Shown here: positions 1 to 64,000 of the stretch, in pieces
Layout of the letters: every line of letters begins with the position of its first letter
Position numbering within the stretch: position 1 is the first letter of the stretch
NCBI RefSeq assembly: GCF_041146345.1
Contig: NW_027191414.1
Location: forward strand, 434,001 to 498,000
Length of the DNA stretch: 64,000 nucleotides
DNA from: Neodothiora populina
Lineage: Eukaryota
Reading direction: 5' to 3'
The notes under the pieces: model-generated
What the model was told of the DNA's origin: nothing
What the model saw: the letters and a program-made list of their open reading frames with translations, nothing else
Databases searched by the model: none
Made by a program: the position numbers and the translations under genes

Positions 1-820
1 ATCGATACCCTCTCTATGCCAGAAGACAGTGCTGCACGTGTTTCTCACTAATACCCATCGAATGTACTTGGAGTTTCTCATGATTGAGGAAGGAAATATG
101 GTAGTGATAGCTGTCGTTCCTCTTTTCTTCCTATGTCGCCCCTCACACACACGCGCGCGTAGGCTGTATGGATTATGGTTGTGTGTGTGGGGTATCGCAG
201 TTACCACCCCGAACACCTGCCTCACCCTCACCCATCTACAGTGTTTACTATAACAATCTTCTAGCAGCGCGCAGAGAAGACAATTCTCTCCGAACTGAAG
301 AAGACTTCGAACTCTCTAAGCCTGATTCTCCAACATTTCGGACCTCGGATCCGGACGAGTGGGTTTTGCTTGTTTTTGTCGTTCTCGTCAACCGTTGCGG
401 ATTCGCGAGACATTCTCCGTACTGCCCTTTTTATTTCCTCATGTCGGCAATGCCTCAACCACCTTATCGGATATAAGATTTGGAAAACCATTCGACACGA
501 AGTTCTAGACCATCTGGTTGTTGCGTCATTGGGACTGGCTCGCGACAAGAAAAGAAGCGGGGAAAGAGCGATGTGATGGCTGATGGTGGAAATGGAATCA
601 CAAATCATTGCTTCACGTCGATCCCGTAGGCAAAGTCTGTTTCGTGGGATGCGGATGTTACTGTGTGATTTGGAAGTCGAACCTAAGGATGGATCGGAGG
701 TGTTTATATGTATAGTCTGACTGTGCCCACTCGGGTGCGGGTGCGAGAACTCTTGATTGAACCTTTCTGTTGTGTTGTTTTGTACTGCTTCCCTGAGTCC
801 CTAGCGTATCAACTCCTATA

Positions 821-1634
821 ATGCCGACTACCAAAGAAATTGGTCAAGCCGGTGAGGCTAACAAGAAGATTGGAGGTGAGGATTCCGACCAAGTCATAAC
901 AATTGAGGCAAGATCTTTGGGCTGACAACACGAAAAGGTGTACCTACGCTCCACTACTTCGACTTCCAGTCCCGCGGACGAGGCCAGGTCGTGAGACTCC
1001 TCTGGGAAGATGCAGGCATTGCCTACAAGGACATCCGATACTCCTTTGAAGAATACCCTGACTACAAGAAATCGACCATCTCTCAGCTTAATCCTGCAGC
1101 AACGATCCCTGTCATCGAACTCGACGGTCGCATCTTGACTCAGAGTTATGCTATCCTGAGGCACTTTGCGCGTCAATTGGGCGCGTACGATGGTCAGACC
1201 GAGGAGGAGAAGTATTGGGCTGATGCCATGTGTGACCTTGCCATAGATTGTAAGTAAATTCGACAAGGGCAACAGCACTGGTGGATGATATACTGACGCA
1301 AGGCCAAGGGAGGACATTGTTCATAATTGCTTTCTTTTCTCCAGACAAGGACAAGTTGTACCCCGACCATCAGAAAGGCAATCGAGCGAATTTCTTAAAG
1401 GCGCTGAATCAACATCTCAGCTCACACGAGGCTTCTCAATCAGGACCGTTTGTCATTGGTGGCACTATCACATATGCAGATCTTGTCATCTACCAGATCT
1501 GCCATGATGAACAATTGACTCAGAACGGCCGAGAGGGGCTCAAGGAATATCCCAGGCTGATCAAATTGGTTGATGCTGTAGAGGACAGGCCACACATCAA
1601 AAACTTTTTGAACAGCGACAGATATCTTGGTTAG
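821..1634 (+). CDS. Glutathione S-transferase (sigma-like), 3 exons
   Basis: ATG 821; intron 876-937 gives GGVPTLHYFDFQSRGRGQVVRLLWEDAG; TIPVIELDG..LTQSYAILRHFAR; second intron near 1250-1309; C-domain ITYADLVIY; TAG 1634. Confidence 0.9.
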
Positions 1635-2541
1635 AGACCGGCTCACACACGCAAGATCGTCGCTAGGTAGATGTTCTGGTTTCATGAACAAGATCAAGAG
1701 CACAGATCCGGAGCACAGCGGGGGGAAAGACCGTATAAGATATCCTCGCGTCGATCTTAGTCGGTCAATTGTTTCGGTCCAGCACGGAAGTATTTTTCTT
1801 ATCTCGACGTCAAGGGATACTACGCCTCCAGAGGTGTTCGAGCTGCAGAACTTTGTATTGATTTCATTCCTCTCTATGTAGCAAAGCAAAACTCAACAAA
1901 GTATCAAGTGCTCTCACACAAGGTGCACTAATCGTGGCGAGTATCTTTTAGTATAATGCAATGCGGCTTTCAAAACGACTTTGCGTCTTCATTACCAACC
2001 ATGATCTCTGAAGCGATTTTCTTCCGTTCAGTAGGGCGTCAATCAGGCCTTTGTGGGTCATATTTGATAAGTCATCACGATACTGTGCTGTGTTCTGCTA
2101 TATTTCGACTCCACATTCAATATAGACACTGTACGTTCGTGCCCGAGGCACAACTTTCGATTTTTTGACTGTGTCCTATCATCTCCGGGATTTCCGGAAC
2201 GCAGCAGTTCGTAGAGGATTCCGTATGTCGAGTTGAAGCAGTATCATATATCAAATCATACATTTATGCTGGAGAGCGCCTGGCCTAAAACAGAGATACC
2301 GCGAGCGTGTTGAAGCCGGTAGGAAAAGTAAACTTTACTGCGAGAGCAGATGGTCTGGAACACAGACCACTCATATAGAGTGGTATACGTCATCTTATAG
2401 AGGACAGGAGACACAATCATAAGCAAAGAATAAATTTTCCACTCTGCCATCTCCAATTCCAGTCTCTCAAGCACAGCAGATCAACGAGTTTCGAGGAACA
2501 TATTCAATACTGAGAACCTAACCGCCACGTGAAACACCCCA

Positions 2542-3018
2542 ATGGCCAAAGGAAGCTGTCTGTGCGGCGACTTCGCTTACGAGTATGAGGGAGAACCAGC
2601 CGCAAAGGTAAGCTTTTCTGCTGAGATAACGCGCGAGAGATGCGCCGTACTGATAAAGCATTCCCCCTGCCAGGCCGCATGCCATTGCAAGCCATGCCAG
2701 AAGACGAGTGGAACCACGAACTCGTTCAATCTGATGGTGCCGGAGGACAAGTTTTACAAGAAGTCCGGCAAAGTGAAGCAATTCACCAGGAAGGGCGTGA
2801 GTGGCAACGACGTCACATACAACATGTGTGACAACTGCGGTACTCTCGTCTTCGCCGAGGCAGGAGCTATACCGGGTATCAAGATTGTGAAGCTGGGCAC
2901 TCTTGACGATGCAGATGTGTTGAACGGTATTGGCCACGCAAATCTCGAAATCTTCACCAAGGACCGACTTTCTTGGCTGCAGCCGATTCCAGGGGCTGAG
3001 CAAAAGGAAATGTCATAA
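2542..3018 (+). CDS. GFA / Mss4-like (CENP-V) zinc-binding protein
   Basis: GSCLCG, CHCKPCQK and CDNCGT cysteine motifs; 66-nt intron 2608-2673. Confidence 0.9.
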   Translation: MAKGSCLCGDFAYEYEGEPAAKVSFSAEITRERCAVLIKHSPCQAACHCKPCQKTSGTTNSFNLMVPEDKFYKKSGKVKQFTRKGVSGNDVTYNMCDNCGTLVFAEAGAIPGIKIVKLGTLDDADVLNGIGHANLEIFTKDRLSWLQPIPGAEQKEMS

Positions 3019-4675
3019 TCGCTTAAGCGCATAGTCGTATAGGGTTGCCGTCTCGGGGAGGGTGCGATATCTGTCTGTGCTATGGACTAGCAGGTTCGAA
3101 AGTCAATCGTCTGTGCCACTGCACACGCAGAAGCTCGGACCTCAACACTACATCTATCACCAAAATAACCCGTCAGAGATATAAGTAAAGTGCCCTGATT
3201 TACTGTGCTTTACTGTATCCTCAAGCAGTTCTATAATGTACGAAAGTCGCAACGGTAATGTGGTGTAGGTTCGCCTCCCGAAACATATCAATCGAACCAG
3301 TAAAGTCCCTCAATGTTTGACCAGTCCCACCCTGCTGAAACATTCGCATCCGCAGAGTGAGCTCGATGATAGGCATACTCCATACGAGGAGTGGATTGTA
3401 GAGCGCCCACATGCTTGCTCAAAACTGGCAAGAAGTCTCCCGTCCGACGTACGCATTGCTCAGTCGCTACGATTGGAAACTTTTTGGACAGGAACCACAT
3501 GATGCCTGCAGCGTGCACGTGTACAGGGCGCTGCGCAAGCTCGAAGTTAAGATACCCGTATGGGAAGCTCTAAGAGCCGGATGGTCGAAGATGATTTGGA
3601 AAGTTTCAAACGGTCCGTTGGAACGGGCGAGCTTATTCTCTATCTTCGGAAATACGGGAGGCAACATCTGCTTTGTGAGTTGAAGTGACTCGATTGTCAA
3701 TGGCAACAGCAACTACGAAATCTGTCGGATGTATTCGCGAGATATCTTTGTTTCTCTCATATAGTCGTCTACGGTGCTGATCTAGGTCATAGGACTCACG
3801 GGTTGGGGTAGAGTATGCCACATATCACCACATATCACCTAAGGTAGGCTTTGGAAGTGGTTTCCGATGCCTCCGCACTCAGCAGCAGCGTTGAGGACGG
3901 GCCACTTGGCGGCTAAAATTCCAAGCTGATGTCGCAAGCCGGTTTGCAACGTTGGTCCCGCGCGGCGCAAAGTGGCCAGACGCGGTTCGAGGAGGCTTTA
4001 ACTCATTTACTGTACAGTAAGGGATATTTTGGTTGTTTTTAAACTGCTATACTGAAAGAACTGCAGAGCCATTGCACCGCAGTGTTGGATGCAACAGCAG
4101 GGCTATTCGGCAATCGAGATGATATCAGCAGCCGGCAACATTGAGTTGAGACTGCAGGTTATACCCGTAGATTATCATGCACAATAATCCGGTAATGCAC
4201 GTCGGTTGAGGGCTGCTGAAATGGATCGAGCCAGAGTGCGGCGTCTGCGCCAGCTGAACAAGTTTTAGCCGTCGATCTGGAGCGTTCAGAGAAGAATAGG
4301 GTACAGAAGGCCCTTCGATGGATGTCCTTAGTGCCAATCGATCTGCACTACTTCTGACGTCTGCGCAACTCTGTTCGAGGGCCTCAAGTGTTTCAACTCC
4401 CCTTATCTGGTTGTTCGTCGCTACTCGACCACATCTTTTCTGGGGTGACCATCCTCCTCGCTTGCCCAAGAGTCGCTTGTACACTTTTGCCCACACGTGC
4501 TACTCTTGCGGACATCCTTGCCTAGCTACTTCACCTATTGGATCAACAATCGGGCTGTGCCATCCTACTTGGGGCTATCATCTGCACAGTAATACACTAA
4601 ATTTCAGCAACCGTATTGACGGATCAATCCTTCGACTTGGTTGTGGACCCTCGGCAAACAAGGCACTCTAGCGAC

Positions 4676-5628
4676 ATGCCACCATCAACATCGTCAGTGA
4701 TGCATATTAACACCGAGGACCTCTCTCGAGATGTGTCACCCATGGCTTCTCCCACCTTGTCGATAGCGCACAGTCGGCACAGCGCTGTGTCCTCTGTGGA
4801 CGAGTCGCTCGATGCCTCACCAGTCTTTTCGACCTCTGGCCACCATCCCGACACAGTGAACACAGCATACTCAGACACTGCTACCGAACCATCTCTCCAA
4901 CACTCTTGCAATTACGATGCAGACGACTGGTTTGGCAAGTTTCGTGATGATGTTGACGTCTCTGACGATTGCCCTGATCGCGGCACGTTGGCAGCAGCAG
5001 GAGAGGTGATGCTCTACGATGCGTACGGGAATATGCGACCGTTCAGTACTTTCTTTACTGGACTAGATGCAATCGGCGACCGTCAGCTCATCATTTTCAT
5101 CCGCCATTTCTACTGCGGTGTAAGTTTCGGGAGATGTGATGCAGGATGAACTCTAATTGCTAATGCATTTGACATCAGGCTTGTCAAGCATATCTCCAGA
5201 AGATTGTAGAAGGCATTTCTATGCAAGCCTACTACACTATGCCCATTCCAACCTCTTTCGTGGTCGTTGGCTGCGGTAGTCCAGAGTTGATCCCACATTT
5301 CAAGTCTCAGACGAATTGTCCCTTCCCCATCTTCGCCGAACCTACGCGAAAAATCTATAGGGTATTGGGCATGTCCATGAGTGTCAACATCGGCATGAGA
5401 CGACCCGGATACATGAAGGGAATCAACGAGGGCGCCTGGGTCTTCGGACAGCTTCGCCAGATGGGACAAACCAAGGGTGCGAAAAAGTTTCGAGGAGGCA
5501 ACTGGCTTCAGATCGGTGGTGAATTTCTCTTTCAGGATGGTCAAGTCGTGTGGTGTCACAGGATGAGGAACTACCGCGACCACACCGAGGTTGCCCGGCT
5601 GAAACGAATACTCGAGATCGACGACTGA
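4676..5628 (+). CDS. AhpC/TSA-2 peroxiredoxin-like (AAED1/PRXL2C-type) protein
   Basis: FIRHFYCG|ACQAY (CxxC split by an intron near 5119-5179), VVVGCG, QIGGEFLF, WCHRMRNYRDHTEV; Ser-rich N-terminal extension. Confidence 0.85.
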
Positions 5629-6492
5629 GTTCTCCCGGCGTGATGGGAGTTTCAGAGATTTCTCGCCGCATGCTACTATGGACTTGCTGCTTCACTTCAC
5701 TTTGCTTCGGCACCACAACGATAATTCCATGCCCTGGAGCATGGCGCCATTTGCGCATCTTTATGCTGGACATTCTTTTTGAGTGGGAAGAGCTAGACGC
5801 GCAATGTATGTTTGAAACAGTCGGACTTGTGTGTATGACTCAGCCTCATCGGCCGGATCCCTCCTCTCACCGAGAACACTATTCTGCTCCGCCAGTTCCC
5901 ACAGTCTTCGGGGTCGACTCGACATACCTCATGACTGGTCACACCGACTTGGAAGACAGCACCAAGTGCACCAGTCCCCAGTATACACTAAGCGCCGCTC
6001 ATCCAGGAGCAGAATCTCAAGGGATCTACAAGGCTCAAGTGTTGACGCCTTGAGATGTGCCATTTCATACTCTTCACCATTTTCTTTTGCCCTGGTTGTT
6101 GCTCGGTTGTGCCTTCTTGCATCGACCGCAGCTCTTCGGGAAGCAGATAACCGATTTTTCTGATTCTTACACTGGAAACGATCATGTCGCTTTTTTCTTT
6201 TCTTCTTCTTCTCTTCCTTCTTATGGACTCCTTGGTTCTGTATATAGACTACATTGACACCAAATTTAACGACTTCAAGACTAGAAAAGGCTGTGCTGTA
6301 AAAGCTGATGGAGGTTCTCGTTTCTTTTTCTCTCTCCGAAAGTCGTATGCTGTTGGCTTTGTCTCCTCGCGAGTATAAGTTGGAAGGAACAAAAGAATCA
6401 GGGGTATCATTGGTTCTTGTCATCGCTGTGGATGAAAGTTTCTAGAGAAAGAAGAAGAAATAGGGGGAAAGAGAAAAGCAAAAAGAAGAATG

Positions 6493-7710
6493 TCAACACT
6501 GGAAGGCGACGCCCTTCTTCCTGACCATATTCTTGCCTCCGCCCGCGAAGCCCGTCCCCTCGGTGGATATCTCAACCGTGCCAGGCTTGATCTTTTCCTT
6601 TTCTTTCTTCTGTTCCGACCCTCCCTCCTCCTTTTTGTCTTTTTTGGATCTGATCGTCACGTCAGCCTGGCAGACATAGCACCTCACGACGCCGACTTCC
6701 TGCGTCTCGTCGTGGGCGTCTGGCTCGCTGGGTTTCATGAATTTGGCAGCGCAGGGCTTGCAGACGACGTGGCCGCAGGGTTTGGCCAGGACGGCTTTTG
6801 TGGCGTTTGAGAGGGTCTTTTCGCAGGCGGGACAGCTGCCGCTGCTGCTGTTCTTGTCGTTGTTGTCTTCGGTGGATTTGTCTTTGTGGAAATGCACCGT
6901 GACCAGAGTCTTGAGGCCGAACTCGTGCGACGAGTCGGAGTCGCTGGCTGGACAGACGGGGCGGAGTTTGGTGGGTTTGATGTCGCGATCTTTGGTGAAG
7001 GGTGTGGCCGAGGGGATCCAGAATGACGGGACGGCGGTGTTCGCTCTGGCTTCTGCTTTCAGATCCACGGGCTGTTGGTCCCTGGCTTTGGCTTTTTTCT
7101 GTTCGTCCTTGCCGAGGCGCAGTAATTCGTCCTCGTCGATTTCATGTTTGCGCTTTGTGCCTCGTGTGGATTCTTCGACCAGGACTTTGCCGTCTTGTCG
7201 CCCGATGATCTTGCTTCGAGAGTCCGAGACTGCGCTGTCGGCGAATTTCCGCTCGAGTCCCATCTGCACGGCTTCAAAGTCCGCCACGGCTTGCACGTCT
7301 CGCTCGGCTTTGGCCAGTTCATCCTCGAGGGCATTCTCTTGTTTTCGTCGGACGGCGTCGCGCTCGGCGCGCTTGATTTCGTTCTTCTGGGCGACGAGGT
7401 TGTTCAGGGCGCATTCGCGGCAGAAGAGGTGGCAGGCGGTCTTGCTCGTGCTGCAGGCTACTGGATCGCGGCTGGGCAGTAGGCAGAGGTTGCACGATCC
7501 GAAGGGCAGGAAGGAGTCGCGCGTCAGTCGGGTCGATCTGCTGCCCCATGTGGATTTGAGTTCTTCTCGCTCGTGAGAGGTGAAGAAGGCCAGCGAGGTG
7601 TTGCGCTTGCCTGATGGGTGGGTATCAGTACATGAATCACAAGGAGCCCATGTGATGGAGGGATAGAGCATTTGTGTGGAGGGAAGAGGGAGATACTCAC
7701 TGTGCGACAT
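6493..7710 (-). CDS. NOSIP: NOSIP-like RING/U-box spliceosome-associated protein
   Basis: [14 protein letters not shown] start with intron ~7611-7700; [46 protein letters not shown]-terminal EGTGFAGGG. Confidence 0.9.
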
Positions 7711-8173
7711 TCTGGCACCTCGAATGATATACTAAAGACCAATTACTTTACAACAATGATGTTCATGGAATGGTGACAGATGGAGATGATACAGAGGAAG
7801 GTACATGGATGCCAAGCATTTGCACAAATAAGTTAGGCAGGTATGAATGGAACTAAGGATGACATGCGGCGACGTCATGCTCTGATTCGCTGGGAAATCG
7901 GGAATCGCCAATCGTGAGTCGTGAATCGTGAATCGTGAATGGTCAAAGTCGAGAATATTTGGCCTCTTTGCCTCGCCTTATTCCTTCCTTTTTTCATATT
8001 CTCGCTCTTCTCTGTGTGAAGCACCGTATGCGCTCTTGATTCATCTGCCTTCACACTCCAATCTGCGGCTTCCTATCACTGTTTAGTCACTGGCTTCGGA
8101 TCCGGAAAACATTACATGTATACGACCTTGACCCTCCGGCTGCGATAGCATGAGCGAAAAAAACAAGACCACC

Positions 8174-9448
8174 ATGGCATCGTCGCTGCTCCCTCTCCCT
8201 GATCGACCGTCTCTTGGCTTCAGGATCGCATCGACCTTCCAGATGGGCTGGGTGGGCACGGCGTGTCGCTCTTTTCTCCTGGCATTCAACAGACTCGAGG
8301 TCAATGGATGGGACGGCTTCAAGAAGTTGCTGGATGAGAGGGAGGATGTCGCCGCCAGACAGAGAGGCTTGATTACTGTTTCTAACCACACGAGCGTGTA
8401 CGTACGTATACAATTACCTTGTTCTTGTCCTGTCACAAGTGGGAATGCTTTGCGCCGAGGAGAAACCTGTACTGAGTGATTGCATAGCCTTGATGATCCT
8501 GCGTTATGGGGCGCATTGCCTTATTCTTACCACTGGAACCCGGACAGTCTGCGCTGGAGTCTCGCAAGTCACGATCTGGCCTTTCAAAGCAGGTACGGAT
8601 TTATTGCGACCCGGAAACGCAATTTTTGATCTGACAGAGTTGGCAGGTTCACGTCTTTCTTCTTCACCATAGGGAACACACTCCCTTGCCATCGCGCAGC
8701 CCACTCGCCCTATGGCGGCCTCTTCCAGCCCACCATGACCCAAGCCATCCGCCTTCTATCCAACGGTCCCTTCGCCGCACCGCCTGTCGTCCCTAGCGAG
8801 ACCTCCCTGACCCGCGCCGATATCCCCGATCCTTTCTCGGATTCGCAGTTGACCTACAGCACCAACGGACAGGACAGCTTCCCTGCGCCATCAGCATATG
8901 CGAACCGTCGCTTCGCCTGGGTACATATCTTCCCGGAAGGCAAGGTTCATCAAAAGACAGACAAGACCATGCGCTACTTCAAGTGGGGTGTCTCGCGCTT
9001 GATCCTCGAAGCCGACACGGTCCCAGACTTGGTCCCCATCTGGATCGAGGGATTCGACTCGGTCATGCATGAGAGCAGGACATTCCCCAGGTTCATACCG
9101 CGGGGCAACAATGATGTCAGCGTGACATTTGGAGAAAAAGTGGACATGGAGGCCAGGTTCGGCGATCTAAGAAGCAAGTGGCAACAACTAAAAGCGAAGG
9201 TTCCGGCCAAAGCAGGACAACCAGACGAACTGGGCGTCATCAGGGATATCGACCTCATGACCGGACACGAGGCGGTCGAGTTGCGGAAAGAGTGCACGAT
9301 GAGGGTCAGAGAAGAAGTTCTAAAAGTGCGGAGAGGGAGAGGGCTGCCCGACGAAGACCCCAAGTGCGGCCTCGTCGAGACGTGGAGAGAGGAGGCAGGC
9401 GCACAACAGGGCCTGATGGGAGACGGGAGCTATGTCAAGGACATGTGA
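8174..9448 (+). CDS. TAZ1: Tafazzin (cardiolipin transacylase)
   Basis: RGLITVSNHTS|LDDPALWG, RWSLASHD, WVHIFPEGKVHQ, YFKWGVSRLILE; 2 introns; alternative start at 8150. Confidence 0.92.
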
Positions 9449-10459
9449 CGAGAAATGTTGGTGTAGAACGCGCTTTTGCTTACCGCCGAAGCATGTGGGA
9501 ACCTTGTACTACTATTACTACTCTTGTCGAGCCGTGCGGGCGAGAGCAACGAAAGAGACAAAGCACGTGTGTGAATAGCAAAAAGATAGAAATGACAAGA
9601 AAATGATTGATATACACGTCTAACCATCATCATCCAAGTATCTGCCAGGCAAGGTAAAGAAGTCGACAGTCACTGGGATATGACCGTTGGCTACGGGTCA
9701 GGGTTGAGTTTGATTTGTCCCGCACTTCGCAAAACGATCTGCCTTGAGCGCGTTGCGCTAGCGCAATGACGGAGGCCTAGCGCGTTCGAGGGCGTGCGCA
9801 TTCTTATAGAGGACCTGGGACCGACTCTCCGCGCCCGTCCATTTTCTTTCCCTAGCTGTGTATATCTGATCCTTACCGCGGAATCACCAGCACATTTCTT
9901 CTGATTTCTACCTGACCCTCGGGAGGAGGCGACGAACGATTGAGCTAAAAGCAAACGAACCAATTCACTTGTCGTTGAATCTGCAGCGGGAATCCACAAG
10001 TACAAGGATTGACAGAACAAGTACCATCTGGACTGACAAGCACACGGGCTTCCGTCATAGCGCCGTGGTCTGCATCTGCACTTGCACTTTTTATTTTTCA
10101 TTACATTATACACAATCCCCGTCCCTGTCATATCGATAAGGGAAGTGATACAGACTTTCTTTCTATATGTGTGAGAAGAAAACCAATAAACCCTTATCGG
10201 CTGTGCAATCCAAAACGAAACAAGGGAGCAGGGTCGAAGAGAGAGAAAAACGAAGATTTGCACAAGCAGCACAGCACTCTTGCACATATATAATCTAGTG
10301 CACCCCGCAGCTGCATTGCACATTGCACGAACCTCGACGCCTTTTTCTTCCTGACCGTGTGGACCGCCTTTTGGACCTTGTGGACAACCAATCGGAAGCC
10401 TTCCCCCAATAGATTGTTCTATCCAAAAGAAAAAGTGAATCCACACTAAAAGGAAGCAC

Positions 10460-10972
10460 ATGGACAATTACGCTCCGCGCTCTCCAGACCTGTCTGGCTA
10501 TAAACCACGGAGCCCCGATCTGACCTCTTATACACCACTCTCGCCGGCTTCTGGTCAAGGTCAAGTTCAAGGTCAAGCTCAAGCTCATGCGGGAAGTGTA
10601 GCCGAAGATTTGAGTCTCGATCACAACTCGCACAACCACAACATTGATAGCTCAAGCAACACCACTGCTGCTGCCGGTGCTCCTTCCTCTTCTTACGCCC
10701 CACAGTCGCCCGATTTGTCTGGATTGCAGGCATATCAACCCAATCATCTGAATCATCATCACTTCGCCCACAACACGTCTCAACCCCTGCAGTCGCCATC
10801 CCAGTGGAACGATCACGTCACGTCTTCTTCTACTGCTGGTGCTGCACCACAAATATCACAGTTGATGGAACCACAATCCTACCCGCACCCTGTCTTTAGT
10901 CCTTCTCAGGCACAACAGCAGCTTCCACCACCACCACCACCACCACCACCACCACCACAACAACAACACCTC

Positions 10973-11049
<77 letters not shown>

Positions 11050-11883
11050 CTACCAAGATCCGTATTCCTACCCCACTGCTCCGCAAGGGCAACAGCAATC
11101 ATACCCGCTTCACACTCCGGCCTACGGCTCTTTCTCCGATTCACATGCTCAGATGCCCCCGCAGACGCGTTCAAGCAACCGTGCCCAGCCTCGCTCATAC
11201 GCCGAACCCAATGACCCTCACGAATTCGACGCCTACCAGACCTATCCGTCAGTATTCGTAAAGGAAGAACAGCACTATCTGGAGTCACTTCCTCCCCAGG
11301 ACTTTGCTACCGCTCCTGCACCCACCCCTGCGCGTAGAGGCCGGAAACCAAAGCCGGAGAGCCAGGGGAACGGAGGTCGATTTGGCGCCATGGACGTCCA
11401 TCCCGTCGTCAAGAAGATGGACACTGGTGGTGTCGAGGTCAAGACCAAGTTTCCCACGGCCAGGATCAAGCGCATCATGCAGGCCGACGAGGACGTCGGC
11501 AAGGTAGCCCAGGTCACCCCCGTCGTCGTTGGTATGTATTTGGCTCTTTCACACATTGCAATACCATCATAACTAAGTCTTCTACAGCCAAAGCACTTGA
11601 GCTCTTCATGATCCGCCTCATCACATCTTCCGCCAACGCCGCAAAAGCTCGGGGCAGCAAGAAAGTCATGTCTCAGCACATGAAAATCGCAGTCATGCAG
11701 GACGACCAATTCGACAATTTACGAGAGATCATGACCAAGATCCCTGACGCGCCGACAAAGTCCTCCGCTGCCGCTGCAGCCAACGGCGACGACGATGACG
11801 ATGACGCCGGCGCCATCAAAGCCGAGGGCAAAGGAAAGGGTAAGGGAAGAGGCAAGAAGAGACGGGACAGCGACGACTATTGA
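10460..11883 (+). CDS. BUR6: NC2-alpha (Bur6/DRAP1) histone-fold repressor with long low-complexity N-terminus
   Basis: [38 protein letters not shown]; intron ~11532-11588. Confidence 0.9.
10925..11047 (+). repeat. (CCA)11 plus pure (CAG)24 coding microsatellites (polyP/polyQ)
   Basis: CCA run 10925-10957 and CAG run 10976-11047 read directly. Confidence 0.97.
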
Positions 11884-13424
11884 TGGAACAATGAGTCTGA
11901 GAAGATTTGCTTGTCTCCATCGCCTGATACCCATTCGCCTTGCTGTCAACTTTTGCACATGTCGCACGGCGTCGTCATTGCGAAAAATACCAGATGTGCT
12001 GCAAGCTTATGACTTGTGCAAGATACTGCGGTCCTGCTCGTCTGACATGCGCGCTATTATCATCTATGTGTCATTTCCGTTGCCGACCTGGCGGCGCACA
12101 CCTATCATCCTAGCTCTGGAGGAACAGAGTAGAGGGGCTAGTCCGGCCATAAGAAGACCTCCAGGCACGGCACATAGCGGCTGTCCCACCTTTCACGCGC
12201 CGAGATCGAAACAGAAATGGCTGCTCGTCATATATCACCAACGCCGTGGATCCTCTCGAGAAGGAAGAAAACATGGTGAACGCGACGAGCACAAAGAGAT
12301 ATCCACAGTTAGCGCGCCGGAGGGACCTACTTGGCATAAGATTCATCATCTGCCCCATCACGGGCGACCGGATCAAAAGGTGACCCCTCCAAACCAGGTC
12401 ATACACAGAACACAGATCAAGCGCAGAGCTCGCCGTATCGCTCTTCAGCAATTCTCCAACCACCATGCCTTGTGCGCATGAGAACAGAAGAATAAAGGAC
12501 GCCAAAGGCATGAAAAAGAAGAGACGATTGGCAGATACAGTACTAGCTAGCCACAGTATATACGGGACACTGTCCATGTAGTGGTGGCCCATTAAATCAC
12601 GAATCAATCCACTTCCTTCATCAGTCAATTCCCCTTCTTGTCGTGATGCTTACTATTCCTTCTACTCTTGTATATTCAGCAGCAGACCTCGGCTATGGAT
12701 GGCTGAGCATAAGAATGAAAGCAATAGATACACAGTACCGCGATGAACCCAAGATGATTGTAGGTGTCACGCGTTCGTTTGCACGACATACATGGACGAA
12801 TGGAAAACCGCATGGCTTATCTCCGTGTTGTTCCACTCTTGTTCTCTTCGTCCTTTTTCTTTTCACCTTTTCCCCTCGTCGTCCTTGCGACTGCCTCGCC
12901 GACTCGTCCTTTCTGACTGTACTGCTCCTCCCCCCTCCCGCTCTGCCTTCCTACTGTGTCTTCATACCGCATGCAAGTCCTGCTGCTCATAGATCTCGTA
13001 GATAGACAGTGACTCTTCAGCATTTCCATTTTAATTTCAGTAGGGTAATGTCCTCGCTCATCCTCAGCTAACAAAATCATTCGTGATACGTGTGTACTAT
13101 ACAGTCATTTGCCTTTTCGTGTCTAATCACAACTTTCGTCTCTTCGGAACCCCGTCTGTTCTTATTTCTATTTCAACTCCTTGCTCCTCTCGTTCTATCC
13201 CTCTTGTAGTACAATCCTTTGGCACCGTTGGAAATCAACCCACTGTCTTCATCTCTGTCTCTGAATTGAGAATGTAGTCCCGAGTGCAAGACCCAGCTGC
13301 CCCACCTGACACTTCTCATGGCTGCGCCGAAAGTGGTGGTAGCGAGAAGAGGTCTTACCAGCGTCGAAGTAGAGACACCAGGTCGTACGCTGTCGTTTTG
13401 ATACTGGTCAAAAAGTTCGCCGTT

Positions 13425-15005
13425 CTAGTTGATCTTCTTGGTGTTGCCGTTCGCGTCGGTGGTCGTGGTGCCGGGAGGGGTCATGGGGTGTTTGATGGTC
13501 AGACACCAGATATCCAGGTAATCACAGATGCTGACGATGACGTCTGCCACGAAGGATCCGTGGACGCCGATGCCTAGCCCTAGGCATGAGAACATGAATG
13601 CCACTTGGTATGTGTCGTTGCCGAGAACTGAAGGCCAGCCTAGGCCGATGGCTTCCTGGAGGTGAGGCCCGAGGCTGTCGAGGACGCCGAAGAGGAGAGG
13701 CAGGATGAGGACGTTCGTCATTGGGAAGCGAGACTTGGTCAGGTGGGCTGTAATCATTTGGCCCACGCTGTAGGCGTTCACGAGTCCGACGTAGAAGACG
13801 AAAGGCACGAGGTGGGAATGGAGGATGATTGGCTGGAGGTACAGGTATGCGGGGATAAGTGTCCAGGCCACGAAGAAGGGGAGGAGGCCGTAAAGAGCTG
13901 GAAGTGGACGCTCGCCGCGTTGGCGACGGGATGCCATGACGTTTAGTGCGCTTCGTAGAGTGTCAGCTTCTTCTTTTTGAGACCACATATCCTAACAGTA
14001 ATGATACGCCTAGCAAAAAAAAAAAGAACAATTGACATACCTCGAAACAGTGGCAAAGACAAGGACAAGCCCGCCGTAAACCATGTACCACTCTCCCCAA
14101 GACCATTCGTAAATAAAGTCTGGGATGAAGGAGTAGTGCTCCACGCCGACAGTAGCCAGGAAAGACTGTTGCCAGAAGCTACCTCCGCCCTTGACGGCGG
14201 TGAACGCAAACACGGCACACAATGTCAGAACGCCCTCTACCGGTCCAGAAATGACTCCAAGCGTCAAGGTGTGGGTGTGGTATTCGTCCCAAGTTTGGAC
14301 GTAGAATGTCAACAATGCTGTCGGTACGTTAGTCGACTGACATACTTCAATGCAGAACAAAACTTACATGCGAACAGGATGAGAATAGTCTTCCATCCTT
14401 GGCCGAAATTCATAGTGGCAGAGAAGAGAAGAACACCGAGAGATGTGTTCAGGGCATCGACACCATGGTCGAACAATTCGCCAAGGGGCCCACTCTGCTT
14501 TGTGCGGCGCCTGTAATCACAATTAGTCCAGGTCTTCAGCTGCTGTCACTTGGTTTACTTACGCTTGACTGCCGTCAACAGCATCGAACGTCTGGTACAA
14601 GAACATGCCAATCGCCCAACTTGCGTAGACCCAGGAAGGACAGTCTCGGTCCATACCAGGCGTGTAGTAGAGCATAGTCAAGACATTTGCAATGACGAAT
14701 CCGAATCCGCAAAGAGTGATCTGTAAAATATCGTCTCAGAATCCAGATGTTCACCGACATTAAGGTCTATTTGTAGAAATAATTGCTTACCAGGTTTGGA
14801 CTGCCAACACAAATTAGCTAATGTCCAGTCACAGAGAGTATACAGAATAGAAAGTCAAGACTTACGCCATCCACATGGGGAAGCATTCAATGACCACATT
14901 GTTGTAGAAAGGTTTCAAGATGTATTTGGAGACATAGCTGTGGTCAACACCAGAGTACTTGTATTCCTTCAGCTTGGGCAGCCTTTCCTGACGGATGTAG
15001 ACCAT
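13425..15005 (-). CDS. EPT1: Choline/ethanolamine phosphotransferase (CDP-alcohol phosphatidyltransferase)
   Basis: MVYIRQERLPKLKEYKYSGVDHS; DAVDGSQA|RRTKQSGPLGELFDHGVDALN motif; QTWDEYHTHTLTLG; several introns. Confidence 0.9.
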
Positions 15006-15563
15006 GTCGTTTGCTTGGCTGGGTATATGATGCTTTGTCTATGAATGCTATCGAAATGTCAACGACATGGAGCAGAGGCAGTAGTAGTGGACCCGCGAGT
15101 ATGCTGCAGCACTTGAACTTTCTCAATCGCGCCAAGACCAACAAAAACACAACGACGTCACCACCGACACGTGAAATTCGATTATCAGATCAAGGCAACA
15201 TAGATCATCCAACATTAAATTAATCGGCAGGTTGACGGCGACCAATCTCAAAACGATTCTGGCCGATATGTCAGGCATCGATGTTCGAAAAACTCTAAGC
15301 ATGATTTTGTCTTATAGGGCGAGGTTCAGCTGATTGCAAAGGAATTGTAAACCCGCAGAGTGCATTCGTATGGCTTTAATAAATACATGCGGTGCCAATA
15401 ATAATCGTAGAAACGCCATTTGACCCCTTCTCATCCATCGCTTGTTTGAAAGCACGAGTTCATGACCATATCGCTATGCATTTTGGTATGATGTTCGACA
15501 AATCCACCGTCGTTAGCCTTGAGCCATGAGCTTCGATCCTTGATCCACGATTGTTGCGTCCAT

Positions 15564-16668
15564 CTACGCCACAGGGCTCCATGGCATGGGCACCAAAATC
15601 CTGCTCTTCATCTCCTGAATCAGAGGGACAGTCTTGTGGACAGTCTCACCCCATCCAGGGACGCTCCAGCTTTGCTCTCTGCGAGAACGTCTCTCCTCAA
15701 GATCGGCAAACTGCCATAAGTGGTGCACAGTGTTGAGTTCGCCAATCTGGACGAACCAAGCTCCAACACCTTCCATGACTTCACGTCTTGCGCGAAGCCC
15801 GGTGCGCCAGTGGGTTTCCCACTCTAGAAGATTGCCGGGGTGAAGTGTGTAAGAGCGCAGCTCAAAGACACCACCCAGCTGGCGGGGAGCAGTGGTGGGC
15901 CAGAAGGAAAACTCTTGCATCAAAGAAGTCTTCTTGGAGTTGATGAGAGACTTCAGCTTGCGGTCGAATTCCGGAAACTCGGGATGATGTTGGATGTTGT
16001 GAAGGGAGGCATGGTATCCTTGATAGCGCTGGTATTCCCAAATGTGGACTGTGTCTCTAGTCAGCAAAGGCACAACCTAGTCTTGAGCAAAAGGCATACC
16101 GAAAGTATCACAGTCTCCGACCTCAGTCCGCCAACTACCGACCAGATGAACCTTATTCTCTGGCATGTTGGCCATGCGAGGGTACCAGCTGCCGACGAGC
16201 TCGACATACTCGTCTACTTTGTCTGGTTTGACGTCATGGAAGACGATGCTGTGCATGTATTTGCCTCTGGCTAGGACTTGACTGAAACTGCGCTCAATCT
16301 CCTCATCCATCTCTCTTGCCTCTGGAGTTCCATATAGCAGGTTCGAGAGACGGCCACTTTTCTTGCTGCCATCCTGTTGTTCGCCCGACTTCTCTGGGTC
16401 TGTCAGTCAGCATGGGTTTGCACCACTCTGTAAGGCTTGGTATCAGCTCACTTTCGACTTGGTCACGTTTCTTGTGTGCAGCTATCAGGTCATCGCGGAA
16501 CTTCTGTGACTTCTGGTCAAAGATGTGGCCCTTGTCAGGTTCAACATCTGATATAGATGGTGCTCTCTTCGCCGCGCTGACAGCGGATGAGGTGGAGAAG
16601 GGTCGGAGTAGTGGTGCCGACAAGGGCGTAGATGAAGATAGTCTTGCAACAAGGCGTTTGGAGAACAT
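15564..16668 (-). CDS. NIPSNAP family protein with mitochondrial presequence
   Basis: Arg/Ser-rich N-terminus; LVGSWRTEVGDCDTF|VHIWEY; FELRSYTLHPGNLLEWETHW; VHHLWQF; 2 introns. Confidence 0.92.
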
Positions 16669-16859
16669 TGTGGATGATGTGTTGTTAGGTAATCGGTTGC
16701 TTCTCCAGAGCTCAAGGTAACAATCTTTCAAGAAGGGAAAAGGGACTACTTGAGAGGAGGGGGTGCTTGGGTAAGTTGTTGTGTTATAGTACCAAATAAG
16801 TAATTCGCATAAAAGAGTGAGTGTGATAGGCTGAGACGGGAAGGTACTCTTTTCTCCAA

Positions 16860-16886
16860 CACCTGCACCTGCACCTGCACCTGCAC
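16860..16886. repeat. (CACCTG)4+ hexamer tandem repeat in divergent promoter
   Basis: cacctgcacctgcacctgcacctgcac. Confidence 0.85.
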
Positions 16887-17627
16887 TTTCTCACTACCGA
16901 AGCTCCAGCCTGGAGCTCCCGCTGTTGCGCCCCTGGTGTGGGGTAAGTCCAAACCCACATCGAGCACCTGTGCACGAGCCTGACATCCTCGGTAAATACG
17001 TCACTGATTTGCATCGAGCTCACGGTCCGTCGGGGCCTCAGGCCCGCCCACTGATTTCGATTGATCTACGTGGTTTTCCACACCATCGACAGGTACCTTG
17101 CCTTAAGGTTATTTTGGGTACCTGTGCCTTCGTAAGGTCAGGTATGCCTCTACGATGCCTTGCTGCATTCACGTTTAGAGTTGTGTAATCGTTTTTCTAC
17201 CCGCCGCTTTCCCACTTACGAACGTCGTACGTAGCGATTTGCCTGTGTGTGCAATATCTTACAAAATCGCATGTGTCCTTAACCACAAAGGGCCTCCCTT
17301 GAGGCTGAAAGGGTCTCGTAGCTTGTGCTCCACCATCTGATCATAAGAGTGACGGCATGCGTATGTGGCACATGGGTCCTCCCATCTGCCCAAGCCCTGT
17401 CCGAAAGGTACCTAGTAGGCATTTTTGATGCTGCAATGATGAGAGCTATGACGCAAAAGTTGCGAGTGACGATGTATGGCAACGCTGGTACAGACGTTTA
17501 TAAACCATTGCACCCCTCTTTGGACTGGCCTTGACCTACCACATCCCTTCATATTCCCTCGCAGCAGTTTTTTTCCTGCTCCTCCGTCCCACCACATCAA
17601 CTCCAGATCCATTCAGATCCCGCAATA

Positions 17628-18851
17628 ATGATTCCTGCACGTCCTCTTGCCCGCTCAGCTCTGCCTAGAGCAATCCGCTCTGCTCGCGCACCCAGAACTC
17701 AGCAGGCCCGCTTCCAGTCTTCATATTCAACGGGAAATGCCTCTGCCAACAGCTCTCACATTGGTGCTGGTGTTGCCGGTGGTCTTGCCGCAGCCGTAGC
17801 TCTGTACGGCGTCTATTACATCACCCCCGCTGGTCAGATGTCAAGGAAGATCAACAAGACCGCCAAGGAGGCTTCGCAGAAGTACAACGAGGCTGCTCAG
17901 ATGCTTCAAGCAAGCACCCCTAACGCCGATCAGGCCATTGACTCGATCAAACAATTCGCCTACTCTTACGTCGGTTGGATCCCTGGTGGCCGCCAGTATG
18001 TTGACACTGCCTTCAAGGACTTCGACACCGTCAGGGAGAACCACCGTGACGAGGCAGACAAGCTTGTCAACGATGCCTATCGCCAGTTCCAGGACCTTGC
18101 CAAGTCAGGCTTGAGCATGGAGACCGCATCCAAGGCTTACGACGTTCTTGCCGACCTCACTAAGAAGGTTGGTGAGCTAGCTGGAAGCGCCATTGATGAC
18201 ATCCTCAAAAACCACCCTGAGGCAAAGGAGAAGTTCGGAGGCAGCGTCGATCAGCTCAAGCAGATGGGCGAGCAATACGGTCCCGATGCCAAGAAGCAGG
18301 TTGACGAGACCTGGAAGCAGGTCAAGGAGGTCATGGCCGGCGGCTTCAGTGTCACCACCGTCACCAAGGCTAAGAAGCTTATCGAGGAGAAGGTCGAGCA
18401 AATGAAGAAGCTTGGCGACGAGGCCTGGAGCAAGGGCATGGAGCAGGCTAAGCCTATGCTCGAGAAGAACCCCAAGATCAAGGATTTGATCGAGAAGAAC
18501 ACAGACGCCTTGAAGAGCGGAAACGCAAAGGAGTTGTTCGAGAAGGCTAGGAGCGCCGTTCAAAATGGCGAGATCCGTGACTTCGAGGAGTATATCAACA
18601 GCACAGTCGAAAAGGCCAAGTCTAAGGGCTCCCAATTGACCGGAGGCAGTCTGGACCAGTACTTCAAGATGATCCCCAGTGGTGGCGAGATTATTCCGAA
18701 GCTGAAGAACTTGAGCGAGATTGCTGAGAAGCACAAGGAAGAGGGCGAGAAGCTGTTCAAGGAGACCATGGACGAGCTGAAGCAGGTCCTTGACAAGAAG
18801 TCGAAGAAGGCCCAAGAGATCGTCGAGAAGGCAAAGAAGGAAGCCAAGTAG
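17628..18851 (+). CDS. Putative mitochondrial membrane-anchored apolipoprotein/apolipophorin-like helical protein
   Basis: Intronless 407 aa with strong codon bias; Arg-rich presequence, one TM helix (IGAGVAGGLAAAVALYGVYY), then long K/E/A amphipathic helices. Confidence 0.75.
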   Translation: MIPARPLARSALPRAIRSARAPRTQQARFQSSYSTGNASANSSHIGAGVAGGLAAAVALYGVYYITPAGQMSRKINKTAKEASQKYNEAAQMLQASTPNADQAIDSIKQFAYSYVGWIPGGRQYVDTAFKDFDTVRENHRDEADKLVNDAYRQFQDLAKSGLSMETASKAYDVLADLTKKVGELAGSAIDDILKNHPEAKEKFGGSVDQLKQMGEQYGPDAKKQVDETWKQVKEVMAGGFSVTTVTKAKKLIEEKVEQMKKLGDEAWSKGMEQAKPMLEKNPKIKDLIEKNTDALKSGNAKELFEKARSAVQNGEIRDFEEYINSTVEKAKSKGSQLTGGSLDQYFKMIPSGGEIIPKLKNLSEIAEKHKEEGEKLFKETMDELKQVLDKKSKKAQEIVEKAKKEAK

Positions 18852-20140
18852 GCGTTTTCATGCAAAGATATGAACGTCACCTGCCTGTACTATAGCTATG
18901 AGCGATGATTTCTGCAAGCGACAATTCCAGTAATTTCTTTAATCAAAAAACCTCATTCTACCACTCTGCCGACTGTTCCTGATCATGTTGTTCTTCCTGT
19001 TATCTGTGACGTTCGTGGTAGACAGTGCATATCACATGCCACGACTGTTTCAACGAACTTCCGTTTCAGCCGTGTAGATTGTCAAAGCATTTGAAATTTG
19101 TCAGAGTTGAGATATGGCAATTGCGATCAGGCGGAGGACAACACTTATCAAAAAGTACTATATACAATGGTCGAGTTGCAGCATGTTTATTAATATGGAG
19201 GTGCCTTGAATCGACGGCCTCAGGGCTCGGCAGATAAGTCTATCAGTACCTGTGAGATGTGGCTGTGTAGGTTCTAATATCTGTGTATGTTCCAGCGAAC
19301 GAACACATGATTGTTTTCCTCGTTTATTCTATCCCGTCACCGTCTCCACACAATGGCGAATACTATGGGCTATACCTTACCCTTTGCAGAAGCATCGCAC
19401 TCTATACCAATGCCGAGTAGACCGGTAACATGCTCATCTAGACATGACGAATGTAACACTGCTGTGTGCCAGAAAAATGTCGCTGGTCGAGAAGCCTCCG
19501 AGGCATATCCTGAGTCAGGCCATCATAATCTAGGTTCCCGGACGCTTCCTATCCGCTCCGCTGGGTCCAGCTTATGTCGACGTCCCTGTTGGATCGGCAG
19601 GGAAAGCCCGCGAGCTGCGCTCCTCTCAACAACACACAGTGTGCACATCAGCACATCAATGGCACAGGATTCGACTCCAAGAAATCGAGAAGAAACAATC
19701 ATTGGGCGCTTATCGATTTTCGATGTCCAATATAAGTCCAATCTTCCAATTGACCCACTTGTAGGCCTTGGTTGGGTCTGCATGAGTGTATCGGCGAGAG
19801 ATCGGACCATTCATAACATCAGCCGAGACAGTCGAACATCGAGACGAACACGATTTATTGCCGCCGTGGCAAGGCCGTGCCAGCGTCATACGATGGACGT
19901 GACACCCCAACCGAGTCAAAAGGAGGCATGGTGGTTCCTGAATGCTACATCACGAGCTTTTGTGAAAATAGTATATTCTGCTCCCAATTGACATGAGACA
20001 TACTTGCTCACACCGTGTTCCCTTCGAGTCATCTCTATAAACACGCCGCATGTAAGCCAAGTGAAATGGTTTTTCTGTAGATTTTATGTTTTGAATCGAG
20101 ACCTGTCAATAAGCACTACAAATCATCAGTCACAATCATC

Positions 20141-21684
20141 ATGTTCGCGAATGGTGCTACTCGGCGTAGAGCGAATACATTGCCGAACAGCTCGAATTGT
20201 TCAAGCGATGAGACTTTAGACAAAGACATAAGAGATGTCGAGGAAGGCCGAACACAGAAAGCAGAGAAGAAAATATGGGCCGAGAAAGAAGGCGATGATA
20301 GATACATCACGCTGAAGGAACGACTGAGACAGTACGTATGAAACCTTACTCATCACTCACATGAATACATTCGACTAACAAATCTTATAGCTTCACATGG
20401 GCTTGGTTTACTGTATGTTTATTCTTCATATATGTCACCCATTGCATCTTGACAAAATTGATGCGGATCGACTGGAGTTCATCATGAGTAGTGACACTGA
20501 CATGGAGTCTAGCTCACGATGTCAACAGGAGGCTTCTCTCTTCTCCTCTCAGTTCAGCCACACAAATTCCGCAAGCTCATGACATTAGGCACGATCGTCT
20601 ATATCTTTGATCTAGTTCTGTTTGTGTCGTTATGCACGGCAATGATCACGAGATTCATTCTCTATCCATCAAGTCTACGGCGGTCACTGACCTACCCTAA
20701 CGAGTCCCTTTTCTTCCCCACTTTCTGGCTTTCGTTCCCAACGATAATAGGGGGCATGCAGAACTACGGCGGTGACAAAGTGGGAGACTGGCTGCCTGTC
20801 GTCCTTCGCGTGCTATACTGGATCTACTGCGCATGCACGACCCTGGTCGCAATCTTACAATATTGGTATCTCTTTACCGCCAAGCAATTGACCGTCCAAG
20901 CCATGGCTCCCTCTTGGATCCTGCCTATCTTCCCTGCCATGCTCTGCGGTACCCTTGCTTCGATAGTCGCGAAGACTCAACCCTACGATCAACGCATGCC
21001 TATCATCGTTTCAGGCATTGCGTTCCAGGGCCTCGGAATGACGGTTTCGATATGCATGTATGCGGTTCTCATCGCACGACTGATGGAATATGGACTACCG
21101 CCGCCGAACGCTCGACCGGGAATGTTCATCTGTGTCGGTCCACCCAGCTTCACAGCTCTAGCGTTGATCGGCATGAGCAAGGCCTTGCCCGAGGGGTATT
21201 CGTACTTCGAAGACAACCCAACCGCGATCGTGGCCGTCAAGGCCCTCGCAGTCTTCACGGCCATTTTCCTCTGGGCCTTGTCGTTCTGGTGAGTTTTTTT
21301 TCTGTCCCTTTCTGCCCTGCCTCTCCTCTACTATCATTGATTGACATGAGTTCGTTCTCAAGGTGGTTCGCCATAGCCTTCATCTCGGTCCTATACGGCA
21401 TCAAGGAAATGTCCTTCCATCTCGTCTGGTGGGCCTTCGTATTCCCTAACACAGGCTTCACAATCGCCACCATCGACATCGGCGAGCAGCTGAAGTCTCA
21501 AGGTATCCAATGGGTCGGCAGCATCATGTCCATCCTGATCTTCGCAATGTGGACCTTTGTCATTGTTAATCATATCAGGGCGTTGGTCACGAAGAGGATG
21601 ATGATGCCTGGCATGGATGAGGATAAGGGAAATGAGACCGATCCTGTCGTGGCGGATTATCAGAGTGGTAGAAGGGCGAATTAG
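20141..21684 (+). CDS. MAE1: SLAC1/TDT family C4-dicarboxylate (malate) transporter, Mae1-like
   Basis: ERLR|HFTWAWFT|LTMSTGG (22-nt microexon), ESLFFPTFWLS, PGMFICVGPPSFTALAL, WWAFVFPNTGF. Confidence 0.9.
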
Positions 21685-22065
21685 AGCGGAAAAGCATCAT
21701 AGCGATTGGAGTTTTCATTTTTCGGATCTGTTACTTTTTGTCTTTGGGGCATGGATTACACTGGGCAGACTATGCATTACATGGATAGAGCAATGGCATG
21801 CACGACGGCAGGTCATGGGACAGCTGAGATAGCACGTCGAATGGTGGACGATACGGACACATAGATTATAGATTATAATTTCATGAAGGACCCGCTGATC
21901 TTTCTATTCTTCTCTCATCGCATGCATAATCCCACTATACCCAATGCTCCAACCGACCATCCCATCACCGAACATTTAACAAAGTCCCGCAAGAAAAATA
22001 GAGGGGGGAAAAGAGGACATATCAGTCAGAAGAGAGAACAACAAAGAAAAGAAAGGTAGCCCTCC

Positions 22066-23337
22066 TCAAGAACAGTCCAACCCACTCATCAACGCATCGA
22101 TTCTCCTCTCATTATCCCTCAGCCTCCTGAATGCAGCCAATAGTATCTCTCTCGTGACTTCGTCGAGCTCGATGCTATGCTTGACGGTTTCCTCCGAGAA
22201 CCAGCGCATGTGTGCTACCTTCTCTAGCACTTGGTTGAAGTAATTTGGGGGTGGCGGGAGTGGTGCCGTGGAAGCGAAGGTGGAAGCAGAGGTGGAAGCA
22301 GAGGAGGGATAGGGGGAGCGGAAGTGAAATGATGGAGATGGATGAGGAGGCGAAGTAGAGGAGGTGGATTGTAAGGGAGAGGATTGGTAATTGCGTGGGT
22401 GGTGGGGGGTAGGTGACGAGGCTAGTGCATGGCGGATTGCGTCAGGAGTGGGTGTACGTGGACCTGAGTGCGGCAGAGGAGACGCTGCTCGGGGCGCCAT
22501 TCTGGTAGCCGTGGGAGAGAGTCGTGGTGTTGGTGTTGGTTGAGTGGCTTGCGAAGAGTTTGCGGTAGCGGTGCTATTGATCCTTGGGAACTGATTGTTC
22601 ATAAGACCACATCGACCGTTGCACTTTGGACTCCTCGCTGTATCCGGGTCCACCTCAAGCATCTCAACAATAGGAGAGACTTCGTAAGTTTGTGCGATTA
22701 TCCACGTGTCTACTTTCTGATGTGGATGTCTGTATTTCCCGGCTTGTGAGATATGAAGAGGCGAAGCCATGCTCTGGAAGACTTGATCTGGGCGTACGTT
22801 CAGTGTCTCTCTTAAATTGCAGAGGAACACATCATTGACAGTCTTCGTAATGACAGACGTATCACTACTAGTGTTGCGGGTGGTGGCATCGGTGCCTCTG
22901 GATATGTGATCCGCATTATAAGTCTTGCACGGCGGTTTCCAGCCCCTAGGCCCCTTTCCTGGCTTGTGAAGAAGCAGCAGCACGTGCTGCTTGGAGAAGA
23001 GCAGAGTCAGTAGAGACAGCTTGTCGTAGACGATGGCACATTCAGGCTTGTAAAGATTGGTATGGCTGATAGAGATCTGGTCCATGAATTGGATCGGACT
23101 CAGGTGTTGATGGTCTATGTCGCGAGCTAGATCGCGAAGCCTTCCTAACATTACATGCTCGCCCGCTGGGCATGTTGATGATGTCTCTGGATTGCTTGAA
23201 TTATCTTTCGATGCCGTATCATCGCGACAGACTGTCGGCTGCTGGTTGAGAGGTCCATTGCCTACAGGGGCCAACATTATGTGTAGAAGGAGACATTGGT
23301 TGGATGCTTCCAATTCGCAATCTGCTATATTGGCCAT
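22066..23337 (-). CDS. Hypothetical protein (orphan), Pro/Ser/Thr-rich with C-terminal helical segment
   Basis: About 420-codon stop-free ORF with no competing gene; no family motif recognised; start uncertain. Confidence 0.45.
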   Translation of the reverse strand: MANIADCELEASNQCLLLHIMLAPVGNGPLNQQPTVCRDDTASKDNSSNPETSSTCPAGEHVMLGRLRDLARDIDHQHLSPIQFMDQISISHTNLYKPECAIVYDKLSLLTLLFSKQHVLLLLHKPGKGPRGWKPPCKTYNADHISRGTDATTRNTSSDTSVITKTVNDVFLCNLRETLNVRPDQVFQSMASPLHISQAGKYRHPHQKVDTWIIAQTYEVSPIVEMLEVDPDTARSPKCNGRCGLMNNQFPRINSTATANSSQATQPTPTPRLSPTATRMAPRAASPLPHSGPRTPTPDAIRHALASSPTPHHPRNYQSSPLQSTSSTSPPHPSPSFHFRSPYPSSASTSASTFASTAPLPPPPNYFNQVLEKVAHMRWFSEETVKHSIELDEVTREILLAAFRRLRDNERRIDALMSGLDCS

Positions 23338-25144
23338 ATCGCGACAGCAGGATCTCAACACTTCAATGTTGATGATGTTTCAAGGGTAGTCGTAGACAAA
23401 TACAGATAGGTGCGGGTGTAGGATAAGAGATCAGTAGTGAAGCGGTCAAAGAAGGGGAGTAGTATAAAAAAGTGGTGGACAACACAGTGACTCTTTTTGT
23501 GCGCGACCGCATGCCTCTGCGGTGGACAATCTCGCCCATGTTCTCTTTCCACTTACTGTAATCTTAGGGTGCCAGCTAAGCTCGGAAGTGTCATACACAG
23601 GTGATCTTAGCGCGTGCCACTTTGTCCCGTGGATGTATGCACCGGTGATTGCTGCTACATGTATTTGTCTCTGTAGACGATTCTTGTCAAGGCTGTCATC
23701 AGTAAGCTCGGACTCGTCTCATACAGCATACTGTTCTTATGATCAAGTAGATGGATAGATAGATAGCGACTGCGACATTCTTCGCTTAGACTTGTAAACG
23801 ATGAGCTGGTGGTTACCATCGTATCAATGTGTTCGAGTTAATAATGTTTGTCATCCGGAGCGATGCACAAGTCAAAGCAGTGCACACAGTGACCAGGTCA
23901 TAGAATTGTTGCGACCAGAAGATACCCTACCTGCTTAGAGTGAAAGCATGCTAGATCCATTAATGTCAAAGTCGGCAAACCAAACGTTGTAGACTGCTTT
24001 GACAGAATAGAAGGATATTCGAAACCAGGAGGCCGCCTTGCAAATAAGTAAAGGTCGCCGGGGAAGGAAGACCAAAGCCATGCTGGATCAGTGTCTACGA
24101 AGTGAAAGAGGGCAGAGGTCTTTTCCTGGTCTCAAAATTCCAACGTATGGGATCAAATATATCGTCTCGAGGTGTTGTCAGTGTTGTCGATGTTGTCAGC
24201 TGAGAGTGGACTCGAGCCATGTTGTGATAATGAGGCGAAGGTGGATAGATGACAGATGAGAGTCCTATTTCTACAATTGATAGAGCGTGAAATTCATGAC
24301 TGCATTGGCACGTCTAGCGGAGAACATATCCTATGTCTTACAGCACTGCGTGGTGTACACGACTTCCTTATAGCTGAAAGCGGAGGAACCGAGATGAAGT
24401 CGAAAAGTACCTACTGGTGTAAGTGTAAGTACTATGAGGCTCTCCACGTAAAGCTGAATGTTTCGACCCAGCGAGACCTAATGACTGTGGGGAAGCTCTT
24501 GTCGATAAGAATGACCTCTTAAATTCTGAATTGCTTCTTTCTGCAGTTCTGGATCAACAATAGGAAAGCAACACTATCTCATCTTAGATTCTGATTTAGC
24601 ATAATCGTACAGCATGATAAGGTATTGACCTCAACTCAAATATCGTACAACTGCTTAGCATACCTATCGGTCTGGTAATCTGATATCCACAACCTATAAT
24701 CTTGTGGCAGAAGCAGCTGTTATTTTACCCAGTAGACATAAGAACGGGTGGAGTGGATTTGCAAAACACCAAACGTCACTGTATCGTCACGCCCGGCGCA
24801 CATCACTTTACTGTCACCCTTACCACGCTGCTCTTCGACCAACCCTTGCTAGTTCAATGGCGTATATTCAAGCCTGCCTTATCTTCTGGGCATAGCACAG
24901 TATGACGAGGGAGTGGGTAAAATTCTCGAACTCGAAATACAAAAGTGATCGACACGGCTAGGTAGGTCAAATATAAGTTCAAGAAAGAGCCTCAACACTG
25001 TTTACCCATTTCATGAGTTTATTTCCTACTTACTCATACCATACTTGTTCATATACACCATCCTATCCAACTTCTCTCTAGCCAATCGTAGAAGAAACAG
25101 CACTTCCCATCTCTTTTTTTCCCCCCCCATTCCCCTCACAGAAC

Positions 25145-26044
25145 ATGAAGATAGCAATAGCAGGCGCCAGCGGCCTAGTGGGCCGCGAAGTCGTATCCCT
25201 CTGCGCGAAAGCAGGCCACCACACGATACAAATCGACCGGGCCTCGCCCGAATCCTCCCCACCAGGCGGCGGGCCCAAATCCAGCGAAACCGAGCACCGC
25301 ACAGCGGACATCGCAAACTCATACAGCGAAACCCTCGACGCCATGCGCAGCGCCGACGCCGTGATCCACCTAGCCGCGATCCCGAACCCAGTCGACAAAG
25401 ACAACAGCCTAGTGCACTCGAACAACGTGAACAGCGCGTTCAACGGGTTCCACGCCGCCGCCGAGCTGGGCATAAAAAACTACTGCTACGTGTCCTCGGT
25501 CAACGCCATCGGGCTAGCCTACGCCAACCGGCCCCTGACCTTCGACCACTTCCCCATGCTCGAGACGCACACGCGGCGCCCGACAGACGCCTACGCCCTC
25601 GCGAAAGCAGAGACCGAACTGCAGGCCTTCTCCTTCGCGGACTGGTTCCCGCACATGAAGATCGCCGTGCTGCGCATCCACCAGGTCTCGCCGCGCGCCG
25701 CGGTTCGCGACGAACACGCCGCCGAGTGGGACGTCAAGGGCGTCAAGCAGCTGTGGGGATGGGTCAGTCCCGCGGCGACGGCGCGCGCCTGTCTGCTGGG
25801 CGTCGACGAGTCGAAGAAGTTCCCCGACGGCAGTAATTGTGAGGTCTTCAATATTGCTGCGCCGACGACTACGCAGGAGGATCCTGGACTTGCGGGACAT
25901 GCGGGGATGAGCAGTAGGCAGCTGGCGCAGAAGTATTTCCCTAATGCGCAGATCAGAGAGGGCTGGGGAGAGGGAAACGAGGGGTTTTGGGATACGGAAA
26001 AGGCAGAGAGGATCTTGGGGTGGTCGCATGAGGAGAGGGAGTGA
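25145..26044 (+). CDS. NAD-dependent epimerase/dehydratase (extended SDR)
   Basis: GASGLVG Rossmann motif, DAVIHLAAIP, YVSS, YALAK (YxxxK); intronless. Confidence 0.9.
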   Translation: MKIAIAGASGLVGREVVSLCAKAGHHTIQIDRASPESSPPGGGPKSSETEHRTADIANSYSETLDAMRSADAVIHLAAIPNPVDKDNSLVHSNNVNSAFNGFHAAAELGIKNYCYVSSVNAIGLAYANRPLTFDHFPMLETHTRRPTDAYALAKAETELQAFSFADWFPHMKIAVLRIHQVSPRAAVRDEHAAEWDVKGVKQLWGWVSPAATARACLLGVDESKKFPDGSNCEVFNIAAPTTTQEDPGLAGHAGMSSRQLAQKYFPNAQIREGWGEGNEGFWDTEKAERILGWSHEERE

Positions 26045-26708
26045 TTCGATTTCCTATCATGCCTGATCTCGATTTCTTAAGTGTTCTTTTTTGCAATATC
26101 ATGACGTGACGATGGCACTCTGGGGAGATGGAATGTTGGATTTTATTTGGTAGCCGCAATATCGTTCGGTCAATCAGCCGAATTTGCAGACATTGGCTGG
26201 CTAGCGAGATATCTGCTCTTGCAGACCTCGAGATACTGACGCCTGTGCTCGAGATATAGATGAGATAGCAATTAGATCCTAGCAAATCAGGAACAAGCCA
26301 TATTCACCGTAGGCACAGCTGAAACAAAAGAAGAAGAAATGGAAAATGTATATTTGTGGCATGTGTCTTAATGTTTTCTTTAGTACAAAGCGAGACTTTC
26401 TTTTCTTCGTCGTCGCTTTGATTCGTTCGTCCTGCTCTTGCACGTCAAGTCGGTGTTCTCGGCCGTCTGTGTATCTCGCACTGCCCCTCTTGAAGGTAGG
26501 CACGAGATCTGTCATCGGTCCGCCCGATTTTCCCAACGCCGGACTTTTCCTCCGACAAAGTGGCGCCGTTGTATGAAAGCCCCCTTCCCATTCACTGGGC
26601 CTATTTGATAAGCCCCTCTTTTCTGCTCCGGGGACACCGATTCCAAATCACAACAGCGACGAGAATTTCAGGTACTCAGACAAGCAAAGCGTTTCGTCGA
26701 AGGGCCGT

Positions 26709-29625
26709 TTACAACTCGTCGTGAGCGGCAGTGGCCGAAGAGGCATCGCCCTCGGGCTGAGCCAAAGAGCTGCTCTGTTCCTCAGCCTCAACGATGTCCT
26801 CCTTCTTAAGGTCGGCGTCAACGTTGACTTTAGGAGCCTTGTCGCTCGCGACAGCACCGCCCTCGTAATCAGTGCTGGGGTTTTCGGCCTCGGCGATAGT
26901 GCCAGCAGCTGAAGATGATGCCGCTTCGTCACCGGCGGCGTGCTCGGCCACCTCGTTGCCAGCATCATCGATCAGGCGCGTTCTCGTCTCGTACTTGGTG
27001 GAGAACTCGACCTTGCCTTCGAGAGCCTTGACTTGCTCTTCGTCAAGGAGGTTGCCGGCCGCATCACGGTATTCGACCTTTTCAAGGACGGCACCGACGC
27101 CGGGGGTCACGTGGACTTCTTGCTTGGGGTCTTGAGCGACCGGAGGGGCGGGTCCGTTCTGGGCGGCACCAGTCTGGACGGCTGCGGCGACTGGGGCACT
27201 GTAAGTGCTGTATTGGTCGTACTGTGTTTCCTGTCAGTTGCATCTTTGGTATCCAGAGTAAAAATAAGACTCACGTTGTCGTGGAAAGTGTTGCAGTCCC
27301 AGTCCCAAGGCTCGAACAGCTTGACTCTGTTGCAGTCCGCCTTGGTCCAGGCGTTTCCATAGGCGAGGGGCGCGTAGAGAGCGAATACAACAATGCTAAG
27401 GGCGAGGAAGACGACCGCACCAGCTTGGCCGATCGCAGGGCGGCTCTTGAGGCCGAGGACCTGGATGCGGTTGGTGAAGAAGTCGTAGACCTGGCAAAGA
27501 GCGATAATGGCAAAGTAGAGTGCAGGGAAGTAGTGGTGAAGGAAGAGCTGACGTTGCATAAGGAAGAAGGGGAAGTAGTGGAAGAACCATCCCAGAACCG
27601 AAGTGCCGATCTCGTAGTCGAATCGCTTGAAGGTGACGTTGCTGTAGTCATTGTAGCGTCTCTGCCAGCGGAGGACGGCAAGAGCCTTGAATGCAATGTA
27701 GAGTGCAATGGCGGCAGTGGTGCTCCACCAGATCAGAGGGTTGCCAATAAGATAAATTTGACGGTGGTCCTTGCCCCAGAAGTTGATGCCGCGGCGGAGG
27801 AGGGGCCAGGATGGAGGGCGAGAGTCCCAGGCGTGAGACTCGACGAGACCAGCGTTGGTGGTCCACATGACACGCTGAAGCTCCCAGAATTTACCGAAGA
27901 AGCCAGGGTTGCGGTAGTTGACCTTCTCGGCATCTTCGGCCAACATGGGGTGGGCGTTGCTCTCGACGTACCAGATGCTGTTGGGCAGGGTTCCACCCTT
28001 GGCGCAAGTGACCTCTTGCTGCTCGAAACCCCAGTCGGGAAGCTTGACCTTGTGAGAAAAGAGGACGCAGCCAGTCATGATGTGCACGAGCTTGAACTTG
28101 GTCTCGATGGTGCGGACACGCTCCTTGGCAGCAGCACCGTCGGACAAGTGCTTGACGATCTCGACCTTGAAGAGATCGTTGGCGTCTCCCTCGAATCCCT
28201 CATACCCGTAAGCCGAGACTTCGTTCTGCCAGTCGGCCTCGGTGACTGGGGGGCGGTGGTCGTGAGAGTGGACGCGGCGATCGGTGGTGATGTGGTAGAG
28301 CTTCAGAACGGAGCCGTCGGTGATGACTGAAGGATCGAGAGCATCCCAAGCCAGAGGACCCTTGATCTCGGCGCCAGCGGCGTCGATGGGTTGTGTCTGG
28401 TTCTCCAGAAGCCAGAGATTGTTCTCGTCCTTGTGAGGATAGAGGGTGATCTGTTGCTGCTGGCTACCAGTGGGGTACATGTGGCTGTGAGAGTGCAGGT
28501 AGCCGCCCTGGGTATTGTGGTGGCGCAGAGAAACGCGGCTGCCGAAGACAACGTCGGCGGGGACGTCCTGCATACCCTTGCTGTTGAGAGTGGACTGGAA
28601 CTCGGAGGACATGAAACCGTCACCGTCACCAGGATTCACAAGACACAGGAAGTGGATTGCGAACATGCCCATGTAGAAAGTCACAGGGATGATGATGAGA
28701 CAGAAAACGCGGGCGAAGAGGTGCTTGAACCAGAGGCGAGGAGTGACGTTCCTGGTATCGCCGAGGAGGACCCAGAGCTGGAGAGCAGTGAGACTGCCGA
28801 CCCAGGCGATGGTGAAGAGCCCAACCCACTTGACACTGACGGTGGCGCCGAGACCCAGACCAGTGAATGCAAGCCAGAACCACCAGCTAGGCGTGAAGGC
28901 CTTCTTGGGACCCTGCTCGTGCACGTTCGTGAAAGAAGTCCAGGCGAGGGCGGTGATTGCGGTGAAGATGACCAAGGGAGAGTCGAGGAGGATAAGTCTG
29001 GACTGCGTGACGAGACCGTTCTCGAAGATGACGAGGCCGGCGCCCATGGCAGCAGTGGTGGTCTTGCAACCAGCAGCCTTGAGGGTCAAGAACATGGTGG
29101 GGATGCTCAAGACACCGCAGATGGCAGGCAGCAGGCGCATGGAGACATAGGGCACACCGGGCTCGAGGTAGTCCTTGCCAATGTCCTTGAAGTCAAAGTC
29201 TCCGTCGAAGCCAGCCAACCATCCTGCGAGAGTGATGAGGAGCTTGGCCAGAGGAGGATGAACGTCCATGAAGAAGCGGCCCTTGATGTATTTGGAGGCG
29301 AAACCACCGAAGCTGTCGGGTGGGTTAGCATGCGATTGATGCGCGGGCATGAGAGACTCAAGACATACTGCACTTCATCGAAGACAACACTGGTGGGTTG
29401 GTAGATGCGGAACAGGCGCACAAAGGTGCCAATGACGGTCAAGAAACCGACTATCTGCCAATCCGAGCCTGGGAGCTTGGTCATGTCGTTGTCTTTCACT
29501 CCCTCCGAGGTATAACCCGGGCTCTTCTTTGCGACCTTGGCTTTGCTATCGCCATTGAGCTGGACAGCGGCAGCAGGCTGGACCGGTCGCGACGGCGACT
29601 TGGCCGATCGCGTTGTGGGAGCCAT
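26709..29625 (-). CDS. PMT1: Dolichyl-phosphate-mannose protein O-mannosyltransferase, PMT1 subfamily
   Basis: VVFDEV|HFGGFA, FFMDVHPPLAKL, MIR repeats (YLHSHSHMYPTGSQQQQITLYPHKDENN), QRQLFLHHYFPAL, C-terminal HDEL; 2 introns. Confidence 0.93.
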
Positions 29626-30696
29626 ATCCTATGTGATGGTGGTCGGTGTCGAGATGTCCTGACAAGATGGTCCCAGAGTGGGAGTGGGAGAGAAAACGGG
29701 GTGACAGGCAGGGAAAGTGAGTTGACACGAAGCTTCCTTGCTGGAGATGCGAGGGATTGTTCTGCAAGCTACAGGTACAGCGCCTTAGCCTTGCTTTCGC
29801 TTGCAAGTGTACCGTGGAGCTGTCGCACGGTTCAATCGCACCACACAATGTCAAAGGAAACAAGAGATGGAAGAAGATGGGATAAAGAGGAAAGAAGAAG
29901 GAAGGCAAAACAGAGGATGAGAAGAAGAGAGCGTATTGATGGAGCAGAAGCAGCTTCACAAGGACAAGGGGCGCTGTCCTCAACAGTGTGTCCGGTACAG
30001 ACAGCTATTTTAGTGGATTTAGTGAATTTAGTGACCACGTAACGTCCAGTGGAGCCATGTACAGTACAGTGCCTTACTCCTGGGACCAAAGTCAAACACA
30101 ACAGCTAGGTACTGATGGAATGCCCACCTTAATCGCCTTATTTTCTTAGTTGCACAGCAGCTAACGCCAAGCCAAACCCCCTATGTTTGGTCGTCAAGGT
30201 CAGGGTACGATTTCTTCGATTTTTGGGACGAGGCACAACAGAGAGGCTCTCTTACCAGCGAGCCAGTGCAGCCTACTGTACAAGGAGGATGATGGGAAAG
30301 AGAGGATCTGATGAACATGTCCGCGCTTAGATCCGAGGGTTTACTCGTCCACAAGTACAAGTTACCTTAGCTTATCAACGAGGGATCGATATGAACCGTG
30401 CGCCGCCGCAGCGTGAATTGTCAGCCAAGACTTTGTATACCTACCTTGTTACCCTAGCCTGGTATGGACAGACAAGAACAGTAAACTGCGACATTGCGTC
30501 TCAGCCCTCCTCCTCGCATGCATTCTGGGTGTTTAGAATATCAGCTGCGCTAGGAATCCCAGATAGCACGCGTCCACAGTGCACCAGGACAGGCATTCCA
30601 CACACATCGCGACAGGCGCAGCTGCAGCTCCAGCTCCAGCGTCGTGATCAGCGAGAAAGAGAAAAGGCAAGAGACAAAAGACAAAAGAGACACGCC

Positions 30697-32404
30697 ATGG
30701 CCGCCGCGCCACCAGTCGACCAGAATGGCTCGGGCGACACCCCCGACGGTCTCGACTTCAAGCCCCCTTCCGGAGTCATTGTGCCCCCGAAGGAAATCCG
30801 CATCTCAGCAGAGAAGACCGCAGGCTATGTTGCGCGTAACGGCCCCGCCTTCGAATCGCGAATCGTCGACCAGGCCGCCGCGAAACCCCAGTTCCAGTTC
30901 ATCCTGCCCGACAATCCATACAACTCTTACTACCTGTGGCGACTATCAGAAGTCAAAGAGGGACGAGGGAGTGCCGTTTCTGCCGGTCGCGACGGAGACG
31001 CCGCTCAACCCAAGAAGAAGGCCGGTCCCCAGCCGCCGCCAGACTTCCACTTTTCCGCCCGAATGCCCAACATGAGCGCCGTTGATCTCGAGACGGTCAG
31101 ACTCACCGCTCTCTTCATCGCCAAGAACGGGCGTCCCTGGATGCAGGCTTTGTCGCAGCGGGAGATGACCAACCCCAACTTCGCCTTCCTTCGTCCTCAA
31201 CACAGCTGGCACTCCTTCTTCACCCGACTCGTCGACCAATACACCGAGCTCCTGACCGGCGACAGCGTCGACCGAGGCCGGCCCCAGAAGGAGAAAGAGC
31301 AGACGCTGGAAAAGAACATCCAGAACAGATTTCACATACTCGAACGCGCGCGCAAGAGAGCAGAATGGGTCAAGTACCAAGAGACGCAAAAGGTCAAGCA
31401 GGAGGAGGAAGAGGAGGCCGAGAAGATCGCCTTTGCCCAGATCGACTGGCAGGATTTCACTGTCGTCGAGACACTGATCTTTGACGAGCACGACGATCAG
31501 GCACAGCTGCCACCCCCGACCAGCCTCAACGATCTGCAGTCAGCTTCCCTCGAGCAAAAGGCGCAGATGAGTCTCGCGCCCAGCAGTCACCGCATCGAAG
31601 AAGCCATGCCCGACGAGGAAGGCTTCACACCCATGCGATACACACCCCAGCCCTACGCCCCTTCACCAGCACAAGCGAATCTAATGGCAATGCCGCCGCC
31701 GAATCTGCCCTTCATGCCCTCTCCAGCTCAGTCTGTATCACCCGCCGGCGCTGCACCCTATGCACCTCCCCCTACCGGACATCAGAACGACGAGGAGCCG
31801 TCTCGCATGGCTGAACGTCAAGCCCAACAGCAGCGTGCCGAAGCTGCGAGAGCCGCGGCCAGCGGTCAAGGCCCGATGAAGATCAGACAGGATTACGTAC
31901 CGAGAGCACAGGCGAGAAAGCAGAATGCCGCCACCGGTATCTGCCCCAATTGCGGACAAGCCGTGGCGATGAGTGAGATGGAGAAACACATGAGGAGTAA
32001 GTCACTCGTCTTTTGTTTTGTTGTATTTACCGCTAACCTTCTTGCCAGTCGAAATGTTGGATCCTCGCTGGCGCGACCAGCAAAGGATCGCCCAACAGCG
32101 CTCCAGCACAACCAACTTGTCCACCGCAGACGTGGCAAACAACCTCAAGCGTCTCGCCTCGCAACGCTCTGATCTCTTCGATCCCGTCACCGGCACTCCT
32201 ATCTCTAAGGAAGAAGAGGAGCGCAGGAAGAGGGTCGAGATGAGCAGTTACGACGGCAGTGCTCAGCAGGGCGGAATGGCAGGCATGCAACAACAACAAC
32301 AACAACAGCAGCAGCAGCAGCAGCAGCAAGGTGGACAGCAACAACCGTCTACCGATGTCAATGAGCAGATCAGGCAGCTGCACCAGAGATATGGAACCCA
32401 ATGA
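30697..32404 (+). CDS. PRP21: Splicing factor 3A subunit 1 (Prp21/Sap114)
   Basis: Two SURP domains (EKTAGYVARNG; VRLTALFIAKNG), FAQIDWQDF, CPNC..HMR|IEMLDPRW; 1 intron; C-terminal polyQ. Confidence 0.93.
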
Positions 32405-33434
32405 AGAGGTTTCTTTTCTTGTTATTTGTTAGCGCACAACCAAATAGCAAGCGAGCAAGAGCGCTCGAAAAGCGACTCAGGCTTCTTGACGAGGATCGTC
32501 TTCACCCTCGGGTCTTGTTCACACTCGTCCACAAGCTGCAGTGAAGGTATGAAAGACAAAAACGATAGCACGAAGGCAGCCGCCTCAGCTCGCCGAGGTG
32601 TGATGATCAAGAGGAACGTGGCGACACAGCATACTTTCCCATCACCCCATTCTTCCAAGTCGAAGCAGGCCTACACCACAGACAGCATCAACACAAGTAT
32701 GGAAGGAGTCCAGACACCGACATTGACCGTGCGCTGCATTAGGTGGCGTTGCACACCGAAGCTTAAAACGAGCGCCTGCGACCAATAAACCAGGGCCCCG
32801 GCAGTGTCTTCCTCAAAACGGATATTGGCAACGAGTATATAGCAGAGGAGGATACAGTCACCCCTTGTGCGATTCCCGTCAGAAAGGGGTAAAAGATTAC
32901 TTTGGCGACTTTACTCAAAATCACGAGCTTTCAAACGCTGTTAACCTACCTTGTCCCCGTACCTTACATTTCTGTGGATCTGCCTTGAACAAACGCCTAC
33001 CTTACCTAAGCTAAGGTGCCTTGAGTGTGCAGGTCGGGCAGGTGTTATGAGATAAGGTACCTCGAGACAAGATTTGCTTCTTGTCGCTTCACTCTTTGCC
33101 CTAGGTAGTACCTTTCCTTCTCTGGCTGTATGTCTTGTCGTCTTACCGTATCGCCAAGCTCTCATGACTTCATGGGGAATGAAAGTTTTGACCACTGTTA
33201 GAGCTTGTGAAGTGAGATTGTACTCCCATGGAGTGTATATCCTTTCCTGTATCGAGCTCAATGATTCCTTAACACAAGTCACTGCTTCATCTGGAAGTCC
33301 CTCCATTTTGATTCGAACGAATTGTCGGTTCTTGATTTGTTAATTTGTTGGGTATCTACTGTATTCTCTTGTCTTTTCTTTTCGCCCTTTCACGTGTCCC
33401 CCAACACTCATATTTTCTATTATCAAACAATCAC

Positions 33435-35090
33435 TCATCTCTTCTCCGCCCCTTCAGAAGCACCAGCTAACCTCTTAGTCAACGCCGCATTCTCCTTTCT
33501 CATCTTCTCCATGTCCAGCAGCGCCGTCCTCTGTGCTTTCCTCAGCGCCGCGAGTTCGGACTGTAGTTGGGCGTTCTTTTGCTCCAAGGTGGGGGGTTTG
33601 TTGTTTGGTTCTTCTGCGTCTAAGCTCATGAAGTCGCCTTCCTTGGAAGCTGCCGAAGAAGCGCTTGTTCGCGTCGTGGGTTCTGTTGCCGCAGTCGATG
33701 GTGCAGCAGATGATGATGATGATGATGTTGAAGCTGGGTTCCAGGCCGCGAAATCGGCCAGTCCTCGTGCTAGCAGATCGGAAGGAAACGAAGGGTGCGT
33801 GAGCGCTCTGGTGAAGTCCGATTGTTGTTCTTCTGATCTTGCGACATGCGACGAAGGGTCGAAATCAGCGACGGCAAAAGACGTCGTGAATTGGCCACTG
33901 ATCTTGTAGTCGCCTGGTATAGCGCCGTCGATGTCCCCAGTGTCAAACGCGCCGTGCTTGGGCTTGACTATCGTGTGTGTTCTCGTCGCTTGTGCATTGG
34001 TCTTGTCCGCTGCTGCAAAGCCGGTTGTGGGCAAGAGGATGAGGTTCGTCACGGGAGCTGGCAGCGGCGATGCCGTGGGTGGGTAGGTCGCGCTGTAGCG
34101 CGCTAGGGGTATATCCCAGTGGAGGATCTTGCCCGAGGCGTGGCCGGTAGTGAGTACACTTCCATCGTAAGAAAGCATACAACTCAACGTGGCGCCGATG
34201 TCTTCACTCGGCGGAGACCATCGCGTCGTCGCAGGTGGCTGCACTGGTAATGCTGCTTGAGCCTCGTCGTAGAGTGGGTTCTTGGTGTTGTCTCTGTCAT
34301 CTGTCGCGTGTGCAGCAAAGGCCTCGGAGAAGAAGTTCAGAGACTGCACGCTACCGTCCTCGTAACCAGTATAGACTGCCCTATCGGCAGGATCGAGCGC
34401 CAAACACAGCGGAGTCGAAGGCAGCAGAATCGTGCGAAGAAGATTTGCATTGCGGTAATCCCACACAATAACCGTATTGTCCTTCGACGCCGAAACAAGA
34501 ACATTGTACGAGCCAGAGCTGTGGCCGACCGCAAGCGACGTGATAGCAGATCTATGCGCAGTGAGGGTATGAAGCGGCGAATGGGTATTTTGATTCGAGA
34601 ACGAAAGCAAATCGGCAATGGACCAGACATGAATACTGCTATCCGCACTGCCAGACAACAAGAAATTCGACTCCGGATCCGCAGCAACCGCGGTGACAGC
34701 CTGGAGATGCGCCTGCGACGTCACGACGAGTCGACCAGTATGTGTCTCCCAGAGAAAGATCCTGCCCTCTGCACTCCCAGCCACGAGAACGCTATCTTGA
34801 CACGCCAGCGCAACACAAGCTATCCGTTCGGGAAACGGCACGATGGCCTCCTGACTGCCTTTTTCCCGGCTGTACACATTGACCACTGCCTTGTCTGCCT
34901 GGGCGGCGAAGACGTGACTTGCGCTCACAGCAACGCAGTTCTGTAGCGCGGTGGACTTCTTGAATGCAGAGCGCGGCTGTGTGAGAGGTTGTGATTCGAA
35001 GACGAAGACGCCGACGTCTTTTGTGCCTGAGGAGCTTGGAATTTTAGTCGTTGGGATGCCGAGCGCGGCGGCGAATTGCTCCGTCAACAT
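33435..35090 (-). CDS. IPI3: Pre-rRNA processing WD40 protein Ipi3 (WDR18)
   Basis: MLTEQF start, AQADKAVVNVYSREKGSQEAIVPFPERI, WD repeats, C-terminal coiled coil. Confidence 0.88.
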   Translation of the reverse strand: MLTEQFAAALGIPTTKIPSSSGTKDVGVFVFESQPLTQPRSAFKKSTALQNCVAVSASHVFAAQADKAVVNVYSREKGSQEAIVPFPERIACVALACQDSVLVAGSAEGRIFLWETHTGRLVVTSQAHLQAVTAVAADPESNFLLSGSADSSIHVWSIADLLSFSNQNTHSPLHTLTAHRSAITSLAVGHSSGSYNVLVSASKDNTVIVWDYRNANLLRTILLPSTPLCLALDPADRAVYTGYEDGSVQSLNFFSEAFAAHATDDRDNTKNPLYDEAQAALPVQPPATTRWSPPSEDIGATLSCMLSYDGSVLTTGHASGKILHWDIPLARYSATYPPTASPLPAPVTNLILLPTTGFAAADKTNAQATRTHTIVKPKHGAFDTGDIDGAIPGDYKISGQFTTSFAVADFDPSSHVARSEEQQSDFTRALTHPSFPSDLLARGLADFAAWNPASTSSSSSSAAPSTAATEPTTRTSASSAASKEGDFMSLDAEEPNNKPPTLEQKNAQLQSELAALRKAQRTALLDMEKMRKENAALTKRLAGASEGAEKR

Positions 35091-35627
35091 TTTTTGTTTG
35101 AATGCCTTTTTCTTCCTGCTTTGGTAGAGTTGTTTTTGCTCTGAGAGAAAGAAAATATGGTATCGATATACACTGAGCTGGAGACTCGGCTGATAATACT
35201 TTTTTTGGTTGTCGAGACATGTGAAGACCCTGATCTGGACGCATCCGGCAGGTTTGCCGGTCCGTTTGGTCCACTACGAGAACTATGACGTCGTTCGCTG
35301 TACCTCTTGATCGATGCTAGGCAGTCTGCTTTGCACCTCTATCCACCGCGTTGATTATACAAAATATAGCACATTCATTGTGACACTTGCTACAGTAACT
35401 TAGAAGGGATGAAACTTTCTATTTCCTTCAAGGGTGAGACGACGTTACTAGGTAGGGCATGCACGTTTTGATCCAGTTGTGCTGTAATGGTCGCTTGAGC
35501 GATATCAATGACGCACTACGACTTTCTCACCATTCTGCTCACCTCACTGTACCATGACCTGCTCTATTCCTCCATCACATGTCTATGCTTGCATCGAGGT
35601 GATTATCCGATACCTAGACCTAAAACA

Positions 35628-36725
35628 ATGGCCGTTGATCCAATCGCCGACAAAGCAATGAGCACTCTACTCACTCAACCCTCCCTACCACCATCTCAGA
35701 TCCTACCCACTGTCTCACACGTTTCCAAATTCATGGCTTCTGTTTTCCCTATACGTCCCAAGGATGTAGATTTCGTGTATCATACCCCTGGCTATCGACC
35801 GCCTCGACAGCAAGCTTCTACGAATCCAGTCCTTAAATCAGGACTGCGGATTCTTCCTAGGTCCTCGACGCCGGTCTCGAGGGTTGTGCTGTCTATCACG
35901 CCGACGCAGGGCATTTATACTGCGATCGCACAGCCTAGTCAGCCGTCTTCTTCTTCTTCTTCTTCTTCTTCTTCTTCTTCTTCTTCTTCTTCTTCTTCTT
36001 CTTCTTCTTCGCTTTTGTTTCTACATCGACCTTTCACACTGGATCGACGACGCGTGACTCGAGGCACACACGTTCTCTCGTCTCATGTTGCGTTTGACGA
36101 GGTCCTGACGGTCGGCTATAACACTGTTCTCGCATCTAGGCTAGGCATCGACCTTTCTACTTCCATCTGCCTGGCAGGATATAAAGGTGATCCCGAACGC
36201 AGGATTGGAATTGTCGGTCGGCTCGAGACCCCGCGTTCTGCACGAGATATACTGCACTCTATCAGACGGGAGTTTGGTGGCAATGTAGACAGTGTCCACA
36301 ATTTCACCGAGTTGTCGGAAGATGACGACACTTCTCCTGCGTCAGATGAGTCAATCAACGTAATGGCCATAATGAACGCCTTTCACCCCGAAGAAGTGAA
36401 CAGAGTTCTCGAATTCGCGAGGTCGGCATCATGGCTCCAATCATCAGCTTCCGATGGACTGGAACTCGACAGACACACCGATGGCAAGGATATCCTTTAC
36501 CTGACCGGCCAAGCCCGAGAACCCGGGTTAGTTGCAGCGACAGAACATGGCATAAAGGTCGTCTGTGTGGGTCATCGTACGTGCGAGGAATGGGGAATTC
36601 GATACTTGGCATCACGTCTGAAGCAGGGATTCCCATCTTTGGATGTTGTCGAGGTGTTTGAAGATGAAGAGCCGCAGCCTCCTAGACCTCGGCAGTCTAA
36701 AAAGCAGAAGGTAGACGCTGTATGA
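35628..36725 (+). CDS. NIF3/DUF34-like dinuclear metal-centre protein
   Basis: LFLHRPF, SSHVAFDEVLTVGYN, LYLTGQ, VGHRTCEEWGIRYLA; intronless; start could be 35508. Confidence 0.8.
   Translation: MAVDPIADKAMSTLLTQPSLPPSQILPTVSHVSKFMASVFPIRPKDVDFVYHTPGYRPPRQQASTNPVLKSGLRILPRSSTPVSRVVLSITPTQGIYTAIAQPSQPSSSSSSSSSSSSSSSSSSSSSSLLFLHRPFTLDRRRVTRGTHVLSSHVAFDEVLTVGYNTVLASRLGIDLSTSICLAGYKGDPERRIGIVGRLETPRSARDILHSIRREFGGNVDSVHNFTELSEDDDTSPASDESINVMAIMNAFHPEEVNRVLEFARSASWLQSSASDGLELDRHTDGKDILYLTGQAREPGLVAATEHGIKVVCVGHRTCEEWGIRYLASRLKQGFPSLDVVEVFEDEEPQPPRPRQSKKQKVDAV
35946..36008 (+). repeat. (TCT)21 coding microsatellite (poly-Ser)
   Basis: Pure TCT run inside the NIF3-like CDS. Confidence 0.97.
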
Positions 36726-36747
36726 TATTACCATGGTGCGAAGTGTT

Positions 36748-37235
36748 CATTTCCCAGCCGTCTCGTCTTGGAGTCTGAATTGATTGAGAAACCCGTCGTC
36801 GAATAGATCCTGCGCGCTAGCTCTCTTGCTGATCTCCATCCTGCAGCCTACCCTCGCACGTCGTGAGAGTTTGATTGGGTATCGGTGTTTCGGCGTCTCA
36901 GTTGCCTTTGTTCGATTAGCAGAAGTCTTTACACTTTAAGGTCATCGGAAGGAACAGCTCACCTTCCGCGTCCCAACACCGACAGCACTCGTCGCTCCGT
37001 TCGAGGAACCTTTGTGATGGGGGGGGGGGGGGTCCCATCAGGCCGACCATTTCGGCGAGGTGCAGCTCGTCATCGAGACAACCGTCTTTGACAGCGCCGA
37101 AAAGATTGATGCGGCCTTTGAACAAATCCCAGACCTACGTTGCTCGTCGTCAATAACGCGCGAGAAAGGGATTCTTGGGGCTGGCTTGAACCATTACACC
37201 GACACACCATATATCTATCTCGTCGACCCTTTCCA
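36748..37235 (-). pseudogene. Relic of SRPK-like (CMGC) protein kinase, C-lobe only
   Basis: IDIWCVGVM|VWDLFKG..DDELHLAEMVGLMGPPP..FLERS..WDAEG|N*; TGA at 36898-36900 where W is expected; the 'MLxWxPE' segment is deleted before KRASAQDLFDDGFL; no N-lobe seen. Confidence 0.8.
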
Positions 37236-37633
37236 TATTAGTCTAGCGCCAAGTACGTGATGGCGCTGAAGAGTGCCATTCGAGCGTGGTGCTATTGTCC
37301 TCACCCGCGATGCTTCTCATGATGTAGACGATGTAGACGGTGCATAGATAGGTAGACTTGAGGATTCATCCATGATTGTCCATATGGATTGTCGCGCATA
37401 GAAGTGCCAAGACTTGGATGACTTTTACTACTCTGCACCATCACCGGGTCTCTAGGTCTGTAGAACAGCTTACAATCTGTACTCCAGTTCAGAACGGCCT
37501 TGCTATCGTGATACGTAGTCATTAGGCTTTGATCAAGGCCCTCAAACCTAGTCTACACAAGGTTCTAGCAGAGACGCGTCAATGCTTTGGGCTTTCCCTC
37601 TAGGATGTGGATATCCCTAGGATTTAGCAGGAT

Positions 37634-39102
37634 TTAGTTGTTGAGCCAAGGGTGATCCAGCAATTCCTTGGCAGTTTTCCTATCCTCGGGCCTCCACTGC
37701 AGCATCGAACGCATAAAGGCAAGGAAGTCATCTTTGTTGCCTCCCTCCAGGTTCTCTTCCGAGTCTTCCAACGTCATATCAGCCGGTATGTCGATAGCCA
37801 CGTTCCACTTCCCTGAGGCGTATGAATTAGATTCCCAAGTTCCCGATATTGCTGTAATGTAGCAGATGAGATACGCACCCTCTTCGGCGAAGAAATCACC
37901 ACTTCTCTTTCCGCGCTTCAGGAATTCGACAGGTGGCGGTCCAAGCACGGCAACAAGCTCCGCGATATGGGCTCGAGTTGTGTATCCATTGCCGTTGGGG
38001 TCCCAGTCCGTTGGCTCTATGCCATGAAATAGATGTTTGTCTTCGAAGATGTCCCAGATCTGTGGTGAAAGCAACGTTATCAGCGTGGTCCTGGTGTTCG
38101 AGTGGGTCATCGTTGAAGCTTACCATGCATCCCAGATTCCATATATCGACTGGATAACTCCACGGCATTTTCAGCATCACTTCTGGTGATCTATACACAA
38201 GTGGCTGAGCATTCTCCGTATGCTCAATATCACCATGAACGGCGGCACCAAAGTCTCCCAATATTGGTATGCCAAAGATTCGGGGAAGATTTAGTTGTCG
38301 GGACATATAGATAGGTGATCCATCGATGAATTTTCGGGGAGAAGGGTTCTGGAGCTCGGCAGTCACAAAGTCGTCAAAGATTTTTTCATCCTCGACGTCT
38401 TGTAATATATTGTCAGCTTTGATATCTAGAAATGACATGTCATTAGCTTCGAATCGTGTGAGCATAACGTTGGCCGTACCAGTATGTATGACCCTGCACA
38501 CAGTATGGAGATAATCGAGTGCTAGGAGTATGCTTCGAAGTCCAGCCTTCAGTAGGTCCTCGGTGAAGCGATGACTCGGATTTCGAGCTAGGAGAGCCCG
38601 GAAACTTTCCCATAGCGGCTTTTGTACGATGCAACGATGTGCTCCACCATCTCGTGGGATTGAAAATACATCCAAAGCGGTCCTGACGTGTCGAATACCA
38701 GGATGGCTACCAGAGCATGTCCGAAGATACTGATACATCGCGAACTCATCTTCGTTACTTTCGTCGCGTGTGAATATCTTCAATGCGACGTGCTTGTAGG
38801 TACTAGATTTCTGAGTTAACGTTCATTATTCGATCAAGTGCATGGGGGTTATCGCACCGAAGATCCCGAGCAAGCCAGACAGTCGATGTCACGCCAAACC
38901 CGAGCTTGCCAACTAATTGATACCGCGATGCTAAGACTTCTCCAATGTTGGCTGGATAATATCGCCCCATGGAATAATCGCTGAACATCTCCTCCTCGAG
39001 GACGACCGCCGAGCTAACAAGCTCGAAGCCGCTTGTCGGGAAGTGGATTGGCGCAACGCCGCCGATGACTCGCCCCAAACTCCGCCTTAGAAAAGAAGCC
39101 AT
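37634..39102 (-). CDS. SRPK-like (CMGC) Ser/Thr kinase of the expanded fungal family
   Basis: KLGFGVTSTVWLARDL, HVALK, IHT|DIKADN, GDFG, YRSPE, DIWNLG, MLQWRPEDRKTA; 4 introns. Confidence 0.9.
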
Positions 39103-39961
39103 TTCCTGAGAGACTTGAACACGATGCTGCTGTGCAGTAGAGGGATATGAGTATAGAGACAATGTGATCGGGTGGACAGAAGGTCTCAGGACATGTCACG
39201 AACGAGGCGTTATCTTCATGTTGAGCTAAACTGTTCCGTACTAGTCGCAGCGCCTTTGCAAGCTGGGCGGCTATCTAAGGTGATCAGACATTTCGCTTAA
39301 TACCTTACCTGCTGTTAGACTTGGAATACTCACATCACTCCACTTCAACGAAACATGGCGGCGACAATTGGACAAATTATATCGCATGTGATCGTGAAAA
39401 ATAAGATGTTCGACATGAAAGGCACATCTGCATGCTCGTCTGCATACATGCGCAACACGCGCCCACGCCATCACATCACATGGAAGGCCAATAGGAGGTG
39501 CACATTCGCGCTCTAGTCAGATCCACATTCTGGTCATATCGCCAATCTCAACATTTTCGTGTCGCTCGTTATGCGAGAGGACCTTCAGCAGTTCACTTCG
39601 GCGCTCGTGAGAAGTCTTGATTGGCAGCAAAACCATATCTCTATCAGACAGCTGACGCGTATCCGAAAGCCCCCGGCTATCAGAGTTGGCTGCTCACACC
39701 TCGATTGTAGCTACCGGCACACTTATCCTGCTCTTGTAGGCCTTTGCCAGAGTGTTCTGAGCTCAATGGCTGAAGCGAAACGCCGGTGGCGTCTCGGTAG
39801 TCGACTAGAGCTCCTTAGAACAATCCCATGGAGTATAATAAGTATAGGATCTGCTCCATGCACCATACAGGATTTCAGGCGAAGTTTCTAGGACGAGCAA
39901 GCGTTTTGGGTTGCTTGATCTCAATTCTGGACATTACGAACCCATAATCAGTACCACGAAG

Positions 39962-40409
39962 ATGAGAAGCTTTTCAACATCGGTCAGAAGATTGATCGAG
40001 TGGAAGGGTTACAAACTCGAGTCTTTGGATGAGATTTGGAGGAACGCCATGACCACGTTTGCAAACGGAGGCGCCCCAAAGGCATGTTTATGATCCTTTC
40101 GGGCAGCGATCCATCGAAGCTCACCGGTCATATCTTAAAAGATGTTTCGCTGACCGTAGTGCAGAGACTGGGGAAGATTGAATCGATAGAGATCAAGTAT
40201 CATATTACCATTCATTATATCTCAGATTGAATATCACTGACCAAGCATGTAGGAGCCGAGCGGAAGGCCCTGTTCACAAATCGGCGTACAATCCTGCTGA
40301 TAAAAATGACATAATCAGCGCAAGGGTTACAGGAGATAGAGGGACCAAGACTTGTCATATATACAAGGACGGTACCGGTACAACCAAAAAGGGGGAAGAT
40401 CCGGTTTAG
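39962..40409 (+). CDS. Small hypothetical protein (~100 aa), 3 exons, mitochondrial-like N-terminus
   Basis: MRSFSTSVRRL start; GC-AG intron 40082-~40164 and GT-AG intron ~40197-40252 join in frame; TAG 40409. Confidence 0.6.
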
Positions 40410-41021
40410 GGCAAGCATGGGACTTTCCCTTATGTTCCCTATTGCATCGAATATTCCGCCATACAATTCGAAATTGTAGAGGAACCAGATGTATGCATTG
40501 AGCTCAGTGATGAGATAGCCCTCCCAGGGTTGCAGCTAGTGCACTCGTATTGGTAGACTGTTAAAGGGGGTAATATAATACCACGACCATTAAAGAAGTG
40601 AATAGTCAATTGCGCAAAGATCAATCTTTGACTGCGATATGAACCATGGAAGTGTGTCCTATCGATCCTTTAGTCCTCGAAATTTGAGGCTAGAAGTGCC
40701 AGAGGTTACCACAGGGATTGACTCAAGTCACTTTCTCTAGATTGATCTTTGTCTACGAAGTCGGTTCACTCAAGCTTGTACGTATCATTCATGCTAGTCA
40801 CTGGGTGGTATCCTCACGGGTAAAGCAATTTTCACTCGAAATTCGAAAACTTCACGCAAGATTCACTTTCCTCATGTGATTAGAACAAGCGCAAGAAACA
40901 ACAACAACAACCAGCGGAAATTTCATCAGTCTTGGGTTCAGTCCATGGCCTCCATCCCGATCTTGAATTCGACTTCCTCGGCTTTTCCCTACGTCCCTTC
41001 GGCAGTTGACTTGAAAGACAG

Positions 41022-41240
41022 CAACGACATGTTCGATGACAACCTCTCAATGACTCCTGAATAAACAGTCAATGAGTCTCTGATGAACAGCAAACGAGTC
41101 CTTCATGAGTAGTCAATGAATCTCTGACGAATGGCCAACGAGCCTCTGGTAACAACGACTCTCCGACGAATATTTGATGAGTCGCTTATTATCAGCCAAT
41201 GAACCTGTAGCGAAAGATAGATGACTCCTCGACGACTAGC
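41022..41240. repeat. Degenerate 11-bp-period minisatellite (about 17-19 units, core AYGA)
   Basis: caatgactcct/gaataaacagt/caatgagtctc/tgatgaacagc/aaacgagtcct/tcatgagtagt/caatgaatctc/tgacgaatggc/caacgagcctc... Confidence 0.8.
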
Positions 41241-41317
41241 GATTAACTACCTACCTTATAACAATCAGCCACGATGTAATTTATAGTATATACAAGGTAA
41301 AGACCGCGCATGAAAGC

Positions 41318-41436
41318 ACATACGGCCACAGGCGGCTGAGAACTGGGCATCCCGTCCGCTCTGCCAGACATAAGCAGTTGACCGGCTGATTAGTACTACG
41401 GTGGGTGACCACGTGGGAATCCCAGCTGCTGTATGT
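41318..41436 (+). rRNA. 5S rRNA gene (dispersed copy)
   Basis: 119 nt, ACATACGGC...GCTGTATGT terminal helix, CCCGTCCGCTC loop, TTAGTAC..GGGTGACC..GGGAATC; upstream TATA-like ~41284-41292; downstream T run. Confidence 0.96.
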
Positions 41437-41702
41437 TTTTTGTTGGCGTTGCATTTTGCCCTTTGTTGCCTTGGCATAGTGTCGTTTTGAGGCTTGACTG
41501 CACATGTTGCATAAACGTAATGTAAAAACTTGGATGGGGAGGCTTGTACGGTAGGGTAGGATGGAGTTTTTGGGAGAATGTAGATTCAATCGGGGTTTTC
41601 GTGGGTGAAGCTATATGTCTGCCTGTCTGTCTGTCTGGTTGGCTGGCTGGCTGGCTAGATAGACATCTGCCTCGATTGCTTGATCAGAACTAGCTAGGGA
41701 GA

Positions 41703-44700
41703 CTAATCCCATCTGCTGGCCTCTCTTTCTTCCTCGACCCTGGCAGCCCTGCGTTCGTCAACCTCATCATCATCGTATTTGTGATTGGTCCTTCTGTTCC
41801 TTTTCTTTCGTCCGCCGCCGCCGGTTCCACCGTCTCTCCTCTCTGCTCTAGGACCGGTGGGAGGGTCGAAAGATGCGCTGTTGTTGCTTTCCTCTATGCT
41901 CCCTCTTGATCGCTTGCCTAATGCAGAGGCCGGCGCGATGCCCCTGCGCTGTTGCTCTTTCAGCATACGTTCTCGATTCCTGGCTTCGCGTTCTTGGGCG
42001 TGAATGTCGATTACTGGTGTTGACTTGTCCTTGGTGGCAGCCGAAGTGAAGGCGACACTCTGAACACTTTCGCGGCGGACGTCGGTACTGTCATTGTTGT
42101 TGGTATTGCTTCGGCGAGGGTCTTTGCTCGCTCGCTCTCGATCGCGGTTGTTGCTGTTGCGATCGGTGCGGTCGCGGCCGCTTCTGTCTCTGTCGCGTTC
42201 GCGTTCACGATCGCGATCTCTTCTTGGGCCCGTGGGTGGCGCAAACTTCGATGATGCGCCTGTAGGTGGTGCGGTCGTCGTTGGTGGTGCCTTTGCGCTT
42301 CTGGAACCTTTGATCTTAAACCCCAGGTCGTCTGATGCGGGTGGCGGGGCCATTGCTTCACGGTCACCGTTGTTGGTATTCCGTTGATCCCGACGGTCGC
42401 GGCGAGACGAGGAGTATTTATCGTCTTTGTCGCGCGACCCTGTTGAGGCGGATCGATCGCGACGAGATGAGCGCTTGGACCGGTCTTTCTCTCTTTCGCG
42501 TTCCCTGTCGCGATCACCACGATCTCTGTCGCGATGAGAGTCACGGTCTCGCTCCTTGTCGCGGTCTCTACGGCTTCGGTGACGGCCAGACTCGGAGTGC
42601 AAGTCTTCCCCGGTGTTGCCATTTGAGTAATCTTCCTCTCCACCAGTTCTTGCTGGCGATCGTGAGCGGTGTCGGTGACGGTCGCGACGATGTTCCCTGC
42701 TGCTGTCCCGGTGTGATCTCGAGGAACGGTGCTTATCCCTTTCCTTGTCACGCCGGCTACGATGGCCTCCTCTGGATTCATCTCCTGGTGAGGCGGCACG
42801 CGAGCGGCTCTTTCGAGAAGTCGTGTCGCCATCTACACCCTCGTCTTGTCTTTCGTCCGCGTAGCTGTCTTCGTTGTCGCGGCGACGCTCCCTTCTGCTT
42901 TCGTACGCCTCGTCTTCTTCGACTCCTGCGCTGGTAGAACGCTGCCTGTACTTACGCTTGCGCTGACTTGACCTTGATCTTGAGCGCGAACGGATGGCGT
43001 CGTCACCTTGCTGCACAATCGGTTCCTGCTCAACGGCTGGGGTGTGACTAGCTTCTTTCTGTGAAGCTGCGGATGGAGCTGGCTGGACAGACACCGGCAC
43101 AACTCTACTATAGAACCCCGTGTTGGGCTTGCCCTCGCGCATTGCCTTAGGCCCAGTCGGTGCATTGATGGGTGGACCACTCTCTATGCCTGCAACGACA
43201 GTGAAATTATCCTGATGTGCGTATGCATCGTGCATATTATTGGCAAAAGCACCGAAAGCTCCGCGACCGCGTCCCCTGCCTCTAAAAGCACCTCTACCTC
43301 GATGGAAGCCAGCTTGAAAATTAGCAGGCACGTAGAAGCCATCGCCTTGGGCAGGGTCGTTCGAATACTGCTGAGTCATGTCTTGATCCACCACCTGGCC
43401 AGCCATATTGCCAAGTGCTCCGGAGTTCATACCTGGAGGGAGAGGAGAGAATGAGTACGGAAAGATCATAGCATGACGAAGACGAAACAAACTCACCATT
43501 GATGTCCAGACCTTGCTGGCTCGCGCCATCGGCGTGCATTTCGTCATCATGGTACGCGTTGGCATCGCCACCCTCGATAGCTACCTGATCTGCACTATGA
43601 GGGTCCTCGTCGGCTGCGCCCCTGACCACATCACCCTGGGCGGACATGTCTCGAGCATGGTCTTCGTCTACAGGCAGTGCAGAGTGGTCATCTGGCTTCT
43701 CGGACGAGGGGTGGCCAGTCTCTTCGATAGCTTGAGAGGGGCGACGATCACCTTGAAATCCATCAGATGTAGCATACTGGCCTGCAGCGGGGCGCGACTG
43801 AGTCGGCGGCTGAATCTGGTTAATGTGGTGACCGCCACGACCAGCAAATCCGCCCCTGCCACCACGAGGAAATGCTCCACCACGTTGGCCTTGGAAGCGG
43901 TTCTGGTAATTATGATTGGGGAATTGTTGGTTATGCATCTGATTGCCATAGGCTCCTTGGTGCATTTGCGGTTGATTATATCCAGCATTGGGATAGAAGC
44001 CAGCACCAAAGTTGCCACCCATACCCTGCTGTGCATTCCAATTTCCCCCGAATCCACCACCGAAGCCCATTCCCATGTTCATTCCACTCATGTCGTTCAT
44101 GCCCATACCGCCGGCGCCGAAGCCACCAAACATGGCCATGTTTCCCATTGACATGCCTGTTGGATTTTCTTGTCAGCAATAGAAACAAGGCAATGCTACA
44201 TCACAAAATAGACTTACCCATCATGTTGTTGAAACCACCCCATCCTTGCTGCATGTTTGACATGTTCATCATAGGGTTGAAGGTAGCACCAGCGTTCCAG
44301 TCCATGTTTGCGAAATTCTGATTCGAGGCATCGAAGCTCATGTTCCCATTCATACCCTGGCCCTGTGGAGCGTTCTGCACTTGTCCATCGTTTGACCCAT
44401 TTTGGTCAGTCTCTTGGTCGTAGCCATCTTTGACGTCCTGTTCTTCGCCTTCGGTGGTCTGCACAACCGTGTCGGCCTCGACACCAGGCGTCTGATTCAC
44501 ATGCTCTGTGTGATCAGGCCTCGGCTGCTGCTCGTCGGCGATGTGTTCTGAAGGCTGTGCCTCGGAGACCTTGACGCTGAATTAGTTCTGTAGAGCAGAG
44601 AGCAGGACAGAAGATATATGGAAGAACTGACCTCTTCAACCTGAGCCATAGGGTCTGTGGCGCCTGGATCAGCGACAGAGGCATTTGTGCCATCGACATG

Positions 44701-45251
44701 TACACTGTTGGGCTGGACTTGCTCCTCCTCGGTCTCCGCCCGCTCTGGTACAGGCTCGACGTGCTCAGAGGGAGCGGCGGCTGGCGGCGCGGGAGTGTCT
44801 GTCGGACGCGGAACAGGTGGTGTAGCAGCCTCGGCAGCAGCTCGTTTCTTCTCTTCTGTCTTGAGATGGACTTTGATAGTCATGCGTAGGGCCTTGTGCG
44901 GCTTGCACATGTCGGCTTCGAGAGGAGAATGGGAGCAGACAGGGCATGACTCTGGCAGACTCGCTTGGCCTGGGTGATGCGTCATCAGTTTCTTGTCTTT
45001 GGGATGCTGTCCTGTCCCACAGTGCACATACAGTATTGGCAGATGGCTTGGTCACAGCAGGGCAGCTTGAAGGCATTCACTGCGAGCTGATTGCATACTG
45101 CGCATCTCAGTTTGGTGGGTATGTCGGCAGGCTCCAGTGTTCTGCGCGCCCACGTCAGTCTCGGTGGCAATCACCTCTCTGTCTTGGACAGGAGTATAAC
45201 ATACGCAGCAAGATCCAGAGCTGCCTGGTCTTGCACCAGCCCAGCGGCCAT
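41703..45251 (-). CDS. RING-like zinc-finger protein with Gly/Asn/Met-rich, RGG and RS/RD-rich regions (putative RNA-processing factor)
   Basis: LRCAVCNQLAVNAFKLPCCDQAICQYC|QASLPESCPVCSH; RGRGRGRG; NAPTGPKAMR; long RD/RS tract; about 5 introns. Confidence 0.75.
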
Positions 45252-45977
45252 GATGGACAGGGTAACGATGCGACTTTCAGGGAAGCTCAAGGTCAGGTCG
45301 AGGAGGTGAGGACGCCCACGTCAGCTCTCGGTCAGCTCTCGATGAGAAAAGCTTTATCAAATCATGTAGCGAGACAGCGTGCGATCAAGGCGATTGTTTT
45401 TGAAGCAGCGCAAGAAGAGGATACCACATTATGCGACGTGTCATGCATTTATCTTGCTTGGATTATGTGAAGGCAACTGCTGTGTGTCTCTCGAAGCTCA
45501 AAGTTGCATCAGACTGGATGCAAAGTTCCGCGCGCGGAGGTGTGCGGTTAAACCCGCCGCTAAACTTTAATCTTCATCGCGTGTGTCCAAATCACCTCAT
45601 CTTATCGATAAGCCTTCCTCTTTCTCTTCCTCATATGCCTCCATACACTCGTTTCACCCCAAGCGTGTATCCTGCACGGTGATCTCTGAGTATAGAGTGG
45701 TACCACCTTGATCTGCTGACTGTACGACACTCGGGAGAAACACAAGGCATCGAGAGTTATGGCAACACCCTCCAAGGCATTAGCATACTTCGCTTAGCAT
45801 GGATGGTCAGGAACCGCCGATCTTTGCCGCGAATCGTCGCATACTTCAATTATGTCATGTACTGCACCTTCCTCGTCTTCAACATGAACATTTGACAAGG
45901 TATCCTCAATGTTTCCTGTGCTTAGACAGAATCGACACGCGCCTTGTTTCCTCCTTTGCATAAATCTTTAGATAGTG

Positions 45978-47218
45978 ATGATGTTGAACCAGATCTCCTA
46001 CTTGGATTGCCTAGCGTTCTTGGTCTTCCTAGCTCCTCAACTCTTGATCCATGTCGGACTTTATGAAGTCTTGAAGTGTGTGCTTCGAGCGTTGCCTTTC
46101 TTTGGTAAAACAAGTCCTGTTCAGTATGACTTCTCAGACAATTGTCAGCTCACTGTCTTTCTACAGTGATCAAGCTGCCTTTTCGTTTCGTCCGAGAGCG
46201 CTACTTTACTAGATATGAAGACAAAACTCCCTTTTGCCAGCATGCCTCCCCGTTCCAGGACTTCGTCATCCGCTGCGTGCGCTACGCCTTTGCGTACATC
46301 CCGGCTTCAATTGGCAAGGTTTTCTTCTCCAGGCCTGTCGCGTTGCCATTCCTGTACTGGCGCATGCTTCGTCACGGTGTTTCCAGGTCCCCGATCCCGT
46401 GGCAAGAGATCGATAGGCCAGGTCTCCAGGGCATTTGGATCTGCTGCGATGAGTCTCAACTGCCTGATGTTGTCGTTTATTATTGCCATGGCGGTGGCTT
46501 CTCAATGGGCTCCAGTTACTTCTACCTCGAGTTCTTGCTAGCCTGGGTGTCACTCCTCAAAGACGCTGGCTTCAAGAATCCTGCGCTTTTCGCACTCGAG
46601 TACACCCTTGTACCTGAAGCCACATATCCGCGACAGATTGATGAAACAATCTCTGGCTACGACTTTGTGCTTGCGCAGGCCGGCGGCTCGCCCGAGAAGA
46701 TCTGTCTGGGTGGCGACTCTGCTGGTGCAACATTGCAACTGAGCCTATTGCTTCACTTGTCCAAAGAATCCACCCCTAAATATCCATTGCCTGCTTTCGC
46801 CATCATCATCTCGCCCTGGGCTGTCATCATATCACCTAAGAATCAAGATACCCCTAGCGATTACTTGAATGCCGAAAGTCTGCACCTTTACGGAAGCCAG
46901 TATATCGGAACAAAGGCGTCAGCTGACGATCCTGTCGTCTCACCTGGCTCATGTAGAGACATCTCATGGTGGCAACGGGCTACACCTTCTCGAGGTTTCT
47001 TCTTCATCTATGGAGCCGAGGAGGTCTTTGCTCCGGAAACTGAAGATCTTGTAGGCTTCCTGAAGAAGACAGGGGCACAGGTTGGCGTTCACAGTGAGAA
47101 GGGCTGGATTCATGCCTGGCCTGTTGTGAAGCTTTTTCTCTGTGACGGTCAAGATGCTAGACAGAGTGGACTGAAAACGATGACCGCAGCGATTAGACAT
47201 AAGATCAAGTCGATATAG
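45978..47218 (+). CDS. Alpha/beta hydrolase, HSL-like (Say1/Mug180-type)
   Basis: HGGG, GDSAG nucleophile elbow, catalytic His in WIHAWP; N-terminal TM; intron ~46105-46166. Confidence 0.88.
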
Positions 47219-47713
47219 AAGTGCATATGGCGTACTAATACCTGTCGAACATAAAAATCAATCGACTTTCTATCAATTACCCGATATGAGACATGCACCC
47301 TTGTCGTGAGCCTGAGCTATTGGCCTCCAGTCAAAGGCTTCTGCAATTTGTCTCACTTATCACATTGCAGATGATTCGTGGTGGCGTCGGGAGGATTTAG
47401 TCTAATTGCCCTACACCTATCACCCTGAGTCAAACCACCTCTGCCAAGATGGGACCATGTACACTTGACAGCCACAGCCTGACTATGGCATACTATGGTA
47501 GCAGCGCTTCAAGATCTTATACAAGTTCGACTTGTCTCCAGAACTTTTCACGACGCTTGCCTCGCCAATAAGGTGCGCTTTCTGCAATGAATCTTGGTAT
47601 TTATCGCTGCTACTTAAAGAGTGCGTGAAGCCGACAACAGCTATGCAACTGACCAACACCGAAGCACCATTGCTCAATGCAATCCTCTGATATTCGATGT
47701 CTCCACCCTATCC

Positions 47714-48841
47714 TCATAGCCAGACAGCAGTCGCCGCAGCTAAAGTCTTTCCCTCATCGTCGACCAATTGCGTTCGAGCAGCTTCATAAAGCTTCTTCCC
47801 GTCGAAACCGAGCACAAACACATAACCTTCAGCACTGTCCGTCAAGGCCATGTACTCAACATCGGGCTTCTCGACACTATCAGGCGCCGGTTCCACAGCG
47901 TTTGCAATGCCACCGCTTGTCGCGGTTTCGTAAATGTCAATCGCGTCGCCATCGATCAGTCCTTCTGCAGTTAGTCTGTAAGCTGCAACGTAACCTTTGC
48001 AGCTCTTCTCGAGGCCGCGAGTGGAAGCGTAGAGGTATCTTGGACTGCCCTTTACAGGTCTGCTTAGTCGGACTTCGTCGGCCCAGTAGTCTTTAGGGTC
48101 TTTGTCGGCGGGAATAATACTGGCGCCGCCAACGAGCTCAAGCGTGGTTCCATCTTCCGCCACGGAGAGAACGTCCACCATACTGCTGTGCTCCTGCAGA
48201 CTATACAGGTATTTGCCGTTGGGGTGCGGCCATGTGTGTCTCGGACCGTCGTTGCTTCGGCTGGCGATCCACTTCATGCCTAAAGTCAGAGGAGGCTTGC
48301 CAGTCGAGGCTGCGGAAACGTCTACACTGTATGACCAGACGCAGTTGTGGCCAATGTCTGCAATGTACAGACTCTTTCCATCCGGCGAAAAGTCTACGGA
48401 ATGCGAGCCATGCCTTAAGCCTCCGAAATCACCGTGAGCCACCTCCCCTGTCTTTCCATCATCCTTGCCCGACCCTTCTCGGAAGTTCAATTCCTGTACC
48501 AATTCACCTAGGCTGCCGTCTGCATTTATAGCAAAGACTTCGCCGGTAGGTCCGCCTGCTGTGTAGAGATGTGTGTCTGACGCCACAACGTAGCCGCTCA
48601 TTGCCTTGATTGGCTTGGAGTTCATAAAAGTCGCCGATCGATCATCATTGATCTTGTATGATGCAACTTTAGCAGGATCTGCCCAAACAGTGGTATACAG
48701 AAATTTGTGATCTTTTGAAAGAGCTAGCCAAGAGTGGCCGCCACACGCCTCTGATCGCTTCACAATTTCTAAGGAAGATGGCGCATTGAATCGAAGTGTG
48801 AATAAAGCGGGAGAGTAGAACGTGCCGACAAGAAAATCCAT
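47714..48841 (-). CDS. 7-bladed beta-propeller lactonase / muconate-cycloisomerase-like protein (no signal peptide)
   Basis: FLVGTF, HGSHSVDFSPDGKSLYIADIG, DGPRHTWPHPNGKYLY, YWADEVRLS, LYASTRG, AATAVWL. Confidence 0.85.
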   Translation of the reverse strand: MDFLVGTFYSPALFTLRFNAPSSLEIVKRSEACGGHSWLALSKDHKFLYTTVWADPAKVASYKINDDRSATFMNSKPIKAMSGYVVASDTHLYTAGGPTGEVFAINADGSLGELVQELNFREGSGKDDGKTGEVAHGDFGGLRHGSHSVDFSPDGKSLYIADIGHNCVWSYSVDVSAASTGKPPLTLGMKWIASRSNDGPRHTWPHPNGKYLYSLQEHSSMVDVLSVAEDGTTLELVGGASIIPADKDPKDYWADEVRLSRPVKGSPRYLYASTRGLEKSCKGYVAAYRLTAEGLIDGDAIDIYETATSGGIANAVEPAPDSVEKPDVEYMALTDSAEGYVFVLGFDGKKLYEAARTQLVDDEGKTLAAATAVWL

Positions 48842-49282
48842 TGTAGAGGCCGAATCAAATTGTTTCAGGAGTGACTTTTTCTGCTTCAAAGGACTTGGTA
48901 CAACAAATTACTTTCTTAGGATACAAGTTCACAAAACGCAGGAACCAGCTACTTCTTACTTGAAGAGAGGCATCGGGTCTCGCATCAATGGATATCGGAA
49001 GATGCACTTCTTAATATTTATCCGAAGCTGGCCAGGCGTCGGACCGGGGGACACGTGTGGTTCGCGACCCGTAAACCGTATCAGGCAATATCATAACCCT
49101 AACGTGCCTGAATGCCGACTCCGACCATGCCGATCATGTGGGCGGGGATGGTTGGGCAATAAACATGATAGGTAATCTATTCTGAAGGGGATACCTCTCG
49201 TTTTTAAATAATCAAGTGCTGTTCACAGCAAAGCGAGGTGGGCAGACCCGCGCTCATAATTTTATGCGAGCAGCGCTCGATC

Positions 49283-51285
49283 ATGGTTGAAGATACAGCT
49301 CTGCCAGCACTGACGCCTGCCTCGTCTGCCGGGTCACCGGACACCGTGACGAGACCCAAACGCAAGGCGAATACTGCTACGAATCGTGCAAAGCAACAGA
49401 AACGGCCTCGCATCGAAGGACCGAGACCGACTGCTATAGATCCAGAGCCAGAGGTACAGACAGAGATACCCGAGATTGGCGAAATCGATAAGCAGTCAAC
49501 CCCCGGAACACCATCGGTGCAACCGCTCGCGCATCAAACACCCCGCAGCCCCCGCCCCTCAGGAGTGACATGTAACTTTATCGACAATCAATTTACACCC
49601 TCGAAAACTCGTAGCTGGATACCTGTCCACGACCCAGTAGGCTTGGCCTCGTCATATACACGATCTGCTCGCTGACATAGAAAGGCAACCCAACAACTCA
49701 TAACCCGCGTGCCTGAATCAACACTCACTGACGTGCATAATGCGGTCAATAGTGCTGAAGCAGCACAGAAGAAGTGGCGGCGAGTACCATTGACAAAAAG
49801 AAGAAAACCCCTTCTTCGCTTGATAGAGCTTATGCGTAACAATGAAATGAGTCTCGTGAGTTATCGCTGTCTAGAAGATGTTCGGATCTTTTCTGATGTG
49901 CTTTTGCAATCCATGCAGGTCAATGCCATTGTCAGAGATGTAGGAAAAACTGCCGACGATGCGATCTCTGAGATATCACGATCAGTGAACATGGTCGAAG
50001 CTGCTCTGTCGTGTACAAGTGTGCTACTCGGATACCACTTCGATAACGAAGCTACTGAAACTCATACCATTGACGAGCCTCTGGGTGTTTGTATGGCTGT
50101 CACACCTTTCAATTTCCCTCTGATGGTGCCGATGTGGCTGATACCTTTCGCCATCACGACGGGTAACACCATCATCTTGAAGCCATCTGAGCAGGCGCCA
50201 AGCGTCATCACTGTCCTAGGTGAGCTCTTCCAACAAGCGGAATTTCCTGAGGGTGTCTTCAGCATCATCCATGGCGGTCCGGCAGCAGTAGATAAATTGC
50301 TTGCTGAGCCCGCCATCAAAGCTGTTTCTTTCGTCGGTTCCGACGCTGCAGGACAACACATCCACAGCACCGCTATCGCGGCACGGAAACGAGTCCAAGC
50401 AAATTGTGGAGTGAAAAACCATGGCGTTGTTATGCCTGATGCCAACAAGCGCCAGACATTATTTGCTCTGGCTGCTAGTTGCTTTGGAGCTGCTGGACAA
50501 CGATGTATGGGCGTAAGCGTGGCGGTCTTCGTGGGCGAAAGCAATGAATGGCTCTCAGAACTTGTCGAGATCGCCGCGCAATTCAAAGTGGGCACCGCTT
50601 CCCAGCAGGGTATTGCATTGGGCCCTCTCATCAGTCGCGCATCCAAGCAAAAGGTCGAACAAATGATACAAGGTGCTATAAAAGACGGTGCCAGGGTTCT
50701 TCTCGACGGAAGAGGTGTACAAGTGCCCGACTTTCCAGACGGCAACTTTATAGGACCGACGATCATTACTGACGTTCAAACGTACATGGAATGCTATCAG
50801 AAGGAGATTTTGGGCCCGGTACTTGTCTGTATGCAAGCTGAGAGTCTTGAGGAAGCCATCGAGTTGGTCAATGATAACCCATGTGAGTCTCATATTTCAG
50901 CTCACATGTGTGGCAATCGACTCATTGGCACACAGATGGTAACGGATGTTCAATATTCACGTCTAGTGCAAAGAAAGCACAGATGTTTCAACGTGAAGTC
51001 AACATAGGACGCATAGGCATTAATGTGCCGCTCATTGGTATGATTATCTTTTTATACCTTTGCCCGCTATCCATGACAAACTGACACTTTTCGCAGCAAC
51101 GTCTGGACAAATATCTAACAGCAGCAACAAAGATAGTTTCTTGGGAGGTAAGATTCTGTATTTTTAACTGTGATGCTTGATTTAGTCGTAAGTTGACCTT
51201 TTGCATAGATATCAACGTCCATGGCTTCAGAGGTCATCAATTCTTCACCACCACCAAGACTATTTCATCCATATGGAAAGATTGA
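49283..51285 (+). CDS. Malonate/methylmalonate-semialdehyde dehydrogenase (ALDH6-type, CoA-acylating), diverged paralog
   Basis: EPLGV..TPFNFP, LKPSE, SFVGS, VQANCGVKNH (lacks the general-base Glu, as in MMSDH), catalytic FGAAGQRCM, EILGPV; about 5 introns; TGA 51283-51285. Confidence 0.88.
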
Positions 51286-51390
51286 TCTTATATCAATCAT
51301 TTTCCTTTGCTGAACCTCAAAGGCTAGGGTATACAACTGATCCAGCAATTGACCGCCCCTGTTGTGGCGAATTCGAGCATCTCCATCAAT

Positions 51391-52065
51391 CTATGAGCCG
51401 GTTCCGTAGAGTCTGTCACCGATGTCGCCAATGCCAGGAGTAATGTAGCCCTTAGCATCAACACCCTCATCGAGGTGACCAACGATCAACTCGAGGCCCT
51501 CGGGCCATGAGTCTGCAACTGCCTTTGCGCCTTGCGGACTAGCGAGGATAGAGAGGAAGGTGATGTGCTTTGCTCCCCATTGTCTGCCGGATGTTAGTGG
51601 AACTCGTCTGGTTTAACGATGTGCAAATACTCGAACGTACCTAAGGATATCAATGGTTGCGGTGGCGGTGCCTCCGGTGGCAATCAGGGGATCTACGACG
51701 AACACTCTGTCGACTGGTGCGCCCTGGCTCGGTAGCTTGTTGTAGTACTCCACAGGCTCGAGTGTCTTCTTCTCGCGGTAGAGACCGAGATGGTACACGA
51801 CGACGTCAATGTCTGGTGATAGAGTGGCGAGGAAAGGCTCGCACATGGGAAGACCAGCGCGAAGGACAATGATCAGAGCGATCTTGGGTGTGCTGTGGGG
51901 GAGAGATCTCGTGGCCTCAATGGAGATGATCTGAGACAGCTCGTTTGTAAGAGTTCGCACTACTGAAGGACGAAGCGATCTATCCCGAAGAAGGTCGAGT
52001 TTGGCTTCGATGGCTGGATGGTCGAGGACCGTGACATTGGAGGCAGATTTTAGTGCGGAAGGCAT
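51391..52065 (-). CDS. Uracil phosphoribosyltransferase (urg2/URC6-like)
   Basis: VLRAGL, HLGLYREKKTLEPVEYYNKLP, DPLIATGGT PRPP motif, GYITPGIGDIGDRLYGT; 1 intron. Confidence 0.93.
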
Positions 52066-52300
52066 TGTGATTGATGTGACGACTTGAATGGAGCAAGAGG
52101 TTTCGAGGCGAAGGTCAAAAGCGATGGATATTATAGTAAAGGAGCTGATGTTGTAGAAAAGTGATGTGCTGTATGAGAAGAGAAGACCATAGATATATAG
52201 CAATTACAAGACTGTTATGAGCTCCACGATATGTTCCATTCATCAGTACAGACATTGCTGATTTTACTCCACTATACTGGCACTCAGCAGTGGTAGTCGC

Positions 52301-52513
52301 TGATAGTCGTGGATAAGCGAGCGTCAACTTTAACCGGGGCTGCGATAGAGTCGAGCGAGCCAGAGATAAGCCTATAATCACAGATAAGAGCGCGGAGATG
52401 CTGCCCTGATAGCTTCGGGTCCCGCCATGAGGTCCTAATCTGATAGCAACTGACATGAACATAATTAGATAGTATTATAACAGAAGATTTACAATTCAGT
52501 CGTAATCGATAAG
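52301..52513. promoter_or_regulatory. GATA-site array in UPRT/URC4 divergent promoter (putative AreA/NIT2 control)
   Basis: Nine GATAR sites on the + strand at ~52301, 52311, 52343, 52364, 52382, 52407, 52441, 52467 and 52507. Confidence 0.75.
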
Positions 52514-52716
52514 TTTCAGATTATTCTGAGAAGTTTGACTTGGATGTGTTAGGGTGTAGCAGATCGCTTTGCGAAAGCACAATAACTCGTTACCCTGCAT
52601 TAACTCTTGATTATCCTCCATCTCACCTTTCGTTGTTCTTCTTTCCCTCTTTTCCTTTCCTTCTTCTTTGTTTGAGCACAATACTTGCAAAGTATCTGTC
52701 ACAGTCACGTATCACT

Positions 52717-54171
52717 ATGTCTTCCGCATACGAAACACTTTCTTCCCTCCCCGCTATCCGTGAGCGGGCAACGGAAGTCTATAAGATCGCGAAAGCAGGA
52801 GAAGCAAGCAATTTTGACCTGCACGAAGATCGTCTCGATGCCACTGTCGATCTGGTCATCAAAGTGATACTGGTCGGTCGAGACCATGAATTGTTCAAAA
52901 CCCATTTGTTCTAATAAGATATCTCAGGGTTCTTTCCCAGTAGACAAGTTCAGCACCATCCCTCCTCATGGTCGCTGGCAGCACTTTGAAACAGGTGATG
53001 TGCCTCGCTTGACCAAAGTGCTGGACCAATGGGAGAGCGGAGGTGTCGATTCCACAGAGCGTTGCAGACGACTCATGGATCTGTTCCTTGTTTCTGTCTT
53101 GCTCGATGCTGGAGCGGGTGATAATTGGAAGTACAAGGAGGCTTCCACAGGCACGGCTGTTGAGCGTAGTGAGGGTCTTGCTGTGGCTTCCTTGTATATG
53201 TTCCTTGATGGGTCATTTGGCGGTGGCAAGGCGGGCTTGGTCAACGGTAAGTCACCTTAGGGTATCATAGTCGTTACAGAAGTCACTAATGTCTGTTGTA
53301 GGTGAGGGATTGAAAAGCCTAACCTCAGAAACGCTTGCGGCAGGTATGCAGGCGAGCGAGGCGAATCCTTTGACGGGCGTTGAGGGAAGGACCTCGTTGC
53401 TGCAGAGTCTTGGAAGCTCACTACTTTCCCAACCCGATATCTTTGGTGCTGAGGGAAGACCAGGAAAGATAGTAGGCAAGTAATTACTCCTAACGCTGGT
53501 CTAGTATCTGAGATTTTCTAACATGTCATGCTCTAGACTATCTGCTGAACTCGAATAAGGGCTCACAATTGGATGTGGCAACGTTATGGGCAGCTCTACA
53601 GCAATTATTGTTACCTATCTGGCCAACGGACCGAACCAAGGTTGAAGGCAAGGCCATCGGGGATGCTTGGCCTCTCAGCACGTTGAAGAAGGTCGCCAAA
53701 GATGATGATCCCTCATCCCTCATCCAGCCCTTCCACAAACTCACTCAATGGCTCACTTACTCGCTTATGGTGCCATTTGTGCGACTACTCAACCTCGAAT
53801 GGACAAACAGCCAGCTACTCACAGGTCTACCAGAATACCGAAATGGTGGTCTATTCGTTGACATGGGTGTGTTGACCCTGAAGCAAGACGTCCTGGCTCG
53901 CGGAGTCGAGAAGTCTGGAGAGCGATTGCCAATGTTCGAACCTGCTGAAGATGTCATTGTTGAATGGAGAGCGCTTACAGTTGCGCTCTTGGACATTGTG
54001 CACGTGGAAGTCAACAAGAAGCTACGCGCGATGGGGGCGACTGCTGATCTATCTCTTGCTCAAGTATTGGAGGCAGGGACGTGGAAGGCAGGTCGTGTGT
54101 TAGCTGCAGAGAAGCGACCAGAAACTCGATCAAGTCCTATTCTTATCATTAGTGATGGCACTCTATTTTAG
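52717..54171 (+). CDS. URC4: DUF1688 uracil catabolism protein (URC4/urg3)
   Basis: IPPHGRWQHF, DLFLVSVLLDAGAG, ERSEGLAVASL, QPFHKLTQWLTYSL, TGLPEYRNGGLF, LAQVLEAGTWKAGR, SDGTLF; 3 introns. Confidence 0.93.
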
Positions 54172-55023
54172 ATAGCTACTTGAACAAAAGTAATGTCGAT
54201 ATTGAGCAATATACATTCCCAACATCGTCCTTGACGTTTCTTCCTAGTTGCAGTATATGTGAGATACTTGATCTAATCATCTTAACATTTGGCATATTTT
54301 ATGTTGTCTTGCATATACTAGCATAAAGATTGCATAGTTATGCATCAATCACAATACCTACTCCGACTTTTCCAAAGGCTAGACTAACCACGGCAACATT
54401 GGTATGAAAACAATCATCCTTGAGAGCTTTGCACCTGTATGTCACTGTTTCCCAAGAAATGATGAGTATTTGTCGACCAAGCTGTCGAGATCAAGAGCAG
54501 CACAGGAAAGGTGTTTGTTATCTCTGTATAGTCGAGCCCTAGATTGCAGCAAAGATAAGCCGAGATAGTATCACCAGCCAATCACAACGCAGTATCTCCT
54601 GCCTGCCAGATGCTTATCTGCACTCAAGATATGGCTCCCCTGCTGGCGACTTTACTATCGATACTGGAGTGGTCTTGTGGTTTCTCGGCCCACTCGAGTC
54701 TCGACTTAGCAATCGCACCAAGGGCACAGTCAGTGCCTGTATGTGATTATCGTCCATACGCCACGATACAGGCCATGAACGTTGTAGGCGGCGTCCGGTG
54801 CCGCATTGCCTATTGTCCAACTCCACTCGTGATAGTGATACGAAGGTAGGATGGCTTCTAGATATAAGTATAGAGTCGAGCACCCGTGTTGTAGTCCATC
54901 ATCGCATCCGTCATTCGTATTTCATACATCTGTATTCGACTCTTTTGCGTTTAGCAAGTGTGACTACTTTCCATAGATCTTTTCGACCACGAGATCATTT
55001 CGTTCTCCATCATATCCAGCATC

Positions 55024-56576
55024 ATGAAGCCAACTACTGAAGAGGAAGTCAAGCCTGAGGTTGTGGGAACAGACAAGGCAGATATCATTCCCCCTACCTC
55101 GCTCGCAAAACGTTATGGAAGCCGCATCATCCTCACCACATACCCTGGCCAAAGTGGCGTGGAGCCCACATCACTCATTTGGGGAGCTGAAGACCCTCAG
55201 AAGCGTGGTCCAGTCATCGTTTCCCGCGCAGGCCAGACGATGAAGTACCGCAATGCCATTGGCGCTCACGGCGGTAGCTACAGTATATACAATGCCCTCG
55301 CCATTGCAGGTGGAGACTTGGACATGGACTTCCGACCCAACTTTTTCAACACCGAGCCGACCTTCAAATTCAAGCCCAACAAGGCATGGGCCGACCCTAG
55401 TGCAATTGTGAGCATGGATCCTTACGGTCACGAAGTCGCGTCGTTGTACACGGGATACATTGAGAAAGGCCTGGATGTGCGACCAACGATAGCCATCACG
55501 AGAGCCAGCATGCGCGTTGCGGAGATCGCCGAAGCAGTCAAGAACGGAGTCCTTCCTGTTGATGGCGAAATCGTCATGACACAAGAGGGCGATGTGCGAG
55601 TCACCAAAGTCGCCGTCGAGCCTGTGTGGCATCTCCCTGGAGTGGCCAAGCGTTTCAACATCGACGAGGGAAAACTCCGTCGTGCCCTTTTCGAACACAC
55701 CGGTGGCATGTACCCTGAGCTCATCACACGACCGGATCTCGAGGTTTTCTTGCCGCCTATTGGTGGATTGACGGTCTACATCTTCGGTCCTCCCGAGAAG
55801 GTCTCAGATCCCAATGTGAAGCTCGCATGTCGTGTCCACGACGAGTGCAACGGCAGTGACGTGTTCCAATCTGATATTTGCACATGTAGACCCTACCTCG
55901 CCTTTGGTATCCAGGAGGCAATTAGAGAAGCACAGAACGGCGGCAGTGGTATCTGCATCTACTTCAGAAAGGAAGGTCGTGCGCTCGGCGAGGTCGTCAA
56001 GTACCTTGTGTACAATTCGCGCAAGCGCGGTGGTGATACTGCAGACAAGTACTTTGCGCGAACAGAGAACATCGCCGGTGTGAGAGACGTAAGTTCAGAC
56101 CTCGAAATTCATCAAAGTCAAATCTTTTAAGACAACCGCTGACATTTTCACAGATGCGTTTCCAAGAACTCATGCCTGACATCCTTCACTGGCTCGGCGT
56201 CACCAAGATCGACCGCATGTTGTCAATGTCAAACATGAAGCACGACGCAATCGTTGGTTCTGGTATCCCCATCCTCGAGCGGATACCTATCCCCGATGGT
56301 AAGTCTCTCCCCCTGCATGGGATTCCACAACAAGACCACATAGACACATAAGTCTGACATTCGCGACCACAGAGATGATTCCCGAAGACTCCCGTGTCGA
56401 GATCGACGCCAAGATCAACGCCGGCTACTTCACGACAGGAAAGGCATACACGGACGCCGAACTCAAGCAAGTCAAGGGTAGAGGCTGGGAGAAGTGGGAG
56501 GATGTCGCTGTAAGCAATCCACCGAACATGATGACGCTACTTGGCAATGCAATACTGACTCATTTCCCAGCACTGA
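55024..56576 (+). CDS. URC1: GTP cyclohydrolase II-like uracil catabolism protein (URC1/urg1)
   Basis: RIILTTYPGQ, RGPVIVSR, RNAIGAHGGSYSIY, RVHDECNGSDVFQSDICTCRPYL, KEGRALGEVVKYLVYN, DMRFQELMPD; 3 introns, last exon CACTGA. Confidence 0.95.
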
Positions 56577-57015
56577 ACGCATTATTGCAACAATCTTAAC
56601 AATATTGTTTGAAATCTATCACATTATACCTTTTATAGATTCATAGCATGGGACGACTGATGGAGGTTGTCCAAAAGAGGTCATACTTGAAGTAAGCAAA
56701 GCGTTTCGTGTTTTCCCTTATATGCCTTATTGGCGTCATTGCTGGAGCATCATATGAATCAAATCGCAATAACAAAACCATATCATTCGCACAACATGTT
56801 ACCATAATGTACGATCAAAGCGAGGAAAAGTGAGGCGTGTCTGCGCTTGACCGCACCCTTGATATACTCAAACTTTATTTGACACTATGAGATGCCATAA
56901 CATGCGATGTGAACAGCAGAACTAATAGAATAAATCACGCTAATCAATCATTCACAATAGAGATAGCCATGGACTGCGGCACGTCGAGCGGCAAAAAAAA
57001 AGGCAAAAAAAATCT

Positions 57016-57150
57016 TGATCAGAGTGGGATTCGAACCCACGCAGATTACTCTACTAGAAACCTTGTCCTGCTCATGGATGAACAGAAAGCTATATTTCGT
57101 AAACGAAACTCGCTTGAGTCTAGCGCCTTAGACCGCTCGGCCATCTGACC
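57016..57150 (-). tRNA. tRNA-Leu(CAA) with ~53-nt intron (57060-57112)
   Basis: GGTCAGA/TCTGATC acceptor stem, TGGCCGAGCGGTCTAAGGC D arm, CTAGA-CTCAAG^T-TCTAG, GTTCGAATC T loop; downstream T run. Confidence 0.95.
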
Positions 57151-57617
57151 ATTGATAAAAGTTATGTTTTTGTATCGATATAGAATGCTAATGTGGTCAA
57201 GGTCCTGATAGTGTTCGTGTACTTCGGCATCGTGGTATCGTGGAGGTCAAATTGAGTGCGTTCTGGGGGAGATTTATGCTGTGCCTTGTTCATTATCTGA
57301 ATGCGCAATCTTAATTCTTCCATTATTTGCGCCGCCACTGTAGTTAATCAGAGAATTGCACTTAGTCGTCAGATATCTATTATCCTTCTGCTAAGCACCG
57401 CCTGCATGGAGGAACAATTTCACAAACGGCACCGACGCTGCGACACACCACAGACTGGTGCGTGACACATTTTTCCGGAAAAGAACATCAGAAGCTGTTC
57501 GCAAAAGACCCCGATCGCCTCGGAGTCGAAAGCACGGTGCATCTAGAATGTGAAGCGCGAAAAGAACAAGAATCCGTAATTCATATTCCACATATTGCAT
57601 ATTAACGCCAAGAACAT

Positions 57618-57736
57618 GGCAAGATGGCCGAGCGGTCTAAGGCGCTAGACTCAAGCGATTCAAAGCTTTCCGCTCTCCAGAGCGGTTGAGGTTTCTAGTA
57701 GAGAAATCTGCGTGGGTTCAAATCCCACTCTTGTCA
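57618..57736 (+). tRNA. tRNA-Leu(CAA) with ~37-nt intron (57656-57692)
   Basis: GGCAAGA/TCTTGTC acceptor stem, same D and anticodon arms, GTTCAAATC T loop; T6 terminator ~57744. Confidence 0.95.
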
Positions 57737-58189
57737 CATTTCCTTTTTTGCTTTTCTGCCTTGACGCGGATTGGGGAGAGGGGCAGAAACACTGAGTGAA
57801 GTTTTGCGATTTTCTGCTATGCCTGGAGTATGTTTTGACTGGACCTCCGACAAAGAGACAAATACTTCAAGGGGGCCGGATTGAAGAGGTAGAGATTGGA
57901 CTGTTTCCCCTCACACAGCCGAGTTATGCTGGTGACGTACTGTAGACTTCAACGGCTCAATACCTCTACTTTAACATTGACAGCATTGGGATCGTACTGC
58001 ACTGATACCCATCGTCTGGACTCCACTGCTCAATTGTCGATCGAGATATGGCTAGCCCAAAGTTTCCCTTGACTGTATACGCTGCAAGATGCAAGGGACG
58101 ACTCTCAAAGTGTAGGCTATGATGCAGTACTTTCATAATATCGTTTTCAGTTTCTTTATTTCTTACAAAACATTATTATCTTTTGATCA

Positions 58190-60118
58190 ATGGACTCTAG
58201 TCCTTCTACACTAAAGTCCTCCTTTGGAGGTGGACTTGAACTTAGTTCATTGCCACCTATATTCATTTCCAAAACACACCTCGATCGAGATGATCTCCAC
58301 GACTTGGAAGATCAACTTGTCGAGGCCGGTGGCAACCTGACATATGATATCACGGAAGCAAAGATCATCCTCAGCAAAGCCGAGCGCAAGCGAAGGATTG
58401 AGCTTGATCTCAGAAGCGTAGGCTTGTGGACTGAGCAAGTCACCTCGACACATGAAGGCAGACCACTGCCCGACGATGTGGATTTATCTGAGCCTCCGAC
58501 GAAACGACAGAAATTATTCAATGCGGCGTATATGGATCTAAATGAGGGCATCAAGGTTATCAAGGTTCAATGGTTCGAGAACTGCTTGAAAGCCAACACT
58601 CTACTACCAGTGGAAGATTATGTGACGTACGAAGGTCGGACCATACAAAGGCCCGAAAGTCGAGAGCCGGCGACTGGAGTTGGAAGCCTTGCGCCTTTGT
58701 CTATAGGACATACGAAGGAGACTTCGCCAAAGTCGATCCTCGAGCGGGCCAAACGAGATGCTCCGGCGCGAAGTAGCCTTTCTCATGGACACCATGCTCA
58801 AGCTCATCGCGGCGGAGGCAGTGGGGGAACATCATATTCTCATGGTGGAAGTAGCAGTAACGATAAGACAAAGTATGCACACCTTCTACATCAGACTACA
58901 TCTGAGTATGAGGGAGATACGTCCGATGATCTACCGGACATGCCAGAGTGGGTAAAAAGCGGCATCAAATATGCTTGTCAACGACTTACGCCCCCTAATC
59001 CTCCGAATCAAGACTTCATTGATGAGCTCACGAAAATAAAGCTAGCTCGACTTTTGACAAACGACGAGATTGGGGTGAGAGCTTACAGTTCATCGATCGC
59101 TGCAATCGCTTCTTATCCTTACAGGATCAGTAATCCACGAGAGATATTGCTTATACCAGGATGCGATATAAAGATTGCGAATCTCTATATCGAGTTCGTC
59201 AACAGCGGTAGAATCAAAGCTGCCGATGACGCCGAGCACAATGAAGAACTCCAGATCTTGCGGCTGTTCTACAACATCTGGGGCGTGGGTGCTTTCACAG
59301 CTAGAGAGTTCTTCTACGATAGGGGTTGGAGGGAGCTGGACGATATTGTTGAGTTCGGCTGGAGCGCGCTGAGCCGAGTGCAACAGATTGGTGTAAAATA
59401 CTATTCTGAGTTTCTCTCACCCATACCTCGGAAAGAGGTCGAGGATATCGCTGCAATAATTCACCGTCATGCTGTTCAAGTCCGAGACTCGAGGATACAA
59501 AGCTTAGTCGTGGGTGGCTACCGTCGGGGCAAATCCGAATGTGGGGATGTTGATATTGTTGTCTCACATCCGGAGGAGAAAGAGACGCTTCATATCGTCA
59601 ATGACATCGTCGCGAGCTTGGAAGATGAGGGCTGGATAACGCACACTCTCTTGCTTGCGCTCACGAATAGTAATCGTGAGCAGCAAACGCTGCCTATCAA
59701 GACCGATGGCGCAGGAGGTGGTTTCGATACCCTCGACAAGGCACTTGTGGTGTGGCAAGATCCGCATCGGCCTACCAAAGACGCCGACCTAGCTGCTAAC
59801 CCCAAAGCGAAGAACCCAAACATCCACCGTCGGGTCGATATTATCATCTCACCATGGCGGACGGTCGGCTGTGCTGTTGCGGGTTGGTCTGGCGGCACCA
59901 CCTTTCAAAGAGATCTGAGGAGATATGCGAAGAACGTCAAAGGCTGGAAGTTTGATAGTTCTGGCGTCAGAGATCGAGGTACTGGGAAAGTGGTCGATGT
60001 GGAAGGGTATGATGATGATGGAAAAACTCGAGCAACGACTATGGAAGAGGCCGAGAGGCGAGTGTTTGCAGGGTTTGGGCTCCAGTATAGGGAGCCGTGG
60101 GAGCGATGCACTGGATGA
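58190..60118 (+). CDS. POL4: X-family DNA polymerase, Pol mu/Pol4-like, with BRCT-like N-terminus
   Basis: IWGVG HhH, GGYRRGKSECGDVDIV, RRVDII, VAGWSG, YREPWER; intronless. Confidence 0.9.
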   Translation: MDSSPSTLKSSFGGGLELSSLPPIFISKTHLDRDDLHDLEDQLVEAGGNLTYDITEAKIILSKAERKRRIELDLRSVGLWTEQVTSTHEGRPLPDDVDLSEPPTKRQKLFNAAYMDLNEGIKVIKVQWFENCLKANTLLPVEDYVTYEGRTIQRPESREPATGVGSLAPLSIGHTKETSPKSILERAKRDAPARSSLSHGHHAQAHRGGGSGGTSYSHGGSSSNDKTKYAHLLHQTTSEYEGDTSDDLPDMPEWVKSGIKYACQRLTPPNPPNQDFIDELTKIKLARLLTNDEIGVRAYSSSIAAIASYPYRISNPREILLIPGCDIKIANLYIEFVNSGRIKAADDAEHNEELQILRLFYNIWGVGAFTAREFFYDRGWRELDDIVEFGWSALSRVQQIGVKYYSEFLSPIPRKEVEDIAAIIHRHAVQVRDSRIQSLVVGGYRRGKSECGDVDIVVSHPEEKETLHIVNDIVASLEDEGWITHTLLLALTNSNREQQTLPIKTDGAGGGFDTLDKALVVWQDPHRPTKDADLAANPKAKNPNIHRRVDIIISPWRTVGCAVAGWSGGTTFQRDLRRYAKNVKGWKFDSSGVRDRGTGKVVDVEGYDDDGKTRATTMEEAERRVFAGFGLQYREPWERCTG

Positions 60119-60850
60119 TACCGCTAGCCGTTGGATAGTAAAGGGACTCGCAACGGGACATAGTATTTTGTCGCTGTGCAACAAGTCCTTGCTTCATTGT
60201 CTGCGCCCTAGCTATGGAAGTCTGTTTTGCTTCTCCATTTTGGCCAAGGTCGGGTATTCTCAGTGTACCGAGGGCGACCCTGTCTTGTAAGCTGGTCCGA
60301 TGTGAATCTCGAGCCTTATAGTGAATAACTTTATTACTACCCTAATCAGTCCAAAGTATTTCTTAGGCCTTGCGTAAAATGGTCACTATGCTGTCGTGCT
60401 TATCATAGCATTGATTGAGGCAGAAGAGGCGGTGTGGACGAGACGATGTTTGCAATTCTCATCGTATGGATCAACGGCGTGATCAGTGGCCTAGTGCTTC
60501 ACAGTACTTTTCATAATGCACACAAATTTGGAGCGGTACATATTTTAATCGAAGCCGCATTGCTGCAATACTCTTGTTCATCAGACTCATGAATCAATAC
60601 TGCACGGCTTCTCTCAAGCGTAATTTTCGAGCTATTATACAAATAATTGAGGCACCATTCGGTATCACAAGCCTTCGTCATGTGGGCCTGGCTGGATTTC
60701 ACGAAGTCCTTTTTGGGAAGTCTAAACAATGACGTATGTGTGCGCGAACACAACGACAGGTTATAAGTTAACTTCGCCATTCCCCATAATCGTGTTTTCT
60801 CAGTAAACATCTCTCGTTTCAATCTGTGGAAAACGAATACCGCAAACAAA

Positions 60851-61816
60851 ATGACTGCAAAAGACAAGATCAAGGAGACGGCCCGCCAGGAGGCTGAGCG
60901 AGTAGGCAACATGGCTGGCGACGCAGCACGTTCTGGCGCGTACCTCTACCCTCTCAAGGTAAGCTCTTATACATGACCTTAGAGAGTCCCAGGCAGTGAG
61001 TTGACCATGTATGTAGGGTATCTACTACTATGCGACTCATCGTGCACTGTGGAAGCCACTTGCCACCAAGTTGCTTCCTACTATCGGTCTTGGACTCAGC
61101 GTCTTCGCCGGCATGTTCTTCTTCACCTATCTTCCTCAAGCGGCTGTGCTAGCTATCTTCAATGGCCCTCTGGCTGCACTTAGCGCTGCTCTGCTTGTTC
61201 TTAGCGAGAGCAGTACGATCTTCAATGTCATGGCTCGAGCTCTTCTGGTAGAAGACAGCCTCATCGACACCTTCGATGGCGTAAGACAAACCACTTCTAG
61301 TGCACAAGACACAGCAGAGAAGCCAAGCAATTAACATACTCATAGACTCTTATCGCCACTGGCGAGACTACTCTTGTTTCACACGACCGTCAGGTCAAGT
61401 CGGGAAGCAACCCAATTGGCCGCCTAGGAAAGCTCGCTGCGAAGCCCTTCGCAAAGTTCACACCCAGTGCCATTATCCGTTACCTCATGTATCTCCCACT
61501 CAACTTCATCCCGGTCGTCGGAACAGTCATGTTCGTGCTGCTGCAAGGCAAGCGTCAAGGTCCCGCAGCGCACGCGCGTTATTTCCAGTTGAAGGGCATG
61601 TCTAAGCAGCGCCGCGAGGAATGGGTCGAGAAGCGTAGAGGCGCCTATACCAGCTTCGGAACTGTTGCTTCCTTGCTCGAGATGGTGCCTATTGCCGGCA
61701 TCCTATTTGCTTTCACTAACACTACCGGCGCCGCACTCTGGGCTGCAGAGCTGGAAAAGTCCGGTCAGGAAGGCACAAGCCCAACTCTGAGAGAGCAGGC
61801 CAAGAAGGCATCATGA
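60851..61816 (+). CDS. EI24/Rrt8-like membrane protein
   Basis: SGAYLYPLK|GIYY, FTYLPQA, LVLSESS, LPLNFIPVVG, HARYFQLKG, NTTGAALWA; 2 introns. Confidence 0.85.
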
Positions 61817-62592
61817 ACGACCCATAGATGAAGATAAAGCTACAACACGTGCGTCTGCCGCTGAGTGAGTTAAGATTCTCGCCTTCGGCTTCACGTCGCT
61901 CCCGGCTTCATGCTCGGCGGCTTGGTGGCTTGGATGCTTCATGTGTAAAGCATGCGTGAACGCCTTCTCGGTCCTATTCTATATAGTATCCGTATTAGAA
62001 ATCAATAACTAACTTAGCAGAGTTTATACAGTACTCCGTATATGCCACAAAGTTATATAGGATATGAATTAATAATCTCACCGATGTTGACAAACCAGGA
62101 TCTTTCATTTTGCTGGCTCTTGCGACTAGTGCCAGAAGATATAAGGTCTGCGAGGTCGGTCGGCTGCCACTTCCCCGAAGATTCCATCTCCACAGTTCCG
62201 CTACCACGAGTTTCATCTACTTCCGCATCAAGATTGCGGGGATCTGCAGCAGCCACATTACATGCGTACACTGCCAAGGCCACCAATACATTGACGAAAT
62301 GACGATCGCGCATGATATCTGTCGAGATGCACGAAGCCTTAGCACATAGCCTCGAACCGATCTTACCAAGGCAGATCAGTCGGCATGTTGTTGCATTCGC
62401 TCTGCACCCCGCTCTGATGTAGTCGCATCGGGCCGTATGCAATGCGCCTGTAATGTGTATATAAAGGTATGCTGGACTCGCATGTCTTGTCAAAGGTGAC
62501 TGTGACCCTCATTTGTTAATCCCTCGAAGGCGTGTCTTGTTCCCTCGGATATCGAGACTATCTCGAGTACACACAGACCTATGCATTACAGC

Positions 62593-63955
62593 ATGTTCTC
62601 CCCTATCGTACAGCTTTGCGCTGTCGCAGGTCTAGCCTCGGCGACCAACCTTTTCGTCTCATCCTATGACGGTAACATCACCACACTGTCTTTGACCGAG
62701 ACAAATGGATCATATAACCTTGGGAAAACATACTCCAATGATGGCTGTGCGCCGAATCCTTCTTGGCTTACTCTAGACTATGGTCATGGCGTTCTGTACT
62801 GCTTGGATGAGGGTCTAACCACCGTAAATGGCACCTTGAGCTCTTTCACCATTGGCGCCAACGGTGAATTAGATCTTGTGGAGAAGAAAGACACCATCAA
62901 CGGACCCGTCAGTGGAATCGTTTATGGCAATCCTGCCACAGGCAAGAGAGCGATTGCCCTGGCTCATTAGTACGTGATCTTGCCCTTGTATCGTACCCCT
63001 CTTGCATGGATGTCTGACAGAATATACAGCGTTGGAAGTGCCGTGAGTAGCTGGACTCTGAGTCCCTCGAGCAACGGAAACTTCACTTTCAACGAAGCAT
63101 TCACGTACGAGCTGGACCAACCTGGTCCAAATGCCCAGCGTCAGGATGCACCTCACGAGCACGAGGCAGTGGTCGACCCAACAGGGCAATTCATCCTGGT
63201 TCCTGATCTCGGCGCTGATGTTGTCCGTGTCTTCTCTATCGACCCAGACACCCTCAAGCTCACGCCCGAATCGCCACTCGAGGTCACACCAGGATCTGGT
63301 CCTCGCCACATTGCTTTCTACAACCCTCACAGCACCGTGTGCAAGACTTGCACGAGCTACATGTTCCTTGTCACCGAGCTCACCAACCGCGTCATCAGCT
63401 ATCGTCTGAGCTACCCTGCTGCTGGCGGCATGTCGTTCACCGAGGCTTTTAACATCAGCACCTTTGGTGACAACGCTGTTCCCGTTAACAACACTGCTGC
63501 CGAGATTGAGGTTTCTGTAAGTCTTTCCCACGTGTATCCTCGGTATCCTGCCTTGGCACTATATTCACCTCGCAGAAGAAGTGACGATAGACTACTGACT
63601 CACTCTTCAGCCCGACAACCGCTTCCTCATCGTCTCAAACCGAAACAACACCATCTTCAACCTGCCCAACCCAGACTACCCAACAAACAAGACCGAGATC
63701 CCCTCGGACGCCATCTCGACCTACCAGATCAACAAGGCCGATGGCTCCCTGACTCACACTCAGCTCTGGCCCGCCGGCGGCTTCTTTCCTCGTTCTTTCA
63801 GCATTAGCAAGGCCGGAGACTTGGTTGCTGTTGGCTTGCAGTACAGTAGCGAGGTCGTCATCTTGAGTCGTGATGTCGCTAGTGGCAATTTGGGAAGGCC
63901 GGTTGCGGCTATAGCGATTGATGGACAGGTCACTTCTGTTGTGTGGAATGAGTAG
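62593..63955 (+). CDS. Secreted 6-phosphogluconolactonase-like beta-propeller (YkgB-type)
   Basis: Signal peptide, NPSWL, RQDAPHEHEAVVDPTG, VPDLGADVVR, GSGPRH, PDNRFLIVSNR, FPRSF; 2 introns; TAG 63955. Confidence 0.88.
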
Positions 63956-64000
63956 AATGGCATGAAATATATGGTTTCTATAAAGGGTGATAACACCAAG

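What the first reader, a model, noticed from the sequence alone, without database searches (positions are those of the whole stretch)
47714..56576. Extended uracil-catabolism (URC/urg) cluster with two extra enzymes
Seen in sequence: five contiguous metabolic genes, arranged as lactonase(-) <> MMSDH(+) >< UPRT(-) <> URC4(+) > URC1(+). Established: URC1, URC4 and URC6 (UPRT) form the core of the Lachancea kluyveri URC pathway (uracil via UMP/ribosylurea to urea and 3-hydroxypropionate), and S. pombe urg1/urg2/urg3 are clustered homologues. Inference: this is a filamentous-fungus variant that adds a semialdehyde dehydrogenase and a propeller hydrolase. No URC8-type reductase, urea amidolyase or URC2-type regulator occurs in the window.
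Basis: partly seen in the sequence, partly recalled or inferred. Interest (0 to 1): 0.85.

Follow-up and report, generated by a model that had tools for sequence, protein, structure and literature searches.

The report
Fungal uracil-breakdown cluster with own aldehyde dehydrogenase
Four of the five genes form a uracil-breakdown cluster that is conserved in many filamentous fungi and includes its own copy of an enzyme that probably turns the three-carbon leftover into acetyl-CoA, while the fifth gene (the "lactonase") looks like an unrelated neighbour.

Summary
All five genes exist at the stated coordinates and in the stated orientations.

**Core.** URC1 (UTP-cyclohydrolase type), URC4 (DUF1688) and UPRT form the known URC core.

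**MMSDH: supported as a cluster member.**
- It passes NCBIfam's MMSDH model.
- It belongs to a separate Pezizomycotina paralogue clade (SH-aLRT 100). Most full-length members carry an acidic/basic N-terminal extension instead of a mitochondrial presequence.
- In 20 of 21 species with same-assembly numbering, this paralogue lies 1-6 gene numbers from URC1. In 11 species it lies exactly 3.
- One of 21 bacterial URC operons fetched here also starts with mmsA.
- The linkage is not universal. None of 56 metagenome URC4 loci has it.

**"Lactonase": not supported as a cluster member.**
- It is a widespread muconate/carboxymuconate-cycloisomerase-type propeller.
- It neighbours the cluster only in the window and in one same-family genus, 2 of 4 lineages.

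**Novelty.** The scan had noted bacterial mmsA-URC operons before.

**Verdict.** New variant of a known pathway, of moderate interest. No expression data were available.

The parts
47714..48841 (-). Judged a neighbour, not a pathway member.
   Evidence: Family and fold relatives:
- Pfam PF10282, 1.7e-31.
- Best solved relative is Neurospora CMLE 1JOF, 2.9e-16, aligned over residues 4-360. Identical residues stand at 1JOF H148, R196 and E212.
- Scores 59 bits on the 6-phosphogluconolactonase model NF008258, whose cut-off is 370.

Distribution:
- 475 homologues at E<=1e-10. Named ones are called 'muconate cycloisomerase 1' or 'carboxy-cis,cis-muconate cyclase'.

Linkage:
- Adjacent to the cluster in 2 of 4 lineages checked.
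- 0 of 56 fungal metagenome loci and 0 of 21 bacterial URC loci hold a relative.
49283..51285 (+). MMSDH-family paralogue, 572 aa. Exons: 49283-49636, 49685-49855, 49919-50882, 50936-51037, 51097-51147, 51209-51285. Proposed malonate-semialdehyde dehydrogenase (CoA-acylating) of the URC route.
   Evidence: Model and family:
- The model reproduces P0002 exactly.
- TIGR01722 MMSDH scores 534 bits against a cut-off of 448.5.
- Best solved relative is ALDH6A1-type MMSDH/MSDH 9IZU, 1e-100.

Catalytic residues:
- Cys kept in 32/32 paralogues. The Arg before it, a second Arg and the Asn are each kept in 31/32.

Separate clade:
- Separate paralogue clade with SH-aLRT 100.
- About 100-aa acidic/basic N-terminal extension in place of a mitochondrial presequence.

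Linkage to URC1:
- Within 6 gene numbers in 20 of 21 species.
51391..52065 (-). Uracil phosphoribosyltransferase (URC6/urg2 role), 205 aa. Exons: 52065-51641 and 51583-51391. Convergent with MMSDH; the two stop codons are 105 bp apart.
   Evidence: - Pfam UPRTase, 2.2e-27.
- NCBIfam upp, 1.7e-25 on the first exon ORF.
- Model built, guided by an intron-less relative in L019.
- The same UPRT(-)<>URC4(+) divergent pair occurs in L009/L011, L010, L017, L018 and L019.
52717..54171 (+). URC4 / DUF1688, 427 aa. Exons: 52717-52872, 52928-53246, 53302-53475, 53537-54171. The third intron has a GC-AG boundary. Proposed N-glycosidase that releases urea.
   Evidence: - Pfam DUF1688 on all three large exon ORFs.
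- The model has one stop and is 54% identical over 399 aa to the URC4 part of P0366.
- A model of an intron-less fungal relative (L019; 53-57% identical to the window's URC4 exons; pLDDT 93.9) matches only the queuine-salvage enzyme DUF2419/Qng1. Ten chains match at E 4e-9 to 1e-7 with TM 0.72-0.80 normalised to the target. The next listed hit has E 0.38.
55024..56576 (+). URC1 / urg1-type cyclohydrolase (UTP-cyclohydrolase family), 450 aa. Exons: 55024-56088, 56154-56298, 56373-56509, 56571-56576.
   Evidence: - The model reproduces P0362 exactly.
- Pfam GTP_CH_N, 3e-87, plus GTP_cyclohydro2.
- NCBIfam NF005536 scores 639.8 bits against a cut-off of 403.
- Exon 1 matches PDB 7EEV/7EJ3 at 1e-112, including the HDECNGSDVF..SDICTCRPYL stretch.
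52345..52356 (+). 12-mer ATAGAGTCGAGC in the UPRT<>URC4 intergenic region. Candidate shared cis element; weak evidence.
   Evidence: - The exact 12-mer occurs only twice in the 64-kb window, here and at 54870.
- A shared 12-mer between two regions of 651 and 852 bp is expected about 0.07 times by chance (my arithmetic).
- It is not found in the propeller<>MMSDH intergenic region at up to 2 mismatches.
- It is not found in any of the 77 fetched loci.
54870..54881 (+). Second exact copy of ATAGAGTCGAGC, about 150 bp upstream of the URC1 start codon. A 2-mismatch copy lies at 54526-54537.

Best explanation
The locus is a four-gene uracil-catabolic (URC) cluster of a dothideomycete fungus. Its MMSDH and URC1 proteins are identical to records named Neodothiora populina. 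The fifth gene is an unrelated neighbour.

Proposed route:
1. UPRT converts uracil plus PRPP to UMP. This rests on the family assignment.
2. Housekeeping kinases make UTP. This is inferred; no kinase gene lies in the cluster.
3. URC1, a close relative of the bacterial enzyme whose structure paper is titled 'UTP cyclohydrolase', opens and cleaves the uracil ring. The products are a ribosylurea phosphate and malonate semialdehyde. This reaction is recalled from Zhang et al. 2021, which I could not read.
4. URC4/DUF1688, which has the fold of the nucleotide N-glycosidase Qng1, releases urea and a ribose phosphate. The fold is shown here; the activity is inferred.
5. The cluster's own MMSDH paralogue oxidises and decarboxylates malonate semialdehyde with CoA and NAD+ to acetyl-CoA and CO2. 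This is inferred.

The paralogue keeps the catalytic machinery, but most full-length clade members lack a mitochondrial presequence, so it probably works outside mitochondria beside the other URC enzymes. It would take the place that the reductase URC8 (product 3-hydroxypropionate) holds in Lachancea kluyveri. The three-carbon part of uracil would then be assimilated and a reactive aldehyde removed.

The propeller gene is most likely a muconate or carboxymuconate cycloisomerase of aromatic catabolism that merely shares local synteny.
For: Gene identities. URC4 fold.

The MMSDH is a paralogue:
- Its best relatives are 94/75/63/67% identical in Neodothiora, Delphinella, Xylona and Exophiala viscosa. 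The 94% reflects an in-frame intron in the query.
- Next comes a group at about 50%, while canonical fungal, plant and animal MMSDHs are at 44-48%.
- I built a tree from 62 of the 120 listed hits. A 39-row Pezizomycotina clade (SH-aLRT 100, stem length 0.77) holds all 17 rows then known to be URC-linked. It holds none of the 11 canonical ascomycete rows.

Linkage to URC1 by same-assembly accession or locus-tag numbers:
- 20 of 21 species lie within 6 numbers.
- 11 species lie exactly 3 apart, as in the window: Neodothiora AAFC00_005794/005797, Delphinella KAF1344912/915, Xylona KZF23827/830, two Hypoxylon, three Fonsecaea, Cladophialophora yegresii, Pyrenochaeta and Exophiala viscosa.

Merged gene models show direct adjacency:
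- P0049 (Thyridium) joins UPRTase and the Aldedh paralogue.
- P0366 (NU459) joins URC4 and URC1.

Independent precedent in bacteria:
- In an Oligoflexales MAG (L074), an mmsA gene (TIGR01722, 444 bits) ends 32 nt before URC1-URC4-upp.

Other support:
- Catalytic Cys is kept in 32/32 paralogues and the two Arg in 31/32 each.
- Acidic residues in the first 60 positions: median 8 in 23 paralogues against 2 in 13 canonical proteins.
- Fungal MMSDH homologues are documented as malonate-semialdehyde dehydrogenases (PMC8058442, passages read).

Propeller gene: it is a widespread orthologue group and is not linked in NU459 or in Aureobasidium.
Against: - No expression, genetic or enzymatic data exist for this locus or for any member of the paralogue clade.
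- Adjacency in other fungi rests on accession or locus-tag numbering, not on DNA I could read.
- I chose the species pairs largely because the listings showed equal contig lengths, which is an ascertainment bias. Four further species with unequal contig lengths were left unresolved: A. terreus, A. karnatakaensis, P. macrosclerotiorum and P. atrosanguineum.
- The linkage is not universal.
  - Paecilomyces variotii DTO271G3 has the two genes 287 numbers apart.
  - None of 56 metagenome loci with a URC4 relative has an Aldedh hit. Only 15 of these exceed 7 kb.
  - This includes an Aureobasidium-like locus and a Paecilomyces-like locus that hold the full core (L018 and L009).
  - L018 has only about 0.8 kb beyond URC1, so a gene on that side could not be seen.
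- Only 1 of 21 bacterial loci has mmsA.
- The 12-mer shared by the two URC promoters is absent upstream of MMSDH.
- The paralogue sits on a long branch, so a change of substrate cannot be excluded.
- The propeller is adjacent in two genera at opposite ends of the cluster. This could also be read as retention.
Confidence: 0.68

Rival explanations
1. All five genes work together. The propeller enzyme would carry out an extra step of uracil breakdown, for instance acting on the unsaturated ureidoacrylate-type ring-opened intermediate or on a ribose-derived lactone.
For: - It shares a 441-bp divergent intergenic region with the MMSDH gene.
- It is also next to the cluster in Delphinella (KAF1344916, directly after URC1 KAF1344915), at the other end from its place in the window. 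This could mean it is kept close despite rearrangement.
Against: - Neodothiora and Delphinella belong to one family. A single inversion of the four-gene block between conserved flanks explains both layouts.
- It is not linked in Dothideomycetes sp. NU459: g2374 lies on another contig than g0624-g0626.
- It is not linked in Aureobasidium melanogenum CBS 110374: KEQ66284 against KEQ66114.
- 0 of 56 fungal metagenome loci and 0 of 21 bacterial URC loci hold a relative.
- The orthologue group is broad and carries cycloisomerase names.
- No known URC step needs such an enzyme.
Confidence: 0.08
2. The MMSDH paralogue is linked to the URC genes only by inherited gene order and serves another pathway, such as beta-alanine, 3-hydroxypropionate, valine or thymine-derived methylmalonate semialdehyde catabolism. 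The URC route in these fungi would end in 3-hydroxypropionate as in yeast.
For: - MMSDH-family enzymes serve several pathways (PMC8058442, passages read).
- Some lineages have the core without it.
- Paecilomyces keeps the paralogue away from URC1.
- The promoter 12-mer is not shared.
- No expression data could be obtained.
Against: - The linkage persists across Dothideomycetes, Xylonomycetes, Eurotiomycetes and Sordariomycetes, with spacing varying from 1 to 6 numbers. That is a long span for neutral synteny in Pezizomycotina.
- An independent bacterial operon joins mmsA to the same three genes.
- The product of the URC1 reaction (recalled) is the enzyme's textbook substrate.
- The two substrate-carboxylate Arg residues are kept (their role is recalled from Talfournier et al. 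2011).
Confidence: 0.17
3. The apparent cluster extension is an annotation or numbering artefact, and the paralogue is simply the organism's only MMSDH.
For: - The window's whole genome is not held, so a second, canonical MMSDH in this organism could not be shown.
Against: - The genus Exophiala has both types: E. viscosa in the paralogue clade, E. dermatitidis and E. aquamarina in the canonical clade.
- The window itself shows the physical adjacency.
- Merged models P0049 and P0366 show physical adjacency in other species.
Confidence: 0.05

Closest known systems
URC pathway of Lachancea (Saccharomyces) kluyveri: URC1, URC4, URC6, with URC8, URC3,5 and URC2
   Same: URC1-type cyclohydrolase, URC4/DUF1688 and a UPRT. 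Uracil is broken down to urea plus a three-carbon acid (PMC7530994 and PMC3869809, passages read).
   Different: - In yeast the three-carbon product is 3-hydroxypropionate, made by the reductase URC8. This is recalled from Andersson Rasmussen et al. 2014, which is not held.
- Here no such reductase is in the window, and an MMSDH paralogue sits in the cluster instead.
- The yeast genes are, as far as I recall, not one tight cluster.
- No URC2-type regulator or urea amidolyase is in the window.
Schizosaccharomyces pombe urg1-urg2-urg3 cluster
   Same: Three neighbouring genes for a GTP-cyclohydrolase-II-like protein, a UPRT and a DUF1688 protein, all strongly uracil-induced (PMC2174524, passages read).
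   Different: - The passages I read describe a three-gene cluster with no aldehyde dehydrogenase.
- urg2 is described there as Fur1-like. The window's UPRT scores on the bacterial upp models and is only distantly similar to the Fur1-like UPRT fused in P0049.
Bacterial URC1(UrcA)-DUF1688-upp operon, and its mmsA-headed form
   Same: - Same three core families in 21 of 21 loci fetched: URC4 in 21/21 and UPRT in 19/21.
- URC1 is 55-59% identical to the window's.
- One Oligoflexales MAG (L074) has mmsA 32 nt upstream.
- Earlier notes of this scan list further Bdellovibrio-like examples.
   Different: - The fungal genes are separately transcribed, contain introns and have mixed orientation.
- The fungal dehydrogenase is a eukaryotic paralogue. 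In the tree it branches beside ascomycete canonical MMSDHs (SH-aLRT 94, quick search). The recruitment therefore looks independent of the bacterial mmsA.
Canonical mitochondrial MMSDH / ALDH6A1, and fungal Ald6-type malonate-semialdehyde dehydrogenases
   Same: - Passes TIGR01722.
- 1e-100 to ALDH6A1 structures.
- Catalytic Cys, the adjacent Arg, a second Arg and the Asn are kept.
   Different: - Separate long-stemmed clade.
- Lower TIGR01722 score: 534 bits against 683 for a canonical Exophiala protein.
- Acidic/basic N-terminal extension instead of a presequence.
- One column separates the two groups cleanly: Glu in paralogues, Asp in canonical proteins, at P0002 position 193.
- Sits in a URC cluster.
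Neurospora crassa 3-carboxy-cis,cis-muconate lactonizing enzyme (PDB 1JOF), for the propeller gene
   Same: - Full-length alignment at 2.9e-16.
- Identical residues at 1JOF H148, R196 and E212. That these are active-site residues is recalled.
   Different: Sequence identity is low and the substrate is untested. Source names favour muconate cycloisomerase rather than the carboxy form.
Qng1 / DUF2419 queuosine-5'-monophosphate N-glycosidase, for URC4
   Same: It is the only significant fold match of a confident URC4 model.
   Different: 15-17% identity. URC4 is about 100 residues longer. The substrate would be a ribosylurea phosphate. Catalytic residues were not compared here.

Membership tests
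URC uracil-catabolic gene set (URC1 / URC4 / UPRT) | URC1-type protein: GTP_CH_N domain fused to a GTP-cyclohydrolase-II domain, close to the solved bacterial enzyme | tested here: met
   - Pfam both domains.
- NF005536 at 639.8 bits against a cut-off of 403.
- 1e-112 to 7EEV/7EJ3.
URC uracil-catabolic gene set (URC1 / URC4 / UPRT) | URC4: DUF1688 protein | tested here: met
   PF07958 on three exon ORFs. The 427-aa model is 54% identical to the URC4 part of P0366.
URC uracil-catabolic gene set (URC1 / URC4 / UPRT) | A uracil phosphoribosyltransferase linked to URC1/URC4 | tested here: met
   PF14681. It lies 651 bp from URC4 on the opposite strand. The same pairing occurs in 6 metagenome loci and in 19 of 21 bacterial loci.
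URC uracil-catabolic gene set (URC1 / URC4 / UPRT) | Induction by uracil; requirement for growth on uracil as nitrogen source | not testable with these tools
   No RNA run was listed. There are no genetic data.
CoA-acylating methylmalonate/malonate-semialdehyde dehydrogenase (TIGR01722, ALDH6) | Scores above the curated family cut-off | tested here: met
   P0002, identical to the window model, scores 534 bits against a cut-off of 448.5.
CoA-acylating methylmalonate/malonate-semialdehyde dehydrogenase (TIGR01722, ALDH6) | Catalytic Cys with preceding Arg, second substrate-binding Arg, and Asn in the KNHG motif | tested here: met
   All are present in the window protein (GQRCM, ISRS, KNHG). Cys is kept in 32/32 paralogues and the others in 31/32. 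The roles of the Arg residues are recalled, not tested.
CoA-acylating methylmalonate/malonate-semialdehyde dehydrogenase (TIGR01722, ALDH6) | Mitochondrial presequence, as in canonical eukaryotic MMSDH | tested here: not met
   The first 60 residues hold 7 acidic residues plus a KRK...KRPR cluster. Canonical fungal proteins have 0-4 acidic residues, apart from two models that appear truncated at the N terminus. This is a judgement from composition only; no targeting predictor was run.
CoA-acylating methylmalonate/malonate-semialdehyde dehydrogenase (TIGR01722, ALDH6) | Activity on malonate semialdehyde with CoA and NAD+ | not testable with these tools
   An enzyme assay is needed.
Eukaryotic muconate / 3-carboxymuconate cycloisomerase (seven-bladed propeller, 1JOF type) | Full-length similarity to the solved enzyme, with its H148, R196 and E212 positions conserved | tested here: met
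   alignment over 4-360 against 6-353, with H, R and E identical at those positions. That these are the catalytic or binding residues is recalled from the 1JOF paper.
Eukaryotic muconate / 3-carboxymuconate cycloisomerase (seven-bladed propeller, 1JOF type) | Cycloisomerase activity and a role in aromatic catabolism | not testable with these tools
   Only names given by sources are available.
6-phosphogluconolactonase (NF008258 / NF050136) | Scores above the curated cut-off | tested here: not met
   59.2 bits against 370, and 42.6 bits against 500.

The most novel reading that the evidence does not exclude
Many filamentous ascomycetes carry a dedicated, non-mitochondrial malonate-semialdehyde dehydrogenase. 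It arose by duplication of the mitochondrial valine-pathway enzyme and became a fixed fourth member of the URC cluster. These fungi would then burn the carbon of uracil to acetyl-CoA instead of excreting 3-hydroxypropionate as yeasts do. Predatory bacteria reached the same solution independently with mmsA.
Probability: 0.55. Interest if true: 0.65.

Novelty: new variant of a known kind. Interest (0 to 1): 0.55.

Why it matters
**Fate of the three-carbon fragment.** The URC route is the least understood of the pyrimidine-degradation pathways. Outside one yeast, what happens to its three-carbon fragment is open. A conserved, cluster-embedded MMSDH paralogue gives a concrete and testable answer for filamentous fungi.

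**A marker for annotation.** The paralogue clade, with its N-terminal extension and the Glu/Asp switch at position 193, tells the URC-linked enzyme apart from the housekeeping one.

**Relevance to strain engineering.** It names a second malonate-semialdehyde sink that may matter for 3-hydroxypropionate production strains of Aspergillus. There, deleting one MMSDH homologue already raised yield (PMC8058442).

**A caution.** One of the two 'extra enzymes' of the original finding is a by-stander, which shows the limit of reading function from a single locus.

Tried and rejected
**Resources that gave nothing**
- The window's whole genome is not held. I could not look for a second, canonical MMSDH, URC8, URC2 or urea amidolyase elsewhere in the organism.
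- RNA evidence: no RNA holder was listed for the 8.9-kb stretch.
- Earlier scan notes: nothing by place (relatives or genome) and nothing for the lactonase sequence. A look-up by URC1 sequence gave only two bacterial windows.
- The metagenome records behind L011 and L018 are not held for whole-record search.
- The paper that defined URC8 (PMC3910958) is not held. The UTP cyclohydrolase paper is known to me only by its title in a reference list.

**Promoter motifs**
- k-mers shared by the three intergenic regions were compared. No 8-mer is shared by all three.
- The 12-mer shared by the two URC promoters is absent from the MMSDH promoter and from all 77 fetched loci. It neither supports nor excludes co-regulation.
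- CGG/CCG pairs were listed, but no pattern was common to the three regions.

**Readings rejected**
- The propeller as a 6-phosphogluconolactonase: curated models score far below their cut-offs.
- The two PF10282 genes in the window as a tandem pair: BLASTP between them gives only E 0.015 over 28 residues.
- Metagenome contigs of close relatives (L001, L033, L048, L049; 71-85% identical URC4) are too short to show the neighbours.

Full report
**1. What is there**

The window is fungal DNA: about 50% G+C, with short spliceosomal introns.

I built gene models for all five genes.
- The MMSDH model (six exons, 49283-51285) reproduces database protein P0002 exactly.
- The URC1 model (four exons, 55024-56576) reproduces P0362 exactly.
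- Both proteins are named Neodothiora populina by NCBI, with locus tags AAFC00_005794 and AAFC00_005797. That species is a member of Dothideales, Dothioraceae.
- UPRT (51391-52065, minus strand, two exons, 205 aa) and URC4 (52717-54171, four exons, 427 aa, one GC-AG intron) are my own models. I guided them by intron-less or bacterial relatives.
- The propeller gene is a single exon (47714-48841, minus strand, 375 aa).

The surrounding genes are unrelated housekeeping genes: protein O-mannosyltransferase, PRP21, a WD40 protein, DNA polymerase lambda and others. No Zn2Cys6 regulator, short-chain reductase or urea amidolyase was seen among ORFs of 110 aa or more, and none in a cysteine-pattern scan.

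**2. The core**

- URC1 exon 1 matches the solved bacterial enzyme 7EEV/7EJ3 at 1e-112, including the cysteine-rich HDECNGSDVF...SDICTCRPYL stretch.
[quoted passage not shown] I saw only its title, in a reference list. Its chemistry (UTP to a ribosylurea phosphate plus malonate semialdehyde) is recalled, not read.
- S. pombe urg1/urg2/urg3 are neighbouring, uracil-induced genes of the same three families (PMC2174524, passages). They are orthologues of URC1 and URC4 (PMC3869809, passage).
- The yeast pathway yields urea and 3-hydroxypropionate (PMC7530994, passages).

For URC4 I folded an intron-less fungal relative, L019. It is 53-57% identical to the window's URC4 exons. The alignment held 23 sequences.
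- The model has pLDDT 93.9.
- It matches only the queuine-salvage N-glycosidase DUF2419/Qng1. Ten chains match at E 4e-9 to 1e-7, with TM 0.72-0.80 on the target. The next listed hit has E 0.38.
- This agrees with earlier scan notes on bacterial URC4 and supports an N-glycosidic, urea-releasing step.

**3. The dehydrogenase is a dedicated paralogue**

- The full protein passes NCBIfam's MMSDH model at 534 bits against a cut-off of 448.5. A canonical Exophiala dermatitidis MMSDH scores 683.
- Its best solved relatives are ALDH6A1-type MMSDH/MSDH.
- In the homologue search, the closest proteins after the Neodothiora one come from Delphinella (75%), Exophiala viscosa (67%) and Xylona (63%).
- Next comes a band near 50% from Aspergillus, Penicillium, Fonsecaea, Hypoxylon and others. 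Canonical fungal, plant and animal MMSDHs are at only 44-48%.

I built a tree from 62 of the 120 listed proteins. I left out 58 rows, mostly unnamed fragments and near-duplicates.
- It has a 39-row Pezizomycotina clade with SH-aLRT 100 on a stem of 0.77 changes per site.
- That clade contains all 17 rows I had then marked as URC-linked, and none of the 11 canonical ascomycete rows.
- The canonical rows form the neighbouring clade (SH-aLRT 94; quick LG+G4 search, no bootstrap).

The paralogues keep the catalytic machinery.
- The catalytic Cys is kept in 32/32. The Arg before it, a second Arg and the Asn are each kept in 31/32.
- Only one column separates the groups at 90% or more: Glu in paralogues, Asp in canonical proteins.

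The N termini differ.
- Canonical proteins start with basic, acid-poor presequences.
- Most of the 23 paralogues examined have extensions with many acidic residues (median 8 against 2 in the first 60 positions). About half also show a K/R cluster such as KRK...KRPR. One paralogue model, P0058, has no extension.
- From composition alone I infer a non-mitochondrial location.

**4. Linkage of the paralogue to URC1 in other fungi**

No fungal genome collection was available. I therefore used the accession and locus-tag numbers given for the same assemblies.

Numerical distance between the paralogue and URC1:
- Exactly 3 (two genes between, as in the window) in 11 species: Neodothiora, Delphinella, Xylona, Hypoxylon cercidicola and crocopeplum, Fonsecaea monophora, pedrosoi and nubica, Cladophialophora yegresii, Pyrenochaeta sp. 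and Exophiala viscosa.
- 1: Penicillium hispanicum and Aspergillus wentii.
- 2: Dothideomycetes sp. NU459 and Microdochium trichocladiopsis.
- 4-6: Hypoxylon rubiginosum and texense, Stylonectria, A. heteromorphus and A. cavernicola.
- 287: Paecilomyces variotii DTO271G3.

That makes 20 of 21 species within six numbers.

Merged gene models give physical confirmation:
- P0366 of NU459 joins URC4 and URC1.
- P0049 of Thyridium joins a Fur1-like UPRTase and the paralogue.

Caveats:
- Numbering is a proxy for position.
- Four species with unequal contig lengths were not resolved.

**5. Evidence that the linkage is not universal**

- A metagenome scan with a URC4 exon returned 56 loci. By tblastn, 0 of 56 hold an Aldedh or a propeller relative. 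Nine hold UPRT and five hold URC1. Only 15 loci exceed 7 kb.
- L009/L011 has the window's UPRT(-)<>URC4(+)>URC1(+) order and 8 kb of flank without a dehydrogenase. Its URC1 is 91% identical to Paecilomyces.
- L018 has URC1, UPRT and URC4 followed by an MFS transporter and a Zn2Cys6 factor, again without a dehydrogenase on that side. Its URC1 is 97% identical to an Aureobasidium protein. The locus has only about 0.8 kb beyond URC1.
- The extension is therefore frequent but lineage-dependent, even within Dothideales.

**6. Bacteria**

- A genome scan with a URC1 alignment returned 21 loci.
- URC4 follows URC1 in 21 of 21, and upp is present in 19 of 21.
- An MMSDH-like gene is present in 1 of 21, and a propeller relative in 0 of 21.
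- The one case, L074 (an Oligoflexales MAG), has an mmsA-type gene (TIGR01722, 444 bits, just under the cut-off). It ends 32 nt before URC1.
- This matches the Bdellovibrio-like operons in earlier scan notes.
- The loci were recovered through two peptide patterns only, so the fraction is not a population estimate.

**7. The propeller gene**

- Its best solved relative is Neurospora 3-carboxymuconate lactonizing enzyme 1JOF. The alignment is full-length at 2.9e-16, with identical residues at 1JOF H148, R196 and E212.
- It fails the curated 6-phosphogluconolactonase models.
- It belongs to a large, smoothly diverging orthologue group. This includes Delphinella at 85%, NU459 at 75%, Aureobasidium at about 65%, and Elsinoe, Diaporthe, Cytospora and Mycosphaerellales at 55-62%. 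Sources name these proteins muconate cycloisomerase 1 or carboxymuconate cyclase.

Linkage of the propeller gene:
- In Delphinella it is KAF1344916, directly after URC1 (KAF1344915). That is the opposite end from its place in the window.
- One inversion of the four-gene block between conserved flanks would explain this. That is an inference.
- In NU459 it lies on another contig.
- In Aureobasidium melanogenum CBS 110374 it is 170 numbers from URC1, and the listed contig lengths differ.
- So it is adjacent in 2 of 4 lineages, and those two belong to one family.
- A second, unrelated PF10282 gene lies 6 kb beyond URC1.

I conclude the propeller is a neighbour.

**8. Regulation**

- The only hint is an exact 12-mer, ATAGAGTCGAGC. 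It occurs twice in the window, in the UPRT<>URC4 and the URC4>URC1 intergenic regions. A 2-mismatch third copy lies at 54526.
- It is absent from the propeller<>MMSDH intergenic region and from all fetched loci.
- No RNA data could be obtained.

**9. Literature and novelty**

I ran these searches of the held library:
- URC1+URC4+uracil: 3 papers.
- ribosylurea: 4.
- DUF1688: 4.
- URC8: 3.
- 'UTP cyclohydrolase': 2.
- 'URC pathway' or 'malonate semialdehyde': 188 hold at least one term. None of the 20 listed holds both.
- URC1+pyrimidine: 3.

None turned up a description of an MMSDH gene in a fungal URC cluster. Subscription-journal papers, including the two key URC papers, are outside that library.

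PMC8058442 (passages) shows that a fungal MMSDH homologue degrades malonate semialdehyde in Aspergillus. It does not mention uracil.

**10. Verdict**

The locus is a URC cluster of known kind, with a conserved and apparently undescribed fourth member (an MMSDH paralogue) and an unrelated neighbour. I rate it a new variant of a known kind, interest 0.55.

Noticed in passing
window 62506-63952 (+): A second PF10282 'lactonase' gene in three exon ORFs, about 6 kb beyond URC1. It is unrelated in sequence to the first (BLASTP E 0.015) and is nearest to bacterial gluconolactonase or 6-phosphogluconolactonase-like proteins.
   Followed up: partly
window 49283-49600 (N-terminal ~100 aa of the MMSDH paralogue); P0003, P0008, P0018, P0026 and others: Most full-length paralogue-clade proteins carry a low-complexity Pro/Ser-rich, acidic extension. 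About half of the 23 examined also show a K/R cluster (KRK...KRPR, PRKRARQ, NKRRRSD) that looks like a nuclear localisation signal. Some show R-R-x-S sites. Canonical MMSDHs have mitochondrial presequences instead.
   Followed up: partly
window 52345-52356, 54526-54537, 54870-54881: Core TA(G/T)AGTCGAGC occurs three times in the two URC promoters. The exact 12-mer is found nowhere else in the 64 kb. It is not conserved in the fetched relatives.
   Followed up: partly
window 53476-53536: The third intron of URC4 has a GC-AG boundary (GCAAGT donor). No GT-AG combination restored the frame in the ranges I tried.
   Followed up: yes
L018 5169-9734: In an Aureobasidium-like metagenome contig the URC core is followed by an MFS sugar-type transporter and a Zn2Cys6 / fungal_trans_2 transcription factor. 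These are candidates for a URC-linked permease and a URC2-like regulator. A short-chain dehydrogenase lies further on, at 13348-14190.
   Followed up: no
P0036 (Pyrenochaeta sp.), residues 5-58: The annotated protein joins the C-terminal end of a PRPP-synthetase-associated domain to the full MMSDH paralogue. A PRPP synthetase gene (the maker of UPRT's co-substrate) probably lies directly upstream of the paralogue there.
   Followed up: partly
P0049 (Thyridium curvatum): The UPRT merged with the paralogue is Fur1-like and only distantly similar to the window's upp-like UPRT (35% over 52 aa). Two different UPRT types are therefore found beside URC-linked dehydrogenases.
   Followed up: partly
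window 46130-47218 (+): An Abhydrolase_3 / Say1-type esterase gene lies convergent with the propeller gene. If the propeller is a muconate cycloisomerase, this could be a lactone-hydrolysing partner. That is pure speculation.
   Followed up: no
L074 12058-12471: In the Oligoflexales MAG, a Rid-family gene follows about 1 kb after upp, with one ORF (11035-12057) between. It matches TIGR00004 at 169 bits and also hits RutC at 77 bits.
   Followed up: no
L009 6407-6844 (-): A second UPRTase-like ORF fragment lies 1.3 kb beyond the cluster's UPRT in the Paecilomyces-like contig. It could be another exon or a duplicate.
   Followed up: no

Follow-up and report, generated by a model that had tools for sequence, protein, structure and literature searches.

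The window analysed here is a stretch of 64,000 nucleotides from Neodothiora populina (contig NW_027191414.1, positions 434,001 to 498,000 of the forward strand). Inside about 7.3 kb of it, at 49283-56599, an ALDH6-like aldehyde dehydrogenase gene lies together with UPRT, DUF1688 and URC1-like genes, in keeping with the URC setting that the first-pass annotation had assigned to the locus. The genes are as follows.

49283..51285, plus strand: ALDH6-like gene, six exons, intact from ATG to TGA, hand-built model, 572 aa
49283-49636, 49685-49855, 49919-50882, 50936-51037, 51097-51147 and 51209-51285, plus strand: exons of the ALDH6-like gene
51391..52065, minus strand: UPRT-family gene (URC6-like), two exons, ATG at 52065, Pfam UPRTase 96.3 bits, convergent with the ALDH6-like gene
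52717..54171, plus strand: DUF1688 gene (URC4-like), several exons, inexact model, ATG at 52717, PF07958 at 292 and 138 bits on two exon ORFs
55024..56599 (end approximate), plus strand: URC1-like gene with GTP_CH_N and GTP cyclohydrolase II domains, first exon 55024-56130, Pfam 291.8 and 38.6 bits

The stop codons of the ALDH6-like and UPRT genes are only 105 bp apart, and the DUF1688 gene is divergent from the UPRT gene. The UPRT gene shares 32-41% identity with upp genes from bacterial URC loci. The URC1-like gene matched PDB entries 7eev and 7ej3 at 382 bits, and its identity to 80 URC1 homologs from bacteria is 52-60%. Homologs of URC3,5, URC2 and URC8 were not found among the ORFs of at least 150 aa in the window. 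The region 56900-57800, where translations looked tRNA-like, gave no tRNA with ARAGORN.

The hand-built model of the ALDH6-like gene, whose ATG and TGA coincide exactly with the boundaries proposed earlier, contains introns of 48, 63, 53, 59 and 61 nt, all bordered by GT..AG. The spliced ORF of 1719 nt has a single stop, at its end, and the 572-residue product shows full-length, 100% identity to P0001, annotated as 'hypothetical protein AAFC00_005794 [Neodothiora populina]'. Together with the N-terminal extension, the residues and the loop discussed below are encoded at these positions.

49283..49570, plus strand: N-terminal extension, about 96 residues long with many Pro, Ser, Thr and Lys residues, predicted to be disordered, with basic KRK and KQQKRPR stretches
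49979..49981, plus strand: codon of R196, the first putative carboxylate-binding Arg, in EISRSV (canonical motif DVLRGL)
50111..50113, plus strand: codon of N240, the oxyanion-hole Asn, in PFNFP
50402..50404, plus strand: codon of N337, the Asn at the general-base Glu position of ALDHs, in QANCGVKNH, aligned with canonical QANLGAKNH
50501..50506, plus strand: codons of R370 and C371, the second putative carboxylate-binding Arg and the catalytic Cys, in GQRCM
51022..51210, plus strand: clade-specific C-terminal loop, residues 526-548, NVPLIATSGQISNSSNKDSFLGD, exons 4-6; canonical counterpart NVPIPVPLPMFSFTGNKKS

The predicted structure has pLDDT <50 at residues 1-90 of the N-terminal extension. 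Since M1 is the only Met among the first 110 residues, there is no later in-frame ATG that could serve as a start ahead of the catalytic domain.

The product is an enzyme of the ALDH6/MMSDH type, as the first-pass annotation had proposed. It scored 534.0 bits against the NCBIfam model of CoA-acylating MMSDHs, TIGR01722, which has a curated cutoff of 448.5 bits, and the next family reached 297.0 bits; the family match is far beyond chance. Pfam Aldedh scored 402.4 bits. The best match in the PDB by sequence was human ALDH6A1 at 325 bits, with bacterial MMSDHs among the top matches and the best non-MMSDH ALDH at 152 bits. The predicted fold superimposed on ALDH6A1 (8xxq_A) with a target-normalised TM-score of 0.94 and an rmsd of 1.4 Å.

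The section on ALDH6 in PMC12041015 (section 30) defines the family by a catalytic Cys, an oxyanion Asn, two carboxylate-binding Arg residues and replacement of the triad Glu by Asn, Leu or Phe; according to the same source, the replaced Glu precludes activation of water, and the Arg pair binds the substrate carboxylate and helps decarboxylation. All of these features are present in the ALDH6-like product. The QRCM signature noted by the first-pass annotation is found as G368-Q-R-C371-M, with the C371 codon at nt 50504, and the NxGxKNH signature lacking the general-base Glu as N337-C-G-V-K-N-H from nt 50402 onward, where Asn occupies the Glu position. C371 is invariant and R370 nearly invariant in our alignments. 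R196 and R370 are conserved in the alignment with canonical MMSDHs, and motifs suggest that they correspond to Arg107 and Arg283 of 1T90. The product thus shares the fold, the Cys, the oxyanion Asn, the two Arg residues and the Asn in place of Glu with canonical ALDH6A1 and fungal Ald6 (EC 1.2.1.27 and 1.2.1.18; TIGR01722, cd07085; PDB 8xxq).

Nevertheless, the ALDH6-like product differs from these canonical enzymes. It is only 41-45% identical to them, whereas they are 74-96% identical among themselves, and it carries the disordered basic extension and a rewritten C-terminus and is encoded in a URC cluster instead of a valine-catabolism context. In a FastTree phylogeny of 132 sequences, the paralog clade was monophyletic with all 27 of its members (SH-like support 1.0). 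An IQ-TREE analysis of 46 rows under LG+C20+F+G4 recovered all 16 sampled members with a support of 100, and 11 canonical Ascomycota sequences formed a group of their own, also with a support of 100, apart from the paralog clade. This comparison with canonical fungal MMSDHs upheld the claim of the first-pass annotation that a paralog distinct from the valine-pathway enzyme is encoded here.

The paralog clade has a long stem, and its members come exclusively from Pezizomycotina. The ALDH6-like product did not group with the canonical eukaryotic/fungal MMSDH clade. The mixture model in IQ-TREE nested the paralog clade inside fungi with a support of 95, and FastTree placed it as sister to all canonical eukaryotic enzymes with a support of 0.77 in one tree and 0.28 in another. 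The topology with all canonical eukaryotic MMSDHs as one clade and the paralog outside was not rejected by the AU test (p 0.17). In six other species a canonical MMSDH accompanies the clade member, namely Delphinella strobiligena, Xylona heveae, Monascus purpureus, Penicillium atrosanguineum, Dothideomycetes sp. NU459 and Aspergillus fijiensis.

The N-termini also set the two groups apart. The first 30 residues of the ALDH6-like product contain three acidic residues, as opposed to 0-1 acidic and 2-8 basic residues in 22/22 canonical enzymes, by a simple charged-residue count and not by a trained predictor. All 24 of the 24 clade members compared have acidic residues in this region and lack the MAARR-type presequence, which is present in 22/22 canonical sequences. 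The paralog clade is apparently non-mitochondrial, judging from these N-termini.

Databases call the protein methylmalonate-semialdehyde dehydrogenase, and its top family match is MMSDH, which would suit the ordinary mitochondrial valine-pathway enzyme of N. populina. Moreover, a canonical N. populina protein was not among the best 120 of 8000 scored proteins with either a Caloplaca or an Aureobasidium query. However, these lists were full of entries at 75-85% identity, so the missing canonical MMSDH is no evidence of its absence. The members listed for two Aureobasidium protein clusters were Aureobasidium and JGI entries only. In contrast, sequencing runs from the window's sample contained a second, canonical-type gene, on one contig per run, of 24,841 bp (depth 28) and 5,740 bp (depth 27.5). 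Both contigs align colinearly, one with 80% and the other with 84% identity, to a canonical fungal MMSDH locus; the sample may be the source of the window, and the contigs may be contaminants. Out of the 2304 bases of this locus, 722-957 and 1244-1444 were covered at 80% likeness. The flanks on the contigs read AFPAWSRTSL and STVVFVGETK, which are canonical motifs, unlike those of the window gene. The separate clade, the lack of a presequence and the second canonical-type gene already contradict the identification as valine-pathway MMSDH, and we regard it as highly improbable.

The association between an MMSDH and URC genes recurs elsewhere. A UPRTase domain is joined to a clade member in two Sordariomycete gene models, P0031 (UPRTase at 22-207 and Aldedh at 243-562) and P0032, in which the clade members belong to another subclade than the window gene; the fungal context is thus based on three genomes, the window and these two fused models. 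Among 80 bacterial URC1 loci, there are five in which an MMSDH-type gene (TIGR01722, 443-498 bits) immediately precedes URC1 and has the same orientation. These mmsA-URC1-DUF1688-upp operons, from Halobacteriovorax, Halobacteriovoraceae, Corallococcus and a 'Deltaproteobacteria' MAG, place an MMSDH next to the URC core as in the window and would follow the same predicted logic of converting malonate semialdehyde to acetyl-CoA. They differ from the window in their operon organisation and in the usual bacterial C-terminus of their MMSDHs, which have Leu near the general-base position and Lys for the first Arg in a gapped part of the alignment. The bacterial URC-linked MMSDHs fall into a separate clade (SH-like support 0.998) at a large distance from that of the fungi, so MMSDHs were recruited to URC independently. 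The remaining 75 of the 80 loci have no adjacent MMSDH, and 74 of these have no aldehyde dehydrogenase match at all; the URC core thus functions in the absence of such a gene.

The rarity of the bacterial association could also be read as a sign that the adjacency carries no functional meaning, and that the enzyme is a general cytosolic malonate-semialdehyde dehydrogenase of beta-alanine, propionate or 3-hydroxypropionate catabolism. ALDH6 enzymes are described as serving such routes elsewhere (PMC4907197; PMC10061894). The three URC-cluster promoters revealed no common motif either, as they shared seven 7-mers against 3.9 expected (maximum of 10 in 200 shuffles) and no 8-mers. However, the UPRT link reappears in another subclade in the two Sordariomycete models, an unrelated MMSDH lineage joined bacterial URC operons independently, and the six species with both forms already have the canonical enzyme for the general routes. 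We therefore consider a general enzyme quite unlikely.

We favour, with moderate confidence, the view that the ALDH6-like gene encodes a specialised, non-mitochondrial ALDH6 paralog acting as the URC-dedicated, acetylating malonate-semialdehyde dehydrogenase of the N. populina URC cluster. From family membership and gene context we infer malonate-semialdehyde activity, acetyl-CoA as the product and recovery of uracil carbon, whereby the three-carbon leftover of uracil is probably converted to acetyl-CoA by this enzyme. In the proposed mechanism, the URC6-like UPRT and the URC1-like cyclohydrolase would act on a uridine nucleotide and open its uracil ring. The ring opening would yield the three-carbon aldehyde malonate semialdehyde, and the URC4-like protein would take care of the ribosylurea branch. 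R196 and R370 would hold the carboxylate of malonate semialdehyde, and C371, assisted by N240, would form the thiohemiacetal. Hydride would be transferred to NAD(P)+, and the beta-carboxyl group would leave as CO2 or bicarbonate. Because N337 occupies the position of the water-activating Glu, the acetyl-enzyme would be resolved by CoA, releasing acetyl-CoA outside the mitochondrion.

Two observations bear on the chemistry. First, the C-terminus is diverged, as had been noted from the sequence alone: the canonical counterpart of the loop is replaced, with PIPVPLPMFSF changed to PLIATSGQISN (PMFSF to GQISN) near the active-site region, and only 24 residues follow the loop, compared with 38-43 in the 30 canonical sequences tabulated; the tail is short by about 17 residues. 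Confidence in the structure prediction is low at residues 531-539 and 550-554. With the loop rewritten and modelled at low confidence so near the active-site region, the substrate could be different. Second, the general-base position varies across the clade. Among 40 clade sequences in which the motif could be read, it is Glu in 26 and Asp in 6, and Asn is kept by the ALDH6-like product and its seven closest relatives. As read from the alignment, most of the clade, excluding the ALDH6-like product, has regained a putative general base, which suggests hydrolytic deacylation in the Glu- or Asp-bearing relatives. With its Asn, Asp and Glu states, this position offers a natural test of what makes an ALDH6 enzyme use CoA or water.

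Both observations would also suit a URC enzyme with different chemistry, acting on another URC-derived aldehyde (e.g., one bearing a ureido or ribosyl group) or converting its substrate without CoA to acetate or malonate. A slower CoA-independent reaction is described for MMSDHs in PMC4907197, and PMC7530994 counts some URC steps as uncharacterised. On the other hand, the window gene and its seven closest relatives are those that keep Asn, and the ALDH6-like product keeps both carboxylate-binding Arg residues and the full ALDH6 active-site set. Different chemistry is in our judgement unlikely, and we retain the acetylating conversion of malonate semialdehyde as the preferred reading.

This conversion has precedents. 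MMSDH-type enzymes form acetyl-CoA oxidatively from malonate semialdehyde with NAD+ and CoA, as exemplified by KES23460 from Pseudomonas sp. AAC and IolA from B. subtilis (PMC4907197). Both belong to the same family as the paralog, albeit at only about 34-35% identity by structural alignment, and as bacterial enzymes they are paired with a beta-alanine transaminase or inositol catabolism, not with uracil ring-opening genes. Clustering of URC1-, URC4- and URC6-type genes is common to the window, Lachancea kluyveri (URC1, URC3,5, URC4, URC6, URC8) and S. pombe (urg1/urg3). The URC clustering in fungi and 3-hydroxypropionate as the product in yeast are described in PMC3869809, and PMC7530994 gives URC1-6 and URC8 as components of the pathway and 3-hydroxypropionate as a product. 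The three-carbon unit of uracil needs an outlet in either case, but the clustered accessory gene in the window encodes an oxidising ALDH6-type enzyme. In 2014, Rasmussen and colleagues reportedly described the reduction of malonate semialdehyde by URC8. Short-chain dehydrogenases of the URC8 type are widespread, and for this reason ALDH6 may add an exit beside URC8 rather than replace it. A published link between ALDH6 and the fungal URC pathway was not found in our literature search, whose coverage of subscription journals was thin.

URC is, to our knowledge, the least well understood pyrimidine-degradation pathway, and we know of no description of the fate of its three-carbon fragment other than as 3-hydroxypropionate in yeasts. 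If our preferred reading is correct, filamentous ascomycetes would use uracil for carbon as well as nitrogen, and a concrete candidate enzyme could be named for the three-carbon step of URC.

The observations could also be joined into a broader proposal, in which filamentous ascomycetes possess a hitherto undescribed ALDH6 subfamily, the paralog clade, that has been drawn into pyrimidine catabolism, works outside the mitochondrion, perhaps in the nucleus, and regained the general base stepwise. The conserved basic KR-x-R stretches in the disordered N-terminal extension are the reason to suppose that the subfamily may work in the nucleus. We consider this tentative proposal rather unlikely. If it held, uracil breakdown would feed the nucleocytosolic acetyl-CoA pool directly. 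The general-base position would be Asn in the subclade of the window gene, Asp in early-branching members and Glu in the crown group, providing a natural series from CoA-dependent to hydrolytic deacylation within a family defined by the absent Glu.

The paralog may also be of practical interest. In engineered Aspergillus producing 3-hydroxypropionate, yield is lost through ALDH6-type enzymes, and in A. niger a second homolog of ALDH6 acts as a drain on malonate semialdehyde in vivo (PMC10061894); A. niger Anald6b is at most a possible member of the paralog clade. A second, non-canonical ALDH6 paralog would thus be a candidate for the loss of 3-hydroxypropionate yield in Aspergillus.

The ALDH6-like gene of the window (572-aa product) ends tail to tail with a gene of the UPRT family, beyond which lie two further genes of uracil catabolism (URC). 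In a hand model built from the sequence and splice-checked, it comprises six exons and five introns of 48-63 nt, GT..AG throughout, and the spliced CDS of 1719 nt carries a single terminal stop. Its start and stop are exactly those assigned by the first-pass annotation, 49283-51285.

Features of the ALDH6-like gene and its URC neighbours (window positions, strand or orientation, description)
49283-49636, + strand, ALDH6-like gene, exon 1 (hand model)
49685-49855, + strand, exon 2
49919-50882, + strand, exon 3
50936-51037, + strand, exon 4
51097-51147, + strand, exon 5
51209-51285, + strand, exon 6
51283-51285, + strand, stop codon, 105 bp from the stop of the convergent UPRT-family gene
51391-52065, - strand, UPRT-family (URC6-like) gene, two exons; Pfam UPRTase, 96 bits
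52717-54171, divergent from the UPRT gene, DUF1688 (URC4-like) gene; PF07958 at 292 and 138 bits
from 55024, after the DUF1688 gene, URC1-type gene; GTP_CH_N at 291.8 bits plus GTP cyclohydrolase II

The product is identical over its full length to P0001, 'hypothetical protein AAFC00_005794 [Neodothiora populina]', from a species placed in Dothideales, Dothioraceae, so that the window derives from this fungus or from a strain nearly identical to it. Intron 2 (49856-49918; 63 nt) is in frame and stop-free, so that its retention would give a 21-residue insertion rather than a truncation.

URC1, URC4 and URC6 are described as the core of the pathway (PMC7530994), and their clustering in fungi has been reported (PMC3869809). 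The UPRT and DUF1688 genes share a divergent promoter region of 651 bp, and the URC1-type gene matched PDB entries 7eev and 7ej3 at 382 bits. The UPRT-family gene is divergent: its identity to the UPRTase domain of a Thyridium curvatum protein (P0031) is only 35% over 52 residues. No homologs of URC3,5, URC2 or URC8 were found among the window ORFs of at least 150 aa. Two 7-bladed beta-propeller lactonase genes (PF10282) are also present, at 47714-48907 (- strand) and 62506-63807 (+ strand). The former and the ALDH6-like gene diverge from start codons separated by 441 bp, and beyond this lactonase gene lies an alpha/beta-hydrolase gene (46130-47218).

The full-length target scored 534.0 bits against TIGR01722, the NCBIfam family 'CoA-acylating methylmalonate-semialdehyde dehydrogenase', above the curated cutoff of 448.5 and with the next family at 297.0; Pfam Aldedh gave 402.4 bits. 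By sequence, the top solved structures were human ALDH6A1 (325 bits) and then bacterial MMSDHs (233-262 bits), and the best ALDH structure outside the MMSDHs reached 152 bits. The AlphaFold2 model from a 32-sequence alignment (mean pLDDT 80.6, core mostly above 90) superimposed on ALDH6A1 (8xxq_A) with a target-normalised TM-score of 0.94 and an rmsd of 1.4 A over 481 columns. As defined in PMC12041015, ALDH6 enzymes keep the catalytic Cys and the oxyanion Asn, carry Asn, Leu or Phe instead of the triad Glu, and bind the substrate carboxylate by two Arg; because the Glu is replaced, the thioester goes to CoA rather than to hydrolysis. All of these residues were found in the target (C371, N240, N337 at the Glu position, R196 and R370), and the earlier readings of 'QRCM' and 'NxGxKNH' were correct, corresponding to R370/C371 and N337.

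Despite this membership, the protein groups apart from the usual mitochondrial enzyme of valine catabolism. Its 33 best database matches, at 95% down to about 47% identity, were from Pezizomycotina or fungal-like contigs save for one rice protein, and included Delphinella (75%), Xylona (63%), Exophiala, Bisporella, Capronia, Monascus, Penicillium, uniseriate species of Aspergillus section Nigri, Fusarium solani, Microdochium, Ceratocystis and Grosmannia. Next in the match list, at 44-48%, came canonical MMSDHs of animals, plants, Mucoromycota, Basidiomycota and Ascomycota. FastTree (132 sequences, 485 columns) placed 27/27 clade members together (SH-like support 1.0); the stem of this group measures 0.51 substitutions per site, that of the canonical eukaryotic group 0.08. 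Under a site-heterogeneous model, IQ-TREE (46 rows, 512 columns) recovered the 16 sampled clade members and 11 canonical Ascomycota as separate groups (support 100 each). Both trees bear out the proposal of the first-pass annotation that the gene is a paralog distinct from the valine-pathway enzyme. The paralog clade fell among fungi alone, in a group of 31 rows (95), beside a basidiomycete sequence (89). The best tree thus suggests a gene that probably duplicated long ago within fungi and then changed fast, rather than one acquired from bacteria; placing the clade outside every canonical eukaryotic enzyme was not rejected by the AU test (p 0.17). Among 215 columns conserved in at least 90% of canonical enzymes, 118 were kept in at least 80% of the clade and 68 were altered in most members.

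Paralog and canonical forms occur side by side in six species of the protein database.

Species with both forms
Delphinella strobiligena: paralog P0002, canonical P0265
Xylona heveae: paralog P0007, canonical P0268
Monascus purpureus: paralog P0021, canonical P0191
Penicillium atrosanguineum: paralog P0033, canonical P0286 and P0290
Dothideomycetes sp. NU459: paralog P0010, canonical P0210
Aspergillus fijiensis: paralog P0335, canonical P0169

No canonical N. populina MMSDH was among the matches listed in two protein searches (best 120 each). We therefore turn to two DNA runs containing the window gene, both of one sample that is possibly the source of the window, whose contigs were aligned at 80% likeness to L055, a fungal locus of the canonical MMSDH recovered from a metagenome. 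One contig per run (24,841 bp at depth 28; 5,740 bp at depth 27.5) was colinear with this locus over positions 722-957 (47 differences/236) and 1244-1444 (33/201). Translated by eye, the flanks of both contigs read AFPAWSRTSL and STVVFVGETK, in agreement with the canonical consensus (AFPAWKRTSLL; STVVLVGETKNW) and not with the window gene (AAQKKWRRVPL; VSVAVFVGESNEW). Since the flanks are canonical, a second, canonical-type ALDH6 gene is, to judge from these contigs, present in that sample, which counters the possibility, raised at the outset, that the window gene is the sole canonical MMSDH. The public N. populina annotation may lack or mis-model the canonical gene. P0244, a Logan protein, shares 96% identity with the canonical enzyme of Delphinella.

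The two forms also differ at their termini. All 22 canonical N-termini examined bear a basic MAARR-type presequence with 0-1 acidic and 2-8 basic residues among the first 30, whereas 24/24 clade members carry 1-8 acidic residues in this stretch. The target begins with an extension of about 96 residues (49283-49570), rich in Pro, Ser, Thr and Lys, whose residues 1-90 are modelled as disordered (pLDDT below 50). M1 is the sole Met of the first 110 residues; as no in-frame ATG separates it from the catalytic domain, the extension belongs to the protein. Basic stretches like its RPKRKAN and KQQKRPR recur in 14/24 clade members, the remainder of the extension not being conserved; these stretches resemble nuclear-localisation signals. 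From these charged-residue counts, a heuristic, we infer a probable non-mitochondrial, possibly nucleocytosolic, location. At the other end, the canonical loop NVPIPVPLPMFSFTGNKKS is replaced by NVPLIATSGQISNSSNKDSFLGD, variants of which occur throughout the clade, and the tail is about 17 residues shorter (24 residues after the loop versus 38-43), bearing out the diverged C-terminus noticed earlier; model confidence is low in this loop (residues 531-539 and 550-554).

The link to URC genes recurs elsewhere. In the other subclade of the paralog, two Sordariomycete gene models join a UPRTase domain to an ALDH: P0031 of T. curvatum (UPRTase 22-207, Aldedh 243-562) and P0032 of Stachybotrys elegans (UPRTase fragment 75-114, Aldedh 181-631). 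They look like merged neighbouring genes; fused or merged, the models show same-strand adjacency of UPRTase and ALDH. The window URC1 exon is 52-60% identical to bacterial homologs in the best-scoring 80 of 586 matches (L078-L157), which are not a random sample; such identity is unusually high across domains. With window queries in tblastn, a DUF1688 gene was found at 76/80 of these loci and a upp gene at 57/80. At five of the 80 (L084, L097, L142, L138 and L088), an MMSDH-type gene scoring 443-498 bits against TIGR01722 lies immediately upstream of URC1 on the same strand, and one more locus has a weak match to a non-MMSDH aldehyde dehydrogenase. The URC-linked MMSDHs of bacteria group in a separate clade (SH-like support 0.998), far from the fungal one, so that an MMSDH must have joined URC genes on two or more independent occasions. 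Nothing else speaks as strongly for an action of the enzyme on a URC product.

Most likely, the enzyme oxidatively decarboxylates malonate semialdehyde from uracil and thereby yields acetyl-CoA outside the mitochondrion, where we infer substrate, CoA dependence, location and uracil flux alike; in this role it might stand in for URC8, as the first-pass annotation proposed. Oxidation of malonate semialdehyde to acetyl-CoA is known for characterised MMSDH-type enzymes, and Pseudomonas KES23460 is reported to act selectively on malonate semialdehyde, at a rate that CoA raises about tenfold (PMC4907197). In Aspergillus niger, deletion of either ALDH6 homolog raised the 3-hydroxypropionate titre (Anald6a +83%, Anald6b +45%), so that both drain malonate semialdehyde; that paper makes no link to uracil (PMC10061894). 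A full-text literature search, with most subscription journals outside its scope, found no paper connecting a fungal ALDH6 paralog with the URC pathway. Neither the chemistry nor the family nor the pathway is new, and bacteria offer an analogue; the apparent novelty lies in a fungal subfamily that is separate, clustered and predicted to be non-mitochondrial.

The catalytic residues vary within the clade. At the general-base position (codon 50402-50404), we checked 42 sequences, namely P0001-P0008, P0009-P0034, P0051, P0057, P0084, P0102, P0105, P0335, P0338 and P0339, and could read the motif in 40. Asn is restricted to the target and its seven closest relatives (8/40; P0001-P0008), Asp occurs in 6/40 (P0009, P0051, P0057, P0084, P0105 and P0339), and all other readable sequences have Glu (26/40). 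Because two Asp forms (P0009 and P0339) are early branches of the Glu-bearing subclade in the trees, the pattern suggests a stepwise route from Asn through Asp to Glu. The Glu-restored lineage departs from the ALDH6 definition of PMC12041015, and its Glu suggests hydrolytic deacylation in those species. The oxyanion Asn (PFNFP; codon 50111-50113) is replaced in five of 38 readable motifs, by Ser in four members from Aspergillus section Nigri and Penicillium (P0020, P0030, P0033 and P0335) and by Thr in one, P0007 of Xylona heveae; in canonical MMSDHs, this position was Asn in 30/30 checked.
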